64,000 nucleotides of DNA from an uncultured Clostridia bacterium. Its GTDB lineage: Bacteria > Bacillota > Clostridia > Lachnospirales > CAG-274. The number at the start of each line of letters is the position of its first letter. The stretch's first letter is position 1. The position numbers and the translations under genes were made by a program. Below are positions 1-64,000 of this stretch, in pieces. Under the pieces are notes generated by a model. The model was given only the letters and a program-made list of their open reading frames with translations, was not told where the DNA came from and searched no databases. The stretch lies in assembly GCA_947585865.1 (NCBI GenBank), contig CANPXH010000008.1, positions 11,884 through 75,883 on the forward strand, in the 5' to 3' direction.

Positions 1-51
1 AACGGATAAGAGGATCAATTAAATTTTTAAATAAAAAAGGAGACGATAACA

Positions 52-882
52 ATGAAAAAATTTTTAACGATCTTAGGTACAGCAGTGCTTTCAGCAGTGC
101 TTCTTGCAGGCTGCGGCGGCAGCGGAGACAGTGCCGACAGCGGAAAGGGTGACGCCGCCGTTATTACCGTAGGCGCATCTCCCGCACCTCATGCAGAGAT
201 ATTGGAGGCTGTCAAGCCTATACTTGCGGAAAAGAATATAGATCTTCAGATCAAGGAATTCAATGACTATATTCTTCCCAATACGGCAACGGAGTGCGGC
301 GAGATAGACGCCAATTATTTCCAGCACGGTCCGTATCTTGAGGACTTCAACAATGAAAACGGTACACACCTTGTGTCCGTAGCAGCTATACACTATGAGC
401 CCTTTGGCTTATATGCAGGTAAGGTCGCAGCTCTCGATGAGCTCGGCGACGGCGCAACTATAGCTGTTCCCAATGACGGTACTAATGAAGCAAGAGCGCT
501 TATGCTCCTTGAGGCACAGGGTCTTATCACTCTTAAGGAGGATGCAGGCTTTACTGCTACGAAGCTTGATATAGTTGACAATCCCAAGAACATAAATATA
601 CAGGAAATGGAAGCTGCTCAGATAGCAAGAGCATTGGCTGACGTGGATATGGCAGTCATAAACGGCAACTATGCAATAGAAGCAGGCTTAAAGGTAAGCG
701 ACGCCGTTGCGGTAGAGGACAAGGATTCCGAGGCTGCACAGACATATGCAAACGTGCTTGTCGTAAAGGAAGGCAATGAGAACAACGAGGCTGTTCAGGC
801 TCTTGCAGAAGCTTTGCAAAGCGATGAGATAAAGAAATTTATGGAAGATAAATATGCGGGAGCGGTAGTTCCTATTTTCTGA
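52..882 (+). CDS. metQ: MetQ/NlpA-family lipoprotein, methionine ABC transporter substrate-binding protein
   Basis: 276-aa ORF with a signal peptide and lipobox (LLAGC). NlpA/MetQ-like body (GASPAPHAEILE, NYFQH, VINGNYA). AGGAGA RBS upstream. Confidence 0.88.
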   Translation: MKKFLTILGTAVLSAVLLAGCGGSGDSADSGKGDAAVITVGASPAPHAEILEAVKPILAEKNIDLQIKEFNDYILPNTATECGEIDANYFQHGPYLEDFNNENGTHLVSVAAIHYEPFGLYAGKVAALDELGDGATIAVPNDGTNEARALMLLEAQGLITLKEDAGFTATKLDIVDNPKNINIQEMEAAQIARALADVDMAVINGNYAIEAGLKVSDAVAVEDKDSEAAQTYANVLVVKEGNENNEAVQALAEALQSDEIKKFMEDKYAGAVVPIF

Positions 883-942
883 TAAGACACTGTAAATATT
901 TTATAAACGGCTTATGAGCCGACATATATATTATGTAAAAGA

Positions 943-976
943 CAGCGGTATACAAATCAAATGCCGCTGCTTTTTT
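943..976 (+). terminator. Intrinsic terminator after metQ
   Basis: Stem CAGCGG/CCGCTG followed by TTTTTT. Confidence 0.6.
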
Positions 977-1062
977 ATGTATGACAATTGCAAAAAAAGG
1001 ATTTTAAAGCAAGTGTTTTTATGATATACTTTATATATATGATAGGCTTCGGGGGTGAAAAT

Positions 1063-1977
1063 GTGAAATATCTGATAATAGGCGGAGGAGGCACGGGAGG
1101 GCCTCTTGCCGCATATATGAAAAGGGCGGGAAAGGATATCACCCTTATCGCAAGGGGAGAGCATCTGAATAAAATAAAAGAAAGAGGACTTGTTATCGAA
1201 AACGAACAGGGCAATAAATACAGCGTGGCTGTAAAGGCCTGTACCATGGAGGAATACGATGACAGGCCGAACGTCATATTTGTCTGCGTAAAAAGCTACT
1301 CTCTCGGCTCTGTGATCGATTTTATAAAAAGAACCGCAGGCACAGACACTACAATAATACCCTTGCTGAATATTTTTACCACAGGGCAAAGACTGCAAAG
1401 GGAGCTTCCCCTTTGCACGGTGACAGACGGATGTATATACATTTCCGCCAACATAAGCGGCTGCGGCAATATCAAAATGCACGGCGATATATTCAGGATC
1501 GTGTTTGGGGCAAGGAACGAGGAGGAATACAGGCCTGTTTTTGAGGATATCAAAAAGGATCTTTCGGACAGCGGCATAGATTGTACGCTCTCCCACAATA
1601 TACAAAGAGACGCCCTAAAGAAATTTTCATATGTTTCGGCCATGGCAGCCTGCGGGCTTTACTATGACGCCAAGGCCGACAGTATGCAAAAGGAAGGCAA
1701 AGAAAGGCGGCTTTTTTCAGAGCTCATAGGGGAAATAACGGCTCTTGCGGAGGCTATGGGCTTTCCCTTTGACGAGGATATGATAAAGACGAATATCGAT
1801 ATATTGGATGATCTTTCGCCTACTGCTTCTACATCCATGCAAAGAGATATACAAAAGGGGAGCAGATCGGAAATAGACGGACTTATATACGAAGTCGTGA
1901 GACTTGGAAAAAAATACAACGTTGATATGCCAAAATACACAATGGTGAGCAAAAAATTTTACGATAAATACAAATAG
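1063..1977 (+). CDS. panE: 2-dehydropantoate 2-reductase (ketopantoate reductase, PanE/ApbA family)
   Basis: The Rossmann motif VKYLIIGGGGTGG sits at the N-terminus when the GTG at 1063 is used. A GGGGG RBS lies 7 nt upstream. The C-terminal ApbA-like domain contains STSMQRDI. The track ORF start at 988 looks like an over-extension. Confidence 0.75.
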   Translation: MKYLIIGGGGTGGPLAAYMKRAGKDITLIARGEHLNKIKERGLVIENEQGNKYSVAVKACTMEEYDDRPNVIFVCVKSYSLGSVIDFIKRTAGTDTTIIPLLNIFTTGQRLQRELPLCTVTDGCIYISANISGCGNIKMHGDIFRIVFGARNEEEYRPVFEDIKKDLSDSGIDCTLSHNIQRDALKKFSYVSAMAACGLYYDAKADSMQKEGKERRLFSELIGEITALAEAMGFPFDEDMIKTNIDILDDLSPTASTSMQRDIQKGSRSEIDGLIYEVVRLGKKYNVDMPKYTMVSKKFYDKYK

Positions 1978-1991
1978 AAAGGAGAACAGAT

Positions 1992-4382
1992 ATGAAGAGA
2001 TCATTTAAAAGATCGGCGGCAATAATGCTTATGATCGCAATGGCAGCAGGTTCGGTAAATGTAATGGCAGAGGATACATCAAGGCTGCCTGCCTTTCCCG
2101 GAGCAGAAGGCGGCGGCAAGTATACCACAGGCGGAAGAGGAGGAGAGGTCTATATAGTAAACACTCTTGAAGACTATGACCCCAATACCGAAAAGCCCAT
2201 AAAGGGTTCATTCAGGGATGCAGTAAGCGGAGACAACAGAATAATAGTGTTTGATGTATCGGGAGTTATAGATTTGAAAACCTCTCTTCTCATCACCGAC
2301 AGGAAAAATCTGACCATAGCAGGACAGACCGCTCCGGGAGACGGTATTACAATACACGGCTTTGAGACAAATGTGAGCCGTTCTCAAAATGTTATTATGA
2401 GATATCTGCGTTTCAGACCGGGCTCAGACAATGTGCATAAGGGCGATTCTATGGACGCCATATGGGGCAGGAGCATGAAGGATATGATAGTGGATCACTT
2501 ATCTACATCCTGGTCTACCGATGAGACTATGTCGCTTTACAGAGCGGAGAATTTTACAGCACAATGGTGCATTATATCAGAGAGCCTTGCCATGAGCGGG
2601 CATACAAAGGGCAGACACGGCTACGGCGCTATATGGGGCGGCACAAATGCTACATATCACCACAACCTTATTGCCCACCACACTTCAAGAAATCCACGCT
2701 TTGGCGGCGGTACGGTCGAAGCGGATGACAACGATCACATCGCCTGCTTCGATGTGAGAAACAATGTGCTCTATGACTGGGGCTTCAATTGTGCCTACGG
2801 CGGCGGAAGAGCCGATCTCAACTATGTATTCAACTATGTTGCGGCAGGACCCGGCACAAGAGACAGCGTAAGGAACAGGCTTATAGACTGCGGAGAAAAG
2901 AATAAGCCGGGCCGTTTCTATGTAAACGGAAATTATATGGAAGGCAACGAAGAGGTGAGCAAGGACAACAGCAAGGGAATATATATTTCCGAGGATTCTG
3001 CGCCTTTTACGGCTATAGTGGACAAGGAATTTGAAATGGAGGGCACAAGACCCGAAAACCTTCATACGGACACTCCGCAGGAAGCTTATGACAAGGTGCT
3101 TGCAAGGGCGGGAGCGACTTATCCCAAGAGAGATGCCATCGACGCAAGGATAGTATATGAGGTGGAAAACAAAACGGGCCGCTTTGCCAATGTGCATGAG
3201 GAAGTAGGCGGACTCCCGTATACGGAAGCTGTTTACAGAGAAGCCGATATTGACAAGGATCATGACGGCATAGAGGATAAATGGGAGCTTGAAAACGGAC
3301 TGGATCCCGCCGACAGTAAGGACAGTGCGCTCATAGCGCAAAACGGCTATGCCAATATAGAAAATTATTTCAATTCCCTTGTGGATATGGACTATGCTCC
3401 CCACAATCCCGATATAAGGATATCATCGCCTTTAAACAATGCCGTATTCAACAAGGGCGAGGATGTGGAGATATCTGTTGAGTGCAGTATATCCGATATA
3501 GAAAAGCTGGAGCTTTACAAGGGCGATGAGATACTTGATACGGCATATATCACTTCTGAGATGAGCAATGCGCCCACGTTTAAAATAAACGGACTTGAAG
3601 ACGGTACTTATTATATTTCCGTAAAGGCTACGGGCAAAAACGGATCACAGACCCAGTCCACGGCTATAGCATTGCATATAAACGAAAAAACAGATACGGG
3701 CATATGGAACTCTGCAGACATAGGCAATCCGAATATAAAAGGCAATGTATCCGTATTCGGCGATACAGTGAGAGTAAAGGGTGCGGGCAAGCTTAAGGAC
3801 AACAGCGATACGGCACACCTTGCATATGTCAAGATGAGCGGAAACACGGAAATAGTTGCAAAGGTAGATGATATGACGGCGGTGGACAATCATGCCTTTG
3901 CGGGAGTTATGATAAGGGAAAGCCTTTCTCCAGATGCAAAGACCGTTGCGGCAGGCCTTTCCCATACGAAGCCTTATGAGTGGAAGGAGACCGACCCCAA
4001 TACAGGCAAGAGCACTACATATTACAGAAATGCCTTCAGCGCCTATATGTGCGGCAGAAGGACAACAGGCGGAAGCTTCGATATGCTCAGCGAAAATCTT
4101 GATTCTCCCGAAGCTGCGGCAAAGTCGGGAGTACAGCTTAAAAACGACATACCATTTAAAAACTACGGTGAATTTTTAGGCTATTACTTTAAGCTTACAC
4201 GAATAAACAACAGATTTGTTTCATATATATCACCTGACGGCATAAGCTGGACAAAGCTTGGAGAAATGAAGCTGGATATGCCTAAGGATGTTTATGTTGG
4301 TCTGGCTGTTGACGGCAATAAGGTGGATAATAACATCGATAATTTGAATACGGTAGATTTTTCACACGTAAGGATAAGCTAG
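1992..4382 (+). CDS. Secreted pectate lyase (PL1-like catalytic domain) with C-terminal Ca-binding, Ig-like and lectin-like modules
   Basis: Signal peptide present. The AFPGAEGGGKYTTGGRGG, DAIW, HHT and RNPRFGG motifs are typical of PL1 pectate lyases. A thrombospondin-type DKDHDGIEDKWE motif is also present. Confidence 0.8.
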   Translation: MKRSFKRSAAIMLMIAMAAGSVNVMAEDTSRLPAFPGAEGGGKYTTGGRGGEVYIVNTLEDYDPNTEKPIKGSFRDAVSGDNRIIVFDVSGVIDLKTSLLITDRKNLTIAGQTAPGDGITIHGFETNVSRSQNVIMRYLRFRPGSDNVHKGDSMDAIWGRSMKDMIVDHLSTSWSTDETMSLYRAENFTAQWCIISESLAMSGHTKGRHGYGAIWGGTNATYHHNLIAHHTSRNPRFGGGTVEADDNDHIACFDVRNNVLYDWGFNCAYGGGRADLNYVFNYVAAGPGTRDSVRNRLIDCGEKNKPGRFYVNGNYMEGNEEVSKDNSKGIYISEDSAPFTAIVDKEFEMEGTRPENLHTDTPQEAYDKVLARAGATYPKRDAIDARIVYEVENKTGRFANVHEEVGGLPYTEAVYREADIDKDHDGIEDKWELENGLDPADSKDSALIAQNGYANIENYFNSLVDMDYAPHNPDIRISSPLNNAVFNKGEDVEISVECSISDIEKLELYKGDEILDTAYITSEMSNAPTFKINGLEDGTYYISVKATGKNGSQTQSTAIALHINEKTDTGIWNSADIGNPNIKGNVSVFGDTVRVKGAGKLKDNSDTAHLAYVKMSGNTEIVAKVDDMTAVDNHAFAGVMIRESLSPDAKTVAAGLSHTKPYEWKETDPNTGKSTTYYRNAFSAYMCGRRTTGGSFDMLSENLDSPEAAAKSGVQLKNDIPFKNYGEFLGYYFKLTRINNRFVSYISPDGISWTKLGEMKLDMPKDVYVGLAVDGNKVDNNIDNLNTVDFSHVRIS

Positions 4383-4393
4383 GAGGAACACTT

Positions 4394-5917
4394 ATGAAAT
4401 ATTTAATAGGGATAGATATAGGTACCTCTGCCACAAAGACCGTATTATTTGATGAAAAGTGCAATGTTATGGCTTCCGCTTCCAAGGAATATCCTCTTTT
4501 CCAGCCGCATAACGGATGGGCGGAGCAGGAGCCCGAGGATTGGTATGATGCGGTCATAACAACGCTTGGCCAAGTTGTTTCCAAAAGCGGCGTGAGCAGC
4601 GAGGACATTGCGGGAATAGGCCTTTCGGGGCAGATGCACGGCCTTGTTATGCTGGATGAGGATAATGCTGTTATACGGCCGGCTATAATATGGTGCGATC
4701 AAAGAACAGCTAAGGAATGCGAAGAGATAACCAAGCGTGTGGGAGCGGAAAGGCTCATTGAAATATCCGCCAATCCTGCGCTTACGGGATTTACCGCCTC
4801 CAAGATATTGTGGGTACGCAGCAACGAGCCGGAAAATTACAAAAGATGCAGGCATATCCTTTTGCCCAAGGATTACATACGCTTTAAGCTCACGGGAGAA
4901 TATGCAACGGATGTTTCGGATGCAAGCGGTATGCAGCTTTTGGATGTGCCGAAGCGCTGCTGGTCAGATGAGATACTGAATAAGCTGGATATAGACAGAT
5001 CTATGCTGGGAAGGGTATACGAATCCCCCGAAGTGACGGGATATATCACAAAGGAGACAGCCAAGCTTACAGGCTTGTCCTGCAAGACCGCCGTTGTAGC
5101 GGGAGCGGGAGACAACGCTGCCGCCGCTATAGGCACCGGGATCGTAAAAGACGGAAAGGCATTTACGACAATAGGCACATCCGGCGTAGTATATGCCCAC
5201 ACTTCAACGCCTTCCATAGACAAGAAGGGCAGGGTGCATACATTCTGCTGTGCTGTTCCCGGCTGCTGGCATATTATGGGCGTAACGCAGGCGGCAGGCC
5301 TTTCGCTTAAATGGTTCAAGGACAACTTCTGTCAAGACTATGCTGCAGAGGCAAAAGAGCAAAGCCGTGATGTATATGACATAATAAACGAGAAAATAGA
5401 AAATGTGCCCTTGGGCAGCAACAGGCTTATATATTTGCCTTATCTTATGGGAGAAAGAACGCCCCACCTTGACTCGGAATGCAGAGGTGTGTTCTTCGGC
5501 CTTTCGGGGATACATACCAAGCCCGATCTTTTAAGAGCCGTTATGGAGGGCGTATCGTTTTCTCTCACCGACTGTAAAGAAATACTTGAGGAAACAGGTG
5601 CAAATATAAATGAAATGATGGTATGCGGAGGCGGCGGCAAAAGCCGTGTATGGCGCAGTATGCTGGCGGATATGTATAATTGCGGCGTAAAGACCATAGT
5701 ATCTGAGGAAGGCCCCGCATTGGGCGTCGCCATATTGGCGGGAGTAGGCACAGGTGTATTTGAAAGCGTTGAGGCTGCCTGTGAGAAATTCATACAGGAA
5801 AAAGAAGCGTCTGTTCCCAATATTGAAAATCATAAAAAGTATCGTAATATCCATAAGCTTTATCAAAAGCTCTATACTTCCCTTAAGGATGATTTTAAAA
5901 CACTGGGTTCGCTTTGA
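4394..5917 (+). CDS. xylB: Xylulokinase (FGGY carbohydrate kinase)
   Basis: 507-aa ORF with the IGIDIGTSATK N-terminus, GQMHGLV and GGGAKS-like (GGGGKS) motifs. GGAGGA RBS. Confidence 0.85.
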   Translation: MKYLIGIDIGTSATKTVLFDEKCNVMASASKEYPLFQPHNGWAEQEPEDWYDAVITTLGQVVSKSGVSSEDIAGIGLSGQMHGLVMLDEDNAVIRPAIIWCDQRTAKECEEITKRVGAERLIEISANPALTGFTASKILWVRSNEPENYKRCRHILLPKDYIRFKLTGEYATDVSDASGMQLLDVPKRCWSDEILNKLDIDRSMLGRVYESPEVTGYITKETAKLTGLSCKTAVVAGAGDNAAAAIGTGIVKDGKAFTTIGTSGVVYAHTSTPSIDKKGRVHTFCCAVPGCWHIMGVTQAAGLSLKWFKDNFCQDYAAEAKEQSRDVYDIINEKIENVPLGSNRLIYLPYLMGERTPHLDSECRGVFFGLSGIHTKPDLLRAVMEGVSFSLTDCKEILEETGANINEMMVCGGGGKSRVWRSMLADMYNCGVKTIVSEEGPALGVAILAGVGTGVFESVEAACEKFIQEKEASVPNIENHKKYRNIHKLYQKLYTSLKDDFKTLGSL

Positions 5918-6010
5918 CGGTCAAGCATTGGATAAATGCGGCGCAATGCCCTTAAAATAAATGTATATAGGCAGCTTTTTCATAAATAAACGGCAAGTTT
6001 TTGACATATT

Positions 6011-6048
6011 AAAAAGGTGATATCGCATTTGCGATATCACCTTTTTTT
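6011..6048. terminator. Bidirectional intrinsic terminator between the convergent xylB and dockerin-lyase genes
   Basis: 13-bp perfect stem AGGTGATATCGCA/TGCGATATCACCT flanked by an A-run and a T-run. Confidence 0.8.
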
Positions 6049-6078
6049 GATCAAGCCATATGTCAGGCTCGATAAAAG

Positions 6079-9000
6079 TTATTTATTTGCTGCCTTTTTT
6101 TGGATAGGCATTTCATAAGAGCTGTCCAGCATCTTCTGGAGAAGAACGGCAACATCTGTGGTATCGAGTTTACCGTCTGCACTTACATCCAGCTTATCAA
6201 GAACAGAGCTTACATTGCTCGGTGTGATAACGCCGCCGTTTACCTGCTTGATAATACCCTTTAAGGCATATCCGAGAAGATCGACAACATCGTTGATCTC
6301 AACCTGACCGTTTGCATCTGCATCGCCGTACATATCAGGCTTTACAGGAGGAAGAGTAGTCTCTTCTGAAGACGGTTCGGTATTGGTAGTTGCTTGTGAG
6401 CTTGTATCCTTGGTAGTCTCTTCTGAAGACGGTTCGGTATTGGTAGTTCCTTCTGAAGACGGTTCTTCAACAGTCTTGCCTGAAGTATAGCCTAAGTAAT
6501 AGATACAAGTCTTTGAGCCGTTTGCAAAGATGTAATAGCTCTTGCCCTGCTTTACATTTATTCTTACTATATCATAAGAGGTTGAGCCGTTTGTCTGATC
6601 CTTAGAGTAGACAACAGTACCTGCTTCGTCTGTAATATATGTAGCCTTGCCTGTATTTGTCTTTATAGCAGCTGTAAGAGCACCGTCTGCTTTAGGAGTG
6701 AACTTCAGATAACCGCCTGATACGGGGATACCCGTAGGATCGCCGTTGCCTGTGTTCTCAGACATAGGTCCTTGGCCTCTTGAATCGGTAGGATTATTCT
6801 TAGGCTGTACCCAATCCCATAATTCATAAGTCTTATCGCCCTCTGTAAATTCAGCGGCTGCGTCTTCTTCTGAATTAGCAAGGAATGCCTCGCCTAATTC
6901 TATCATACCGTAGTCATCCTTAACAAGGTCAGTATCAACAGCCCACATATACTCGTCGTTAAGTCCTTCCGTTACAGGAGGAGCGGGAGGAGTATCCTCT
7001 ACGATACCGATATATGGATTGGAAACAGTTATGTCTCTGTCCGTATCCTTTGAAGCTGTAATAGAAGCAAAGCCGCCTACCTCTTTTGTGGTAATAGGCA
7101 CAGCGCTTGTATATGTATTGCCGTCTACAGTAAGAGTAACGCTTGCATTGTCAAGGTCGATAATAAATTCATACTCATATGTCTTATTTGCGACCAATGC
7201 ATCCGTTGATACGGAATATCCGTTATCCTTATCGCCGTTTACTCTAAGAGTAAGGTTCTTGTTGCCATCGCTCGCAAGAGCCGCTATCTCGGGATATGTT
7301 CCGTCGGCGCCTGCAGGACCTGTAACACTTACAAGAGCCCATGAACCACTCTTCTTAGTAGGAGTAGCGGTACCTCTTACAACTACCTTGCCGCTCTTTA
7401 TTGTTTCCTTAAGAGGAATGTTGAGCTTAGCAGAATTACTGCCGTCTGTATCATGAAGCTTATATGAATCTGTAGCCGCATCATATGTTACTGATATTGA
7501 ACCGCCATTGCTGTTGTCCTGAGCATCGCCCTTGTCAACGGGAGTTGACTGAACGGGAGCTGAAGTAGTGGCTTCTGTAGATTCATCGGGAGCAGCAGTT
7601 GTTCCCTCACCGGGAGTAGGAGGAACAAATGAACCGCCGCCGCCTGCTATAAACTTCATGTAATAAAGGTATGTGCTTGAAGAACCCTTCTTTACCTCAA
7701 CAGGACCTGCTTTGATAGGAATGGTATTGGCACCGTCCTTTATATCATATCTCTGACCGTTTACAAGTACATATCTGCCGCTTCCGCCATACATGATCAT
7801 TATGAGATCGCCGTCTGAAGGAGCTGTAAATGTAATGCTTGTAGAACTTTCCATCTTTACAGCCTTGGTAAGAGATTCGCCATCGGGACTTGTCTGTACG
7901 TGGCTGTCTGCGGAATTCCAGTTGTTAGCTGATACATCATAGAAATCAGCTGTATTTTCGCCTGTAGTATAATTCCATACGTATTCGTCTCCGCCTTCCT
8001 TTACTGTAATGACAGCCTTAGCGGGAACTCCTGTAGATGCAATTATCTGAGCAGGCTCAATGTTTGCTACCTGCCAGCCGGGAACGCTTGCGGTCACTGC
8101 AAGAGATGTTCCTACATCTACTTTGCCTGTGAATGTATTATTTCCGGCATAGTCAAGTTTCTTTGTGCCTACATATACCATTGCGGCTGTAGCATCAAGA
8201 GTAGCTGTAGAGTCTTTATCTGCCTCTATGGTAACGGTAACATCACCCTGAGCCTTGTCAAGATGTATCTCTGTAGCTGCATTTGTAGTCTTGATAGCTA
8301 TTTTCTGAGGAGCTGCAGGTTCAATATAATTGCCTACGCCTGTAATTGTAACAGTTCTCTCTCCTACCGGATACTGAACGGCTGACTTATAAATGCCTTC
8401 GCCCTGAGCTGAAAGTTTGTCGCCGTTGTCAAGTGTAACTGTTGCGCCGTTTATAGGAGCATTGTCGCTGCCTCCTGTAAGCTTTACTACAGCATAACCG
8501 TCTGTATCGGGCTTAAGTGTTGCAGTTTCTTCAAATACTCCGCCGTCTGTTTCAATAGGCTTTGTTGATATAACAACATTCTCGTAGCCTTCCTTTGAAA
8601 CAGTTACGCCATATTCTGAATAAAGTGAACAAGTTGCTTCATATACTCCGCTGCCCATATTTGAGAAGCTGAGGCCGCTTGCTGTAACGGAAGCGTCTGT
8701 TACAGGCGCACCCTTGTCATCCTTTACCGTTATCCTAACGGTACCTGACTCAACCTGTGGGAACTCATGCAAAGTACCTGCATAAGTCTGTACCTCTGTA
8801 GGAACATCCTCAGGTTTGTCTAACTTATCAACTATTGTGTTGCCTGATGCATCACAGTAGAAATACTTAGGATTGGTATCCCAGTTAGCTATTGAAACAC
8901 CGTCCGGGAAATAAAGTCCGTTATCAGGCAGACATTTTTCGCCTCTTGAATTAGCAACTGAAAGAGTACCTACCGTTTTTCCTAATGTACAGTCTGCCTG

Positions 9001-10422
9001 CTTGCCGCCTACTGTTATTGAAGCAAGCTTATCGTTCCATGCCTTAAGGTTTGATGTATTCTTTCTTAAGTTGTAGTAATTCTTACAAGCCTGGAAATAA
9101 TTGTTCTCGGAGAAGCCTGCCGCATGACCTCTAAGGTCTATAACAGTGCTTGTGTCGTGCTTATCCTTACCTGCTGACATTTTATCCTGGAAGAAGGTAT
9201 TGTAAATATGCACATTTCCGCCTGCTGCAAGAGGCTGTCTTGAAGCAACGCTCTCATACCAGTTGTGATGAAGAGTCATAAAGAACTGGTCGTCTGAGTC
9301 GCCTGCGCCAAGAAGATTGGTCTTATGGCACTGTATATAGTGGTTGTAGCTCATAGTGTAGTACTGACCTCTCTTGAAGTCGCATGAGCCGTCGCCCTCG
9401 CTCTTGTCACTGTCAGTTGTTGGGCTTGCATGACCGGGATAGAATACGTTGTTATGTACCCATACTCTTCTTATTGGAGTCTTGATGGCATCGTCACCCT
9501 GGAAGCCTAAAGCGTCTTCCGTATAGTTTCTGAATGTAAGGTTTCTTACCTCAAAGCTCTCGCCTGCCTGAGTAGGACAAGTGCCTGTCTGTGAGAAAGT
9601 AAAGCCCCAGCCGTCTACCTCGGCATCATCACCGATACCTTCTATTGTAACATTTCTTGCATACTTTGTAATGGCAAGATTACCGTTGTCGCCCTTTGAA
9701 CCGCCGAGGATAGGATCCTTTGCATCATAAGGAGTAAGATTATCGGGAACGGTTACCTTACCTATAAGTCTTATAACAAGGGGATGATTATCCGTGATGG
9801 TAACTTCCTGAACAAGCTTCATATTGTTGTTGAGGATATTGCCTATACCTACGCCGTTTCTTGTGTAGGGAGAGCCTGAGGATGGCTTATAGTCCCATAT
9901 TTTTCCCTCATAGCCGGGTACCTCAACAGTGTTCTTATTTTCTTCCGTTACATAAACTACTTTTGCATTGTCCTTAAGAGTACCGTCGTTATTGTATGCG
10001 CCGACACCCTGATATGTCTTTGGACCTGCCGTAGTCCAATGAGCATAGCCTGAACGATCATGAGCAAGGACCTTTATGCCCTTTCTTTCATGAACTGCGC
10101 CGTCTGATGCGGTTATCTTGATATCATAGGTACCTGCTTTAAGTCCGGGGATATCCACACGTCCGTAACCGCTTGCAGAAGCCTTTCTTATAAGGAACTC
10201 TGCATCATTGCCTTCAAGTGCAGTATAAGCTGAATCTGAGCTAAGCTTATACTCAACTGTTGCAGCGTCGGGATTACTGTCCTTCCACTCTGCATAAATG
10301 GATTCATACCAGCCGCCTGATATGCTTGGCGCCGCTGATACCATTGTTGTGTCAACAGCTACAGAGCCCATTAATAATGAAGCCGCAAGTACCGTTGACA
10401 AAACCTTTTTGAAAAATTTCAT
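6079..10422 (-). CDS. Cellulosomal multidomain pectate lyase (PL1-like core, Ig/CBM-like modules, Thr/Ser/Glu linkers, C-terminal type-I dockerin)
   Basis: 1447-aa ORF with a signal peptide. The lyase core carries HHNWYESVASRQPLAAGGNVHIYNTFF. The C-terminus has duplicated Ca-binding dockerin segments (DADANGQVEINDVVDLL and DVSADGKLDTTDVAVLL). Confidence 0.85.
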   Translation of the reverse strand: MKFFKKVLSTVLAASLLMGSVAVDTTMVSAAPSISGGWYESIYAEWKDSNPDAATVEYKLSSDSAYTALEGNDAEFLIRKASASGYGRVDIPGLKAGTYDIKITASDGAVHERKGIKVLAHDRSGYAHWTTAGPKTYQGVGAYNNDGTLKDNAKVVYVTEENKNTVEVPGYEGKIWDYKPSSGSPYTRNGVGIGNILNNNMKLVQEVTITDNHPLVIRLIGKVTVPDNLTPYDAKDPILGGSKGDNGNLAITKYARNVTIEGIGDDAEVDGWGFTFSQTGTCPTQAGESFEVRNLTFRNYTEDALGFQGDDAIKTPIRRVWVHNNVFYPGHASPTTDSDKSEGDGSCDFKRGQYYTMSYNHYIQCHKTNLLGAGDSDDQFFMTLHHNWYESVASRQPLAAGGNVHIYNTFFQDKMSAGKDKHDTSTVIDLRGHAAGFSENNYFQACKNYYNLRKNTSNLKAWNDKLASITVGGKQADCTLGKTVGTLSVANSRGEKCLPDNGLYFPDGVSIANWDTNPKYFYCDASGNTIVDKLDKPEDVPTEVQTYAGTLHEFPQVESGTVRITVKDDKGAPVTDASVTASGLSFSNMGSGVYEATCSLYSEYGVTVSKEGYENVVISTKPIETDGGVFEETATLKPDTDGYAVVKLTGGSDNAPINGATVTLDNGDKLSAQGEGIYKSAVQYPVGERTVTITGVGNYIEPAAPQKIAIKTTNAATEIHLDKAQGDVTVTIEADKDSTATLDATAAMVYVGTKKLDYAGNNTFTGKVDVGTSLAVTASVPGWQVANIEPAQIIASTGVPAKAVITVKEGGDEYVWNYTTGENTADFYDVSANNWNSADSHVQTSPDGESLTKAVKMESSTSITFTAPSDGDLIMIMYGGSGRYVLVNGQRYDIKDGANTIPIKAGPVEVKKGSSSTYLYYMKFIAGGGGSFVPPTPGEGTTAAPDESTEATTSAPVQSTPVDKGDAQDNSNGGSISVTYDAATDSYKLHDTDGSNSAKLNIPLKETIKSGKVVVRGTATPTKKSGSWALVSVTGPAGADGTYPEIAALASDGNKNLTLRVNGDKDNGYSVSTDALVANKTYEYEFIIDLDNASVTLTVDGNTYTSAVPITTKEVGGFASITASKDTDRDITVSNPYIGIVEDTPPAPPVTEGLNDEYMWAVDTDLVKDDYGMIELGEAFLANSEEDAAAEFTEGDKTYELWDWVQPKNNPTDSRGQGPMSENTGNGDPTGIPVSGGYLKFTPKADGALTAAIKTNTGKATYITDEAGTVVYSKDQTNGSTSYDIVRINVKQGKSYYIFANGSKTCIYYLGYTSGKTVEEPSSEGTTNTEPSSEETTKDTSSQATTNTEPSSEETTLPPVKPDMYGDADANGQVEINDVVDLLGYALKGIIKQVNGGVITPSNVSSVLDKLDVSADGKLDTTDVAVLLQKMLDSSYEMPIQKKAANK
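6355..6466 (-). repeat. In-frame tandem repeat encoding the TNTEPSSEETT linker ahead of the dockerin
   Basis: GTCTCTTCTGAAGACGGTTCGGTATTGGTAGTT occurs twice (about 6358-6391 and 6415-6448). A partial third copy follows. Confidence 0.75.
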
Positions 10423-10674
10423 CGGTTATATTCCTCCTTGATCATTTTTTTGGAAAAGATCAAACTAACCCATCCTTTCCATTATAAATACAATAATACA
10501 CCTTTTATTTTTTTAAAACAATGTGCAAATAAAACAAATAATCAATGGGTATTTTGTATAAAAATACTTCAATTACATTAAATTTCTGTTACATTAAAAT
10601 TACTGCATAAACATTGAAAAAACAAAAAAAATAATGTATAATTATTTTATATTGAAAATCAAGGAGGGTAAATT

Positions 10675-13020
10675 ATGAAATTAAGACGGTTAATTGCGGC
10701 GATATCAGTCGTAACAATGCTTTTCGGCTCAGTCAGCGCACAGGCATACGGTACTCCCGTCACAAGGGGAGAGGCTGCGGATATGCTTGCTTCTGCGGCA
10801 GACGACTATACTCCCGGCATAAGTGCTGCGGATATACTTAAGGGCTATGATGACGGCGAGCTCCACGAGGATAGGGGCCTTACTCGTGCAGAGGCTCTTG
10901 TAATGCTTAAGAGAGCCTTCGGCGAATTCCCCGCTCCCACAGGACACAATCTGAGAACAGGCTATCCTGCCGAAAACTTTACGGATATTCCCGACTGGGC
11001 GGATGAGGAGATAGCCGATGTGCTTGCTTCGGGCATAATAGCAGGCACCTCCGAGAACACACTTTCTCCCGATGAGCCCATTACAAGGGAACAGCTTGAA
11101 GCACTTATAAAGCGTACATATGCTTATATGGGCAAAAGCTTAAAGGACGACTACTGGGCAACCGTCAATAAAAATGACCTTGATACTCTTGAAATAGATG
11201 AAGGCAAAACATATGTAGGCGGCGCATTCAATGAAACTATAAATACCGTAGAGGAACAGATGACAGCTATAAGAGACGAGCTTCTTGCAGGAAATTATGA
11301 AAAGGGTTCAAAGGAGCAGAAAATTGCCGACCTCTACAGAAGCGTAATGAATAAGGAATACAGGGCAAAAACGGGAATGGCGCCTATAATGCCTTACATG
11401 GAGCTTATAGACAAGGCGCAGAGCGTTGAGGATATTATCAAAATAAACAACACTCTTACAGAAGAAATTGCATTGACGCCCCTTATGACCTTCGGCGTAT
11501 ATGTAGACGATAAGGACAATTCAAAGAATATAATGCGCTTTAGTGTACTTTCAGGATTTCTTGGCGTAAGCTCTTTGTATGACGACGAAAATATAATTGA
11601 TGAATACAGAAAGCTTATAAATACATATTTAAAGGCTGTAGGCGAGACCGATGAGGAGGCTGACAGGAACGCCGACCTTGTAATAGACTATGAATCAAGG
11701 ATAATGAAGTATTTCCCCGATATTCAGGAATTTAATGATGTTGACAAGACGTACAATCTGTATAAATTAGATGATATAAAGGAAATGTTCCCGGGAGTTG
11801 ATATAGATTCCGTATTTGCAGCCTCAGGCTATGACGAAAGCTGGAAAACCACCGATATGCTTCTTGTCTGCCCGGATTTTACAAAAGCTGTAGCAGCAGA
11901 GCTTACCGATGACAATATAGATACCCTTAAGGCATACATTAAATTTGTAGTTTTATTCCATACAGGGGGTAATCTTTCAGATGAGCTTTCAGACGCCGAA
12001 TATACCTTTTATGAGGAAACGGGCATGGGCGCAAGAGAAACCGAAGAGCAAAATGCTCTTTCTACTATAGAGGGTACATTTTATGACTACCTGGGCGAAA
12101 TATATGCCAATAAATATTTCTCAGCCGAAAAGAAGCAGAATGTGGAAAATATGGTAAAGGATATAATAAACGTATATAAGAACCGTATTGAAAACGCAGA
12201 CTGGATGAGCGGCAAGACAAAGGAAAAGGCTTTGCTTAAGCTCAGCGAAATGAAGATACTTATAGGCTATCCCGAGGTATACAACGACCCTTATGAATAT
12301 GCCGAAATAAACAGCGACAGCCTTTATGAAAATAGTATAAGTCTGTCATTGTCAGTCCGTAAAAAAGACATTGAGGAGCAGTTCATACCTATTGATGAAA
12401 ACTATATGGGTGATTTGGCGGTTTATGATGTAAACGCTTGTTATAATCCTTCAATGAACGAAATAATATTCCCTGCCGCAATACTTCAGGCGCCGTTCTA
12501 TGACTACGACGCATCCTATGAGACCAATCTGGGCGGCGCAGGTTATGTTATAGCCCATGAGATATCTCATGCCTTTGACAATTCCGGAGCGAAATTTGAC
12601 GAAAAGGGAAATTATTCAAACTGGTGGACAGACGAGGACAGGGCAGCCTTTGACGCTCTCTGCGATAAGATGGCGGAATACTATGACGGTCGGGAAATAG
12701 CTCCCGGCATACTGTCAGACGGCGAGCAGACCTTAAGCGAAAATATTGCCGATAACGGCGCTGTAAGCTGCATACTGGAAATAGCATCTCATCTTGAGAA
12801 CCCCGACTACGACGCTCTTTTCAGAGCTGCCGCATACTGCTATGCAGAAAGCAGCGACCGCAGCACTTTGGAATTTGACACGGTAAGCGATGTTCACAGC
12901 AACGGAAAGCTCCGTATAAACAGAGTATTTGAAAACAATCAGATATTCTACGATACCTATGACATAAAGGAAGGCGACGGTATGTACGTTGCTCCCGAGG
13001 ACCGTGTACAGATATGGTAA
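10675..13020 (+). CDS. Secreted M13-family zinc metallopeptidase (PepO/neprilysin-like) with N-terminal SLH-type anchoring repeats, copy 1
   Basis: Signal peptide present. SLH-like segments (LTRAEALVMLKRAF; FTDIPDWADEEIADVLASGIIAG...ITREQL). HEISHAFD zinc motif and ENIADNGA motif. Confidence 0.85.
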   Translation: MKLRRLIAAISVVTMLFGSVSAQAYGTPVTRGEAADMLASAADDYTPGISAADILKGYDDGELHEDRGLTRAEALVMLKRAFGEFPAPTGHNLRTGYPAENFTDIPDWADEEIADVLASGIIAGTSENTLSPDEPITREQLEALIKRTYAYMGKSLKDDYWATVNKNDLDTLEIDEGKTYVGGAFNETINTVEEQMTAIRDELLAGNYEKGSKEQKIADLYRSVMNKEYRAKTGMAPIMPYMELIDKAQSVEDIIKINNTLTEEIALTPLMTFGVYVDDKDNSKNIMRFSVLSGFLGVSSLYDDENIIDEYRKLINTYLKAVGETDEEADRNADLVIDYESRIMKYFPDIQEFNDVDKTYNLYKLDDIKEMFPGVDIDSVFAASGYDESWKTTDMLLVCPDFTKAVAAELTDDNIDTLKAYIKFVVLFHTGGNLSDELSDAEYTFYEETGMGARETEEQNALSTIEGTFYDYLGEIYANKYFSAEKKQNVENMVKDIINVYKNRIENADWMSGKTKEKALLKLSEMKILIGYPEVYNDPYEYAEINSDSLYENSISLSLSVRKKDIEEQFIPIDENYMGDLAVYDVNACYNPSMNEIIFPAAILQAPFYDYDASYETNLGGAGYVIAHEISHAFDNSGAKFDEKGNYSNWWTDEDRAAFDALCDKMAEYYDGREIAPGILSDGEQTLSENIADNGAVSCILEIASHLENPDYDALFRAAAYCYAESSDRSTLEFDTVSDVHSNGKLRINRVFENNQIFYDTYDIKEGDGMYVAPEDRVQIW

Positions 13021-13054
13021 TGTATATTTAATTCAATATTAAGGAGGATAAATT

Positions 13055-15400
13055 ATGAAACTAAGACAAATTATTGCGGCGGTATCCGTCACAACAATGC
13101 TTTTCGGCTCTGTAAGCGCACAGGCGGCAGGCACTCCCGTCACAAGGGGCGAGGCCGCAGATATGCTTGCTGCCGCAGCCGATGACTACACTCCCGGCGT
13201 AAGCAAGGAGGACATACTCAAGGGATATGAAGACGGCGAGCTTCATGAAGAACAAGGAGTTACCCGTGCCGAGGCACTTGTAATGCTTAAGAGAGCCTTC
13301 GGAGAATTTCCCGCTCCCACGGGAGACAATCTGAGAACAGGCTATCCTGCAGAAAACTTTACGGATATTCCCGAATGGGCGGATGAAGAGATAGCCGATG
13401 TGCTTGCTTCGGGCATAATAGCAGGCACCTCCGAGAATACTCTTTCTCCCGATGACCCCATTACGAAGGAACAGCTTGAAACACTTATAACACGTACATA
13501 TGCTTATATGGGCAAAAATTTAAAGGATGACTACTGGGCGACCGTTAATAAGAACACCCTTGATACCCTTGAAATAAAAGAGGGCAGAACAACTGCCGGC
13601 GGCGCATTTGACACCATTAATGATACCGTAGAGGGTCAGATAAAGGCTATAAGAGATGAGCTTCTTGCAGGAAGCTACGAAAAGGGATCAAAGGAGCAGA
13701 AAATTGCCGATTTCTACAGAAGCGTAGTCAACAAGGAATACAGGGCTAAAACGGGGATGGCGCCTATAATGCCTTATATGGAGCTTATAGACAAGGCGCA
13801 GAGCGTTAAGGATATCATTGATATAAACAACACCTTTATAGAAGAAATGGGAATAATGCCCCTTATGTACTACGGTACAGATATAGACGTTAAGGACAAT
13901 TCAAAAAAGGTATTTTCTTTCGATGTAAGTATAGGACAGCTTGGAGCAAAAGCTCTGTATGATGATCAAAACACAATGGATGCATACAAAAAGCTTATAA
14001 ATACCTACTTCAAGGCTATAGGCGAGAGCGATGAGGAGGCTGCAAAGGACACCGAGCTTGCAGCAGGCTTTGAGTCAAGGACAATGAAGTCTTTCCCCGA
14101 TGTTCAGGATATGACTGACATTGACAAGCTTTTTAATCCTTATAGACCGGATGATATAAAGGAAATGTTCCCGGGAGTCGATCTGGATTCCGTATATACG
14201 GCTTCGGGCTATGATGAAAGCTGGAAAACCACCGATATAATTATTTACTACCCTGATTATATAAAAGCTATAGCAGCCGAGTATACCGATGACAATATAG
14301 ATACCCTTAAGGCATATACTAAGTTTGTAATTCTCAGCAAATTAGGAAGCACCCTTTCAGACGAGCTTTTAGATGCCGAATATACATTTATGGAAACAGT
14401 TGGCATGGGCGCAAGAAAGAACGAAGAACAGAATGCTCTTTCCTCTGTAGAAGGTATATTTAATGATTACCTGAGCGAAATATATGCCGACAAATATTTC
14501 TCTGCCGAAAAAAAGCAAAATGTTGAAAATATGGTAAATGATATAATAGACGTTTACAAGACGCGTATTGAAAACGTGGACTGGATGAGCGATAAGACAA
14601 AGGAAAAGGCTTTGCTTAAGCTCGATAATATGAATATACTTATAGGCTATCCCGAGGTATACAAGGACCCCTATGCATATGCTGAAATAAACAGCGACAG
14701 TTATTATGAAAATTATGTGAGCCTGTCATTGTCAAAGCATAAAAAGGATATTGAGGATCAGTTCACGCCTATGGACAAAAACGATATAAGCAAAATGCCT
14801 GTTTATATGATAAACGCAGGTTATCAGCGTACCATGAACGAAATAATATTCCCTGCCGCAATACTTCAGGCGCCCTTCTATGACTATGACGCATCCTACG
14901 AGGCTAATCTGGGCGGCATAGGCTATGTTATAGCTCATGAAATATCACACGCCTTTGATAATTCCGGAGCAGACTTTGACGAAAAGGGAAATATGTCAAA
15001 CTGGTGGACAGACGAAGACAGAGCAGCCTTTGACGCTCTATGTGATAAGATGGCGGCATACTATGACGGTCTGGAAATAGCTCCCGGCATATTGTCAAAC
15101 GGCAGACAGACCTTAGGCGAAAATATTGCAGACAACGGCGCTGTAAGCTGTATACTGGAAATAGCATCTCATCTTGAAAATCCCGATTATGACGCTCTTT
15201 TCAAATCTGCAGCCCACTGCTGGGCAGAAAGCAACAGCCGCAGCTATCTGGCATACATTACCGCAAGCGATACTCACAGCTGCTCAAAGCTCCGTGTAAA
15301 CAAAGTATTTCAGAATAATCAGATATTCTACGATACCTACGGCATAAAGGAAGGCGACGGTATGTACGTTGCTCCCGAGGACAGAGTGCATATATGGTAA
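13055..15400 (+). CDS. Secreted M13-family zinc metallopeptidase with SLH-type repeats, copy 2 (tandem paralog)
   Basis: Same length (781 aa) and same motifs as copy 1. Own AGGAGG RBS. Only 34 nt separate it from copy 1. Confidence 0.85.
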   Translation: MKLRQIIAAVSVTTMLFGSVSAQAAGTPVTRGEAADMLAAAADDYTPGVSKEDILKGYEDGELHEEQGVTRAEALVMLKRAFGEFPAPTGDNLRTGYPAENFTDIPEWADEEIADVLASGIIAGTSENTLSPDDPITKEQLETLITRTYAYMGKNLKDDYWATVNKNTLDTLEIKEGRTTAGGAFDTINDTVEGQIKAIRDELLAGSYEKGSKEQKIADFYRSVVNKEYRAKTGMAPIMPYMELIDKAQSVKDIIDINNTFIEEMGIMPLMYYGTDIDVKDNSKKVFSFDVSIGQLGAKALYDDQNTMDAYKKLINTYFKAIGESDEEAAKDTELAAGFESRTMKSFPDVQDMTDIDKLFNPYRPDDIKEMFPGVDLDSVYTASGYDESWKTTDIIIYYPDYIKAIAAEYTDDNIDTLKAYTKFVILSKLGSTLSDELLDAEYTFMETVGMGARKNEEQNALSSVEGIFNDYLSEIYADKYFSAEKKQNVENMVNDIIDVYKTRIENVDWMSDKTKEKALLKLDNMNILIGYPEVYKDPYAYAEINSDSYYENYVSLSLSKHKKDIEDQFTPMDKNDISKMPVYMINAGYQRTMNEIIFPAAILQAPFYDYDASYEANLGGIGYVIAHEISHAFDNSGADFDEKGNMSNWWTDEDRAAFDALCDKMAAYYDGLEIAPGILSNGRQTLGENIADNGAVSCILEIASHLENPDYDALFKSAAHCWAESNSRSYLAYITASDTHSCSKLRVNKVFQNNQIFYDTYGIKEGDGMYVAPEDRVHIW

Positions 15401-15512
15401 ATAAGACAATGCTTTATATTCCCCAATGATATAAGGGATATAAGCTGCATATCTTTATGGGTACAGGCATTTTATAAGACTATCCATATAATATATACGA
15501 TCGTATAAAAAT

Positions 15513-15550
15513 GGGTGCTGCGCTTTAAGCTGCGCAGCACCCGTTTATAT
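15513..15550. terminator. Bidirectional terminator between the M13 copy 2 and M15 peptidase genes
   Basis: Stem GGGTGCTGCGC/GCGCAGCACCC with T-rich tails on both strands. Confidence 0.75.
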
Positions 15551-15551
15551 T

Positions 15552-16349
15552 TTAAGGCTGTTTTGTTCTGAGTATCACAACTTTGCCGGAATAGTCTACA
15601 TCTCTGTCTCCGAGCACGTCTGCGAGCTCTCTTATCCCAACGTAATTGTTGCCTCTTATATTGATAGCTTTTACCCTGCTTATATTTCCATCGGCATCGA
15701 TATCTATATATTCTGTTTTGTTGTCAAGTATCGGCAGCTTTGTGCTGCTGTTGTATCCTACGGTAAAGCCGGCGTTTTCAAGACCTCTCAGATCTATGAA
15801 ATTTTTGCTGTTTTTTACTATCTTGTCTATTTTTACGGTTTTGCCGTTTATATTTATATAGCCTGTTTCGACCACTTCGTCTTCCTCCTTTTTCTCTATA
15901 TAAACATCCTTCCAGGTTTTTTTGAAATTGTCCGGGGTTTTATAAAGCTTTTTAAGATAGGCGGGCGTGCTTCCCCAATATTTCAACTGGAAGTGGGGCA
16001 TATCCACAGGCGTTGTCCAGTCGCCTCCCCATTCAAGCCCCAGCTCTTTACCTGTTTGGCCTACTTTGTTGAACCAGCCGTCACTGTTGTTATAGGCTCC
16101 CTTTCCGTCATTTCTTATTATATCGAAGGCTACGCCCCATTGGTGCATGGAACTGTAGTCCGTACCCTTGGCATATGTAACTATATTGCCTTTTTCTGTT
16201 CTGCCCAAAGCATAGAGCTTATTCTGCTCGGCAACTGTTCTGCAGCATTCTCCGAGCTTTATGAAAAGCCCTTTTTTGCGGCAGTTTTCAATAAGCCTTG
16301 CCGCCAGTATCTGCAGTTCGGGATGACATTTTGAAATATCTCTTCCCAT
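15552..16349 (-). CDS. M15-family peptidoglycan peptidase (CwlK/VanY-like, endolysin-like) with a C-terminal putative wall-binding domain
   Basis: Starts at MGRDISKCHP with a GGGGAGGTG RBS. RTVAEQNKLY, GVAFDI and GLEWGGDW...DMPHFQ motifs of M15C peptidases. The track ORF start at 16430 is over-extended. Confidence 0.8.
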   Translation of the reverse strand: MGRDISKCHPELQILAARLIENCRKKGLFIKLGECCRTVAEQNKLYALGRTEKGNIVTYAKGTDYSSMHQWGVAFDIIRNDGKGAYNNSDGWFNKVGQTGKELGLEWGGDWTTPVDMPHFQLKYWGSTPAYLKKLYKTPDNFKKTWKDVYIEKKEEDEVVETGYININGKTVKIDKIVKNSKNFIDLRGLENAGFTVGYNSSTKLPILDNKTEYIDIDADGNISRVKAINIRGNNYVGIRELADVLGDRDVDYSGKVVILRTKQP

Positions 16350-16429
16350 AAAGATCACCTCCCCTGTACAATATGACAGAAGAGGCTTATCTGTTACAAC
16401 CACAAAATGTATCATAAAAAATAAACTCA

Positions 16430-16459
16430 TTTTCCCTTGACCGGGTCACGGGAAAATGC
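16430..16459. repeat. Left hairpin direct repeat of mini-island A
   Basis: TTTTCCCTTGACCGGGTCACGGGAAAATGC is itself a hairpin. It matches 17282-17310 at 26 positions, with 3 mismatches and 1 indel. Confidence 0.65.
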
Positions 16460-16472
16460 ATGATTTTAAGTA

Positions 16473-16502
16473 TTGACAATTATTACTTATATGTGGTACC
16501 AT
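16473..16502 (+). promoter_or_regulatory. Candidate sigma-A promoter of island A (TTGACA, extended -10 TGgTACCAT)
   Basis: TTGACA at 16473-16478 with an 18-nt spacer. A TG lies 1 nt before TACCAT at 16497-16502. Confidence 0.4.
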
Positions 16503-16704
16503 TGTATTGTCTAAATTGTTTAATGGAGATAATATATCTATATTAAATATGTCACGTTTGCTGTAAGTAAAATTTTTGTTGTTAGGCAATTATGATTTTG
16601 TCTGTTTTATAGGTGAGTTTTATATACACATTAAATAAAACAACAACAAATATTGAAAATACGATTGGTTTAAAGTAATCAGATATTATAAATTCCGAAT
16701 ACTT

Positions 16705-16815
16705 TAACCGACGGGTAAGTCTCCCGCTTCTATAAGCGGCGAGTACTTACTTTTGTATTCCGCAGGGGTACAAGCTCCTGCTGAATACAAAGGCTTTGGT
16801 AAAAGCCGTCGGTTA
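16705..16815 (+). ncRNA. Unclassified structured RNA element (three-way-junction fold) in the long leader of the small membrane-protein gene
   Basis: A 10-bp closing helix TAACCGACGG/CCGTCGGTTA encloses two long hairpins (16715-16750 and 16752-16791). The element is GC-rich inside an AT-rich leader. Confidence 0.45.
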
Positions 16816-16871
16816 TGAGTACGTAGCGTAAGCGTAGTACGAATATCCTTGACTATTTAGGAGGGAATAAA

Positions 16872-17138
16872 ATGCCGGTAAATATACGTACATACAAAAA
16901 TTCAATTCTTGCATCGGTCATTGCACTGCTTGCGTCAATCATCGACGCTCTGTTAAAGCTTTTGGGATTAGCGTGCATTGTCGGGCTTTGCTCTGAGAAA
17001 GGTTTTATCGTCGGCTTGCTTTTAGGCTTTATCTGTCTTGTAATATGTATTCTGATAGGCACATTTATCAAGTGGATAATATTTAAGCTGTGCGATCGGA
17101 TCGCCATGCGCAAACTTATCAAGCAAAACAAAGAGTAA
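16872..17138 (+). CDS. Small hydrophobic membrane protein (88 aa, 2-3 TM segments, basic C-terminal tail)
   Basis: Strong AGGAGGG RBS 6 nt upstream of the ATG. Hydrophobic core with a charged tail (DRIAMRKLIKQNKE). Followed by a terminator. Confidence 0.6.
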   Translation: MPVNIRTYKNSILASVIALLASIIDALLKLLGLACIVGLCSEKGFIVGLLLGFICLVICILIGTFIKWIIFKLCDRIAMRKLIKQNKE

Positions 17139-17167
17139 GGAAAGTGTAAAATAAATCAAAAAAATTT

Positions 17168-17196
17168 GGCTCTTTGTCAATAGTTGGGAGTAACAC
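17168..17196 (+). repeat. 29-nt element shared with island B (inverted copy at 52655-52682)
   Basis: GGCTCTTTGTCAATAGTTGGGAGTAACAC equals the reverse complement of 52655-52682 except for a one-base indel. Confidence 0.7.
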
Positions 17197-17213
17197 CAAA
17201 TTTAGAGCGATCG

Positions 17214-17250
17214 ACCACCTGTTATTCAGTATAGCAGGTGGTTTTATTTT
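17214..17250 (+). terminator. Intrinsic terminator of the island A transcript
   Basis: Stem ACCACCTG/CAGGTGGT followed by TTTTATTTT. Confidence 0.7.
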
Positions 17251-17280
17251 GTTGCTGCTGTCTTCCGTAAAGCCGTTAGG

Positions 17281-17310
17281 ATTTTCCGGTGACCGGGTAA
17301 CGGAAAATGC
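17281..17310. repeat. Right hairpin direct repeat of mini-island A, abutting the TetR stop codon
   Basis: ATTTTCCGGTGACCGGGTAACGGAAAATGC is a hairpin that matches 16430-16459. Confidence 0.65.
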
Positions 17311-17883
17311 TCAGAAGCTTATGCCCAGAAGTTTAAGCGGTTTTTTTGAAAAAAACTCCAGTATAAGGTCTATGGCGCTGTCAGGGTCCGCATTATCGTT
17401 TTCTACCCACCATTTCAACATAATAATAAAGAGCGTGCGGTATACTTCAAGCAGCAGCTTTTCGTCCATCATACTGTTTGCCATGCCGTGTGTCTGCGAA
17501 AGTATGACCGGAGTTATCTTGTCATAGAGCTTATGTACAAATACCTTATTGTTTTCATCGTTTATAAGCACAGAAAAGACCTCCTTTTCTTTTCTTATAT
17601 TATTGAGAAGATTTATAACGGGCTTTCTCTGTTCATGTCCATTTAATTTATGAAGGGTCTCCATAGTGGACTCGGGATCAAGCACATCTATAAGCTCATT
17701 GCATATCTCGTCATAGAGAGCCTGCTTGGTCTCGTAGTGCATATAAAATGTTTTTCTGTTTATAAGGGCTCTGTCGGCTATGTCCGTAATAGTGACGTTG
17801 TTGTAGCCTTTTTCTTTTATAAGTTGAAGAAAAGCATCTTTTATAGCTTTCCTGCTTTTGACTATTCTCAGATCCGTTTTCAT
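17311..17883 (-). CDS. TetR/AcrR-family transcriptional regulator
   Basis: N-terminal TetR HTH (IKDAFLQLIKEKGYNNVTITDIADRALINRKTFYMHY). Divergent from the efflux operon. Confidence 0.9.
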   Translation of the reverse strand: MKTDLRIVKSRKAIKDAFLQLIKEKGYNNVTITDIADRALINRKTFYMHYETKQALYDEICNELIDVLDPESTMETLHKLNGHEQRKPVINLLNNIRKEKEVFSVLINDENNKVFVHKLYDKITPVILSQTHGMANSMMDEKLLLEVYRTLFIIMLKWWVENDNADPDSAIDLILEFFSKKPLKLLGISF

Positions 17884-17974
17884 AAAATCACTCCTTTGCC
17901 ATATCTATAAAATATAACAAAATCAAAAAAAATGCAATACCCTATACAGATAATCAACATTTTGTGTAAAAACG

Positions 17975-17986
17975 TTGCTTAAGCAA
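17975..17986. promoter_or_regulatory. Candidate TetR operator palindrome in the divergent promoter region
   Basis: Perfect 12-bp palindrome TTGCTTAAGCAA between the TetR gene and the efflux operon. Confidence 0.35.
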
Positions 17987-18087
17987 TAAGCAGTATTTTA
18001 TTGACCATTGAAATTGCAGAATGTATCAATTATATTATTTTATATGGGAAATCAAAGATATTTATATAAATAACGGGAGGCGTATTT

Positions 18088-19482
18088 ATGAACAGAAAAA
18101 TAACGGCGCTTATGCTGTGTGTGCCCTTTGTGCTCACAGGCTGCGGCAAAAAAGGTACTGATGAAGTACAGCAGGCCGCAAAGATAGTAAAAACACAGGC
18201 GGTATCGGAGCAAAGCGTTTCTACGGGCTACAGCTATATTGGCATAGTGAAGGCAAAGGATACGAAGAACTATTCCTTTTTGACAGGCGGCAAGATAGCC
18301 AAGATATATGTGGAAAAGGGTCAGCAGTTCAAGGCGGGAGATACCCTTGCAAGCCTTGATACCACCACTATGGAATACAATGCTTCCATAGGCGAGAACA
18401 CAAAGGATCAGGCCGATGCCACTCTTCAAAAGACAATAAGCACCTATGATACGAATATTGCAAATGCAAGAAGCCAGATATCCACTCTCGATGAATCTAT
18501 CGCTGCCGCACAAAAGGGCATAGATGCGGGAGAAAAGGGGATAGCCGCTCTTGAAAACGGATTAAAGGCCGAATGGGAGAACATAGAAGCGGGGCAGACT
18601 GCTCTCGATACTCTTAAGGAAGAGCTGGATGCCGCAAGAGAGATAAACGCCGTAGGCGGACTTTCAGACAAGGATCTGGATGCCGCCGAGAGCACATACA
18701 AGACAAAATCAGCGGAATTAGATGCGGCAAAGGCTACATATGAGGGAAATAAGGCGGAGCTTGAGAGCAAAAAAGCGGAGCTTGACAGCAAGAGAGCGGA
18801 GCTGGATACGGCAAAGGCTCAGAAAACACAGGCACAGAAAAGCCTTGACAATCTTATAACGAGCAAGGCAAAGGATGTAGAGGCAGCACAGGCAAGTGTA
18901 AAGAGCGCATCCGCCTCAAACGATATAGTAAAAAAGAATATAAACGACTCCACGCTTAAGGCGGACAGTGACGGCTATGTTATGGAGCTGCCTTATAAGG
19001 AAGGCGAAATAATTGCCGCAGGCTATCCCGTTGTGGTAGCAAAAAGCAAGGAGCTCATAGTGACCGTAGGCGCCTCCGACAGCGAGTACAAGAACATAAA
19101 GGCAGGCAGCAAGGCCGTTATAAACGGCGACAAAACAGGTACTGTCACGACCATAGCCCAGTATCCCGATGAAAAGACAAGGACATATGCCGTAGATATA
19201 GAGATAGACGGAGACTACACCATTGGCGAAACCGTTGACGTAAAGATAGTGACAGGTTCCGCAGGAGGCTGTTATGTGCCTATAGACGCCGTTTTTTCTG
19301 CTGACGGCGTAGACTATGTATATGCTGTGGATACAGATGGCAGAGTCCATAAAAAACAGGTGGTTCTAGGCGATTTCTCCGGAGATAAGGTAGAGGTACA
19401 GATAGATGACCCTACGGCCCTGGTCGTAACGGAAGGCGTTAAAAACCTGAGAGAAAATGACCTTGTAAAGACGGAGGCGTAA
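18088..19482 (+). CDS. Efflux RND transporter periplasmic adaptor (HlyD/MFP family) lipoprotein
   Basis: Lipobox LTGCG, a long coiled-coil middle, barrel-sandwich/beta-barrel ends, and a position immediately upstream of the RND permease. Confidence 0.85.
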   Translation: MNRKITALMLCVPFVLTGCGKKGTDEVQQAAKIVKTQAVSEQSVSTGYSYIGIVKAKDTKNYSFLTGGKIAKIYVEKGQQFKAGDTLASLDTTTMEYNASIGENTKDQADATLQKTISTYDTNIANARSQISTLDESIAAAQKGIDAGEKGIAALENGLKAEWENIEAGQTALDTLKEELDAAREINAVGGLSDKDLDAAESTYKTKSAELDAAKATYEGNKAELESKKAELDSKRAELDTAKAQKTQAQKSLDNLITSKAKDVEAAQASVKSASASNDIVKKNINDSTLKADSDGYVMELPYKEGEIIAAGYPVVVAKSKELIVTVGASDSEYKNIKAGSKAVINGDKTGTVTTIAQYPDEKTRTYAVDIEIDGDYTIGETVDVKIVTGSAGGCYVPIDAVFSADGVDYVYAVDTDGRVHKKQVVLGDFSGDKVEVQIDDPTALVVTEGVKNLRENDLVKTEA

Positions 19483-19484
19483 TT

Positions 19485-22400
19485 ATGGGCAGGAAATTTT
19501 TTGGCGGTCTTTTAGAGAGAAAATCACTTATTATAATGCTTATGCTCATGATATTCTGCGCCGGAGCATTTTCATACTACAAAATGCCAAAGCAGCATTT
19601 CCCAAAGGTAGTGCTGCCTGTGGCAACGGTCACGGTGGTATATCCGGGAGCAACGGCGGAGGATATGGAGCAGCTTGTGGCGGAAAAGGTGGAGCACGCT
19701 TGTATGGAGCTTGAGGGCTTTGACAAATGCGATACCACAGCAGGTGACAACTACTGTGTCACAAGCGTGAATTTAAGCATGGATCTTTCACAAGACGAAG
19801 TAGACGGAGAATTTGACGAGCTTAAGGACAAAATGGAAACATTAAAGGCAGACTTGCCCGCAGGTGTTTCTTCCATAACCGTAGACGACGATGTTATGGA
19901 TACGGCAGGACTTATACTTGCCGTTACTGGAGAGGATATCTCCACAGACGAGCTTTCACAAAGAAGCAAAGAGATAAGCAACAAATTAAGGCTTATAGAC
20001 GGTATCAGGAAGGTAAATATATACGGCGACGTGCCTTCACAGGTGAAAATAAAGGTAAATATAGATAAGCTCAACGATACCGACGTATCCTTGGCGGAGC
20101 TTGCCCAGCTTATAGAATATCATAACTCAACTCTTCCCGCAGGTTCGGTAAACGTAGAGGGCAATGACATAAATGTAAATACCTCGGGCAAGCTTGAAAG
20201 CTTAGAGGATATAAAGAATATAGTGGTCGCAGCAAATGACGACTATATAATAACAAGGCTTTCGGACATAGCCGATGTGACAATGGAAGTGCCCGATGAT
20301 CAAGGCTACTATATATATAACGACAATCGTTCCACCGTGCTTGCCGTATATTTCCAGGAGGGGTTAAATGTAGTAAGCCTGGGCGATGAAATAAACAAGA
20401 CCATAGATGATTACAATGCATCACTTCCTCAAGGTATTTCGGTAAACAAGATATTCCTGCAGCCCGATGATGTTCAGGATTCCATAAACGGCTTTGTGGT
20501 AAACCTTATAGAATCCATAGTGCTTGTTATTATAGTAATAATGATAGGTATGAATTTCAGGAATGCCCTTGTGGTTTCCTTTGCAATACCCCTTGCTATA
20601 TTTGCAAGCTTTGTAAGCACATACATAATGGGCTTTGAGATACAGTTCGTTTCTCTTGCATCGCTTATAGTGGTGCTGGGTATGCTTGTGGACAATGCCG
20701 TAGTGGTAAGCGATGCCATACAGAAAAACATTGACGCAGGCATGGATAAGAAGGAGGCTGTTATAGAGGGTACATCCTCCATGGCGCTTCCCGTATTCGT
20801 ATCTATGCTCACAGAGGTTTTGGCATTCAGCTCCATATTGACATTGCCGGGAGCCTATCATCAGATAGCCATAACCTTCCCTGTGGTCATAATAAGCTCT
20901 CTTATTGCATCATACCTTGTATCGATATGCGTGACTCCTGTTATGAGTTTCTTCTTCCTTGATAAGACAAGGGAGAGCAAAAGCGGTAAGGATCCGCTTT
21001 CCGTAAGGATATACAACTCACTTTTCAAGCACGCCTTCAAGCATAAGAAAACGACTTTGCTGTGCGCAGTCGCAGCATTGCTTATATTTGCGTCATCTGT
21101 ATTTCTTCTGAATTTACAGATAGTGCCTATGGCGGGCAAGGACATAATCACGATAGATATACAGGGCAACAGTGAAGACAGTATAGAAAGAACAAGAGAA
21201 ATAGTAAACAGCATTGAAGATATATTGGATGAACAGCCTGAAACACAGTATTATCTAAGCGGTGTGGGAACGCCTATACCACGTTATGATTATTCCATAC
21301 TGCCAAAGGCAGGAGGAGATAATGTTGGAGATATACTTGTGAGAGCGGATTTTTCACAAAGCGACCGTTTCAAAAAGGCTGAGGATATGGTTGACTTCCT
21401 TCAGAATGAGCTCACTCAAAGGGTAGGGGGAGCTTCGATACTTGTAGACGAGCTTGGTATAATGTCTCTTAATTCCAAGCCTGTGGAGATGAAGATATAT
21501 TCCGACAACACGGAAGATCTCAATACCGCTGCAGAAATGATAAACGATATACTGAGCAATATAGAGGGTACAAAGGGAGTAAGAAACAATAATGAATTGG
21601 CTACATATAATTATTATGTAGATATGGATTCCCTTAAGCTCAACACCTTGGGGCTTACGGAGGCGGAGGCTCAGAACGAACTGAACATCGCTCTTATGGG
21701 CAGAACGGTATCCGCCTTGAGAAAGGGCAGCAAGGAGTACGATATAGTGCTGGATACAAATGTGGATTCAAGAGAGCAGATAAAGGAATTAAAGGTGAAG
21801 TCCTCAATACAGGGGGAGAAATACAGCGTGTCACAATTTGCCGATGTATCCCTTAAGCCCGAAATAACATCCATATCGAGAATAGACGGCAGAAGAGGCC
21901 GTATAGTCGGCTGTTACAACGGCTTTGGCGTAAGCGATCTGGATATACAGCGTGAGCTTGAAAGCCGCATAGAGGAAATGAAGGACCAGTTCCCCGAAAG
22001 CGTTGAGATAGAAAAATCGGGAAAGAAGAAGATATTCTTTGAGGAAGTGCTGGCAAATATAGGTGTTGCCGCTTTGGTTGCCATTATTGTCATACTTATA
22101 ATACTTCTCATACAATTCGGTTCCTTCAAGAAGGTAGGCATAGTGTTCATATCTGTTCCCTTCGGAATTTCCGCAGGCTTTGTCGCACTGCTGCTGACAG
22201 GCCAGCCCTTGAGCCTGTTTGCCCTTATAGGAGCCGTCAGCCTGCTGGGCTGTGTGCTTGCCAATGCCATAGTGCTTATAGACTGTATAACAAATGAGAC
22301 AAACAGAGGCCTTTCTGTGGATGAGGCCTGCAGAGCCGCAGGCGGACAAAGGCTTCGTCCTATAATGATGAGTACGATGACCACAGTGCTGGGTCTTATG

Positions 22401-22529
22401 CCTCTTGCCTTGTTCGGCGATGAACTCTTTGTGCCTATGGCTGTGCTTATGCTTGTGGGATTATTGGTATCTATGATAGTTAATCTTGTGTTGGTGCCTT
22501 TGATATATTCCATTGCATATAAGGAGTAA
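19485..22529 (+). CDS. RND-family efflux permease (AcrB/AcrD/AcrF family)
   Basis: 1014 aa with a 12-TM duplicated architecture and large extracytoplasmic loops. Translationally linked to the adaptor gene. Confidence 0.9.
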   Translation: MGRKFFGGLLERKSLIIMLMLMIFCAGAFSYYKMPKQHFPKVVLPVATVTVVYPGATAEDMEQLVAEKVEHACMELEGFDKCDTTAGDNYCVTSVNLSMDLSQDEVDGEFDELKDKMETLKADLPAGVSSITVDDDVMDTAGLILAVTGEDISTDELSQRSKEISNKLRLIDGIRKVNIYGDVPSQVKIKVNIDKLNDTDVSLAELAQLIEYHNSTLPAGSVNVEGNDINVNTSGKLESLEDIKNIVVAANDDYIITRLSDIADVTMEVPDDQGYYIYNDNRSTVLAVYFQEGLNVVSLGDEINKTIDDYNASLPQGISVNKIFLQPDDVQDSINGFVVNLIESIVLVIIVIMIGMNFRNALVVSFAIPLAIFASFVSTYIMGFEIQFVSLASLIVVLGMLVDNAVVVSDAIQKNIDAGMDKKEAVIEGTSSMALPVFVSMLTEVLAFSSILTLPGAYHQIAITFPVVIISSLIASYLVSICVTPVMSFFFLDKTRESKSGKDPLSVRIYNSLFKHAFKHKKTTLLCAVAALLIFASSVFLLNLQIVPMAGKDIITIDIQGNSEDSIERTREIVNSIEDILDEQPETQYYLSGVGTPIPRYDYSILPKAGGDNVGDILVRADFSQSDRFKKAEDMVDFLQNELTQRVGGASILVDELGIMSLNSKPVEMKIYSDNTEDLNTAAEMINDILSNIEGTKGVRNNNELATYNYYVDMDSLKLNTLGLTEAEAQNELNIALMGRTVSALRKGSKEYDIVLDTNVDSREQIKELKVKSSIQGEKYSVSQFADVSLKPEITSISRIDGRRGRIVGCYNGFGVSDLDIQRELESRIEEMKDQFPESVEIEKSGKKKIFFEEVLANIGVAALVAIIVILIILLIQFGSFKKVGIVFISVPFGISAGFVALLLTGQPLSLFALIGAVSLLGCVLANAIVLIDCITNETNRGLSVDEACRAAGGQRLRPIMMSTMTTVLGLMPLALFGDELFVPMAVLMLVGLLVSMIVNLVLVPLIYSIAYKE

Positions 22530-22558
22530 TAAGAGTATAGATTTTATACAAGCATCAA

Positions 22559-22593
22559 ACAGGGTGCCGCAAAGCTGCGGCACCCTGTTTTTA
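22559..22593 (+). terminator. Intrinsic terminator after the RND operon
   Basis: Stem CAGGGTGCCGC/GCGGCACCCTG followed by TTTTT. Confidence 0.85.
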
Positions 22594-22636
22594 TTAAAAT
22601 ATATTCATACGATATCTGCCTTTAGGCAGCGGCATA

Positions 22637-23557
22637 TCATTTGCCTTTCATTATTTCGGTAAGCGATGTGGCAAGGCCTGCGATGCCTTGTATATCCGAA
22701 GGTATTATTATCTTTGTGGCGCTGCCTTCGGATAATTTGCCAAGTGCGTCAAGGCTCTTGAGCGTAAGCACATTTTCATCGGCTCCCGCTTCCTTGAGCA
22801 TCTTGATACCGTCTGCATTTGCCTGCTGTACTTTGCGAATAGCTTCTGCCTGACCTTCCGCCTCTCTTATCTTCCTCTCTTTTTCAGCTTCGGCATAGAG
22901 TATGGCAGCCTGTTTTTTGGCCTCGGCCTCAAGTATGGCGGACTCCTTTTTACCCTCCGCAACAAGAATGGTAGATTTCTTCTCGCCTTCGGCAATAAGA
23001 ATTGCCTCTCTTCTTTCTCTTTCAGCCTTCATCTGCTTTTCCATAGATTCCTGAATTGCGGCGGGAGGCATTATGTTCTTGAGCTCTACTCTGTTTACCT
23101 TTATTCCCCAGGGATCTGTGGCAACGTCAAGAGAAAGACCCATTTGTGTATTTATCCTCTCTCTTGATGTGAGGGTCTCATCCAATTCCATATCGCCTAT
23201 TATATTTCTCAATGTGGTGGATGTAAGGTTCTCTATAGCCATTATAGGGTTCTCAACGCCGTAGCAATAAAGCTTCGGATCCGTTATCTGGAAAAATACC
23301 ACAGTGTCTATCTGCATTGTAACATTATCCTTTGTAATAACGGGCTGAGGCGGGAAATCAATTACTTGCTCTTTGAGATTTACATTCCTTGCAACTCTTT
23401 CAAAAAAAGGTATTTTAAAATAAAGTCCTGTTTGCCATGTGGTCTTGTATGCACCTAAAAATTCCACTACATAGGCTCTTGCCTGGGGAACTATCCTTAT
23501 ACATGAGCCTGCTGCCACAACGGCTATCACTACTATCAACAAAAGAAAAAATATCAT
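22637..23557 (-). CDS. SPFH/Band-7 (stomatin-like) membrane protein
   Basis: N-terminal TM segment, SPFH core (VDTVVFFQITDP, TSTTLRNIIG) and an Ala/Glu-rich coiled-coil tail. Confidence 0.9.
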   Translation of the reverse strand: MIFFLLLIVVIAVVAAGSCIRIVPQARAYVVEFLGAYKTTWQTGLYFKIPFFERVARNVNLKEQVIDFPPQPVITKDNVTMQIDTVVFFQITDPKLYCYGVENPIMAIENLTSTTLRNIIGDMELDETLTSRERINTQMGLSLDVATDPWGIKVNRVELKNIMPPAAIQESMEKQMKAERERREAILIAEGEKKSTILVAEGKKESAILEAEAKKQAAILYAEAEKERKIREAEGQAEAIRKVQQANADGIKMLKEAGADENVLTLKSLDALGKLSEGSATKIIIPSDIQGIAGLATSLTEIMKGK

Positions 23558-23569
23558 TTTACATCCTCC

Positions 23570-23989
23570 CTAAATTTTTTCTACTATAAGCTTATTGCTT
23601 TTGGCTTCGGTTATTCTGACCAAAGAATCGGTCTCTATATCATTTCCGTCTGCGCTTTCCGCCATCCAAAATATATCGCCGACTTTTATACGTCCGCCCA
23701 TTTTTGTTATTCTTTCTGTAACGACAGCCTTCTCGCCTATGAGCCTTGAAGTGCTGTTGATATTGTTTTTAACAGGCATAAAGCGTTTTAGAAACGGCCT
23801 GAGCGAGGCGAAGGATATTGCGGATACTGCCGCAAATATCAAAAACTGAACATATACATTGGCTGTTGCAAAGGATATTATAAATGCCGCAAAGGCTCCT
23901 AATGCAAGCCATATACACGTTAGTCCTACAGTGACCGCCTCCATTATGAGCATTATGGCCGATAATGCTATCCAAAATGCAGAACTCAT
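23570..23989 (-). CDS. NfeD-family membrane protein (partner of the SPFH protein)
   Basis: Starts at MSSAFWIAL with an AGGAGGAG RBS. TM N-terminus and a C-terminal OB-like domain (GEKAVV...GGRIKVGD). The track ORF is over-extended to 24103. Confidence 0.8.
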   Translation of the reverse strand: MSSAFWIALSAIMLIMEAVTVGLTCIWLALGAFAAFIISFATANVYVQFLIFAAVSAISFASLRPFLKRFMPVKNNINSTSRLIGEKAVVTERITKMGGRIKVGDIFWMAESADGNDIETDSLVRITEAKSNKLIVEKI

Positions 23990-24051
23990 TGCAACTCCTC
24001 CTTTTTTATTCGGATCGTGTTTTTGCGTTTGCCTGTGGCCGATAGCCTTTA

Positions 24052-24747
24052 TCAAAGCCTTGTGACCATATTCTTTACTATCCTGCCAGCCGTGACCGCA
24101 CATTCCCTAAAAAATCTTTCGTAATTTATATCGCTGCCTTCATCCGCATTGTCAGATATGGACCTTATTATAACAAAGGGTATCTTGTTGAGATAGCAGG
24201 CATGAGCTATCGCCGCTCCCTCCATCTCGCAGCAAAGGGGCTTGAACATAAGGTATATATTGTTTTTTTCTTCGGGATCGGATATAAAACGGTCGCCGCT
24301 GGCGATCCTTCCTACATAGGTCTTATGTCCCAATTCTCTGACAACATCATATGCAACAGATACAAGTGAGTTTTCGGATGGGAATATACTTGTTTCAAGC
24401 CCTGATATCACTCCGGGCTCATCACCTACGGCAGATGTATCAAAGTCATACTGCAAAGCGTCCGAAGAAATAACTATATCTCCTATACCCACATCCGGGC
24501 TTATTGCTCCGGCGACTCCTGTATTTATTACCATATCCACGGCAAAAAGATCCACAAGCACCTGCGTGCAAAGGGCGGCGTTTACCTTGCCTATGCCTGA
24601 GCGCACGAGCACTATGCTGTGTGAGCTTCCTTTAAGGGAACCTATGTAAAAATCCAGTCCTATTGCGTTTTTAGTAGTGAGTACGGTCATTTCCTCAAGG
24701 ATATTGGTTATTTCCGCTTCCATTGCTCCTATAATGCCTATCGTCAT
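24052..24747 (-). CDS. mtnN: 5'-methylthioadenosine/S-adenosylhomocysteine nucleosidase
   Basis: MTIGIIGAMEAE N-terminus and the EMEGAAIAH and SISDNADE motifs of Pfs/MtnN. Confidence 0.9.
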   Translation of the reverse strand: MTIGIIGAMEAEITNILEEMTVLTTKNAIGLDFYIGSLKGSSHSIVLVRSGIGKVNAALCTQVLVDLFAVDMVINTGVAGAISPDVGIGDIVISSDALQYDFDTSAVGDEPGVISGLETSIFPSENSLVSVAYDVVRELGHKTYVGRIASGDRFISDPEEKNNIYLMFKPLCCEMEGAAIAHACYLNKIPFVIIRSISDNADEGSDINYERFFRECAVTAGRIVKNMVTRL

Positions 24748-24762
24748 AGCAAAACCCTCCGT

Positions 24763-26601
24763 TTATTCCACAGTAACACTCTTGGCAAGATTTCTCGGCT
24801 TATCTATATCCTCGCCTAAGCCCAGCGCCATATAGTAGGCGAAAAGCTGCTGAGGTATATTGGCAAGCACAGATGTAAGCATCCAGTGTGTTCTGGGAAT
24901 ATATATCACATCGTCTGCAACTTCTTCTATGCTGGTGTTGCCTTTCATGGCAATGGCGAGTACCTTTGCGCCTCTTGCCTTGACTTCTTTTATATTGCTT
25001 TTGGTCTTGTCGAAAAGAGATTCCTGAGTGACTACGCCTACCACAAGAGTTTCCTTTTCGATAAGTGCTATTGGGCCGTGCTTAAGTTCGCCTGCCGCAT
25101 AGGGCTCCGAATGGAGATAGGCTATTTCCTTAAGCTTGAGAGAACCCTCCATGCCCACTACGTAGTCAAGACCTCTGCCGATGTAGAATACGTTCTTGGA
25201 GCCTATATATTTATTTACAAAGCCTCTTATTGCAGGTACTGCCTTGGTAAGTATATCATTTATCTGAGAAGGTATTTTATCCAAGGCGGACTTTATTTCG
25301 GCAAATTCTTTTTCGCTTATCTTTCCAAGCTCCTGAGCTATGTGCAAAGTAATGAGATACATTGCCGTTACCTGTGCGGAAAATGCCTTTGTGGAAGCAA
25401 CGGCTATCTCAAAGCCCGCAAGGGTGTAGAGCACATCGTCTGCTTCTCTTGCTATCGAGCTGCCTACTGCATTTACTATTCCCAGCACTCTTGCGCCCTT
25501 TCCCTTTGCCAGCTTAAGAGCTGAAAGGGTATCGGCAGTCTCTCCCGACTGTGACACAACTATCACAAGGGTGTGCTCGTCTATGAGAGGATCCTTGTAT
25601 CTGAATTCGCTTGCCACATCTGCATTGACAGGTATCCTTACTATCCTCTCCAAGAGGTATTTGCCTATAAGACCTGCATAGTATGCGGTACCGCAGGCTA
25701 CGACATATATCTGATTTATATTCTCAAGCTCGGTCTTGCCAAGCTTTATTCCGTCAAGCACTATATGCTTTCCGTCATCTGAAAATCTGTGAGCGATATT
25801 GTCCTTTACTACCTTTGGCTGCTCATATATCTCCTTGAGCATAAAATGATCGTATCCGTTTTTCTGAGCCGCCTCCACGTTCCACTTATAAGTATATACG
25901 TCTTTTTTTATTTCGCTGCCGTTTATATCGAATATCTGTATGCTGTCTGCTTTTACAAGAGCAAGCTCCCTGTCGTCAAGTATATAAGCATCTCTTGTAT
26001 ATTCCAGTATAGCGGGGATATCGGATGCTATGAAATTTTCTCCCTCGCCTATTCCCACAATAAGGGGAGATTCTTTTCTTGCGGCTATTATCTGATCGGG
26101 ATAATCCGTACAGAGTACGCCCAAGGCATAAGAGCCTTCTATTCTTTCAAGAGTGTGCCTTACGGCTTCCAGCAGGTCGCTGCAATCCTTGTAATAGTCA
26201 TATATAAGGTTTGCGGCTGTTTCCGTATCGGTCTCGGATTCAAATTTATATCCTTTTTTCTCAAGCTCATCCTTGAGCTCCTGATAATTTTCTATTATAC
26301 CGTTATGCACAACGGCTATTTTTTCGCCGTTGCTGAAATGGGGATGGGCATTTCTGTCCGAAGGTGCTCCGTGGGTAGCCCATCTTGTGTGGCCTATGCC
26401 CACCCTTCCCGAAACAGGATTGTTCAGGAGGAGCGTTCTTAAATTGTCTACCTTTCCCTTGGTCTTTCTTATGCCTATGCCGTCTTTTTGAAGCACAGCT
26501 ACGCCCGCCGAGTCGTAGCCTCTGTATTCAAGGCTCTCAAGTCCGCTTATGAGTACGGGAACAGCATTGTGCCTGCCTATATATCCCACAATACCACACA
26601 T
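24763..26601 (-). CDS. glmS: Glutamine--fructose-6-phosphate aminotransferase (isomerizing)
   Basis: MCGIVGY N-terminus, two SIS domains, and a C-terminal KSVTVE. Confidence 0.95.
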   Translation of the reverse strand: MCGIVGYIGRHNAVPVLISGLESLEYRGYDSAGVAVLQKDGIGIRKTKGKVDNLRTLLLNNPVSGRVGIGHTRWATHGAPSDRNAHPHFSNGEKIAVVHNGIIENYQELKDELEKKGYKFESETDTETAANLIYDYYKDCSDLLEAVRHTLERIEGSYALGVLCTDYPDQIIAARKESPLIVGIGEGENFIASDIPAILEYTRDAYILDDRELALVKADSIQIFDINGSEIKKDVYTYKWNVEAAQKNGYDHFMLKEIYEQPKVVKDNIAHRFSDDGKHIVLDGIKLGKTELENINQIYVVACGTAYYAGLIGKYLLERIVRIPVNADVASEFRYKDPLIDEHTLVIVVSQSGETADTLSALKLAKGKGARVLGIVNAVGSSIAREADDVLYTLAGFEIAVASTKAFSAQVTAMYLITLHIAQELGKISEKEFAEIKSALDKIPSQINDILTKAVPAIRGFVNKYIGSKNVFYIGRGLDYVVGMEGSLKLKEIAYLHSEPYAAGELKHGPIALIEKETLVVGVVTQESLFDKTKSNIKEVKARGAKVLAIAMKGNTSIEEVADDVIYIPRTHWMLTSVLANIPQQLFAYYMALGLGEDIDKPRNLAKSVTVE

Positions 26602-26615
26602 ATGTCATATCCTCC

Positions 26616-27965
26616 TTAGTTCAAAAGACCTTCTATAAGTCTTGCAAGCCTTTCGGCTTCCTTTTGTATAACAGTCTTATCTCTGCCCTCTATCATAACT
26701 CTTACGATAGGCTCTGTGCCTGATGGTCTTATAAGCACTCTGCCTTCTCCGCTGAATTTCTTCTCCAGCTTATCTATTTCCGAACGTATCGTCTCATTTT
26801 TGAGATAGTCGTTCTTTTTTCTGTTATCTACGCTGGCGTTTACAAGGCACTGGGGAAGCACTTCCATTATAGTCTTGGCTTCCTTTAGCGTCTGTCCGAT
26901 CTTCTTGAGCGTGGTGAGAAGCTGTATAGCTGTAAGTATACCGTCGCCTGTGGTGTTATAGTCAAAGAATATTATGTGGCCTGACTGTTCGCCGCCGAAG
27001 CAGTCGCCGTTTTCAAGCAGATGCTCCAAAACGTATCTGTCGCCTACCTTGGTTCTTTCGATATATATGCCGTTTTTTTCACCCATTATGAAAAGGCCAA
27101 GATTACTCATGACAGTGGCAACTATAGTGTCGTTTTTGAGCCTGCCGCATTCCTTCATATATTTGCCGCAAATAGCCATGATAACATCGCCGTCTACAAG
27201 CTGTCCGTCACTGTCCACCGCAAGACAGCGGTCGCCGTCGCCGTCAAAGGCTATGCCTATGTCGCATTTGTTCTTTACCACAAATTCGGAAAGGCTCTCT
27301 ATATGAGTGGAGCCGCAGTTCAAATTGATATTGGTGCCGTCAGGCTCCCTGTGTATGGCAAGCACCTCTGCGCCCAGTCCTTCAAGGGCAAGGGGAGCGG
27401 CCTTGTATGTAGCGCCGTTTGCACAGTCTATGGCTATTTTGATGCCGTCAAGCTTTATGTCCGTGGTAGACTGCACAAATTTTACATAGTCGTCTATAGC
27501 GGTATCGCTTACGGATCTTGATCCTACGCTGTCGCCGTACACTCTGGGTATCTCATCCCATTTGTCGGTCATATATTCCTCTATCTCGTCTTCTATATCG
27601 TCTCTTAATTTAAAGCCCTGGGAATTGAAAAATTTTATGCCGTTATCCTGCACAGGGTTGTGAGAAGCGCTTATAACAACGCCTGCGTCTGCCCTGTATT
27701 TTCTCACAAGGTAGGCTACCGCAGGAGTGGGGCATATACCCAAGCTTACAACATGGGCGCCTACGGAGCATATGCCGGAAATAAGCGCTGCCTCCAGCAT
27801 ATCACCGGAGATCCTTGTGTCCATTCCCACTATTATCTGAGCCTTATGATTCGTATGCTCGGTAAGGACATATGCGCCTGCTCTTCCCAGCCTGTATGCC
27901 AGCTCGGGAGTAAGTTCGATATTGGCTACGCCTCTTACACCGTCTGTTCCGAAAAATTTTCCCAT
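26616..27965 (-). CDS. glmM: Phosphoglucosamine mutase
   Basis: FGTDGVRG, active-site SASHNP, and the GDGDR and GEQSGH motifs. Confidence 0.95.
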   Translation of the reverse strand: MGKFFGTDGVRGVANIELTPELAYRLGRAGAYVLTEHTNHKAQIIVGMDTRISGDMLEAALISGICSVGAHVVSLGICPTPAVAYLVRKYRADAGVVISASHNPVQDNGIKFFNSQGFKLRDDIEDEIEEYMTDKWDEIPRVYGDSVGSRSVSDTAIDDYVKFVQSTTDIKLDGIKIAIDCANGATYKAAPLALEGLGAEVLAIHREPDGTNINLNCGSTHIESLSEFVVKNKCDIGIAFDGDGDRCLAVDSDGQLVDGDVIMAICGKYMKECGRLKNDTIVATVMSNLGLFIMGEKNGIYIERTKVGDRYVLEHLLENGDCFGGEQSGHIIFFDYNTTGDGILTAIQLLTTLKKIGQTLKEAKTIMEVLPQCLVNASVDNRKKNDYLKNETIRSEIDKLEKKFSGEGRVLIRPSGTEPIVRVMIEGRDKTVIQKEAERLARLIEGLLN

Positions 27966-28015
27966 CTATGATTCCTCCTGTATAGATACGTATTTTATTC
28001 CTTATAATCAATGTT

Positions 28016-28044
28016 ATTATACCACTTAAGTCGCATAAGTACAA
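28016..28044 (-). promoter_or_regulatory. Candidate promoter of the glmM-glmS-mtnN operon
   Basis: On the minus strand, TTGTAC then a 17-nt spacer then TATAAT. It lies about 45 nt upstream of the glmM ATG. Confidence 0.5.
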
Positions 28045-28350
28045 GAAAATTTTATTACGGCTCAAAGCCCTTGAAATAAGGACAAAAAAAGACACGGCTC
28101 TTTATAAGCCGTGCTTTTAATAAGGGAATTGGTTATGGATTAACCATTACACCATTATTATATTATCCGTGTAATTTTTTGTCAAAGTTTATGTTTCGAC
28201 AAAAACTGCAGAATCTAATATCGAATTAACTAATAAATCTTTTTTATATGATATTGCTATGATATATATAAAATCTTTGTTTGACATAAAAACAATATTT
28301 TGGCGAAAAATGTCGCAATGTATACGCCCAAAGGCCATTGATATCCCCAA

Positions 28351-28383
28351 CAAAAAAAGGGCTGCCGTATTATTGCGGCAGCT
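28351..28383 (-). terminator. Intrinsic terminator after the DUF5684-like gene
   Basis: Minus-strand stem GCTGCCG/CGGCAGC followed by a T-run. Confidence 0.7.
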
Positions 28384-28400
28384 CCTTTTATGTAACGTTA

Positions 28401-28901
28401 TTAAAGATCGGCACCCTTGTATTCTGACTTGCCGTATCCTAATATAAGAACGAATATGGGATAGAGGAATATAAGACCGATGGCAAAGCCTATGCCGTGA
28501 CCGAAGGATCTTGAAAGCTTGACATAGCTTATGATCTGGATCACACAATATGCAATTGCAGCAATAAGCTCTATAACTGAAACGATCACACTTGTTGAAC
28601 CGCCCTGAATAATGCCGGTAGCACCATAGATTATAGATACTACAAATATGATCCAAAACCACATAGGCTTCCATGTGATCTTATACTGTACATAACCGCT
28701 GTATATAGGTATGATACTCTTCCATCCGGGCTCGCCTGCCTTTGTAAATATCTTCCAAAAGGCTATTATCAGGAATATCCATAATACGATAAGAGCTGTA
28801 AGGATAATGCCGCCTAAGCCTAAGCCAAGTATCCCGCCTACTGCCGCACCGCCTACAGCTGCTTGTTCTTCCGCTGTAAGTAAAGCTGTTGTTGCCTCCA
28901 T
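28401..28901 (-). CDS. DUF5684-like small integral membrane protein
   Basis: FWKIFTKAGEPGWKSIIPIY...KPMWFW signature with four predicted TM segments. Confidence 0.7.
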   Translation of the reverse strand: MEATTALLTAEEQAAVGGAAVGGILGLGLGGIILTALIVLWIFLIIAFWKIFTKAGEPGWKSIIPIYSGYVQYKITWKPMWFWIIFVVSIIYGATGIIQGGSTSVIVSVIELIAAIAYCVIQIISYVKLSRSFGHGIGFAIGLIFLYPIFVLILGYGKSEYKGADL

Positions 28902-29165
28902 AGTAAATTCACTCCTTTTTTTAAAGTATATTTATATTTGATCTGTAAATATGACAGATCCCTTGAGTTAACAATACCACATTTGTAAAATTTTTTCAAC
29001 AAAGTTACAGTATTGTCATATAACTCTTATATAATTGTAACATAATTTTTAAATTAATCAAAACCGTTTGTGCCGTATATTTTACCGTTTGCGCTGTTTT
29101 AATATTGAATGGGATGATCTTTTGTGTTAAAATAATATATATGATTTTTTAAAAAAGGTGATGAA

Positions 29166-29732
29166 ATGGAAAATATACTTTATATCGATTCATGTGTGCG
29201 CAAGGGCTCCAGAACTGATATGCTGGCAAGGTATGTGCTTGAAAAGCTTGACGGAAAGATCCATGAGCTGCGCCTTGAGGATATGGCGCTGACTCCTCTT
29301 GACGGCGCTGCGCTTGACAAAAGGACTGCTCTTACAGACTCAGGGAATTTTTCAGACGATATGTTCATACCTGCAAGGCAGTTTGCCGCTGCCGATATAA
29401 TTGTAATATCGGCGCCTTATTGGGATCTGTCATTTCCGTCTATGGTAAAGGTCTATTTTGAACATATAAATATTCTCGGCATTACTTTTGAATACAGTGA
29501 GAACGGAATACCTGTGAGCCTGTGCAAGGCCAAAAAGCTGATATATGTTTCGACTTCGGGAGGGCCTGTATACGGCAGCAATATGGGCTTTGACTATGTA
29601 AAGGCTCTTGCCGAAAGCTTTTACGGCATAAAGGATATACTTTATTTTGATGCACAGGGATTGGATATAGCAGGCAGTGATGTGGATGCCGCTATGGAAA
29701 ATGCCAAGATAGATATAGACAAAAGTATGTGA
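29166..29732 (+). CDS. Flavodoxin-like-fold NAD(P)H-dependent oxidoreductase (azoreductase/quinone reductase-like)
   Basis: 188 aa with YIDSCVR...SRT at the N-terminus and an [11 protein letters not shown] motif. Confidence 0.75.
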
Positions 29733-29788
29733 AAAAAATAAGCTATCTGTATATGAATAAAAGCAATTATGCTGCAGCGAGGTGCAAT

Positions 29789-31651
29789 ATGGGATTCTTG
29801 CCTGTTACAAAAGAAGAAATGAATAAAAGAGGTTGGGAGCAGCCTGATTTTGTATATGTGTGCGGTGACGCTTATGTGGATCACCCATCCTTCGGTGCGG
29901 CAATAATCACCCGTATTTTGGAAAGCAGGGGCTATAAGGTGTGTATGCTGCCCCAGCCTGACTGGAAAAGCACAGAGGATATAATGCGGTTCGGCAAGCC
30001 GAGACTTGCCTTTCTTGTAAGCGGCGGCAATATAGACTCTATGGTAAATCACTATTCGGTAGCCAAAAGAAGAAGAGACAAGGATTTGTATTCTCCGGGC
30101 GGAGAGATAGGCCATAGACCCGACAGGGCAACGATAGTATATTGTCAGAAAATAAGAGAAGCCTACGGGAAGGATGTGGCTATACTTATAGGCGGCATAG
30201 AGGCAAGCCTGCGCAGGCTTTCTCATTATGACTACTGGGATAATAGGGTGCGCCGTTCCATACTTTTGGACTCACAGGCGGACATACTTATGTACGGCAT
30301 GGGAGAGCATCAGATAACAGAATTGGCGGAAGCGCTTGACAGCGGCATAGAGGCAAAGGATATAACATTTGTAAGAGGCACGGTATACAAAACGAAGACG
30401 CTTGAAAACATATACGAAGAATATATAAAACTGCCGCCTTATGAGGAAAGCTCACAGAACAAGAGATTGTATGCCGAGGGCTTTCTCAAGCAGTATGAAA
30501 ATACAGATGCTTTTACCGCCAAGATATTGGCGGAACCGTACAAAGACTGCTATGTGGTACAGAATAAGCCTGCCTTTCCCCTTACTCAGGATGAATTTGA
30601 CATAAGCTACGGCTTGCCGTATATGCGGACATATCATCCTATGTATAATGAAAAGGGCGGCATACCTGCTGTCGCAGAGGTGAAATTCAGCATAATAAGC
30701 AACAGGGGCTGCTTCGGCAACTGTAATTTTTGTGCTCTTGCCTTTCACCAAGGAAGGATAGTGCAGGCAAGGAGCCATGAGTCTATACTCAAGGAGGCTG
30801 TGAAAATAACGGAAGACAAAGATTTTAAGGGATATATACATGACGTAGGCGGGCCTACGGCTAATTTCAGACAGCCTGCCTGTAAAAAACAGCTTACCCA
30901 AGGCGCCTGTAAAAACAGGCAGTGCCTTTTCCCCACACCCTGCAGGAATCTCGATGCGGATCACAAGGACTATGTGGCTCTTCTGAGAAAGCTGAGGAAA
31001 TTGCCCAAGGTGAAAAAGGTGTTCGTGCGTTCGGGCATAAGATATGATTATCTTATGTATGACAATGACGAGACATTTTTCAGCGAGCTTTGCAAATACC
31101 ACATAAGCGGTCAGCTAAAGGTTGCCCCGGAACATATTGTGCCAAGGGTACTGGATAAAATGGGAAAGCCCTCAAGAAAGGTGTACGACCGCTTTACAAA
31201 GAGGTTTTATGAAATAAACAAAAAATTGGGTAAGGAACAGTTTTTGGTGCCTTATCTTATGAGCTCGCATCCCGGCAGCGATCTGAAAGCGGCTGTGGAG
31301 CTTGCGGAATATTTAAGGGATATAGGACATACGCCCGAACAGGTGCAGGACTTTTATCCCACTCCAGGCACTCTTTCCACTTGTATGTTCTATACGGAGA
31401 TGGATCCGCGCACCATGGAAAAGGTATATGTGCCTAAGACTCCTCACGAAAAGGCTATGCAAAGGGCGCTTATGCAGTACAGACTGCCCCAAAATTACGA
31501 TCTTGTCCGTGAAGCTCTTGTAAAAGCAGGGCGCACGGATCTTATAGGATTTGACAGAAAATGCCTTATCAGGCCGAGAAGCATACAAAAAAATATAAAT
31601 AAAACAAAAAAGAAAAAAACGATAAGAAATATACACGGCGGAAAAGGGTGA
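29789..31651 (+). CDS. ygiQ: YgiQ-family (UPF0313) radical SAM protein
   Basis: Starts at [11 protein letters not shown]...[18 protein letters not shown]. Radical-SAM cluster CFGNCNFC. Lys-rich C-terminal tail. Confidence 0.9.
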
Positions 31652-31655
31652 GAGC

Positions 31656-32078
31656 ATGGATAATTACAAAAGACGTGTTCAGTATTACGAAACGGACAAA
31701 ATGGCTATAGTATATCATGCCAATTACATAAAGTGGTATGAGGAAGCAAGAGTATATATTATGGAACAGATGGGCTACAGCTATAAGGAAATGGAAGATA
31801 TGGGCATAATGATGCCTGTGCTTGGGGTTACCGCTCAGTATAAAAAGGGCGCTCAATACGGCGATACTGTGGATATAGCGGTTAGATTCACAAAGTTCAA
31901 CGGTATAAAGATGTGCTTTGCCTATACCATGACAGATGCAAAAACAGGCGAGCTCAGAATGACGGGCACAAGCGAGCACTGTTTTGTGGACAGTAATTTC
32001 AAGCCCTGTAACATAAAGAAGAAATTCCCCAAGTTTTATGAGGATATGATGAGATATATGGAAGAACAGGAAGCATAA
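31656..32078 (+). CDS. Acyl-CoA thioesterase (4HBT/YbgC hotdog fold)
   Basis: 140 aa with YYETDKMAIVYHANY, a typical YbgC-type catalytic N-terminus. Confidence 0.85.
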   Translation: MDNYKRRVQYYETDKMAIVYHANYIKWYEEARVYIMEQMGYSYKEMEDMGIMMPVLGVTAQYKKGAQYGDTVDIAVRFTKFNGIKMCFAYTMTDAKTGELRMTGTSEHCFVDSNFKPCNIKKKFPKFYEDMMRYMEEQEA

Positions 32079-32234
32079 AGCAGAGGAAAAAACATTCTGC
32101 AAAAAGCAGACCTCGGTTTGGTAAAAAACGCCGCTGCATCAATATATCGCTGCAGCCGTATGTGACAATACCGACATGATGATATTGTCATACGGGATCT
32201 GAATTAAAAATTATTATAAGACAGGCAGCGGCAT

Positions 32235-33311
32235 TTACACAAACTCGCAAAATATCATATTTGAAATATCGAATCCCCTTTCATTAAGCCTTACACGGTC
32301 GTTTTCGATCTCGATAAAAGGCTCGTATTTTTTAAACACACTGCCGTATTTTATAAGCATATCTTCATTGAATTCTTTCTTGAATCCCGATACTGACACA
32401 CCTTCGTTCATTCTCATACCAAGGAACATATATTCAGCCATACAATCGGCTTTTGTAAGCTTTTCGCTTTCGGCAACGGAGGTGCCTTTTATATATGCCT
32501 GTATGCTTTCGGTGTTTTTTGTGCGCCGATCTCCTATAAGGCTTGCCGCACCTAAGCCGAAGCCCTTGTATTCTTTTCTTTGCCAGTAGGCACAGTTGTG
32601 TACGGAGCTAAAGCCTTCTTTTGCAAAGTTGGAGATCTCATACTGCCTATAGCCCTTTGAGCTTAAAAAGCTTATGGCGTCGTGATACATTTTTCTGTCT
32701 GTTTCATCATCGGGAAGGGCAAGCTCCATATTATAAAAGGGCGTGTTTTCTTCTACTATGAGAGAATATGCCGAAATATGCGCCGGCTTTAAGTCGGTGA
32801 CATTCTCAAGAGTTTCCATCCACATTTCATATGTTTGACCGGGCAGCGAAAACATAATGTCGATATTTATATTTTCAAAGCCTGCCTTGATAACTTTTTC
32901 GTAGTTATTGAGAAACACTTCTCTTGTGTGTATCCTGCCCAGCTTTTTAAGAAGGCCGTTCTGCCACGCCTGTAGGCCTATGCTTATCCTGTTTATGCCA
33001 TAGCTTCTGTATGCCTTCAATTTATGGGCAGTCAGGGTACCCGGGTTGGCTTCTATGGTTATTTCGGCATCCTTGTCTATATTGTATCTGCCAAGCGCCT
33101 CCATGACCTTGCCTATATATCCGCTGTCGGGGAAAGAGGGCGTACCTCCCCCTATAAAAATGCTTCTGACTTTTTCACAGTCAAAAGCATTTATTTCTCT
33201 TACAAGAGCATCAAAATATTCGTCTGTACATTCCGTATGAGTAAAGCTCAAAAAATCACAGTACAGGCATTTTCTCTTACAGAAGGGTATGTGTATATAA
33301 AGTGATGTCAT
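32235..33311 (-). CDS. hemW: Radical SAM heme chaperone HemW (oxygen-independent coproporphyrinogen oxidase-like)
   Basis: LYIHIPFCKRKCLYCDF cluster motif, and a position directly downstream of lepA as in many Firmicutes. Confidence 0.9.
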   Translation of the reverse strand: MTSLYIHIPFCKRKCLYCDFLSFTHTECTDEYFDALVREINAFDCEKVRSIFIGGGTPSFPDSGYIGKVMEALGRYNIDKDAEITIEANPGTLTAHKLKAYRSYGINRISIGLQAWQNGLLKKLGRIHTREVFLNNYEKVIKAGFENINIDIMFSLPGQTYEMWMETLENVTDLKPAHISAYSLIVEENTPFYNMELALPDDETDRKMYHDAISFLSSKGYRQYEISNFAKEGFSSVHNCAYWQRKEYKGFGLGAASLIGDRRTKNTESIQAYIKGTSVAESEKLTKADCMAEYMFLGMRMNEGVSVSGFKKEFNEDMLIKYGSVFKKYEPFIEIENDRVRLNERGFDISNMIFCEFV

Positions 33312-33314
33312 CTC

Positions 33315-35126
33315 TTACTCCTCATCCAGCTTAAGCACGCTCATAAACGCTGCCTGAGGTACTTCTATGCTGCCTATCTGACGCATTCTCTTCTTACCCT
33401 CCTTTTGCTTTTCAAGAAGCTTTCTCTTTCTTGTTATATCGCCGCCGTAGCACTTGGCAAGCACGTCTTTGCGAACGGCGGATATAGTCTCTCTGGCTAT
33501 TATTTTGTTGCCTATGGCAGCCTGTATCGGTATCTCGAACTGGTGTCTCGGTATTTCCTTTTTAAGCTTTTCCGCCATTTTCCTGCCCTTTTCCTGAGCG
33601 GAATCCTCATGGACTATAAAGCTTAGGGCGTCGACTATCTCTCTGTTTACAAGTATATCCAGCTTTACAAGGCGGCTCGGCTCATATCCTATGAGCTCAT
33701 AATCAAATGACGCATAGCCTCTTGAACGGGATTTAAGCACATCGAAGAAGTCGTATATTATTTCGTTCAAGGGCAGCTTGTAGGTAAGCACGGCTCTTGT
33801 CTCCTCAATATATTCCATACCCTCGTATTCTCCGCGCCTTTGCTGACAAAGCTCCATTATAGTGCCTATATATTCGCTCGGCAGTATTATTTCTGCCCTT
33901 ACTATAGGCTCTTCCATCTTGACTATAGTCGTTACATCGGGAAGATCCGTGGGATTTGAAAGCTCTATCTGCGTTCCGTCTGTAAGATATACCTTGTATA
34001 TTACAGAGGGCGCCGTTGTTATAAGATCCAGATTATATTCTCTTTCAAGCCTTTCCTGGACTATTTCCAAATGGAGCAGGCCTAAAAATCCACATCTGAA
34101 GCCAAAGCCCAAAGCGACAGAGGTCTCAGCCTCAAACTTAAGGGCAGCGTCATTGAGCTGGAGCTTTTCAAGAGCGTCTCTTAAGTCGCCGTATTTTGAA
34201 CCGTCGGCAGGGAATATGCCGCAGTATACCATTGAATTTACCTTCTTATAGCCGGGCAGCGCTTCCTTTACCGGGTCATCGGCGGTGGTTACGGTATCGC
34301 CTATGCGTGTATCTCTCACATTTTTTATGCTGGCTGTAAGATAACCGACATCGCCTGCCTTCAATTCCTCGACAGGCAGGAACTGACCGGGGCCGAACAC
34401 GCCTACCTCAACGGTCTCAAAGACCTTGTTCGTAGCCATAAATTTTACTTTTGTACCCTTTTTAATGCTGCCGTCAAATATACGCATAAAAACTATAACG
34501 CCTTTGTAGCTGTCGTAAAAGCTGTCGAATATGAGTGCCTTGAGCGGTGCGTTCTCATCTCCGCTCGGCGCAGGTATATTGCTTATTATCTTGTTAAATA
34601 CATCATCGATGCCTATATTTGCCTTGGCTGATATAAGAGGCGCCTCCGAGCAGTCAAGACCTATTATATCTTCTATTTCCGCCTTTACTCTTTCAGGCTC
34701 TGCGCTTGGCAGGTCGATCTTATTTATAACGGGCACTATCTCAAGATCGTTGTCAAGGGCAAGGTATACATTGGCCAATGTCTGAGCCTCCACACCCTGA
34801 GCCGCATCCACTACGAGAACAGCGCCGTCACAGGCTGCAAGGCTCCTGGATACTTCATAATTAAAGTCTACATGGCCGGGAGTATCTATAAGATTAAGCG
34901 TGTATTCCTCGCCGTCTTCCCCCTTGTGTATAAGACGGACTGCCTGTGCCTTTATGGTAATGCCTCTTTCTCTTTCAAGATCCATATTGTCCAGCACCTG
35001 CTCCTGCATCTCCCTTTCGGTAAGAAGGCCGGATTGCTGTATGAGCCTGTCCGCAAGAGTGGATTTGCCGTGATCTATATGAGCTATTATGCTGAAATTT
35101 CTTATCTTAGACTGTCTGTTACTCAT
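33315..35126 (-). CDS. lepA: Translation elongation factor 4
   Basis: [21 protein letters not shown]-domain and the LepA C-terminal domain. 603 aa. Confidence 0.95.
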
Positions 35127-35234
35127 AGCTTCTCCTTTGATATATCCATAAATAATTCTATAAATAACAGTATATCATAAAACAGACGCTTTTAAAAGTA
35201 CTTTTGAAAAATGTAAATTATTTTATATAAAACT

Positions 35235-35263
35235 ATTGACAAGTTATAGAATCGGTGTTACAA
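35235..35263 (+). promoter_or_regulatory. Sigma-A promoter for the RHH-domain gene
   Basis: TTGACA then a 17-nt spacer then TACAAT. Confidence 0.55.
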
Positions 35264-35287
35264 TATATTCAAGATGAGGTGATGAAA

Positions 35288-35920
35288 ATGAGTAAAAGCG
35301 TATACAGTATAGTTTTGAACGACGCCGTTGTGGAGGCTATCGACAATATGGCATACAGGCTTGGCACCAACCGTTCGGGTATGATAAACAGAATACTTGC
35401 GGAGAAGGTGTCGTACATCACGCCGGAGCAGAGGATAAGAAATATACTGGACAATGTGGAAAGGCTCATGGTCTCCCAAGACGTATTTCAGATAATGACC
35501 ACACCGGGAGATTCTTCTCTTATGATAAAGAGTGCCTTTAAGTATAAATACAATCCAAGCGTAAAGTATTCGGTAGTGCTCAACAAAAGCGGCAACTTTG
35601 CCAAGGGCGAGCTGAGAGTGGCTTTCAGAACGCAGAACGCCATGCTCCTCAACGAGCTGAGCAATTTCATAAATATATGGAATGCTTTGGAAAAGAAATA
35701 TCTCAAGAGAAAAATAAACTGTGTTTCGGGCAACGGCAAATATGTGAGAGAGCTTATGCTGCCCGAGGAGGATTATGACGAAGGTCAGATAGGGGAAATG
35801 ATATCGGAATATATCACAGGTTTTGACAGGATAATGAAGCTGTATTTTTCCGGAGCGGATATATCCGAGCTGGAAAACAGCTATAAAGAATTTACAAACA
35901 CGGCCAAGTACAAGATATGA
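35288..35920 (+). CDS. Hypothetical protein with an N-terminal ribbon-helix-helix (CopG/Arc-like) segment
   Basis: ATG at 35288 lies 7 nt after a GAGGTG RBS. The N-terminus VYSIVLNDAVVEAIDNMAYRLGTNRSGMINRILAE fits an RHH pattern. The C-terminal ~150 aa were not recognised. Confidence 0.65.
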   Translation: MSKSVYSIVLNDAVVEAIDNMAYRLGTNRSGMINRILAEKVSYITPEQRIRNILDNVERLMVSQDVFQIMTTPGDSSLMIKSAFKYKYNPSVKYSVVLNKSGNFAKGELRVAFRTQNAMLLNELSNFINIWNALEKKYLKRKINCVSGNGKYVRELMLPEEDYDEGQIGEMISEYITGFDRIMKLYFSGADISELENSYKEFTNTAKYKI

Positions 35921-36014
35921 TCACGTTTAACAGAAAGCGCCTTAGCCGTTTATCATGACATTATAACAAATAGGATATGTTATTTATAATTATTACAGCA
36001 AAGGAGAGTTGTAT

Positions 36015-38615
36015 ATGAATATGAATAAATTTACGCAAAAATCATTAGAGGCGATACAGCTTGCTCAGACTCTTGCTGTGGAGCATGGCAATCAGCAGAT
36101 AGAGCAGGAGCATATGCTCTATGCCACCATTACGCAGGAAGGCGGCATAACAGCCGAGCTTTTCAGAAAGATGGGTATAGATATAGGCAATTTCGGCCTT
36201 GCGGTGAAAAAGGCAATAGAAGGACTGCCTTCCGTATCGGGCACGGCAAGGGAACAGGGCAAGATATATGTTTCCTCAGACTTTGATATGGCTATGGCGC
36301 TGGCCGAAAAAAATGCCGAACAGATGGGCGATGAATATGTATCTGTTGAGCATATAGTAATGTCTCTTATAGAAAAGCCGGACTACAAGCTCAAGGAAAT
36401 ATTCAGAACATTCAATATTACAAAAGAGGAATTCCTTAAGGTGCTCAAGGAGCTGAGAGGAAATGCACGAGTGACCAACGACAATCCCGAAAGCACCTAT
36501 GACGTGCTTAACAAATACGGCCAGGATCTTGTGGGTCTTGCCGAGAAGGGCAAGCTTGACCCGGTGATCGGCAGAGACAGCGAAATAAGGAACGTAATAA
36601 GGATACTCTCAAGAAAAACGAAGAACAATCCTGTGCTCATAGGCGAGCCGGGCGTCGGCAAGACCGCTATTGCGGAAGGTCTTGCTCTTCGTATAGTAAA
36701 GGGCGATGTTCCCGACAATATCAAAGACAGGCGTATTTTCTCGCTGGATATGGGCGCTCTTATAGCAGGGGCAAAGTACCAGGGCGAATTTGAGGAAAGG
36801 CTCAAGGCTGTGCTCCAGGAGATCAAAAAGAGCGAAGGCAGGATAATAATGTTTATCGATGAGCTCCACACCATAGTAGGCGCAGGCAAGAACAACGGCG
36901 CTATGGATGCAGGCAATCTTTTAAAGCCTATGCTTGCAAGGGGAGAGCTTCACTGTATCGGCGCAACCACTCTTGATGAGTACAGACAGTATATTGAAAA
37001 AGACGCCGCTCTCGAAAGACGTTTTCAGCCCGTTATGGTAGATGAGCCAAATGTTGAGGATACCATATCCATACTGAGAGGCCTCAAGGAAAGATATGAG
37101 GTGTTCCACGGCGTTAAGATACAGGATCAGGCACTTATAGCTGCGGCTACCCTTTCAAACAGGTATATAACCGACAGATTCCTTCCCGACAAGGCTATCG
37201 ATCTTGTAGACGAGGCTTGCGCTACCATTAAGACAGAAATGAATTCTATGCCTACAGAGCTTGACGAGATATCCAGAAAGATAATGCAGCACGAGATAGA
37301 AGAGGCCGCTCTTAAAAAAGAGGATGATAAGCTTTCCGCTGAGCAGCTTGCAAATGTTCAGAAAGAACTGGCTGAGTACAGAGAACAATTTGCGGCTATG
37401 AAGGCACAGTGGGAAAACGAAATGTCCGATATAAACAAGGTGCAGGAGCTTCGCAAGAAAATAGAAGAGGTCACTGCCAATATAGAAAGAGCCGAAAGAA
37501 GCTACAATCTTAACGAGGCTGCCGAACTGAAATACGGAAAGCTTCCGGAATTGCAGAAGGCTCTTGCCGAAGAGGAACAGAAGGTAGATGAAAACAATCA
37601 CTCCGCCGATAAGATAGTAAGGGATAAGGTTACGGAAGAAGAGATCGCCAAAATAATAGGCAGATGGACCGGCATACCCGTTTCAAAGCTTATGGAAGGA
37701 GAAAGACAGAAGCTTTTGGATCTCGATAAGATACTTCACAAGAGAGTTATAGGGCAGGATGAAGCTGTGGATAAAGTATGCGAGGCGATCATAAGATCAA
37801 GAGCAGGCATACAGGATCCCGACAGGCCTATAGGTTCATTCCTCTTCTTAGGTCCTACAGGCGTTGGCAAAACAGAGCTTGCAAAGGCTCTTGCCGAAGC
37901 GCTCTTTGACGATGAGAAGAATATTGTAAGGATAGATATGTCCGAATATATGGAGAAGTTCTCCGTGTCAAGACTTATAGGAGCGCCTCCGGGATATGTG
38001 GGCTATGAGGAAGGCGGTCAGCTTACGGAGGCTGTGAGAAGAAGACCTTATTCCGTAGTGCTCTTTGATGAGATAGAGAAGGCTCATCCCGATGTGTTCA
38101 ATGTGCTTTTGCAGGTGCTTGACGACGGCCGTATAACAGATTCCCAAGGCAGGACAGTGGATTTTAAAAACACTATAATAATACTTACGTCAAACCTGGG
38201 TTCAAGCTATATATTAGACGGCATACAGCCAGACAATACCATAAGCCCAAAGGCAAGAGAACAGGTCGAAAAGCTTTTAAAGACCCAATTCAGACCCGAA
38301 TTTTTAAACAGACTTGACGAGATAGTATTCTACAAACCTCTTGCCAAGAGCGAGATAGGCTCTATAGTGGATCTTATGCTTGAAGATCTTAACAAGAGGC
38401 TTGCTCATAAGAAGCTTTCGGTAGATGTAAGCGAAGGAGCAAGGGAATATATTATAGACAGCGGTTATGATCCTGTATACGGAGCACGTCCTCTTAAGAG
38501 ATTTATACAAAGCAATGTGGAAACTCTTGTGGGCAGGATGATAATAGCAAATGATCTTGAGCCTGATTCCGTGATCACAATAGATTATGACGGAAACAAG
38601 CTTACGGCAAAGTAA
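36015..38615 (+). CDS. clpB: ATP-dependent chaperone ClpB
   Basis: Clp N-domain, two AAA+ modules (GEPGVGKT and GPTGVGKT), and a long coiled-coil middle domain. Confidence 0.95.
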
Positions 38616-38626
38616 TCGACACGCTG

Positions 38627-38656
38627 AGGCCCGATCGTTTAAGATCGGGCCTTTTG
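38627..38656 (+). terminator. Intrinsic terminator after clpB
   Basis: Stem AGGCCCGATC/GATCGGGCCT followed by TTTT. Confidence 0.75.
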
Positions 38657-38803
38657 GCTATGCAAAAAAGGCTATGCAAGACGGAAAAAAGTTCCGTATC
38701 CATATAACGGATATTTGCTCAAATACGGATATTGACATATTTGCAATATGATATATAATAAGAATGTAAGTTAAAGTTAAGTTTAAAATGTGGAGGGGAT
38801 AAT

Positions 38804-39247
38804 ATGTATACCATAGGGGAAATGGCAAAAAAGCTGGGGATCGCTCCGTCAACACTGCGCTATTACGATAAAGAAGGTATAATGCCTTTTGTGAAGCGCA
38901 CGGATGGGGGAATAAGGATGTTCGGAGATGAAGACTATGAATGGCTTCAGATCATAAGCTGTCTCAAAAAGGCGGGTATGTCTCTTAAGGACATAAAGGA
39001 ATTTATATATATGACCATGAAGGGCGATGAAACTATAGAAGACAGGCTCAATTTGTTTTTAAAGCAAAGGGAGCTTATAGAAAAGCAGATAAAAGAACTT
39101 CAAGAAACCCTTGAAACCGTTAAATTCAAGTGCTGGTATTACGAAACGGCAAAAAAAGCAGGCTCTGTCGAGGCTGTCAAAAATATGGATGACAGCGAAA
39201 TACCGCCTGAATTTTTACATATAGCAGAAAAGCTCAAGAATAAATAA
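38804..39247 (+). CDS. MerR-family transcriptional regulator
   Basis: MYTIGEMAKKLGIAPSTLRYYDKEGI HTH followed by a coiled-coil dimerisation helix. Confidence 0.9.
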   Translation: MYTIGEMAKKLGIAPSTLRYYDKEGIMPFVKRTDGGIRMFGDEDYEWLQIISCLKKAGMSLKDIKEFIYMTMKGDETIEDRLNLFLKQRELIEKQIKELQETLETVKFKCWYYETAKKAGSVEAVKNMDDSEIPPEFLHIAEKLKNK

Positions 39248-39249
39248 CA

Positions 39250-39425
39250 TATGCCCCATTAATGGGGCATTTAGCGTGTCGATAAAATCGACACGCTTGA
39301 AAGAAATGCTTTTTGACATTTCTTTCAGTTAGCTACGGTAGGAACCAGCCGTGTTTTCCGCAATTTAGGCATAAATGCCTAAATTACAGAAAAGTTCCTG
39401 TCCTCGGAGGAAATGAATTCCTCCT
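39250..39425. repeat. Cluster of five perfect or near-perfect palindromes/hairpins downstream of the MerR gene
   Basis: The five lie at 39251-39270 (20-nt palindrome), 39273-39297 (11-bp arms), 39299-39326 (10-bp arms), 39362-39385 (11-bp arms) and 39407-39425 (7-bp arms). Confidence 0.7.
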
Positions 39426-39522
39426 GCGGATTAAAGTCTGCGACGCTTTTTTTAATAAGGCAATATTCTTATTATGACAACAGAGCCGTGATGCGGGCAT
39501 AATGTCAAAGGCGCTGAGGCGC

Positions 39523-40365
39523 TTATGCCAATTCGGCCATAGCCTTGTCGATATCCTCTTTTTTAACGGTGCTTAGGGCGGAGATATATCCGCTGCCTGC
39601 TTTTTGAAGATACTCAAGAGCCTTTTCATTATTGCCCTTGCTTTTTTCTATAAGCCCCATATAATAAAGGCTTTCTGTCATAGATCCTCTGTAGCTCAAG
39701 GCCTTCATGAAATACTCCTCAGCCTTTTCAAAGTCGTTTTTAAAATAATGTATCTGACCCAGATTATCCCATGCGGGAGCATATTCGCCGTTGTCGTTAA
39801 GGGCTTTGTTCGTAAGCTCTTCCGCCTTGTCAAAGTCGTTTTTGAGCATATAGAAGTATGCAAGAGTGGTGAGGGTGTTGGGATTTATATAGGTGTATTT
39901 TTCCATAAGGGTCTCTATTGTCTCTATGGCTTTGTCAATATCCCCCAGTACCCAGTAGCAGCTTGATATGGCAAGGGGTATGAGCTTGTCAAAAAGAGCT
40001 TTTGTATTTATTTTTTCGGCTCTTTGGAATATGCCGAGAGCCTCCTCGGCATGTCCTTCATGAAGTGCGTCAAGGGCATAGTTATAAAGAGCTTTCACAT
40101 TTCTAGTTTTCATTTTAACTGCTTTTGCGTAAAATATCTTTGCCTTGTCGGGCTTTCTTACAAAGTAATAAAAATTGCCTATCATGCCTATGAAATAGGC
40201 GTGGCAAACTATGGCGCTCACCACAAGGTATGCAAAAAATGCAGGTATGAGAGTCCATTCGCTTTTATCCATAAAAAATACAAGCACTATCCACGCCAGC
40301 ATCATATATCCCAAAAACATATATCTCCAGTATTTTACAAGGTCTATTTTCTGTTCCTTTTTCAT
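39523..40365 (-). CDS. Membrane-anchored tetratricopeptide-repeat (TPR) protein
   Basis: Starts at MKKEQKIDL, overlapping the upstream stop as ATGA. Two N-terminal TM segments are followed by TPR repeats (AEEALGIFQRA, AWDNLGQIHYF..., EKALEYLQKA). Confidence 0.7.
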   Translation of the reverse strand: MKKEQKIDLVKYWRYMFLGYMMLAWIVLVFFMDKSEWTLIPAFFAYLVVSAIVCHAYFIGMIGNFYYFVRKPDKAKIFYAKAVKMKTRNVKALYNYALDALHEGHAEEALGIFQRAEKINTKALFDKLIPLAISSCYWVLGDIDKAIETIETLMEKYTYINPNTLTTLAYFYMLKNDFDKAEELTNKALNDNGEYAPAWDNLGQIHYFKNDFEKAEEYFMKALSYRGSMTESLYYMGLIEKSKGNNEKALEYLQKAGSGYISALSTVKKEDIDKAMAELA

Positions 40366-40937
40366 ATCCTTCTTCTGCCTTTCTTTTGCACCGAGTATCC
40401 GAATTTTCCTATATATTTGCCAAGACCGTAATATTCGCCGTGAGCATAGCATATTGGTCTGCTTGCGGCAAAGTCAAATCTGCCCTTGTTATCCATATAT
40501 TTTTCATCTGCCATAACTCCTACCACATCGGCGATAAACATATCGTGAACGCCAAGGGAAATGATTTTTTTGACCCTGCATTCTATGCTCAGAGGACTTT
40601 CGGCTATTATAGGGCAGTCCAAATGCGCCGCCTTTTCCTTGGTCAGTTTCATTTCTGCGAATTTATCGTGGTCTCTTCCGCTTTTCACGCCGCACCAGTC
40701 TGTGGCATAGGCAAGATTTTCGGTAGTAACGTTTATGACAAATTCTCCTCTTTCCTTTATAATATCGTGGGAATATCTTTCCTTCCTCACGGATATATAT
40801 GTCATGGCGGGATCGGAATTGATGATACCTGTCCATGCTATCGTTATTATGTTGCTCTTTTCCATATCGCCGCAGCTTACCATTACTGCCGGTACGGGAT
40901 AAAGTACGGTACCGGGTTTCCATATCTGCTTTGCCAT
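40362..40937 (-). CDS. Flavin reductase-like FMN-binding (split-barrel) protein
   Basis: LYPVPAVMVSCGD...NIITIAWTG signature of the flavin reductase family. Confidence 0.8.
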   Translation of the reverse strand: MAKQIWKPGTVLYPVPAVMVSCGDMEKSNIITIAWTGIINSDPAMTYISVRKERYSHDIIKERGEFVINVTTENLAYATDWCGVKSGRDHDKFAEMKLTKEKAAHLDCPIIAESPLSIECRVKKIISLGVHDMFIADVVGVMADEKYMDNKGRFDFAASRPICYAHGEYYGLGKYIGKFGYSVQKKGRRRI

Positions 40938-41046
40938 CGTATCACCTCTTCACTAAGTATACACTAATATTTGGTGTTTTTCAATATTGATATTATCTCT
41001 TTAAGATGTTAAAATGTATATGATTATGGATTCTGAGAGGGATATT

Positions 41047-42405
41047 ATGAACTTACCGCAGGAATATACGGAAAAAATGAAAAGGCTCTTGGGCAGTGAA
41101 TACGATGATTATGTTGAAAGCTTTAATGAACCGAGGCTGTACGGACTGAGAGCCAACACTCTTAAAATATCAGCCGATGAGCTTAAAAGCAAACTGGATT
41201 GGCAGCTTGAAAATGTGCCGTGGTGCAGGGAGGGGTTTTATTACGATGGGGAAAATGTAAGACCCGCCAAGCATCCCTTTTACAATGCAGGGCTTTTCTA
41301 CATACAGGAGCCTTCGGCCATGTCTGTGGGAGCCATGCTCCCCGTAAGCCCCGGAGACAGGGTCATAGATCTGTGTGCCGCACCGGGAGGCAAAAGCACT
41401 CAGGCGGCGGCAAAGCTTAAAGGAAAGGGCATTATCGTAAGCAACGATATAAGCGCCTCAAGATGTAAGGCTCTTTTAAAAAACATAGAATTGAGCGGCG
41501 TTTCCAACTGCATTATCACCAATGAAGACCCGTCAAGACTGGCGGAGCACTTTGAGGGATTTTTCAACAGGGTGATAGTAGATGCTCCGTGCAGCGGCGA
41601 AGGTATGTTCAGAAAAGACGAGTCTGCTGTCAGAAGCTGGGAGACACATAAGACAGAATTTTGCTGCGGCTTGCAGTGGGAAATACTTAAGGCTGCCGCA
41701 AGGCTTTTAAGCGCAGACGGCATCATTGCCTATTCCACCTGTACATTTGCGCCTGAAGAAGACGAGGGTATGATACAGGAATTCTTAAATGAAAACCCCG
41801 AATTTGAGATAATCGATTTTGACAAAAGCGGAGGCTTTACAGACGGACAGCCTCAGTGGGTAAAAGGCGGGGAGGAATTGAAGAAATGCGGCAGGCTTAT
41901 GCCATACAAGGTAAAGGGCGAAGGGCATTTCCTATGCCTTTTGCACAAGAAAGGCGTTGACTGTTTTTCTCCGCCGCCTAAGGCCAAAACGGCGGATAAC
42001 AAGCTGCTGAAGGATTACTTTGACTTTATGGAAAAATTTATGGCTATAGATATAAAGAACGATCTTGTGCTGCATAAAGAAAGTCTTTTTAAGGTACCCT
42101 ATTGTCTTGAACTAAAGGGCTTAAGGGTAATGCGCAGCGGTCTGTATTTGGGCGAGTGCAAAAAGAACCGCTTTGAACCAAGCCAGGCATTTGCCATGAC
42201 TCTTAAAAAAGAGGATGCAAAAATAAACATAGACTTCGGAGCCGATGATGAAGAGCTGAAAAGATATTTAAGAGGAGAAAGCTTTAATGTAGACTGCGGT
42301 GACGGATGGGCGCTGGTGTGCATAGAAGGTTATCCTTTGGGCTGGGGCAAGGTGCAAAAGGGTCGGTTAAAGAACAAGTATCTGCCAAGCTGGATGAGCT
42401 CATAA
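41047..42405 (+). CDS. RsmF/RsmB-like rRNA cytosine-C5 methyltransferase (NOL1/NOP2/Sun family)
   Basis: FYIQEPSAM, DLCAAPGGKS, DAPCSGEGMFRK and YSTCT motifs. Confidence 0.85.
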   Translation: MNLPQEYTEKMKRLLGSEYDDYVESFNEPRLYGLRANTLKISADELKSKLDWQLENVPWCREGFYYDGENVRPAKHPFYNAGLFYIQEPSAMSVGAMLPVSPGDRVIDLCAAPGGKSTQAAAKLKGKGIIVSNDISASRCKALLKNIELSGVSNCIITNEDPSRLAEHFEGFFNRVIVDAPCSGEGMFRKDESAVRSWETHKTEFCCGLQWEILKAAARLLSADGIIAYSTCTFAPEEDEGMIQEFLNENPEFEIIDFDKSGGFTDGQPQWVKGGEELKKCGRLMPYKVKGEGHFLCLLHKKGVDCFSPPPKAKTADNKLLKDYFDFMEKFMAIDIKNDLVLHKESLFKVPYCLELKGLRVMRSGLYLGECKKNRFEPSQAFAMTLKKEDAKINIDFGADDEELKRYLRGESFNVDCGDGWALVCIEGYPLGWGKVQKGRLKNKYLPSWMSS

Positions 42406-42512
42406 ATTTTTGCCGTATCGCAAATATCATGATATGATTTTTTTTACGCAAAAAAATATCCCCGGCGTACGAATATATTCCGGGGATATTGGCAAAATTG
42501 CAATTATAAAAA

Positions 42513-42593
42513 TGCCGCTGACGGGAGTCGAACCCGTATGGTATTACCGCACGATTTTGAGTCGTGTGCGTCTGCCAATTCCGCCACAGCGGC
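42513..42593 (-). tRNA. tRNA-Leu (anticodon CAA)
   Basis: Cloverleaf read by eye. Acceptor GCCGCTG/CAGCGGC+A, anticodon stem CACGA/TCGTG with loop CTCAAAA, long variable arm, and a GGTTCGACTCC T-loop. No encoded CCA. Confidence 0.85.
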
Positions 42594-42663
42594 ATATGAT
42601 ACGGCCTGTGTTTAAAAGTTTGTTTTATCGGTAAACACAGGGGCAAAAAAAGTTCCGATAAAT

Positions 42664-42692
42664 ATTTTAATATATGGATATGGATTTGTCAA
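42664..42692 (-). promoter_or_regulatory. Promoter for tRNA-Leu
   Basis: On the minus strand, TTGACA then a 17-nt spacer then TAAAAT. Confidence 0.55.
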
Positions 42693-42864
42693 GAAAAAAA
42701 TCGAAGAAAGAGCAATGCCAAGGCAATCTGCCAAGCATATATATTTGAATGCAAAGAAAGGCTCAAAATACTTGTGAGCTCTTGTACGGCAAAGCGCAAA
42801 AAAATTTACTTGCAATACGACTTTAATATGAAGAGCCGAGACGCCATCGTCTCGGCTCATATTG

Positions 42865-43575
42865 TTAATTGCTGTTTATAGGCTGAGATTGAGTTTGAGT
42901 AGGAGTGGGGAGCATACTGCCGATACGTCTTGCAAAATCCACAAGGTTTTGTGTTTGCAGTATGACCTTGCCCGGTCCTTGCAATGTGGTTATGAAAAGT
43001 CCTTCTCCTCCCAAAAAAATGTTCTTAAAGCCCTTCACTCTTTCTATATCGTATGTAACGGAGGAATCAAAGGCGACCACATTACCTGTATCCACCTTGA
43101 TCACCTCTCCCGGAGCAAGCTCCTTTTCAACGGCATCGCCGTCTATTTCCATCCACAGCGTTCCGCTGCCTTCAACTTTTTGCATTATAAATCCTTCGCC
43201 GCCGAAAAGACCTTTCATTATGCCCTTTCTCCATACGGTGGTGATCTGAACGCCGTCTTCCGCACATAAAAATGAGCCTTTTTGCAATATCATCCCGGAA
43301 TGCTCTTCGGCATTTATCGCCATAATACTGCCCGGTGCTGTGGAAGAAAAGCATATAGAAGCATTTGAGCTTGCGCTGTATGTGACCATAAACATGGATT
43401 CGCCGCCAAACGCTCTTGCAAGTCCTTTTATAAATCCGCCTCTTGTGTTGGTATCCATGCTGATATTGTCGCTCATCCACGCCATACCGCCTGATTGAGT
43501 ATAAACCGAATTGCCGGAAGAAAGCTCTATTTCAACTGCCGGCACGGTGGTTCCTATTATTTTGTATTGCATCAT
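42865..43575 (-). CDS. AIM24/TIGR00266-family protein (DUF124)
   Basis: YKIIGTTVPAVEIEL...QSGGMAWM...GGESMF pattern, characteristic of the family. Confidence 0.8.
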   Translation of the reverse strand: MMQYKIIGTTVPAVEIELSSGNSVYTQSGGMAWMSDNISMDTNTRGGFIKGLARAFGGESMFMVTYSASSNASICFSSTAPGSIMAINAEEHSGMILQKGSFLCAEDGVQITTVWRKGIMKGLFGGEGFIMQKVEGSGTLWMEIDGDAVEKELAPGEVIKVDTGNVVAFDSSVTYDIERVKGFKNIFLGGEGLFITTLQGPGKVILQTQNLVDFARRIGSMLPTPTQTQSQPINSN

Positions 43576-43890
43576 CCCGCCTCCTTACGTTATATTTGAT
43601 TTAATTTTACATCTTTAGACATAAATTTTCAAGCTTTTGTTGAACAAGCCCTATACAAAATTTGCCGAAAGACCTATCAAAACAATAATATTCGGCTAAA
43701 CAAGAAAAACAGCCCACGGGGAAGAGCTGTTTTTCCTGAAAATATAAATATAAATTGGGGGGAGGAAAATAACTAACAAAACATTAATTATTTTTCTAAT
43801 AGTATTCTACAATAACAAAATTACTTTGTCAATACTTTTATGAATATTTTGTAAATTTCTTAATGAAATATTCATTATTTGACCTTTTTC

Positions 43891-45471
43891 TTATTTTCTG
43901 TTAAATAAATCGCAAAGATACTTTAAGTTTTTAGCTTGCTCATCATTAATATCGTATTCTGTAAATCTGAACTGCCAGTTGCCTCCCGCCATGCCGGGGG
44001 TATTCATTCTGTCCTCTGTGCCGCAGCCTATTACATCCTGTATGGGAATAATGGAATACTTTGCTGAGGAGGATATGGCATATCTTATAAGATCCCAATT
44101 TATATTTTCACCGCTTACATTAAGGGTGCGCCTTACAAAGTCCTTTGTATCGTCATAGCAGGATCTGTACCAGCCTATGGTAGTATCGTTGTCGTGAGTG
44201 CCTGTGTACACAACATAGTTGTCATGGTCGTAGTTATGGGGCAGATAAGGATTGTCGGGAGAGCCGAAGGCAAATTGAAGTATCTTCATACCGGGAAGCC
44301 CAAGCTTATCCCTTAATTCCAAAACCTCGGGATTAAGGTCGCCGAGATCCTCCGCAATGATATGAAGTGAGCCGAGCTTATTTCTGACAGCATCGAACAT
44401 CTCCGCACCGGGTCCTTTTTTCCACTTGCCGTTGACTGCCGTCTTTTCACCGTTGGGTATTGACCAATAGCTTTCAAATGCCCTGAAGTGATCTATACGC
44501 ACTATGTCTACGATCTCCAGTATTTTTTCCACTCTTTTTATCCACCAATCATAGCCCTGTTCCTTATGTTTTTTCCAGTTGTAAAGAGGGTTGCCCCAAA
44601 GCTGGCCGAATTCGCTGAAGTAATCCGGCGGAACTCCTGCCACCTGTGTCGGGAATCCCTTTGCATTTATGTGGAAAAGCTCCCTGTTTGCCCATGTGTC
44701 GGAACTGTCTCCTGCTACGAATATAGGTATGTCGCCTATTATCTCAATGCCTTTTTTATTGGCGTATTCCTTGACGCTTGCCCATTGGGAATAAAATTCA
44801 AATTGAAGGAATTTATAAAAATCCACATCGTCTTTTAAAAGCTTGCCGTATTCCTTGAGAGCTTCCGGTTTTCTCTCACGAAGAGCGGGAGGAAAGCTGT
44901 TCCAGCTTCCGCCGTAGAAGCAGTCCTTTACGGCGTCGGTGCTCATAAGCTTTGACGCAGCCTTGTAATATGCCTTGTATTCGGCGCTTTCGTAGGTGTT
45001 TTTTCTCTGCTTTATAAAGTGGTTTTTAAGCGCCATAAAAAGACTGTAGTCTTCAAGCCAAAATGAATTTTTCTTACAGAAATCATTGTATTTTCTTGTA
45101 AGGGAGGGTGAGTTCATAGACTTAAAGCCCTTAAAAGCTCTTCTGTAAATTTCATATTTATAGTCTATTACTTTTCCGTACTCTATTTTTCTTTCGTTAA
45201 AATGAGGAGCATAATCTATTTCCTCTTTGCCGATATAATTTTTTTCCGCAAGTATATCGGGGCTGATCATAAGGGGGTTGCCCGCAAATGTGGAAAAGCT
45301 CTGATACGGTGAGTCTCCGAAGCCTGTGTGTCCAAGGGGCAGTATCTGCCACAGGGTCTGACCGCCTTTTTCCATAAAATCTATAAATTTTTTACAATAT
45401 GATCCCATATCGCCTATGCCGTATTTTGAGGGAAAGCTGATGGGATGAGCAAGTATGCCGCATTTTCTCAT
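43891..45471 (-). CDS. malQ: 4-alpha-glucanotransferase (amylomaltase, GH77)
   Basis: GILAHPISFPS...GIGD, SPYQSFS, VRIDHFRAF, IIAEDLG and YTGTHDNDT motifs. Confidence 0.9.
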   Translation of the reverse strand: MRKCGILAHPISFPSKYGIGDMGSYCKKFIDFMEKGGQTLWQILPLGHTGFGDSPYQSFSTFAGNPLMISPDILAEKNYIGKEEIDYAPHFNERKIEYGKVIDYKYEIYRRAFKGFKSMNSPSLTRKYNDFCKKNSFWLEDYSLFMALKNHFIKQRKNTYESAEYKAYYKAASKLMSTDAVKDCFYGGSWNSFPPALRERKPEALKEYGKLLKDDVDFYKFLQFEFYSQWASVKEYANKKGIEIIGDIPIFVAGDSSDTWANRELFHINAKGFPTQVAGVPPDYFSEFGQLWGNPLYNWKKHKEQGYDWWIKRVEKILEIVDIVRIDHFRAFESYWSIPNGEKTAVNGKWKKGPGAEMFDAVRNKLGSLHIIAEDLGDLNPEVLELRDKLGLPGMKILQFAFGSPDNPYLPHNYDHDNYVVYTGTHDNDTTIGWYRSCYDDTKDFVRRTLNVSGENINWDLIRYAISSSAKYSIIPIQDVIGCGTEDRMNTPGMAGGNWQFRFTEYDINDEQAKNLKYLCDLFNRK

Positions 45472-45571
45472 AAAAAACACTTCCTTTTTGAAAAATTTAC
45501 CAATTTATATTCTGATTAAATGCACATAATAAATATGTAAAAAAATTAATTGCAACAAGGAGGACGCAGAA

Positions 45572-45970
45572 ATGCTCAAAAGATTTTTATTTGTCACTCT
45601 TGTATGTCTTACATTTGCCCTTACGGGCTGTAGTTCCGATAATAATAATACCACAAACGGCGGCACCAATGCAAGCGAAACTACCACCGAAAGCTCAGGC
45701 AGTGATACAGGCTCATCAAATGACAATATGGGCGGCACCGGTACAGCCGATAATAACACAAATGGAACAGACAACGGTTCTACAGATTCCATGACAGGCT
45801 CAGACAATGGCGGCAACGTTATGACTCAGGGCAGTGAAATGGGCAATGCTATAGGCAATGCCGTTGAAGATGCAGGCAATGATATAGGTGAGGCAGTCGA
45901 CGGCGTTACCAATGACATTACAGGCAATTCAACGGATAAAGGAAATGCCGGCAATAAAGGCACAAACTAA
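45572..45970 (+). CDS. Low-complexity (Asn/Gly/Thr/Ser/Asp-rich) secreted lipoprotein
   Basis: Signal peptide with lipobox LTGCSS and a GGAGGA RBS. The rest is compositionally biased. Confidence 0.6.
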   Translation: MLKRFLFVTLVCLTFALTGCSSDNNNTTNGGTNASETTTESSGSDTGSSNDNMGGTGTADNNTNGTDNGSTDSMTGSDNGGNVMTQGSEMGNAIGNAVEDAGNDIGEAVDGVTNDITGNSTDKGNAGNKGTN

Positions 45971-46122
45971 CAGAGAGGAGTATTTTACTCCCCTTTTACA
46001 TACAAATACAAATAAAAGAAATAAACGGAAATATCACCGCCGTGTAAATAGGGAGTGTCACAGCGGAAAATACCTCCGTTTTATCTCTTTGTTATAAAAT
46101 GACAAGCCTTAGGCTCAATTGG

Positions 46123-46153
46123 ATTATAAGACATAAAGCTTGCTTTAAGTCAA
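46123..46153 (-). promoter_or_regulatory. MerR-type promoter-like sequence (19-nt spacer with dyad) downstream of the AKR gene
   Basis: On the minus strand, TTGACT then a 19-nt spacer containing TAAAGC-AA-GCTTTA, then TATAAT. Confidence 0.4.
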
Positions 46154-46219
46154 TAGTCTGTATAAAAAAGGTTATTAAGATTATTTTAAGATATGACTCA
46201 TATTCCCGCCTTATGAAAT

Positions 46220-47377
46220 TCAATATCCGAAAATATTTTTGGCTTCCTTCATCTTATTTATTATCTCAACTCCAAAGGGGCAGTTTTGTTCACAGCGGCC
46301 GCATTCGACACATTCTCCCGCATGGTGTTCAAGGAGCCTATAGTGATCGGCTACCGTTTCGGGAACGGTATTCTGTGCCAATGAAAGATTAAGATATTTA
46401 TTGACATCAGCTATATTTATGCCTGCGGTGCAGGGCGCACAATGGCCGCAGTACATACAGTTGCCGTGGAATTTGAATTTCTTCATGCCGGAAAGAACGC
46501 CGGAATAATCTCTTTCCTCCCTTGAGGCAGAGTAGTAGCCTGCCAGCTTTTCCATTTCCCTTTCGGAATGACAGCCTGCCATGACAGAAACAACGGCAGG
46601 TCTTGTAAGGCAGTATTCTATGCACTGATATTCATTGAAGGCAACGCCAAAGGGCGAAAGCTCGGCGCTGAGCATATCTCCTCCGCCGAAGGTCTTCATA
46701 ACATCTATGGCAATGCCTTCCCTTTCGCAGCACTCATAAAGTGCGACCCTGTTGGGATCGGGATTGGCAAAGCCGTTTTTATAATTTTCCGGCTCGAACA
46801 GATCGTCTACATTTTCGCTTGGCGGCTGCATATCATAGGCAGCGTTCACGGAAAACATAAGCACATCTATAAGCCCTGTCTCGATGGCTTTTTTTGCTGC
46901 TTTGGGATTGTGTGAGCTCATTCCCAATGCTCTTATATATCCTTTTTCTTTAAGAGCCACACAGTATTTTATAAACTCTCCCGACAATATTTTATCCAAG
47001 TCGCTTTCGCTGTCTACATAGTGTATCATACCGATATCCAAATAATCTGTGCCAAGTCTTTTAAGCTGGTCGTCAAATGCCTTTTTTGTCTTTTCCGCAT
47101 CTCTTGTTCTCAAATATTGTCCGTTTTCCCATGCTGAGCCTATATGGCCCTGCAGTACGATTTTATCCCTTCGGCCCTTTATTGCGGCGCCAAAGTTATC
47201 CCTGAAGCTTGGGTCTGATGTATACATATCTATAAAGTTGATGCCAAGCTCAAATGCCTTGTCCGTCATAGATCTGTATTCCGCAGGGCTCTTGCCCAAA
47301 AAACCTTCGCAGCCAAGAGCTATCTCGCTCACCTTTATATTGCCGCATCTTTTCAAATGTCTGTACTTCACTTGCAT
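46220..47377 (-). CDS. Aldo/keto reductase fused to a C-terminal 4Fe-4S ferredoxin-type domain
   Basis: AKR core (GINFIDMYTS, GMIHYVD, GMSSHNP). The C-terminus has CMYCGHCAPC and CVECGRCEQNCP clusters. Confidence 0.85.
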   Translation of the reverse strand: MQVKYRHLKRCGNIKVSEIALGCEGFLGKSPAEYRSMTDKAFELGINFIDMYTSDPSFRDNFGAAIKGRRDKIVLQGHIGSAWENGQYLRTRDAEKTKKAFDDQLKRLGTDYLDIGMIHYVDSESDLDKILSGEFIKYCVALKEKGYIRALGMSSHNPKAAKKAIETGLIDVLMFSVNAAYDMQPPSENVDDLFEPENYKNGFANPDPNRVALYECCEREGIAIDVMKTFGGGDMLSAELSPFGVAFNEYQCIEYCLTRPAVVSVMAGCHSEREMEKLAGYYSASREERDYSGVLSGMKKFKFHGNCMYCGHCAPCTAGINIADVNKYLNLSLAQNTVPETVADHYRLLEHHAGECVECGRCEQNCPFGVEIINKMKEAKNIFGY

Positions 47378-47401
47378 CTACCTCCCGTGTCTTATATTTG
47401 T

Positions 47402-47432
47402 ATTTTAGCATTTAAAGAGCACTTTAAGTCAA
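47402..47432 (-). promoter_or_regulatory. MerR-type promoter of the AKR gene (19-nt spacer with dyad)
   Basis: On the minus strand, TTGACT then a 19-nt spacer containing TTAAAG-TGCT-CTTTAA, then TAAAAT. It lies about 25 nt upstream of the RBS. Confidence 0.5.
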
Positions 47433-47520
47433 TACCGTTATGCAATTTCTGATTGACAATTTTACTTATAGCCTTTATTATATAATAAGGGAGAAGTATA
47501 TTAAGACAGGAGGTCAGCCT

Positions 47521-48243
47521 ATGAACAACAAAGAAAAAACAGGAAGGCTCGTTATGGCAGCATTCGTTTTTTTTCTTGCACTTGCTGTATTTATAACTCT
47601 TTTCATGCTTCCTGTGTTTGATATAAAGGATATACAGATAAACGGACTGGACAACCTGACTGCGGAGCAGGTGGAAAATATGCTTACATCCAAGCGAGGA
47701 GACAATATATTCCTTATGAACAAGTCAAAGTCCATAGACAATATATTGGAAAGCCATTATGTGGAATCCGTAAGCATAAACAGGATACTGCCTTCGACTG
47801 TCGTGGTGGATCTTAATGAATATAAGCTCAGAGGCTATGTTCCGTATATGGGCAGCTATCTTTATATAAACGAAAACGGGCTCATACTGGATATACAAAA
47901 AAAGACTACAAAGCAGCTTCCCGTTGTGGAAGGTCTTAAGTTCAATGACTTTACATTGGGCAAGACGCTTAAGGTAGACAATCCATCGGCCTTTGACACA
48001 ATGGTAGAGTTTGCAAAGCTGTTTGAAAAGCATGAGCTTTTGGCAGACGTTATAAGGGTAGACGTAAGCGATGTGAGCAATATCCATTTGTACACAGGCA
48101 AGATAGATGTGGAGTTCGGCTCCTTTGACAATGCCAACAGAAAACTTTCGATGCTGAACGAAGTGCTCAAGCATCTTGATACAAACTATGCCGGCGTGCT
48201 CAATCTGACAGGCGCCAACCCTACGTTCAGATATATGACATAA
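47521..48243 (+). CDS. ftsQ: Cell division protein FtsQ/DivIB
   Basis: Starts at MNNKEK with a CAGGAGG RBS. Single TM segment, then a POTRA-like domain (IQINGLDNLTAEQV). Immediately upstream of ftsZ. Confidence 0.8.
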   Translation: MNNKEKTGRLVMAAFVFFLALAVFITLFMLPVFDIKDIQINGLDNLTAEQVENMLTSKRGDNIFLMNKSKSIDNILESHYVESVSINRILPSTVVVDLNEYKLRGYVPYMGSYLYINENGLILDIQKKTTKQLPVVEGLKFNDFTLGKTLKVDNPSAFDTMVEFAKLFEKHELLADVIRVDVSDVSNIHLYTGKIDVEFGSFDNANRKLSMLNEVLKHLDTNYAGVLNLTGANPTFRYMT

Positions 48244-48398
48244 GCAGTTATTTATGAATTTTTTATTATATTTAGCATAAATATTTTTAAATATTATTTT
48301 TTTACTTGAAAAAATCATCAAAAAATAGTACAATGTCTATAATAGTGTTTTTATGATTGCTTTTTTCCGAAATATAAATTACATAGGAGGTATAACTA

Positions 48399-49520
48399 AT
48401 GATACTTAACGTAACAAACGAAAGCTCAGATGTTGCAAAGATCGTGGTTTTAGGCGTAGGCGGCGGCGGCTGCAATGCTGTCAACAGAATGCTTAGCTTA
48501 AATCCCGATTATATCGATTTTATTGCAGTTAATACAGATGCCACTGCTCTTGACAATTCACTTGCCAAGAGGAAAATAAAAATAGGCGCCAAGCTTACAA
48601 AGGGATTGGGCGCAGGCGGCAGACCTGAGATCGGCGCAAAAGCTGCCGAGGAGACGGCTCCCGAAATTTCTCAGGCTCTTGAAGGCGTTGATATGGTGTT
48701 TATCACCGCAGGCATGGGCGGCGGCACAGGTACAGGCGCCGCACCTATAGTTGCAAGAATAGCAAGAGAAATGGGCATACTTACCGTAGCAGTGGTCACA
48801 AAGCCATTTAAATTCGAGGGCCCCAAGAGAATGAGATATGCCAATGAGGGCATAGAGAATCTTCGTACAAACGTGGATACGCTTATCGTTATCCCCAATC
48901 AGAAGCTTATAGAAACGGCAGACAAGTCAACTACCATGAAGGATGCCTTCCTTATGGCGGACAATGTTCTTCAGCAGGGCGTTACAGGTATATCAGATCT
49001 TATTACAAAGCCCGGCGAGATCAATCTTGACTTTGCCGATGTATGCACGGTTATGCGTGATCAGGGCCTTGCACACTTCGGTATCGGCAGAAGCGACAAT
49101 ATCGAAGAGGCTGCTCAGAAGGCTGTCAGTTCACCGCTGCTTGAAACTTCCATCAAGGGTGCCAAGAGCGTTATCGTCAACTTTACAAGCGGCCCCGATC
49201 TTAATCTTCTTGAGGCAAGCGCTGCGGCAGATTCTATTTCAGACAGCCTTGACCCCAATGCGGAATTCATATTCGGTACTGCCATAAATGATAATCTGGA
49301 AGGAGAGGTCGTTGTTACAGTTATTGCAACAGGACTTGTGTCCGACGATCCGACACTTTCCAAGCCCCAGGCCGCAACGGTAGCCGAGCCTGAAAGCAGC
49401 ACGCCTTCAAATACAGGCTCAGGCTTTTCAAGCAGGTTTTCTGCTCCGGTAATTGAAGATGATGAAGATGATACTCCGGCAACAGAGTTGAACATACCTA
49501 CATTTCTTCGTAAGAGATAA
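48399..49520 (+). CDS. ftsZ: Cell division GTPase FtsZ
   Basis: [11 protein letters not shown] and [12 protein letters not shown] tubulin signature, with a conserved C-terminal peptide (IPTFLRK). Confidence 0.97.
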
Positions 49521-49581
49521 TAATACAATTTAAACAGGGCTGATTTTTTTCAGTCCTGTTTTATATTAAGGAGCGGTGTAT

Positions 49582-50247
49582 ATGATGAGAACAAGGCTTG
49601 CCGACAGGGAGCTTCCGCAGTACAGCATGGGCGAGGAAATATTCAATATGGTCAGTCACATAGTAGGCGGAGCGCTGAGCATAATGGCTCTTGTGCTTTG
49701 TATAATCGTAGCCGCACTGCACCATAACGGCTACGGAGTAATAGCATCCGTCATATATGGCATAACCATGATATGCCTTTATACTATGTCCAGTATATAT
49801 CACGGACTTCATCAATGTACAGGCAAGAAAGTGATGCAGGTGATAGACCACTGCACTATATACTTTATGATAGCAGGCTCATATATGCCTGTTGTATTCT
49901 GCCAGATCAGGGAAGAAAGCGTGGTGCTCAGCTGGATAATATTTGCCATAGAATGGGGGCTTGTGGTGATAGCCACCACACTCACAGCCATAGATCTTAA
50001 AAAATACAGGGTGTTCTCTATGGTGTGCTATATAGGCATGGGCTGGATAATAATATTTTTTGTAAAGCTTTTGATAGAGACAATAGGTATGGCTGGCGTC
50101 ATATGGTTTCTTATAGGCGGCATACTCTATACCATAGGCGCCGTTATATACGGCTTTAAGAGAAAATATGCCCACTGTATATTCCATGTTTTTGTAATAC
50201 TTGGCAGCATAGCTCATTTCTTTGCCATTATTTTATATGTACTTTGA
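49582..50247 (+). CDS. Hemolysin III / PAQR-family membrane protein
   Basis: Seven TM segments. EEIFNMVSH, SSIYH and HxFV motifs are typical of YplQ/Hly-III. Confidence 0.85.
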   Translation: MMRTRLADRELPQYSMGEEIFNMVSHIVGGALSIMALVLCIIVAALHHNGYGVIASVIYGITMICLYTMSSIYHGLHQCTGKKVMQVIDHCTIYFMIAGSYMPVVFCQIREESVVLSWIIFAIEWGLVVIATTLTAIDLKKYRVFSMVCYIGMGWIIIFFVKLLIETIGMAGVIWFLIGGILYTIGAVIYGFKRKYAHCIFHVFVILGSIAHFFAIILYVL

Positions 50248-50312
50248 TATATGATGTATATTTTTTATTGAAATACAAAAAATACTCCCAAACGATGAAA
50301 GGGAGTATTTTT

Positions 50313-57723: not shown

Positions 57724-58815
57724 TTAAGAATAGAATTTTTTGATATTGTCTATCCTTGCAGACATATTCATAAGCAGAAGGTCCGCAAGGGTAACTGCTG
57801 CCATGGCTTCCACCACGACGACAGCCCTGGGAACCACAATAGGATCGTGGCGCCCCATTATGACTACTTCCGTACTCTCCCCCGTATTTGTAATAGTCTT
57901 TTGTATTTTTGAAATGGAGGGCGTTGGCTTAAAGGCCGCTCTGAACACTATGTCAGCGCCGTCTGAGAAGCCTCCCAGCACACCGCCGGAATGATTGGTA
58001 TGCTTTTTAATTTTGCTGCCCTTCATATAAAAACCGTCATTATTTACAGAACCTCTGGACAAGGCTGCGCCAAAGCCGTCTCCGAACTCTATGCCCTTTA
58101 CTGCGCCTATGGACATTATGGCTTTTGCAACAGAGGCATCGAGCTTGTCGAACACAGGCTCGCCTATACCTATAGGCATACCCTTTATCCTGCATTCTAT
58201 TATGCCGCCCATAGAGTCGCCGTCTTCCATGACCTTTTCCAAAAGGCGAGACGCCCTTTCGGCAGCGGCGCTGTCGGGCATATAAAGGGGATTGTTCTTG
58301 CATTCCTCAAGGCTTATCTTCTCTGCCTTGACATCGCCTATGGATAGCGTGTAGGCATTTACTTTGACTCCCAACTCGGAAAGCAGCTTTTTGGCTACGG
58401 CGCCTGCTGCGACTCTTGCTGCCGTCTCCCTGCCGGAGGAACGGCCGCCGCCTCTGTAGTCTCTAAAGCCGTATTTGCTGTCGAAGCCCATATCCGCATG
58501 GCCCGGCCTGTAAATGTTTTGTATATCGGAATAATCTCTTGAACGCTGATCCTGATTATAGAGCACGAGCGAAATGGGTGTGCCCGTGGTCTTGCCCTCG
58601 AATACGCCTGAAAGTATCTCTATTTCATCGCCTTCCTGCCGTTTTGTGCCGAAGCGTGTGGAGCCCGGTCTACGCCTGTCCATATCTTTTTGAATATCCT
58701 TTTCCTTAAGGGGGATACCGGCAGGACAGCCGTCTATGACTACTCCCAAGCCTTTTCCGTGGGATTCGCCCCATGTAGCTATTTTGAATATATTTCCGTA
58801 AACAGAGCCTGACAT
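57724..58815 (-). CDS. aroC: Chorismate synthase
   Basis: Starts at MSGSVYGNIFKIATWGESHG. RRPG, GGGRSSGRET and GRHDP motifs. Confidence 0.95.
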   Translation of the reverse strand: MSGSVYGNIFKIATWGESHGKGLGVVIDGCPAGIPLKEKDIQKDMDRRRPGSTRFGTKRQEGDEIEILSGVFEGKTTGTPISLVLYNQDQRSRDYSDIQNIYRPGHADMGFDSKYGFRDYRGGGRSSGRETAARVAAGAVAKKLLSELGVKVNAYTLSIGDVKAEKISLEECKNNPLYMPDSAAAERASRLLEKVMEDGDSMGGIIECRIKGMPIGIGEPVFDKLDASVAKAIMSIGAVKGIEFGDGFGAALSRGSVNNDGFYMKGSKIKKHTNHSGGVLGGFSDGADIVFRAAFKPTPSISKIQKTITNTGESTEVVIMGRHDPIVVPRAVVVVEAMAAVTLADLLLMNMSARIDNIKKFYS

Positions 58816-58952
58816 AATTATCACCTCAATTATACTTGAAAAAGCTGTCAGTTTTGTGTATACTTATATGTAGCAATAAAACATAAATGAAAATGTTATT
58901 TTTAATTTTATCATTTTTTTATACTTATTACAACATTTTTTTAGGTGATATT

Positions 58953-60332
58953 ATGAAAAACTTAAAAAATTTAACCCCGCCTAAAATAATAGCGGCAGGA
59001 TTTCTTATTATCATAGTTATCGGCACATTTTTGCTCACTCTGCCCATATCTTCTCAGGCAGGGAAAAGCACAAGCCTCATAGACGCTCTTTTTGTAGCCA
59101 CATCAGCTACCTGCATCACAGGCCTTACGCCGGTGGTCACATCGGAGCACTGGTCGCTTTTCGGGCAGATAGTCATAATGCTGCTTTTTCAAACAGGCGG
59201 CTTGGGATTTATGACCTTTGTCACGCTTACTGTCATATTTTTAGGAAAAAAGATAACGCTTAGAGGCAGACTTGTTATAAAGGAATCCTACAACCTCAGT
59301 GACAATACGGGCTTTTCGGCCTTTATGATCTCACTTATAAAATTTACCCTTGTAACAGAAGGCATAGGCGCACTTGTGATGTGTCCTCAGTTCATAAAGG
59401 ATTACGGGGCAGACAAAGGAGTATTCATGGGCATATTCCATTCGATATCCGCCTTTTGCAATGCGGGCTTTGATCTTATAGGCGACAGCTCGCTCATTCC
59501 CTATTCCGGTAATTATCTTATATGCGGCACTATAATGGCTCTTATAATAATAGGCGGTATAGGCTTCCCTGTGATAATCGATATGTACCTTATGTTCAAG
59601 AATCTGTTTATAAAGAAATTCAGGCTCATGACCTGCTGGAGGAATCTAAGGCTCCATTCCAGGATAGTGCTGAGCTTTACCGCTTTTCTCATAGTGGCAG
59701 GTGCCTTGTCCATATTTGCGGGAGAATATACAAATCCCCAAACCATAGGGAATATGACTCTTCCCCATAAAATATTGTCGAGCACGTTTCAGTCCGTCAC
59801 TCTCAGAACGGCAGGCTACTGCTCAATATCCCAGTCGGGATTGCGCTACAGTTCAAAGCTCATATCCATAATACTTATGTTCATAGGCGGTTCGCCCGCT
59901 TCCACCGCAGGCGGTGCAAAGACGGCTACGGTCGCAGTAGTCCTTCTTGCGGTCATCACCATGATAAAGGGCGAGGACAATGTGACTGTGTTTAAAAGAA
60001 ACATAACATTCCAGACTATAAGAAAGTCATTATCGGTGATCGTAATGATGCTTATGTTTGAGATAATCGCAGTGGTGATACTTTCGGTCACCGAGAGAAA
60101 CTGCGGCTTGGCCTATACGGGAATAGATCTGTTCTACGAGGTATTTTCGGCCATGGGTACGGTAGGCGTTACCACAGGACTGACGCCTTATCTTTCCAAT
60201 ATGGGCAAGCTTGTCATAATAATATGTATGTATATAGGAAGAATAGGGCCTATCACAATGGCTATGATATTTATGGCCAACAGCAAAAAAAGCGAGATAC
60301 ATTATCCCGATGGCAATATATTGGTCGGTTAG
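58953..60332 (+). CDS. ktrB: TrkH/KtrB-family potassium uptake membrane subunit
   Basis: Starts at MKNLKNLTPPKII with an AGGTGA RBS. Repeated pore-loop architecture (TATCITGL, CNAGFD, TAGY, TVGVTTGLT). Confidence 0.9.
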   Translation: MKNLKNLTPPKIIAAGFLIIIVIGTFLLTLPISSQAGKSTSLIDALFVATSATCITGLTPVVTSEHWSLFGQIVIMLLFQTGGLGFMTFVTLTVIFLGKKITLRGRLVIKESYNLSDNTGFSAFMISLIKFTLVTEGIGALVMCPQFIKDYGADKGVFMGIFHSISAFCNAGFDLIGDSSLIPYSGNYLICGTIMALIIIGGIGFPVIIDMYLMFKNLFIKKFRLMTCWRNLRLHSRIVLSFTAFLIVAGALSIFAGEYTNPQTIGNMTLPHKILSSTFQSVTLRTAGYCSISQSGLRYSSKLISIILMFIGGSPASTAGGAKTATVAVVLLAVITMIKGEDNVTVFKRNITFQTIRKSLSVIVMMLMFEIIAVVILSVTERNCGLAYTGIDLFYEVFSAMGTVGVTTGLTPYLSNMGKLVIIICMYIGRIGPITMAMIFMANSKKSEIHYPDGNILVG

Positions 60333-60344
60333 GAGGAAAACGAT

Positions 60345-60995
60345 ATGGCAAACAATAAACAATTTGCAGTCATAGGACTGGGGCAATTCGGACAGTCTGT
60401 TGCAAAGACACTTATAGACAACGGCTGCGAGGTGCTTTGCTGTGACAAGAACCTTACTCTTGTAAACGACTTTGCGGCTTACGCCACAGACGTTATGCAG
60501 CTTGATGTTACAAACGACAACGCTATGCAAAGCGTAGGCTTTGAAAATTACGACTGTGTGGTGATAGCTATAAGCGATAATCTGGAGGCTACCATAATGG
60601 CTGCCATGCACGCCATAGAATCAGGCGTACATACGGTCATAGCAAAGGCAAAGAACGCACATCAGAAAATGGTGCTTGAAAAAATAGGCGTAACAAGAGT
60701 GGTTATGCCCGAGATAGACTCCGGCACAAAGCTTGCCATAAATCTTGTGCATACAAATATACTGGACTATCTTACATTTTCGGATAAGTTTGCAATAGCT
60801 CAGATAGCGGCAAGACGTGAGTGGTGGGATAAAAACCTTATAGAAAATAATTTCAGAGCAAAGCATGGCATAAGCATAATAGCCATAAAGAGGGGAAACG
60901 AATATATGGTATCTCCTTCTCCTCAGACGCTTATCAAAAAGGACGACACGCTTATAATAATAGGCGAGAACAATCAGTTAAAGGAACTGGACTAA
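60345..60995 (+). CDS. ktrA: TrkA/KtrA-family potassium uptake regulatory subunit (RCK N and C domains)
   Basis: FAVIGLGQFG Rossmann motif and a C-terminal TrkA-C domain. Adjacent to ktrB. Confidence 0.9.
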   Translation: MANNKQFAVIGLGQFGQSVAKTLIDNGCEVLCCDKNLTLVNDFAAYATDVMQLDVTNDNAMQSVGFENYDCVVIAISDNLEATIMAAMHAIESGVHTVIAKAKNAHQKMVLEKIGVTRVVMPEIDSGTKLAINLVHTNILDYLTFSDKFAIAQIAARREWWDKNLIENNFRAKHGISIIAIKRGNEYMVSPSPQTLIKKDDTLIIIGENNQLKELD

Positions 60996-61726
60996 TGTAT
61001 ATTCAAAGCGAAGGCAACAGGATAATAAAGGAAATAAGCTCTCTCAGGCTTAGGAAAAACAGAGACAGGCTTGGCCTTTTTGTGCTGGAAGGAGAAAGAC
61101 TTGTAAACGAGGCGAGAGGACATACAGAATATATTGTTGCCGCAGAGAGCTATGAGGGGAGCATTACCTCAAACTACACGATAAGTGACGGACTGTATTC
61201 AAAAATAAGCGATACCGTGAACCCGCAGGGCATAATGGCGGTGTGCCGCATAGAGGAACAGAAGCTTGAGGCAAAAAGCGAGGCTCCTCTTTATATACTT
61301 CTTGAGAACATACAGGATCCCGGAAATATGGGTACTATAATAAGAACCTGCGATGCAGCGGGAGCAGACGGCATATTTCTTTCAAAGGGCTGTGTTGATG
61401 TATACAACCCCAAGACGGTGCGTTCTACAATGGGTTCTCTTTTCCATTTGCCGATATACAGAGATGCCGACCTTACAGAGGTAATAAAAAAGCTTGACGT
61501 CACGACGGTAGCCGCTCATTTAAAAGGGGATAAAACACCTTACGATACAGATATGACAAAGGGCATTGCCATAATAATAGGAAACGAAGCCAACGGTATT
61601 TCGGATGAATTAAGCAAAAGGGCGGACCGCCTTGTGAAAATACCTATGCCCGGAAGAGCGGAAAGCATGAATGCATCCGTAGCTGCGGCAATTATGATAT
61701 ACGAGGCAGTAAGACAGAGAAGGTGA
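60995..61726 (+). CDS. TrmH/SpoU-family RNA 2'-O-methyltransferase
   Basis: LENIQDPGNMGTIIRT, IIGNEANGIS and ESMNASVAAAI SPOUT motifs. Confidence 0.85.
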   Translation: MYIQSEGNRIIKEISSLRLRKNRDRLGLFVLEGERLVNEARGHTEYIVAAESYEGSITSNYTISDGLYSKISDTVNPQGIMAVCRIEEQKLEAKSEAPLYILLENIQDPGNMGTIIRTCDAAGADGIFLSKGCVDVYNPKTVRSTMGSLFHLPIYRDADLTEVIKKLDVTTVAAHLKGDKTPYDTDMTKGIAIIIGNEANGISDELSKRADRLVKIPMPGRAESMNASVAAAIMIYEAVRQRR

Positions 61727-61730
61727 AAAA

Positions 61731-62189
61731 ATGGACAGAATAAGCTGGGATGAATATTTTATGAGTATGGCTGAGCTTGCAAGCAGACGTTCCACCTGCC
61801 TGAGACGACAGGTAGGAGCCGTTATAGTAAAAGACAATCAGCTCCTTGCTACCGGCTACAACGGTGCGCCGAAGGGGTTGGACAACTGCTGCGACCTCAA
61901 CGAATGTCTAAGGCAGAAGCTGGGCATACCCAGCGGAGAACGACACGAACTGTGCCGAGCGGTGCATGCGGAAAACAATGCCATAATACAGTGTGCCGTA
62001 AACGGCGTAAGCTGTAAAGGCGGCACTCTTTATGTGACCGCAAGCCCCTGTACCATGTGTACAAAGCAAATAATAAACGCAGGCATAGCAAGAGTCGTGG
62101 CAAAGGAGTATTACCCAGATGAAATGGGAAAGCAAATGATGCTTGAAAGCGGCATAAAATTTGAGATATTCGATAAGATATCAAAATAG
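61731..62189 (+). CDS. comEB: dCMP deaminase (ComEB family)
   Basis: SWDEYFM N-terminus with HAENNAI and PCTMCTKQI zinc motifs. Confidence 0.9.
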   Translation: MDRISWDEYFMSMAELASRRSTCLRRQVGAVIVKDNQLLATGYNGAPKGLDNCCDLNECLRQKLGIPSGERHELCRAVHAENNAIIQCAVNGVSCKGGTLYVTASPCTMCTKQIINAGIARVVAKEYYPDEMGKQMMLESGIKFEIFDKISK

Positions 62190-62289
62190 CTCTATTTCTT
62201 GACAAAATATTAAGACCGATGCATATTACAGTATCTGCATCGGTCTTGTCAATTTTGTGCAAACAAGCGCTGCTTAGGATGTTCGTTTG

Positions 62290-62718
62290 TTATTTGTAAT
62301 TTATGAACATAAGACCTGCAAGGCATATGGCTACACCGAGTATTTTGTTCCATGTAAGCGCCTCGTGATAGAAAAAATATCCTATTGCGATAAGAGCCGC
62401 CGCAAGGAAAACACTTTGGACTATAGCTGCCGTGCCTATCTGCCAGCCTGCCTTATAAGCATATATAAAGCCTACCTCAAGCCCCACGAGCACAAGGCCG
62501 AACACAAAGGGCACCCAATTCAGCTTGCCGTATTCTCTTATAAGGCTTGCATCCTTGTGCAGTATAAAAAACAATATGCCGCTTGCTGCCGCACCTACAA
62601 TATAAGTTACGGTAAGAGAAGCCAAAGGATCTATGCCTTCGGGCTGAGATCTTGCGCATATATGGTATATAACATTTGAAAGTATCGCTAAGGCAATAGG
62701 CCATACATAAGAAAACAT
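62290..62718 (-). CDS. Small DMT/EamA-like membrane protein (single EamA domain)
   Basis: Starts at MFSYVWPIAL with a GGAGGA RBS. About five TM segments. Confidence 0.6.
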   Translation of the reverse strand: MFSYVWPIALAILSNVIYHICARSQPEGIDPLASLTVTYIVGAAASGILFFILHKDASLIREYGKLNWVPFVFGLVLVGLEVGFIYAYKAGWQIGTAAIVQSVFLAAALIAIGYFFYHEALTWNKILGVAICLAGLMFINYK

Positions 62719-62760
62719 AATCTTCCTCCGAATAAAAATATATTTATACAAGACCGCAGA

Positions 62761-63327
62761 TCATCTGTAGTCACAGTATTCACAATGATCATTGATCACC
62801 CCTATGCCCTGAAGGTATGAATAAATTATAACGGGGCCTGTGAACTTAAATCCTCTTTTTTTCATATCCTTGCTTATTTGTCTTGAAAGCTCGTTTTCGG
62901 CAGGCATATCCTTTGCATCGGCAAGGCGGTGATCTATGACCTTGCCTTCCGTAAAGCCCCATATGTATTTGTCGAAGCTGCCGAATTCCTCCTGCACGCT
63001 TATAAAGGCTTTGGCATTTGTAACAGCCGCCCTTATCTTGTTTTTGTTGCGTATAATACCCTTATCCTTCATAAGCTCTTCGATCTTTGCTTCGTTGTAT
63101 GCGGCTACGATACTTGGCTCAAAGCCGTCAAAGGCTCTTCTGAAATTTTCTTCCTTGTTGAGTATAAGAGCCCAGCTCACGCCTGCCTGCATACCCTCCA
63201 GCACAAGCATGGCAAAAAGCTCATTATCATTATGCTCCGGCTTGCACCACCGTGTATCGTGATAAATAAGAAATTTATTCGAAGCATTTGCTTTATCAAA
63301 GCCAAAATCACATCTTCTTTTTTCCAT
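62761..63327 (-). CDS. tag: DNA-3-methyladenine glycosylase I
   Basis: RCDFG...YHDTRWCKPEHND...FAMLVLEGMQAGVSW...FDGF Tag signature with a C-terminal zinc-ligand region. Confidence 0.9.
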   Translation of the reverse strand: MEKRRCDFGFDKANASNKFLIYHDTRWCKPEHNDNELFAMLVLEGMQAGVSWALILNKEENFRRAFDGFEPSIVAAYNEAKIEELMKDKGIIRNKNKIRAAVTNAKAFISVQEEFGSFDKYIWGFTEGKVIDHRLADAKDMPAENELSRQISKDMKKRGFKFTGPVIIYSYLQGIGVINDHCEYCDYR

Positions 63328-63345
63328 ATTACACCTCACATATTT

Positions 63346-63804
63346 TCACCAAAGCTTATGGCTAGGTATACATTTCTCGGCATCTGCCAAACATTCATAT
63401 CCGATTTGAACAATACGCCTGCGCAGTATAGCTCCGACTTTCTTTTCCTTCGGAATACTGAACTTGATAATGCATATGTTTTCATTCCATTATAATTCCG
63501 ACCGGCATTTTAATATAGATATGCCCTTTGCATATTCCGATTTAATTATATACAAAATACAGCAGATTTTCAATATGAACATATGCGCCAATATATATCC
63601 CGTAAAAATACTTTGCAAATTCTCATTTATCCGTTTTATGCTTTCCCTCGAATACCGATCATGAATTATTGCTTTGAGACTGCATAAAAACGGAGGAATG
63701 TATATAGGAAGGCGTGCAGACTGCGGCTTATTGCGTTCACAGGCAAAAAGACAGCTTCCCTTGCGGTAAAGCTTTTTTTGAAATATTTCATTATCGTTCT
63801 TGAT
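63346..63804 (-). pseudogene. Start-less, stop-interrupted reading frame, possibly an AraC-type HTH remnant
   Basis: About 150 codons are open in one minus-strand frame, with no ATG/GTG/TTG start and one in-frame TAA (63492-63490). The segment IIHDRYSRESIKRINENLQS...YIIKSEYAKGISIL loosely fits the first AraC HTH. Confidence 0.3.
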
Positions 63805-63821
63805 TTATTTCAAGGCTTTGG

Positions 63822-63827
63822 TATAAT
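63822..63827 (+). promoter_or_regulatory. Extended -10 (TGgTATAAT) of the promoter for the terminal flavin-reductase gene
   Basis: TTGATT at 63800-63805, a 16-nt spacer, and a TG 1 nt before TATAAT. Confidence 0.5.
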
Positions 63828-63879
63828 TGATACAAGACGGTATATACTGTCAAATAAAACTATGAAAAGAGGTAATTTT

Positions 63880-64000
63880 ATGAGAAAAAAGCTGGATATC
63901 ACTGAGGGCATATTTCCTATGCCCGTGCTTATGGTAGCCACATACAATGAAGACGGCAGCGTAAATGTTATGAACGCAGCATGGGGCACAATGCAGGAGA
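63880..64000 (+). CDS. Flavin reductase-like FMN-binding protein (5' part, runs off the window)
   Basis: ATG at 63880 with a GAGG RBS. MRKKLDITEGIFPMPVLMVATYNEDGSVNVMNAAWG resembles the paralog at 40362-40937. Confidence 0.7.
   Translation, partial: MRKKLDITEGIFPMPVLMVATYNEDGSVNVMNAAWGTMQE

Follow-up and report, generated by a model that had tools for sequence, protein, structure and literature searches.

An 821-bp horizontally acquired insertion between two copies of a terminator palindrome in a Clostridia genome

In the 64,000-nt stretch of DNA analysed here (the window), a tetR-family gene is separated from an M15 peptidase gene by two similar palindromic direct repeats that bracket a short segment with a single small gene. 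The arrangement raises the question of how the segment arrived and how the palindrome came to stand on both sides of it. The first-pass annotation had read the locus as the TetR terminator hairpin duplicated by an insertion of ~850 bp. The observation was confirmed, and this core interpretation is supported. The segment (island A) is a real insertion of 821 bp (16460-17280) that was gained by horizontal transfer fairly long ago, and the insertion point is a palindromic intrinsic terminator between the two genes. The features of the locus are listed in Table 1.

Table 1. Features of island A and its flanks (window coordinates).
Feature	Position	Strand	Details
M15 peptidase gene, endolysin-like	15552-16352	-	Pfam Peptidase_M15_4; PHROG endolysin families; no signal peptide
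Left (M15-side) palindrome copy	16429-16459	-	GCATTTTCCCGTGACCCGGTCAAGGGAAAAT on the minus strand; aligns to the L016 palindrome
Promoter, sigma-70-type	16473-16502	+	TTGACA, 18-nt spacer, TACCAT, upstream TG; 10/12 matches
AT-rich part of the 5′ leader	16510-16702	+	~23% GC; no homologue found
Copy of the ~160-nt structured repeat	16703-16859	+	P1-closed junction, three hairpins plus a 3′ hairpin
ORF88	16872-17138	+	88-aa two-helix membrane protein; AGGAGGG Shine-Dalgarno sequence at 16859-16865
ISL3-derived module	17168-17251	+	Solo terminal inverted repeat (GGCTCTTTGTCAATAGTTGGGAGTAACAC), hairpin and U-tract; terminator of the cargo
Cargo terminator	17213-17243	+	Terminator prediction
Insert tail	17252-17280	+	29 nt, GTTGCTGCTGTCTTCCGTAAAGCCGTTAG; no recognisable feature; L009 homology ends at 17251
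Right (tetR-side) palindrome copy	17281-17310	-	Abuts the tetR stop codon; no U-tract; decayed stem; aligns to L016
TetR-family regulator gene	17311-17883	-	Pfam TetR_N, TetR_C_8; 94% aa identity to the L016 orthologue

The empty site, which the first-pass annotation had proposed to look for, was found in a related metagenome contig, L016. Gene order and orientation there (efflux genes, tetR, M15 peptidase gene) are as in the window, and the flanks are collinear with 83-86% identity. The tetR and M15 genes of L016 are 110 nt apart, without the insert, and a single perfect 13-1-13 palindrome with a U-tract after it lies in their intergenic region. In blastn, positions 1-4837 of L016 aligned to 22120-17281 of the window, and positions 4810-5674 to 16456-15592. 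The two halves overlap in the palindrome (4810-4837, 28 nt), and the single L016 palindrome therefore matches both window copies, at 16429-16456 and 17281-17308. An empty site in a relative that matches both repeats is the signature of a target-site duplication.

The direct repeats are 30 and 31 nt long and are separated by 821 bp. Their coordinates held, and alignment of the two 30-mers by hand reproduced the reported 26 matches, 3 mismatches and 1 indel. Ungapped repeat finding gave 85% identity between 16429-16455 and 17281-17307, and 0.00 occurrences of the degenerate repeat pattern are expected in the shuffled window. The palindrome has the sequence TTTTCCCGTGACCNGGTCACGGGAAAA and a 13-1-13 (or 11-6-11) geometry, with the repeat boundaries 3 nt and 1 nt beyond the stem. 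As described earlier, the last base of the right copy (17310) directly meets the tetR stop codon (17311-17313), and the left copy has a T-rich tail on the minus strand, where GAGTTTATTTTTT comes next; a U-rich tract at 16416-16425 belongs to this copy. The claim that both copies are hairpins was right for the left one, with an RNA fold of -17.7 kcal/mol (z -3.1), but not for the right one, whose hairpin has decayed (-8.2 kcal/mol, z -0.2). The left copy together with its U-rich tract looks like a still-functional terminator. Such uneven decay is expected because the U-tract was lost on one side. Moreover, both window copies have GCA ahead of the stem, where L016 has TCG, and a C in the centre, where L016 has T; such shared, lineage-specific bases are what copying of the window lineage's own site would produce.

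The hairpin is not a dispersed repeat within the window and the 180 other fetched loci: the pattern was found nowhere else in either set, and occurred only in contigs of the same species and in L016. The position after tetR is variable among relatives. In L004 it is occupied by an IS-transposase fragment (weak DDE_Tnp_1_assoc match), and in L009 by a CAP12-TIR/NUDIX gene; both contigs are rearranged at the insertion point and do not fix the polarity as outgroups.

The polarity of the event is argued from the composition and content of the cargo rather than from an outgroup. Conversely, L016 could have lost the segment by recombination between pre-existing hairpin repeats, with the filled state being ancestral. 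Direct repeats of 30 nt can mediate precise deletion, the polarity is not fixed by an outgroup, and a module of inverted repeat plus terminator with 82% identity lies ~2.3 kb from tetR in L009. Nevertheless, we regard a deletion as quite improbable. Recombination between the diverged window copies would not have produced the perfect palindrome of L016 (-22 kcal/mol); the cargo is foreign in composition and made of mobile repeats; and the L009 similarity, which covers only 87 nt, is accounted for by copies of one ISL3-end module.

The empty site also bears on a regulatory reading, in which the palindromes are paired operators for a dimeric regulator, for example the neighbouring TetR. The 27-nt palindromes do resemble operators of the TetR/QacR type, and the left copy is located between two divergent promoters. 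However, L016 shows that the second copy came with the insert, the right copy is decayed, and a different palindrome, TTGCTTAAGCAA, is present at 17975-17986 in the tetR-efflux promoter region, where an operator would be expected. Paired operators are therefore barely credible.

The cargo is AT-rich (35.7% vs 43.2% GC) and falls within the lowest 2% of 821-nt windows. We count it as foreign because of this low GC content, because it holds the only copy of the structured repeat in 196 kb of this lineage, and because it includes an ISL3 scrap. All contigs found with ORF88 represent the same locus, and no intragenomic donor was seen. As the first-pass annotation stated, the 821 bp contain no mobility gene; ORF88 is the sole ORF. 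The cargo had no match among annotated phages. It is one complete transcription unit built from mobile scraps, predicted from its sequence to be expressed. The promoter-like element, the long structured leader and the terminator proposed earlier were all recovered (Table 1), and the leader (~360 nt) folds far better than its shuffles (z -6.9). No Rfam family reached its gathering score within the island. Weak matches to PyrG_leader and isrC were dismissed as chance; the former spans the ISL3 inverted repeat and the terminator. We also considered the cargo promoter (AAGTATTGACAA) as a degenerate ISL3 inverted repeat, which would make the segment a decayed composite transposon core, but ordinary promoters, at 35234 and 43826, have the same TATTGACAA context.

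The 3′ part of the leader had been described as a GC-rich three-way junction. A structured element is indeed present, but the junction is four-way, formed by P1 and three hairpins. It is a member of a large, covariation-supported family of ~160-nt repeats found in gut metagenomes and viral contigs. Its 3′ hairpin has two tandem-GA internal loops, and its end (...CGAATATCCTTGAC) immediately precedes the Shine-Dalgarno sequence. The family covariance model, R1, matched the element over model positions 1-167 with conserved helices, with a score of 101 bits (E 1.6e-26) that is inflated, as the model was built with the window sequence included. Independent support came from blastn, with 72% identity over 139 nt to L055. 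In the family alignment (A2), compensatory changes were observed in 27 of 39 pairs, and the paired cells amounted to 95%, compared with 82% for shuffled and 30-47% for slid alignments.

The R1 family is absent from Rfam and shares one hairpin module with the orphan Clostridiales-1 RNA (RF01699). The shared hairpin contains two tandem-GA internal loops (AUGAG.A.G.AGC ... GCG.A.U.CGAAU), and both families are represented in gut Clostridia and in phage contigs. However, the window element reached 23.9 bits, below the gathering score of 48 and far from the 110-130 bits of true members, and the remaining architecture is unlike. In the reverse direction, model R1 finds true Clostridiales-1 RNAs mainly via the common module, and the apparent full-length alignments reach 17-31 bits and no higher. 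In its distribution, the ~160-nt element resembles the dispersed repeats REP/BIME, BOX, RUP, ERIC and Correia: it is multi-copy, intergenic and without a linked transposase, full-length copies exist beside internally deleted ones and tandem arrays, and it is often placed directly past terminators and before genes. It differs from them in its multi-helix fold, which covaries, is far more elaborate and includes strand-specific G-U pairs, and in having no definable terminal inverted repeats or target-site duplication. An IS200/IS605-type or TnpB-guide origin was rejected, as no recurrent transposase or TnpB was present among 576 neighbouring ORFs at 104 loci. A gene-specific riboswitch or leader was rejected as well: the downstream genes are diverse and co-orientation is only 58 vs 28, with 20 of the 58 co-oriented genes starting within 60 nt. 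The GC-rich junction thus has its place in a repeat family that is widespread in gut Firmicutes and phage contigs and covaries strongly.

ORF88 is a real conserved gene of a rare family. The first-pass annotation had described it as a strongly SD-led hydrophobic ORF. Its Shine-Dalgarno sequence is AGGAGGG, and in the AF2 model helices span residues 12-43 and 45-87 (pLDDT 78). The two predicted transmembrane helices are followed by a basic C-terminal tail. No family in Pfam, PHROG or NCBIfam includes the protein, and a k-mer protein search returned only ORF88 itself. An exhaustive HMMER search, by contrast, surfaced seven remote homologues (29-58% identity) with S11, D25, K29, E42, G48 and G63 invariant, which demonstrates the existence of a rare family of ~90-aa membrane proteins. 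The homologues are likewise encoded in stand-alone promoter-to-terminator units with unrelated neighbour genes, and ORF88 probably acts as an accessory small membrane protein.

The endolysin-like neighbour invites a more specific function, either a holin that partners the M15 peptidase, or a type I toxin-antitoxin system in which a toxic membrane peptide is under the control of an antisense RNA and of the long structured leader. The two transmembrane helices with the basic tail, the signal-less peptidase next door and the long structured 5′ UTR would fit such a module. The linkage is not consistent, however. In L016, the M15 gene lies beside tetR without ORF88, its orthologues in L012 and L013 have other gene contexts, and the ORF88 homologues (L181-L184) have no endolysin neighbour and short, plain leaders. 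PHROG and Pfam gave no holin match. Type I toxins are typically smaller (<60 aa, with a single transmembrane helix) than the 88-aa, two-helix ORF88 and are paired with an antisense RNA that has its own promoter; here only weak minus-strand sites (9/12) were present, none of them a convincing antisense promoter. Finally, the repeat that makes up the structured leader segment is dispersed and elsewhere lies beside unrelated genes. We consider a lysis or toxin module very unlikely, and the endolysin-like gene next to the insert is an incidental neighbour. The island showed no signal of a holin, a toxin-antitoxin system or an operator.

The first-pass annotation also pointed to a 29-nt element common to islands A and B of the window. 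Its copies are present at 17168-17198 (+) and 52655-52682 (-), but it is an ISL3 inverted-repeat remnant and not a cassette-specific signal. The same 22-mer is located just outside the 3′ ends of DDE_Tnp_ISL3 (PF01610) genes in L022 and L030, as expected of an ISL3 terminal inverted repeat (beginning GGCTCTT) beside its transposase gene. The window copies are solo ends that lack both a transposase and a partner inverted repeat. Such scraps of inverted repeat plus hairpin, resembling MITE-like end fragments, recur at 17168, 52038 and 52682 and in L009, where the copy downstream of pyrG is 82% identical to the island A module. Ancestral synteny with pyrG in L009 was rejected, as the homology is confined to the inverted repeat and hairpin, and L016 is without the module. 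The complete ISL3-type inverted repeat-hairpin consensus from L028 had no match in plasmids or phages. ISL3 elements duplicate 8 bp as opposed to 30 bp here, and the insert's own ends are not ISL3 inverted repeats.

The proposed parallel between the two islands proved superficial. The repeats of island B are a hairpin plus degenerate copies of the ISL3 inverted repeat, and no empty site for it was found in L178, L179 or L180, where synteny breaks directly past the dac gene. Rfam confirmed the RNA at six DUF3800-I cassette loci; the five other cassettes checked for repeats, from IMG/VR (L185-L189), have no flanking direct repeats, and we rejected hairpin duplication as a general property of these cassettes.

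As to how the palindrome was copied, we think on balance, though with limited confidence, that the hairpin was extruded and the DNA broken at both of its feet, with a foreign fragment joined between the resulting copies. What was duplicated is the resident palindrome with 3-4 flanking bases (30/31 nt), one copy per side. Breakage might have occurred as staggered nicks ~30 nt apart, or by cruciform resolution followed by unfolding and fill-in, and the cutting enzyme would have been supplied in trans, not encoded by the insert. Later, the M15-side copy, which kept the U-tract, remained a good terminator, whereas the tetR-side copy, which lost it, decayed. Several points speak against this account. 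It rests on a single event, no convincing pair marking a second hairpin-duplicating insertion was found elsewhere in the window, and island B is not demonstrably a product of the same mechanism. We know of no Clostridia enzyme that cuts hairpins with a ~30-nt stagger. The same footprint would result if a recombinase, since lost or acting in trans, had recombined a palindromic att- or lox-like core.

We nevertheless favour foot breakage with fill-in over this main rival, a decayed att-flanked integrative element, which we hold to be possible but distinctly less probable. The repeats would then be attL and attR, with the palindrome as the attB core, of a prophage, of an ICE/IME or of a small cassette mobilised by a tyrosine recombinase of the host, in the way of CIMEs, IMEX elements and pdif modules. 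The 821 bp would be either a whole trans-mobilised cassette or the remnant of internal deletions, possibly IS-mediated, as the cargo carries a solo ISL3 end of the kind that deletions leave as a scar. Direct repeats of 10-60 bp around integrase-less gene islets are the usual footprint of integrative elements, and the 30/31-nt repeats here equal the would-be att core. The palindrome has simple recombinase-site geometry, and R1-family repeats are known on viral contigs. On the other hand, the insert contains no recombinase, and IMG/VR contains no autonomous element with the same core, the only matches to an attP-like palindrome being four unrelated high-GC ones. Both copies carry the lineage-private GCA and central C, which are not required of a foreign attP; the tetR side did not regain a U-tract; and the symmetric spacer would deprive the site of directionality.

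A more general proposal, which on present evidence we regard as unlikely, is that a new insertion route uses the intrinsic-terminator palindromes of these Clostridia as points of entry. A hairpin- or cruciform-specific enzyme would cut both stem feet, promoter-to-terminator units would be captured, and the duplication of the whole hairpin would be a structure-defined target-site duplication of ~30 nt without an element-encoded transposase. If true, bacteria would have a simple means of placing insulated accessory genes between resident ones without disrupting them, and the footprint could be searched for systematically by pan-genome comparison. A 30-nt structure-delimited duplication is unusual, and we present it here as one well-documented insertion, not as a demonstrated system.

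Among the closest known systems are the ruler-type integrases, namely CRISPR repeat duplication by Cas1-Cas2 and casposons; the likeness is that a ~30-nt palindromic unit was fully copied to both sides, with cut positions that would be set by the structure or the ends of the palindrome. Casposons produce target-site duplications of 14-15 bp. Here, by contrast, neither cas1 nor a casposase is known, 821 bp with a gene were inserted instead of a spacer, the event is single and without an array, and the target is a transcription terminator. With CIMEs, IMEX elements and the pdif modules of Acinetobacter plasmids, island A shares the small size, the short, partly palindromic repeats of trans-moved modules and the lack of a mobility gene of its own. 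It differs in that its sites seem unlike the dif or pdif consensus and are copies of the local terminator instead of a common family site, with no second module, array or identified helper element. By eye, the 11-6-11 geometry of a Xer site (XerC arm, 6-bp spacer, XerD arm) is possible; the palindrome is presumably unlike a Bacillus-type dif. An integron cassette is likewise a single-gene unit with an imperfect hairpin-forming palindrome (attC), but neither copy contains the R''/L''/L'/R' boxes (R''/R', RYYYAAC/GTTRRRY), there is no intI, the ORF has its own promoter, and the hairpins are the resident terminator. The insert termini, ATGATTTTAAG... on the left and ...GCCGTTAG(G) on the right, are not the inverted repeats of a transposase-borne element. 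An excised circle, if any, would have the junction ...GCCGTTAGG-palindrome-ATGATTTTAAG....

Island A, an 821-bp insert between tetR and the endolysin-like M15 peptidase gene, was flanked by two copies of one terminator palindrome. The first-pass annotation had placed these 30-mer repeats correctly (26 matches, 3 mismatches and 1 indel). A repeat search of the window returned the pair 16429-16455/17281-17307 with 85% identity, and by a degenerate pattern the pair was not expected to occur in the window by chance. The right copy stopped directly before the tetR stop codon, and the M15-side copy, read on the minus strand, ran into GAGTTTATTTTTT, the tail noted earlier. Both copies had been called hairpins; RNA folding bore this out for the M15-side copy (-17.7 kcal/mol, z -3.1) and not for the tetR-side copy (-8.2 kcal/mol, z -0.2). 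After the insertion, the U-tract and the strong hairpin were kept only on the M15 side. The tetR-side copy has decayed, so tetR transcripts may now, we infer, read through antisense to ORF88, the membrane-protein gene of the island.

The ORF88 protein was found on three near-identical metagenome contigs, which were uninformative on the insertion because their context was the same. Among GTDB genomes, relatives of tetR fell into three groups by what followed the gene. Locus L004, whose tetR has 86% identity, was homologous to the window exactly as far as the tetR stop codon, after which came the N-terminus of an IS-transposase, with a weak DDE_Tnp_1_assoc match. In locus L009 (tetR 74% identical), the next gene encoded a CAP12/Pycsar-type TIR with NUDIX, followed by pyrG, and in more distant relatives the neighbours of tetR were unrelated. 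The decisive locus was the Logan contig L016, reached from the M15 side (M15 orthologue 82% identical), which had the efflux genes, tetR and the M15 gene in the order and orientation of the window and only 110 nt between the last two. Its spacer, TGA-TCG-TTTTCCCGTGACC-T-GGTCACGGGAAAA-TGGGTTTGTTTTTTATGAT, was one perfect palindrome (-22 kcal/mol) with a U-tract. In blastn, L016 1-4837 aligned with window 22120-17281 (86.5% identity) and L016 4810-5674 with window 16456-15592 (83.5%). The single 28-nt palindrome was thereby used twice, the signature of an 821-bp insertion that duplicated 30/31 nt. This empty site upholds the main inference of the annotation, a terminator duplicated by insertion, and the island is real: a transcription unit of foreign origin entered at a terminator palindrome, the palindrome was duplicated, and the insert, as had been remarked, encodes no mobility function.

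The site after the tetR stop codon was variable, being occupied by island A in the window, an IS-transposase fragment in L004, TIR and NUDIX in L009, and nothing in L016. A same-species contig, L001, departed from the window within the M15 gene, either through a strain-level rearrangement or as an assembly chimera at 2x coverage.

The repeats started 3 nt before the stem and ended 1 nt past it. Ahead of the stem, both window copies have GCA (TCG in L016), and at the centre they have C (T in L016). We propose that the hairpin would have set the break points, one at each foot, and that fill-in would have copied the palindrome to both sides. Integration at an att core, as in a CIME (an att-flanked islet without a recombinase), is a serious rival, albeit a less likely one: the duplicated repeat coincides exactly with the hairpin structure, private variants of this lineage are in both copies, no attP-like palindrome copy was found in IMG/VR (four unrelated high-GC matches only), and the insert has no recombinase. 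Breakage at the hairpin feet is preferred for these reasons. The palindrome was absent from the rest of the window and from 180 other loci. What is unusual, on the basis of one event, is a structure-delimited duplication of ~30 nt without a mobility gene. An operator reading of the palindromes was not supported: by the empty site, the second copy came with the insert, and the tetR-side hairpin has decayed.

Positions of the features in the window and the comparison loci
Feature	Locus	Positions	Strand
Tandem M13 peptidase genes	window	10675-13020, 13055-15400	
M15 peptidase gene	window	15552-16352	-
Start of divergence (L001 1-50)	window	~16268	
M15 Shine-Dalgarno hairpin	window	16357-16386	-
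M15 Shine-Dalgarno hairpin	L016	~4878-4910	
M15-side palindrome copy	window	16429-16459	
Insert (island A)	window	16460-17280	
Promoter	window	16473-16502	
Structured repeat	window	16703-16859	
Structured repeat, other copies	L046, L054, L058, L062, L064, L074, L151, L170, many others		
Short repeat in Clostridiales-1 RNA	L140	around match 4953	-
ORF88	window	16872-17138	
29-nt element	window	17168-17198	+
29-nt element	window	52655-52682	-
Weaker IR-like copy	window	52038-52061	
ORF88 terminator	window	17213-17243	
tetR-side palindrome copy	window	17281-17310	
tetR	window	17311-17883	-
tetR stop codon	window	17311-17313	
TTGCTTAAGCAA	window	17975-17986	
TATTGACAA	window	3248, 16471, 17174, 35234, 39932, 43826, 52668	
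Island B	window	51602-52682	
Split in DUF3800 gene	window	52038-52165	
IR-like sequence plus hairpin	window	52038-52083	
ileS T-box leader	window	55908-56124	
Skipping-rope RNA	window	56262-56358	-
IS-transposase fragment	L004	6574-6826	
CAP12-TIR/NUDIX gene	L009	6577-8947	

The cargo had a GC content of 35.7% (window, 43.2%), among the lowest 2% of 821-nt windows. Its annotated parts were all recovered: a promoter (TTGACA-18-TACCAT with an upstream TG), a structured leader (the whole region folded far better than shuffles, z -6.9), an 88-codon ORF preceded by an AGGAGGG Shine-Dalgarno sequence, and a terminator (hairpin and U-tract). The 29-nt element reported as shared with island B was indeed present in both, and pattern searches gave only these two copies; the weaker third, IR-like, came from the repeat search. 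In viral contigs, the 22-mer GGCTCTTTGTCAATAGTTGGGG recurred immediately beyond the 3' ends of DDE_Tnp_ISL3 transposase genes, which identifies the element, as one by-product of the analysis, as an ISL3 terminal inverted repeat (IR). The island A copy is a solo end whose inward hairpin acts as terminator for ORF88; in L009, pyrG was followed by an IR-plus-hairpin copy of 82% identity. We also observed seven occurrences of TATTGACAA (0.9 expected), some in strong promoters and two in ISL3 IRs; the ISL3 end therefore bears a near-consensus outward-facing -35 box.

The leader element had been described as a GC-rich three-way junction. It folds as a four-way junction instead, and proved to be one copy of a dispersed repeat family. 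Rfam gave only a sub-threshold Clostridiales-1 match (23.9 bits; gathering score 48). A pattern from the hairpin common to both matched 22 stretches of viral sequence and over 120 from metagenomes, some of them true Clostridiales-1 RNAs (110-130 bits) and most a different family of ~160-nt elements, of type I (TTTAACCGAATCAAG...GGTTATGAGCAAGTAGCGAAGCGGATTGCGAATATCCGCTTGAC) or type II (TTGAACGCAGATAAGC...GCGTTCATGAG...GTCCGCTTTAC), with short versions carrying internal deletions and tandem arrays in L151, L139 and L170. In an alignment of 21 members (window 16703-16860 included), 27 of the 39 consensus pairs had compensatory changes, and 95.4% of cells were paired, versus 82.5% in shuffles (0/500 reached the observed value) and 30-47% with partners slid. 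Because G-U pairs were specific to one strand, the fold belongs to the modelled strand. The covariance model, R1, found exactly one copy (101 bits) in the window and eleven relatives' loci (196 kb), and matched true Clostridiales-1 RNAs mainly via the hairpin module (17-31 bits); the two families have in common only a double tandem-GA hairpin. Genes beside the copies were ordinary and diverse, without a recurrent transposase or TnpB, and the gene that came next ran in the direction of the repeat 58 times and convergently 28 times. The element in the window is thus a copy of a dispersed structured repeat, and a gene-specific leader reading was dropped. Strong covariation supports a large structured family, another by-product, in human-gut metagenomes and viral contigs, with two main sequence types and absent from Rfam 15. 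As part of the 5' UTR, the repeat may affect ORF88 mRNA stability or translation. In L140, a Clostridiales-1 RNA that was typical in other respects (compare L053) contained a ~70-nt short form of the repeat (GAACGCAG...GCTTTAC), which suggests mobility of the repeat.

A k-mer search with the ORF88 protein returned only itself; exhaustive HMMER searching gave seven full-length homologues (69-92 aa, 29-58% identity) with a conserved N-terminus, MIPVxIRTYKxS, and invariant S11, D25, K29, E42, G48 and G63. No fitting family was present in Pfam, PHROG or NCBIfam. Together with the ISL3 identity of the 29-nt element and the repeat family, this new small membrane-protein family makes up the by-products, all of them solid and modestly interesting. 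AlphaFold predicted two long helices (pLDDT 78). Each homologue formed a unit of its own, with a short, plain leader and unrelated housekeeping genes around it, and no endolysin was nearby. The unit would probably serve to express an accessory two-helix membrane protein. Holin and type I toxin readings were unsupported by the M15 contexts, promoter scan, PHROG and homologue neighbourhoods.

The 45-nt repeats of island B, the DUF3800-I/DUF3800 locus, consisted of a terminator-like hairpin running into a partly degenerate ISL3 IR; in the left copy, the IR-like portion contained the -35 box from which DUF3800-I would be transcribed. Another IR-like sequence, with a terminator hairpin, split the DUF3800 gene. 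For island B no empty site was obtained, as synteny with relatives was lost immediately past the dac gene. Rfam confirmed six other DUF3800-I plus DUF3800 loci, five of which, when tested, had no flanking direct repeats. The proposed parallel between the islands is therefore one of layout only. A skipping-rope RNA (RF02924, 40 bits), which has a terminator and a promoter-like sequence to itself, lay 4.5 kb from the DUF3800-I RNA, between a gene ending at ~56462 and the ileS T-box leader; both motifs are linked to DUF3800-type genes (Weinberg et al. 2017, PMC5737381).

Near the M15 gene, the two tandem M13 peptidase genes are paralogues with SLH domains. Over the 5' 300 nt, upstream region included, they were 81% identical, with a 2380-nt period. 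The hairpin GCCTCTTCTGTCATATTGTACAGGGGAGGT, conserved in L016 too, pairs the M15 Shine-Dalgarno sequence and may regulate how this endolysin-like gene is translated. The perfect palindrome TTGCTTAAGCAA, in the divergent tetR-efflux promoter region, is likely the operator of the TetR regulator.

Follow-up and report, generated by a model that had tools for sequence, protein, structure and literature searches.

A tightly folded, GC-rich element lies just upstream of a small membrane-protein gene in a 64,000-nt stretch of DNA from an uncultured Clostridia bacterium (the window), and it raises the question of whether such an element serves that gene or belongs to something larger. The original prediction, made from the sequence alone, placed it at 16705-16841 and described a three-way-junction RNA in the leader of the gene, with a riboswitch-like sensor, a processing or stability element and a type I toxin-mRNA fold as candidate functions. 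The analysis presented below gives a different answer. The stretch 16703-16853 is almost certainly one copy of a dispersed, multicopy, modular family of structured repeats found in gut Lachnospiraceae and related Clostridia. Its effect on the neighboring gene is probably incidental.

The structure itself is well supported. RNAfold gave an MFE of -73.3 kcal/mol for 16695-16875, compared with -46.2 +/- 3.8 kcal/mol for 200 dinucleotide shuffles (z -7.17), none of which (0/200) equalled the native value; the opposite strand of the element folds more weakly, at -61.2 kcal/mol. The G+C content is 47% in the element versus 23-27% in the surrounding intergenic region, bearing out the observation of GC-rich complementarity within AT-rich sequence. 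All of the helices that had been listed are present, namely P1, pairing TAACCGACGG (16705-16714) with CCGTCGGTTA (16806-16815), hairpins 1 and 2, and a GUAA-looped hairpin, as is the AGGAGG at 16859-16864. However, the MFE fold is a four-way rather than a three-way junction, composed of P1 and three hairpins, hairpin 3 having been overlooked. The closing helix thus exists as described, but with hairpin 3 formed it has 8 bp instead of 10.

All parts of the copy are read on the forward strand. The 5' strand of P1, TAACCGAC (16705-16712, extendable to 16714), is placed by the MFE structure and by family covariation, and pairs with the 3' strand GTCGGTTA at 16808-16815, also placed by the MFE fold, the final A of which doubles as the A of ATGAG. 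Hairpin 1 (16714-16751) has a GTAAGTC...GACTTAC-type stem with a CUAU loop and two bulges, and Blautia-type copies carry a counterpart with a homologous AAGTCC/GGACTT stem. Hairpin 2 (16752-16791) has a UACAAG loop and a C.U mismatch at 16761/16782; both of these hairpins are supported by the MFE structure and by the covariance model R1 introduced below. The CTCCT proposed as a competitor for the SD turns out to be the 3' strand of hairpin 2, where it is always paired with its own partner. Hairpin 3 (16792-16807; GGCTTT-GGTA-AAAGCC) comes from the MFE structure.

Outside the junction and directly stacked on P1 in the MFE fold is the 30-nt G.A hairpin at 16815-16844 (ATGAG-TAC-GTA-GC-GUAA-GC-GTA-GTA-CGAAT), which matches the pattern ATGAGNANGNAGC N4-6 GCGNANTNCGAAT. 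This is the GUAA hairpin of the original prediction, correctly seen but longer than drawn (ATGAGTACGTAGC-GUAA-GCGTAGTACGAAT), and the apparent "mismatches" inside it correspond to a GUA/GUA internal loop and a tandem G.A pair. The unit closes with a 3' tail, ATCCTTGAC (16845-16853), delimited by the flank logo and by loose contig ends at 16854. Across the family the tail follows ATCC(GN)TTGAC or GTCCGCTTTAC, and conservation stops after ...TT[G/T]AC. The first tail bases (UAUCC or UGUCCGC) mimic the P1 5' strand (UAACC or UGAACGC). Pairing of these bases with the P1 3' strand would lengthen the G.A hairpin, and one such pair covaries, being C-G in type A copies and U-A in type B copies. This mimicry may reflect a conformational switch or be a relic of tandem copying.

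The source organism of the window belongs to the rabbit gut, and the boundaries of the unit were located with contigs from four rabbit-gut metagenome runs placed on 15800-17900. Depth was ~3x in the flanks and 20-118x, summed, across 16703-16854, and loose contig ends with mutually different flanks fell exactly at 16703, before the unit, and at 16854, behind it. In these metagenome data, no read or contig was observed to join the flanks while skipping 16703-16853. Together with the R1 match, the depth and the loose ends define a whole repeat unit of 151 nt at 16703-16853, of type B and of a rabbit-gut subfamily; the extent first proposed captured most of it, but the true unit starts at 16703 and reaches 16853. 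In the closest relatives of the window copy (L069, L064, L066, L076, L138, L146 and L149), similarity ends at TTGAC(TAT), before the SD. L170, a sibling assembly from the same strain, matches the island exactly apart from two changes, the first of which, 16761 C>A, repairs the C.U mismatch of hairpin 2 to an A-U pair and raises the R1 score from 75.5 to 79.4 bits. High-depth metagenome contigs also carry A-U at 16761/16782. The second change, a 2-nt deletion (GC at ~17092-17096), lies in the downstream ORF and shortens its product to 73 aa.

In agreement with the earlier failure to place the element in a known class, no Rfam 15 family matched it at gathering threshold. A permissive search returned one notable match, Clostridiales-1 (RF01699), at 23.9 bits (E 0.0078; gathering threshold 48), and this weak match is driven by the G.A hairpin. 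The weakness is reciprocal, R1 scoring 23-30 bits on true Clostridiales-1, the members of which reach 105-117 bits. Canonical copies of the window family gave no Rfam match at gathering threshold (0/18 loci) and none at E<=1 (0/7 loci). Also considered and rejected were a tRNA-like cloverleaf, group II intron domain 5, a k-turn, and the hairpin and twister-sister ribozymes, all of which misfit in loop and bulge geometry and had no Rfam match.

The relationship to Clostridiales-1 merits closer description. Both families occur in gut Clostridia and their phages, both have a P1-closed multi-hairpin junction, and an internal G.A hairpin is shared between them, its arms (AUGAGCAAGUAGC...GCGGAUUGCGAAU) being nearly identical and its common core reading UGAG...GNA-GC / GC-GNA...CGAA. 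In Clostridiales-1, P1 encloses a long hairpin, then the G.A hairpin as the middle arm with a longer distal stem, and then a third hairpin; in the window family, by contrast, three other hairpins lie within P1, and the G.A hairpin is outside the junction, 3' of P1, stacked on P1 and closed by a tetraloop. The remaining arms are unrelated. Membership was therefore rejected, the score being below 48 bits and the architecture different despite the common G.A hairpin, and the window family is related to Clostridiales-1 only through this module. Rfam files Clostridiales-1 as an sRNA gene, and a 2010 paper rated it as probably an RNA, neither cis-regulatory nor a switch (Weinberg et al. 2010, PMC2864571).

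A search of IMG/VR contigs with the window-derived pattern ATGAGNANGNAGC N4-14 GCGNANTNCGAAT matched 12 viral contigs, of which nine hold true Clostridiales-1 and the others are L004, L005 and L008. Both L004 and L008 have exactly the architecture of the window copy with other helix sequences, the P1 strands being TAACCAAAT/ATTTGGTTA and TAATAAAAA/TTTTTATTA. In L005 the element is cut off by the start of the contig, and two tandem copies of the hairpin unit are seen; over L005:1-215, units of ~100 nt each consist of a G.A hairpin (GGATATGAGCAAGTAGC...CGAATATACGG) and then another hairpin, which gives the module a third arrangement. A relaxed hairpin pattern brought in 42 false, mostly coding, GC-rich matches along with the two true ones, and the stricter pattern was kept. 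BLASTN of the island against phages and plasmids returned nothing relevant. As a separate observation, the near-identical phage contigs L001-L003, L006, L007, L009, L011 and L012 carry true Clostridiales-1 (105-111 bits) ~25 nt upstream of a gene beginning MAKIQNPTKVITGVNT, which we take to resemble a DUF2815-type phage ssDNA-binding protein.

The extent of the family became apparent from a scan of one genome per prokaryotic species, with the loop restricted to 4-6 nt. Among the matches listed there were at least 115 loci in ~45 assemblies, with up to 10 loci in a single assembly, and the hosts were nearly all Lachnospiraceae or other Clostridia from human, rabbit, horse, deer and rumen guts. 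Named hosts include Blautia schinkii, B. wexlerae, Eubacterium ramulus, Roseburia faecis, Dorea hominis, Robinsoniella peoriensis and Anaerocolumna. Two types of copy can be distinguished: type A begins 5' TGAACGCAG... and ends in the tail GUCCGCUUUAC, and type B, to which the window copy belongs, begins UUUAACC... and ends in AUCC(GN)UUGAC. Single members fold individually into P1, hairpins and the G.A hairpin, in a modular unit where P1 surrounds three, two or one hairpin, three being the number in the window copy. The G.A hairpin, which is common to Clostridiales-1 and is the most conserved module of the family, combines Watson-Crick pairs, a tandem G.A pair and a GNA/GNA loop under a cap that is usually a GNRA tetraloop, and is followed by a tail of ~10 nt ending in TT(G/T)AC. 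With multiple copies in a genome, intergenic sites that are unrelated to one another and sharp ends common to the copies, the family shows the marks of a dispersed structured intergenic repeat of the generic BOX/REP-like kind. No description of such repeats turned up in a literature search.

Head-less, internally deleted and tandem partial copies are common. Head-to-tail partial duplications, in which the tail abuts the hairpins of the next unit, were observed at L101:4493-4650, L109:4852-5001 and L150:7089-7200, one of them with a 65-nt period. A short variant, AATGAACGCAGGCAGCGAAGCAACTGCGTTC-ATGAG..., occurs in L075, L078, L079, L108 and L110 with an identical ~100-nt flank in Roseburia faecis, Blautia spp. 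and other MAGs, which suggests that it rides on a horizontally shared element.

From 32 copies and a hand-set structure we built the covariance model R1, which found 127 matches in 100 sources and a further 29 in 24 additional sources. Within the 64-kb window it detects a single copy, at 16703-16858, with 75.5 bits over model positions 1-169. RNAalifold on a MAFFT alignment was weak, types A and B being out of register, and was replaced by the hand-set structure and a model-fitted alignment. In that alignment, 92.3% of pair cells are standard, as opposed to 76.1% when shuffled and 33-41% when slid, and double changes occur at 49 of the 52 pairs with every helix represented, figures that are upper bounds because they were counted on a structure-fitted alignment of related copies, paralogues included. 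The same bound applies to P1, with double changes at 8/8 pairs and variants such as TAACCAAAT/ATTTGGTTA, TGAACGCA/TGCGTTCA, TAATAAAAA/TTTTTATTA and others, to hairpin 3, with double changes at 5/5 pairs, and to the G.A hairpin, the helix pairs of which are 98-100% kept. The folds predicted independently for single sequences and the diversity of the P1 sequences point in the same direction as these counts. What had been suspected from one sequence, a functional structure, can now be described as a selected nucleic-acid fold with many homologues across Clostridia and abundant compensatory changes in the proposed helices.

If the element were a gene-specific leader, its copies would be expected to keep company with a particular gene, and they do not. 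Context statistics relied on crude ORF calls, taking the longest ORFs of at least 110 aa. The 148 proteins flanking 105 copies fell into 224 Pfam families, no family appearing more than four times. This array of unrelated neighbors rules out a riboswitch or gene-specific leader as the nature of the family, and no transposase or recombinase stood out among the 148 proteins. A riboswitch expression platform was rejected as well, as conservation ends at TT(G/T)AC and both the downstream sequence and the SD vary; an alternative 3' hairpin of type A copies is missing from the window copy and shows no covariation. The type I toxin-antitoxin locus was likewise discarded, since the ORF has no homologue and over 100 loci have the element but no such ORF.

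At the window locus, the 88-aa membrane ORF (16872-17138, forward strand) lies outside the repeat, and its SD, AGGAGG at 16859-16864, begins 6 nt past the unit. It is an orphan: a protein search found only itself among 5.8 billion proteins. Either the ORF is a decaying gene or the frameshift in L170 is a low-coverage assembly error. A promoter-like site, TG-extended and with 10/12 consensus matches in a scan (TTGACA-18-TACCAT, 16473-16502, forward strand), could transcribe the element in the sense direction, and a hairpin resembling an intrinsic terminator follows the ORF at 17213-17243 on the same strand.

Several other features of the window were recorded along the way. Two similar hairpins, 16430-16459 (TTTTCCC-TTGACCGGGTCAC-GGGAAAA) and 17281-17310 (TTTTCCG-GTGACCGGGTAAC-CGGAAAA), which differ by a compensatory stem change, bracket the promoter, repeat, ORF and terminator, and may constitute another repeat family; in run X2, contig depth is raised over 16368-16509 (18-24x versus ~3x). 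Around the terminator hairpin, 17149-17290 has a depth of 9-22x versus ~3x, with loose ends at 17166, 17190, 17242, 17253 and 17277, and seems itself to be repeated sequence. At Rfam gathering level, the window contains a DUF3800-I RNA at 51683-51791 on the forward strand (97 bits), flanked by two copies of a 45-nt terminator-like direct repeat (51602-51646 and 52613-52657), and, on the reverse strand, a T-box leader at 55908-56124 (101 bits), a skipping-rope RNA at 56262-56358 (40 bits) and a tRNA at 42513-42593. Two tandem genes for 781-aa SLH-bearing M13 peptidases occupy 10643-15400, 2380 nt apart, with a 300-nt stretch that is 81% identical.

How the copies are placed and oriented bears more directly on function. 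Confident copies between co-directional ORFs are in the sense direction in 56 cases and antisense in 10 (85% sense; p 7e-9). An upstream ORF in the same orientation is present for 78 copies; 25 of these copies begin between -30 and +20 nt from its stop codon, and in 13 of those 25 the upstream ORF runs into the start of the unit, the 5' TTTAA or TTGAA of which supplies the TAA or TGA; many copies end 10-60 nt ahead of the next start codon. The fold is also asymmetric with respect to strand. Among distinct long copies, the top strand is the more stable in 62/66 (-64.4 versus -56.5 kcal/mol, p 4e-11), G.U cells outnumber A.C cells by 140 to 78, and the conserved G.A pairs become C.T mismatches on the opposite strand. 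The sense bias, the top-strand asymmetry, the G.A pairs with a mostly GNRA loop, and the placement in 3' UTRs and intercistronic spacers together suggest action at the level of RNA. No RNA run holding the stretch of the window was found; RNA-labelled runs contain the type A unit within longer contigs with various flanks, these contigs being undirected and possibly including DNA.

The explanation we favor overall, with reasonable though not strong confidence, is an uncatalogued dispersed structured repeat that is co-transcribed with its neighbors and is probably a structural element of their mRNAs. It would be transcribed passively within the neighboring messages and, at the window locus, would form part of a ~370-nt leader that extends from the promoter-like site (16473) as far as the orphan ORF. 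Its RNA would fold into a compact, nuclease-resistant module acting as a barrier in mRNA stability or processing, with the G.A hairpin a likely docking site for a protein or RNA. The repeat would be neither a ligand sensor nor a gene-specific regulator. The specific role in RNA stability or processing is the more tentative part of this picture, and we rate its chances at slightly under even; it is also the one candidate from the original list compatible with the favored explanation, the riboswitch-like sensor and the type I toxin-mRNA fold having found no support.

Other readings must be weighed against this one. That the element is a dedicated cis-regulatory leader of the 88-aa gene, whether as a riboswitch-like sensor or as the 5' fold of a type I toxin mRNA, has an evident appeal at this locus, where the unit is in sense orientation and a strong SD follows it after 6 nt, where promoter-like site and terminator make a plausible monocistronic unit, and where the ORF product has the look of a small hydrophobic toxin or holin. 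It is nevertheless highly improbable. The element adjoins hundreds of unrelated genes, a census that largely refutes the reading; the ORF has no homologue and is frameshifted in L170; similarity to the closest copies stops before the SD; no conserved unpaired junction core is evident, and computational analysis found no antisense partner. Membership in the leader of a small membrane-protein gene, as first proposed, thus does not survive the comparison. Only slightly better placed, and still improbable, is the idea of independently transcribed, trans-acting small RNA genes with several paralogues per genome. A conserved fold of ~150-170 nt in many copies would fit such genes, as would the filing of the nearest catalogued relative, Clostridiales-1, as an sRNA gene; yet conservation is abruptly bounded by the structure, which has neither a conserved promoter ahead of it nor a terminator at its end, a third of the copies abut or overlap an upstream stop codon, many end 10-30 nt before the next start inside operons, and modular deletions and tandem partial copies are frequent.

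The main rival, which we consider unlikely but well ahead of these two, is a mobile element acting at the level of ssDNA, IS200/IS605 palindrome-associated or REP/RAYT-like, in which the hairpins, above all the G.A hairpin, would be recognized by a Y1-type transposase at replication forks and the RNA fold would be a by-product. Flank logos revealed no flank conservation, terminal inverted repeats or target duplication, and the ends are sharp, as such an element would have them. On the same observations a classical MITE was rejected, the ends TTTAACC.../...TTGAC not being inverted copies and no target being duplicated. Also in line with ssDNA mobility are a strand-specific structure with conserved mismatches and a subterminal hairpin ~10-11 nt from the 3' end; a 5' boundary TT(T/G)AA that often coincides with a stop codon and could reflect a short target word; an 85% sense orientation close to that expected from a lagging-strand preference, most Firmicutes genes being on the leading strand; and copies in phage contigs. 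The tip GCGAAAGC is also well known as an exceptionally stable mini-hairpin in DNA, so that the fold could be important in its ssDNA form. What tells against it is that no transposase occurs among the 148 neighbors and no ends are split by a gene-sized insert, that the left and right hairpins are dissimilar whereas IS200/IS605 ends resemble each other, that covariation preserves a whole four-way junction of ~50 bp, far beyond the need of such enzymes, and that orthologous copies are fixed within species, the sole polymorphism being an imprecise deletion. A further reading, which we regard as a long shot, makes the G.A hairpin the functional core of a self-propagating superfamily of structured elements that includes Clostridiales-1. 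The hairpin would recruit a novel enzyme or be catalytic in its own right, for example in cleavage or ligation of tandem transcripts of more than one unit, or in a new ssDNA- or RNA-mediated copying route, and this reading, if true, would make the family a new kind of bacterial mobile RNA/DNA element and not passive mRNA furniture.

The behavior of individual loci informs the question of mobility. In E. ramulus a unit is fixed within an operon, with 14 nt between it and the end of sua5 upstream and 10 nt between it and a low-molecular-weight phosphatase gene downstream. This spacing is the same in 10/10 places listed (1,123 blocks are indexed for the phosphatase that served as query); over those 10 places the unit shows one substitution, C to U, which keeps a G-U pair. 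At a B. wexlerae-type locus, an otherwise identical contig has a 92-nt deletion that removes the 5' flank, the head and hairpin 1, and this is imprecise decay, not an excision or an empty site. Look-ups for empty sites via the TetR and L116 proteins found nothing, and no copies with their ends separated by a gene-sized insert were found. A search for autonomous copies, with a head 0.5-6 kb upstream of head-less G.A hairpins, yielded nothing consistent; no Y1 (RAYT/TnpA) transposase was found among the neighbors of the copies or between separated ends; and, as regards a retro-element signature, 5'-truncated copies were not clearly more numerous than 3'-truncated ones. The present-day copies look fixed and appear to be decaying by deletion.

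These results remove a false riboswitch and toxin-leader lead and define, by coordinates, consensus and covariance model, a large structured repeat family absent from Rfam 15. Its copies lie within UTRs and operons of Lachnospiraceae that are abundant in human and animal guts, among them Blautia, Eubacterium ramulus and Roseburia. The orphan Clostridiales-1 motif is tied to this family by one very conserved 30-nt G.A hairpin, which offers a handle for finding an interacting protein or an activity. Should the element modulate the decay or processing of mRNA, many housekeeping operons of gut Lachnospiraceae would be affected; if the repeat is mobile, the mechanism would lie outside the textbook ones.

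Comparison with known dispersed elements helps to place the family. Like the window family, IS200/IS605-derived elements lack terminal inverted repeats and target duplications and carry strand-specific subterminal hairpins with conserved mismatches; unlike them, the window family has dissimilar ends and no transposase partner was found for it, and the IS200/IS605 mechanism does not account for a conserved four-way junction. The BOX elements of Streptococcus pneumoniae, together with SPRITE and RUP, are multicopy, intergenic, co-transcribed repeats of ~100-200 nt with stable folds and a variable number of modules. Their sequence and taxon are unrelated to those of the window family, and BOX is built of boxA-B-C modules whereas the window family is built of a junction and a conserved G.A hairpin. 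The REP/BIME and REPIN sequences of Proteobacteria are orientation-biased, dispersed structured repeats of 3' UTRs and intercistronic spacers, which shield upstream mRNA from 3' exonucleases and, near a stop codon, affect translation. REPs, however, are single imperfect palindromes of 20-40 nt mobilized by RAYT transposases, whereas the fold of the window copy is far more elaborate and no RAYT-like gene occurs among the neighbors of the copies. On the explanation favored above, the repeat would influence the decay or processing of mRNA in the manner of REP and BOX elements.
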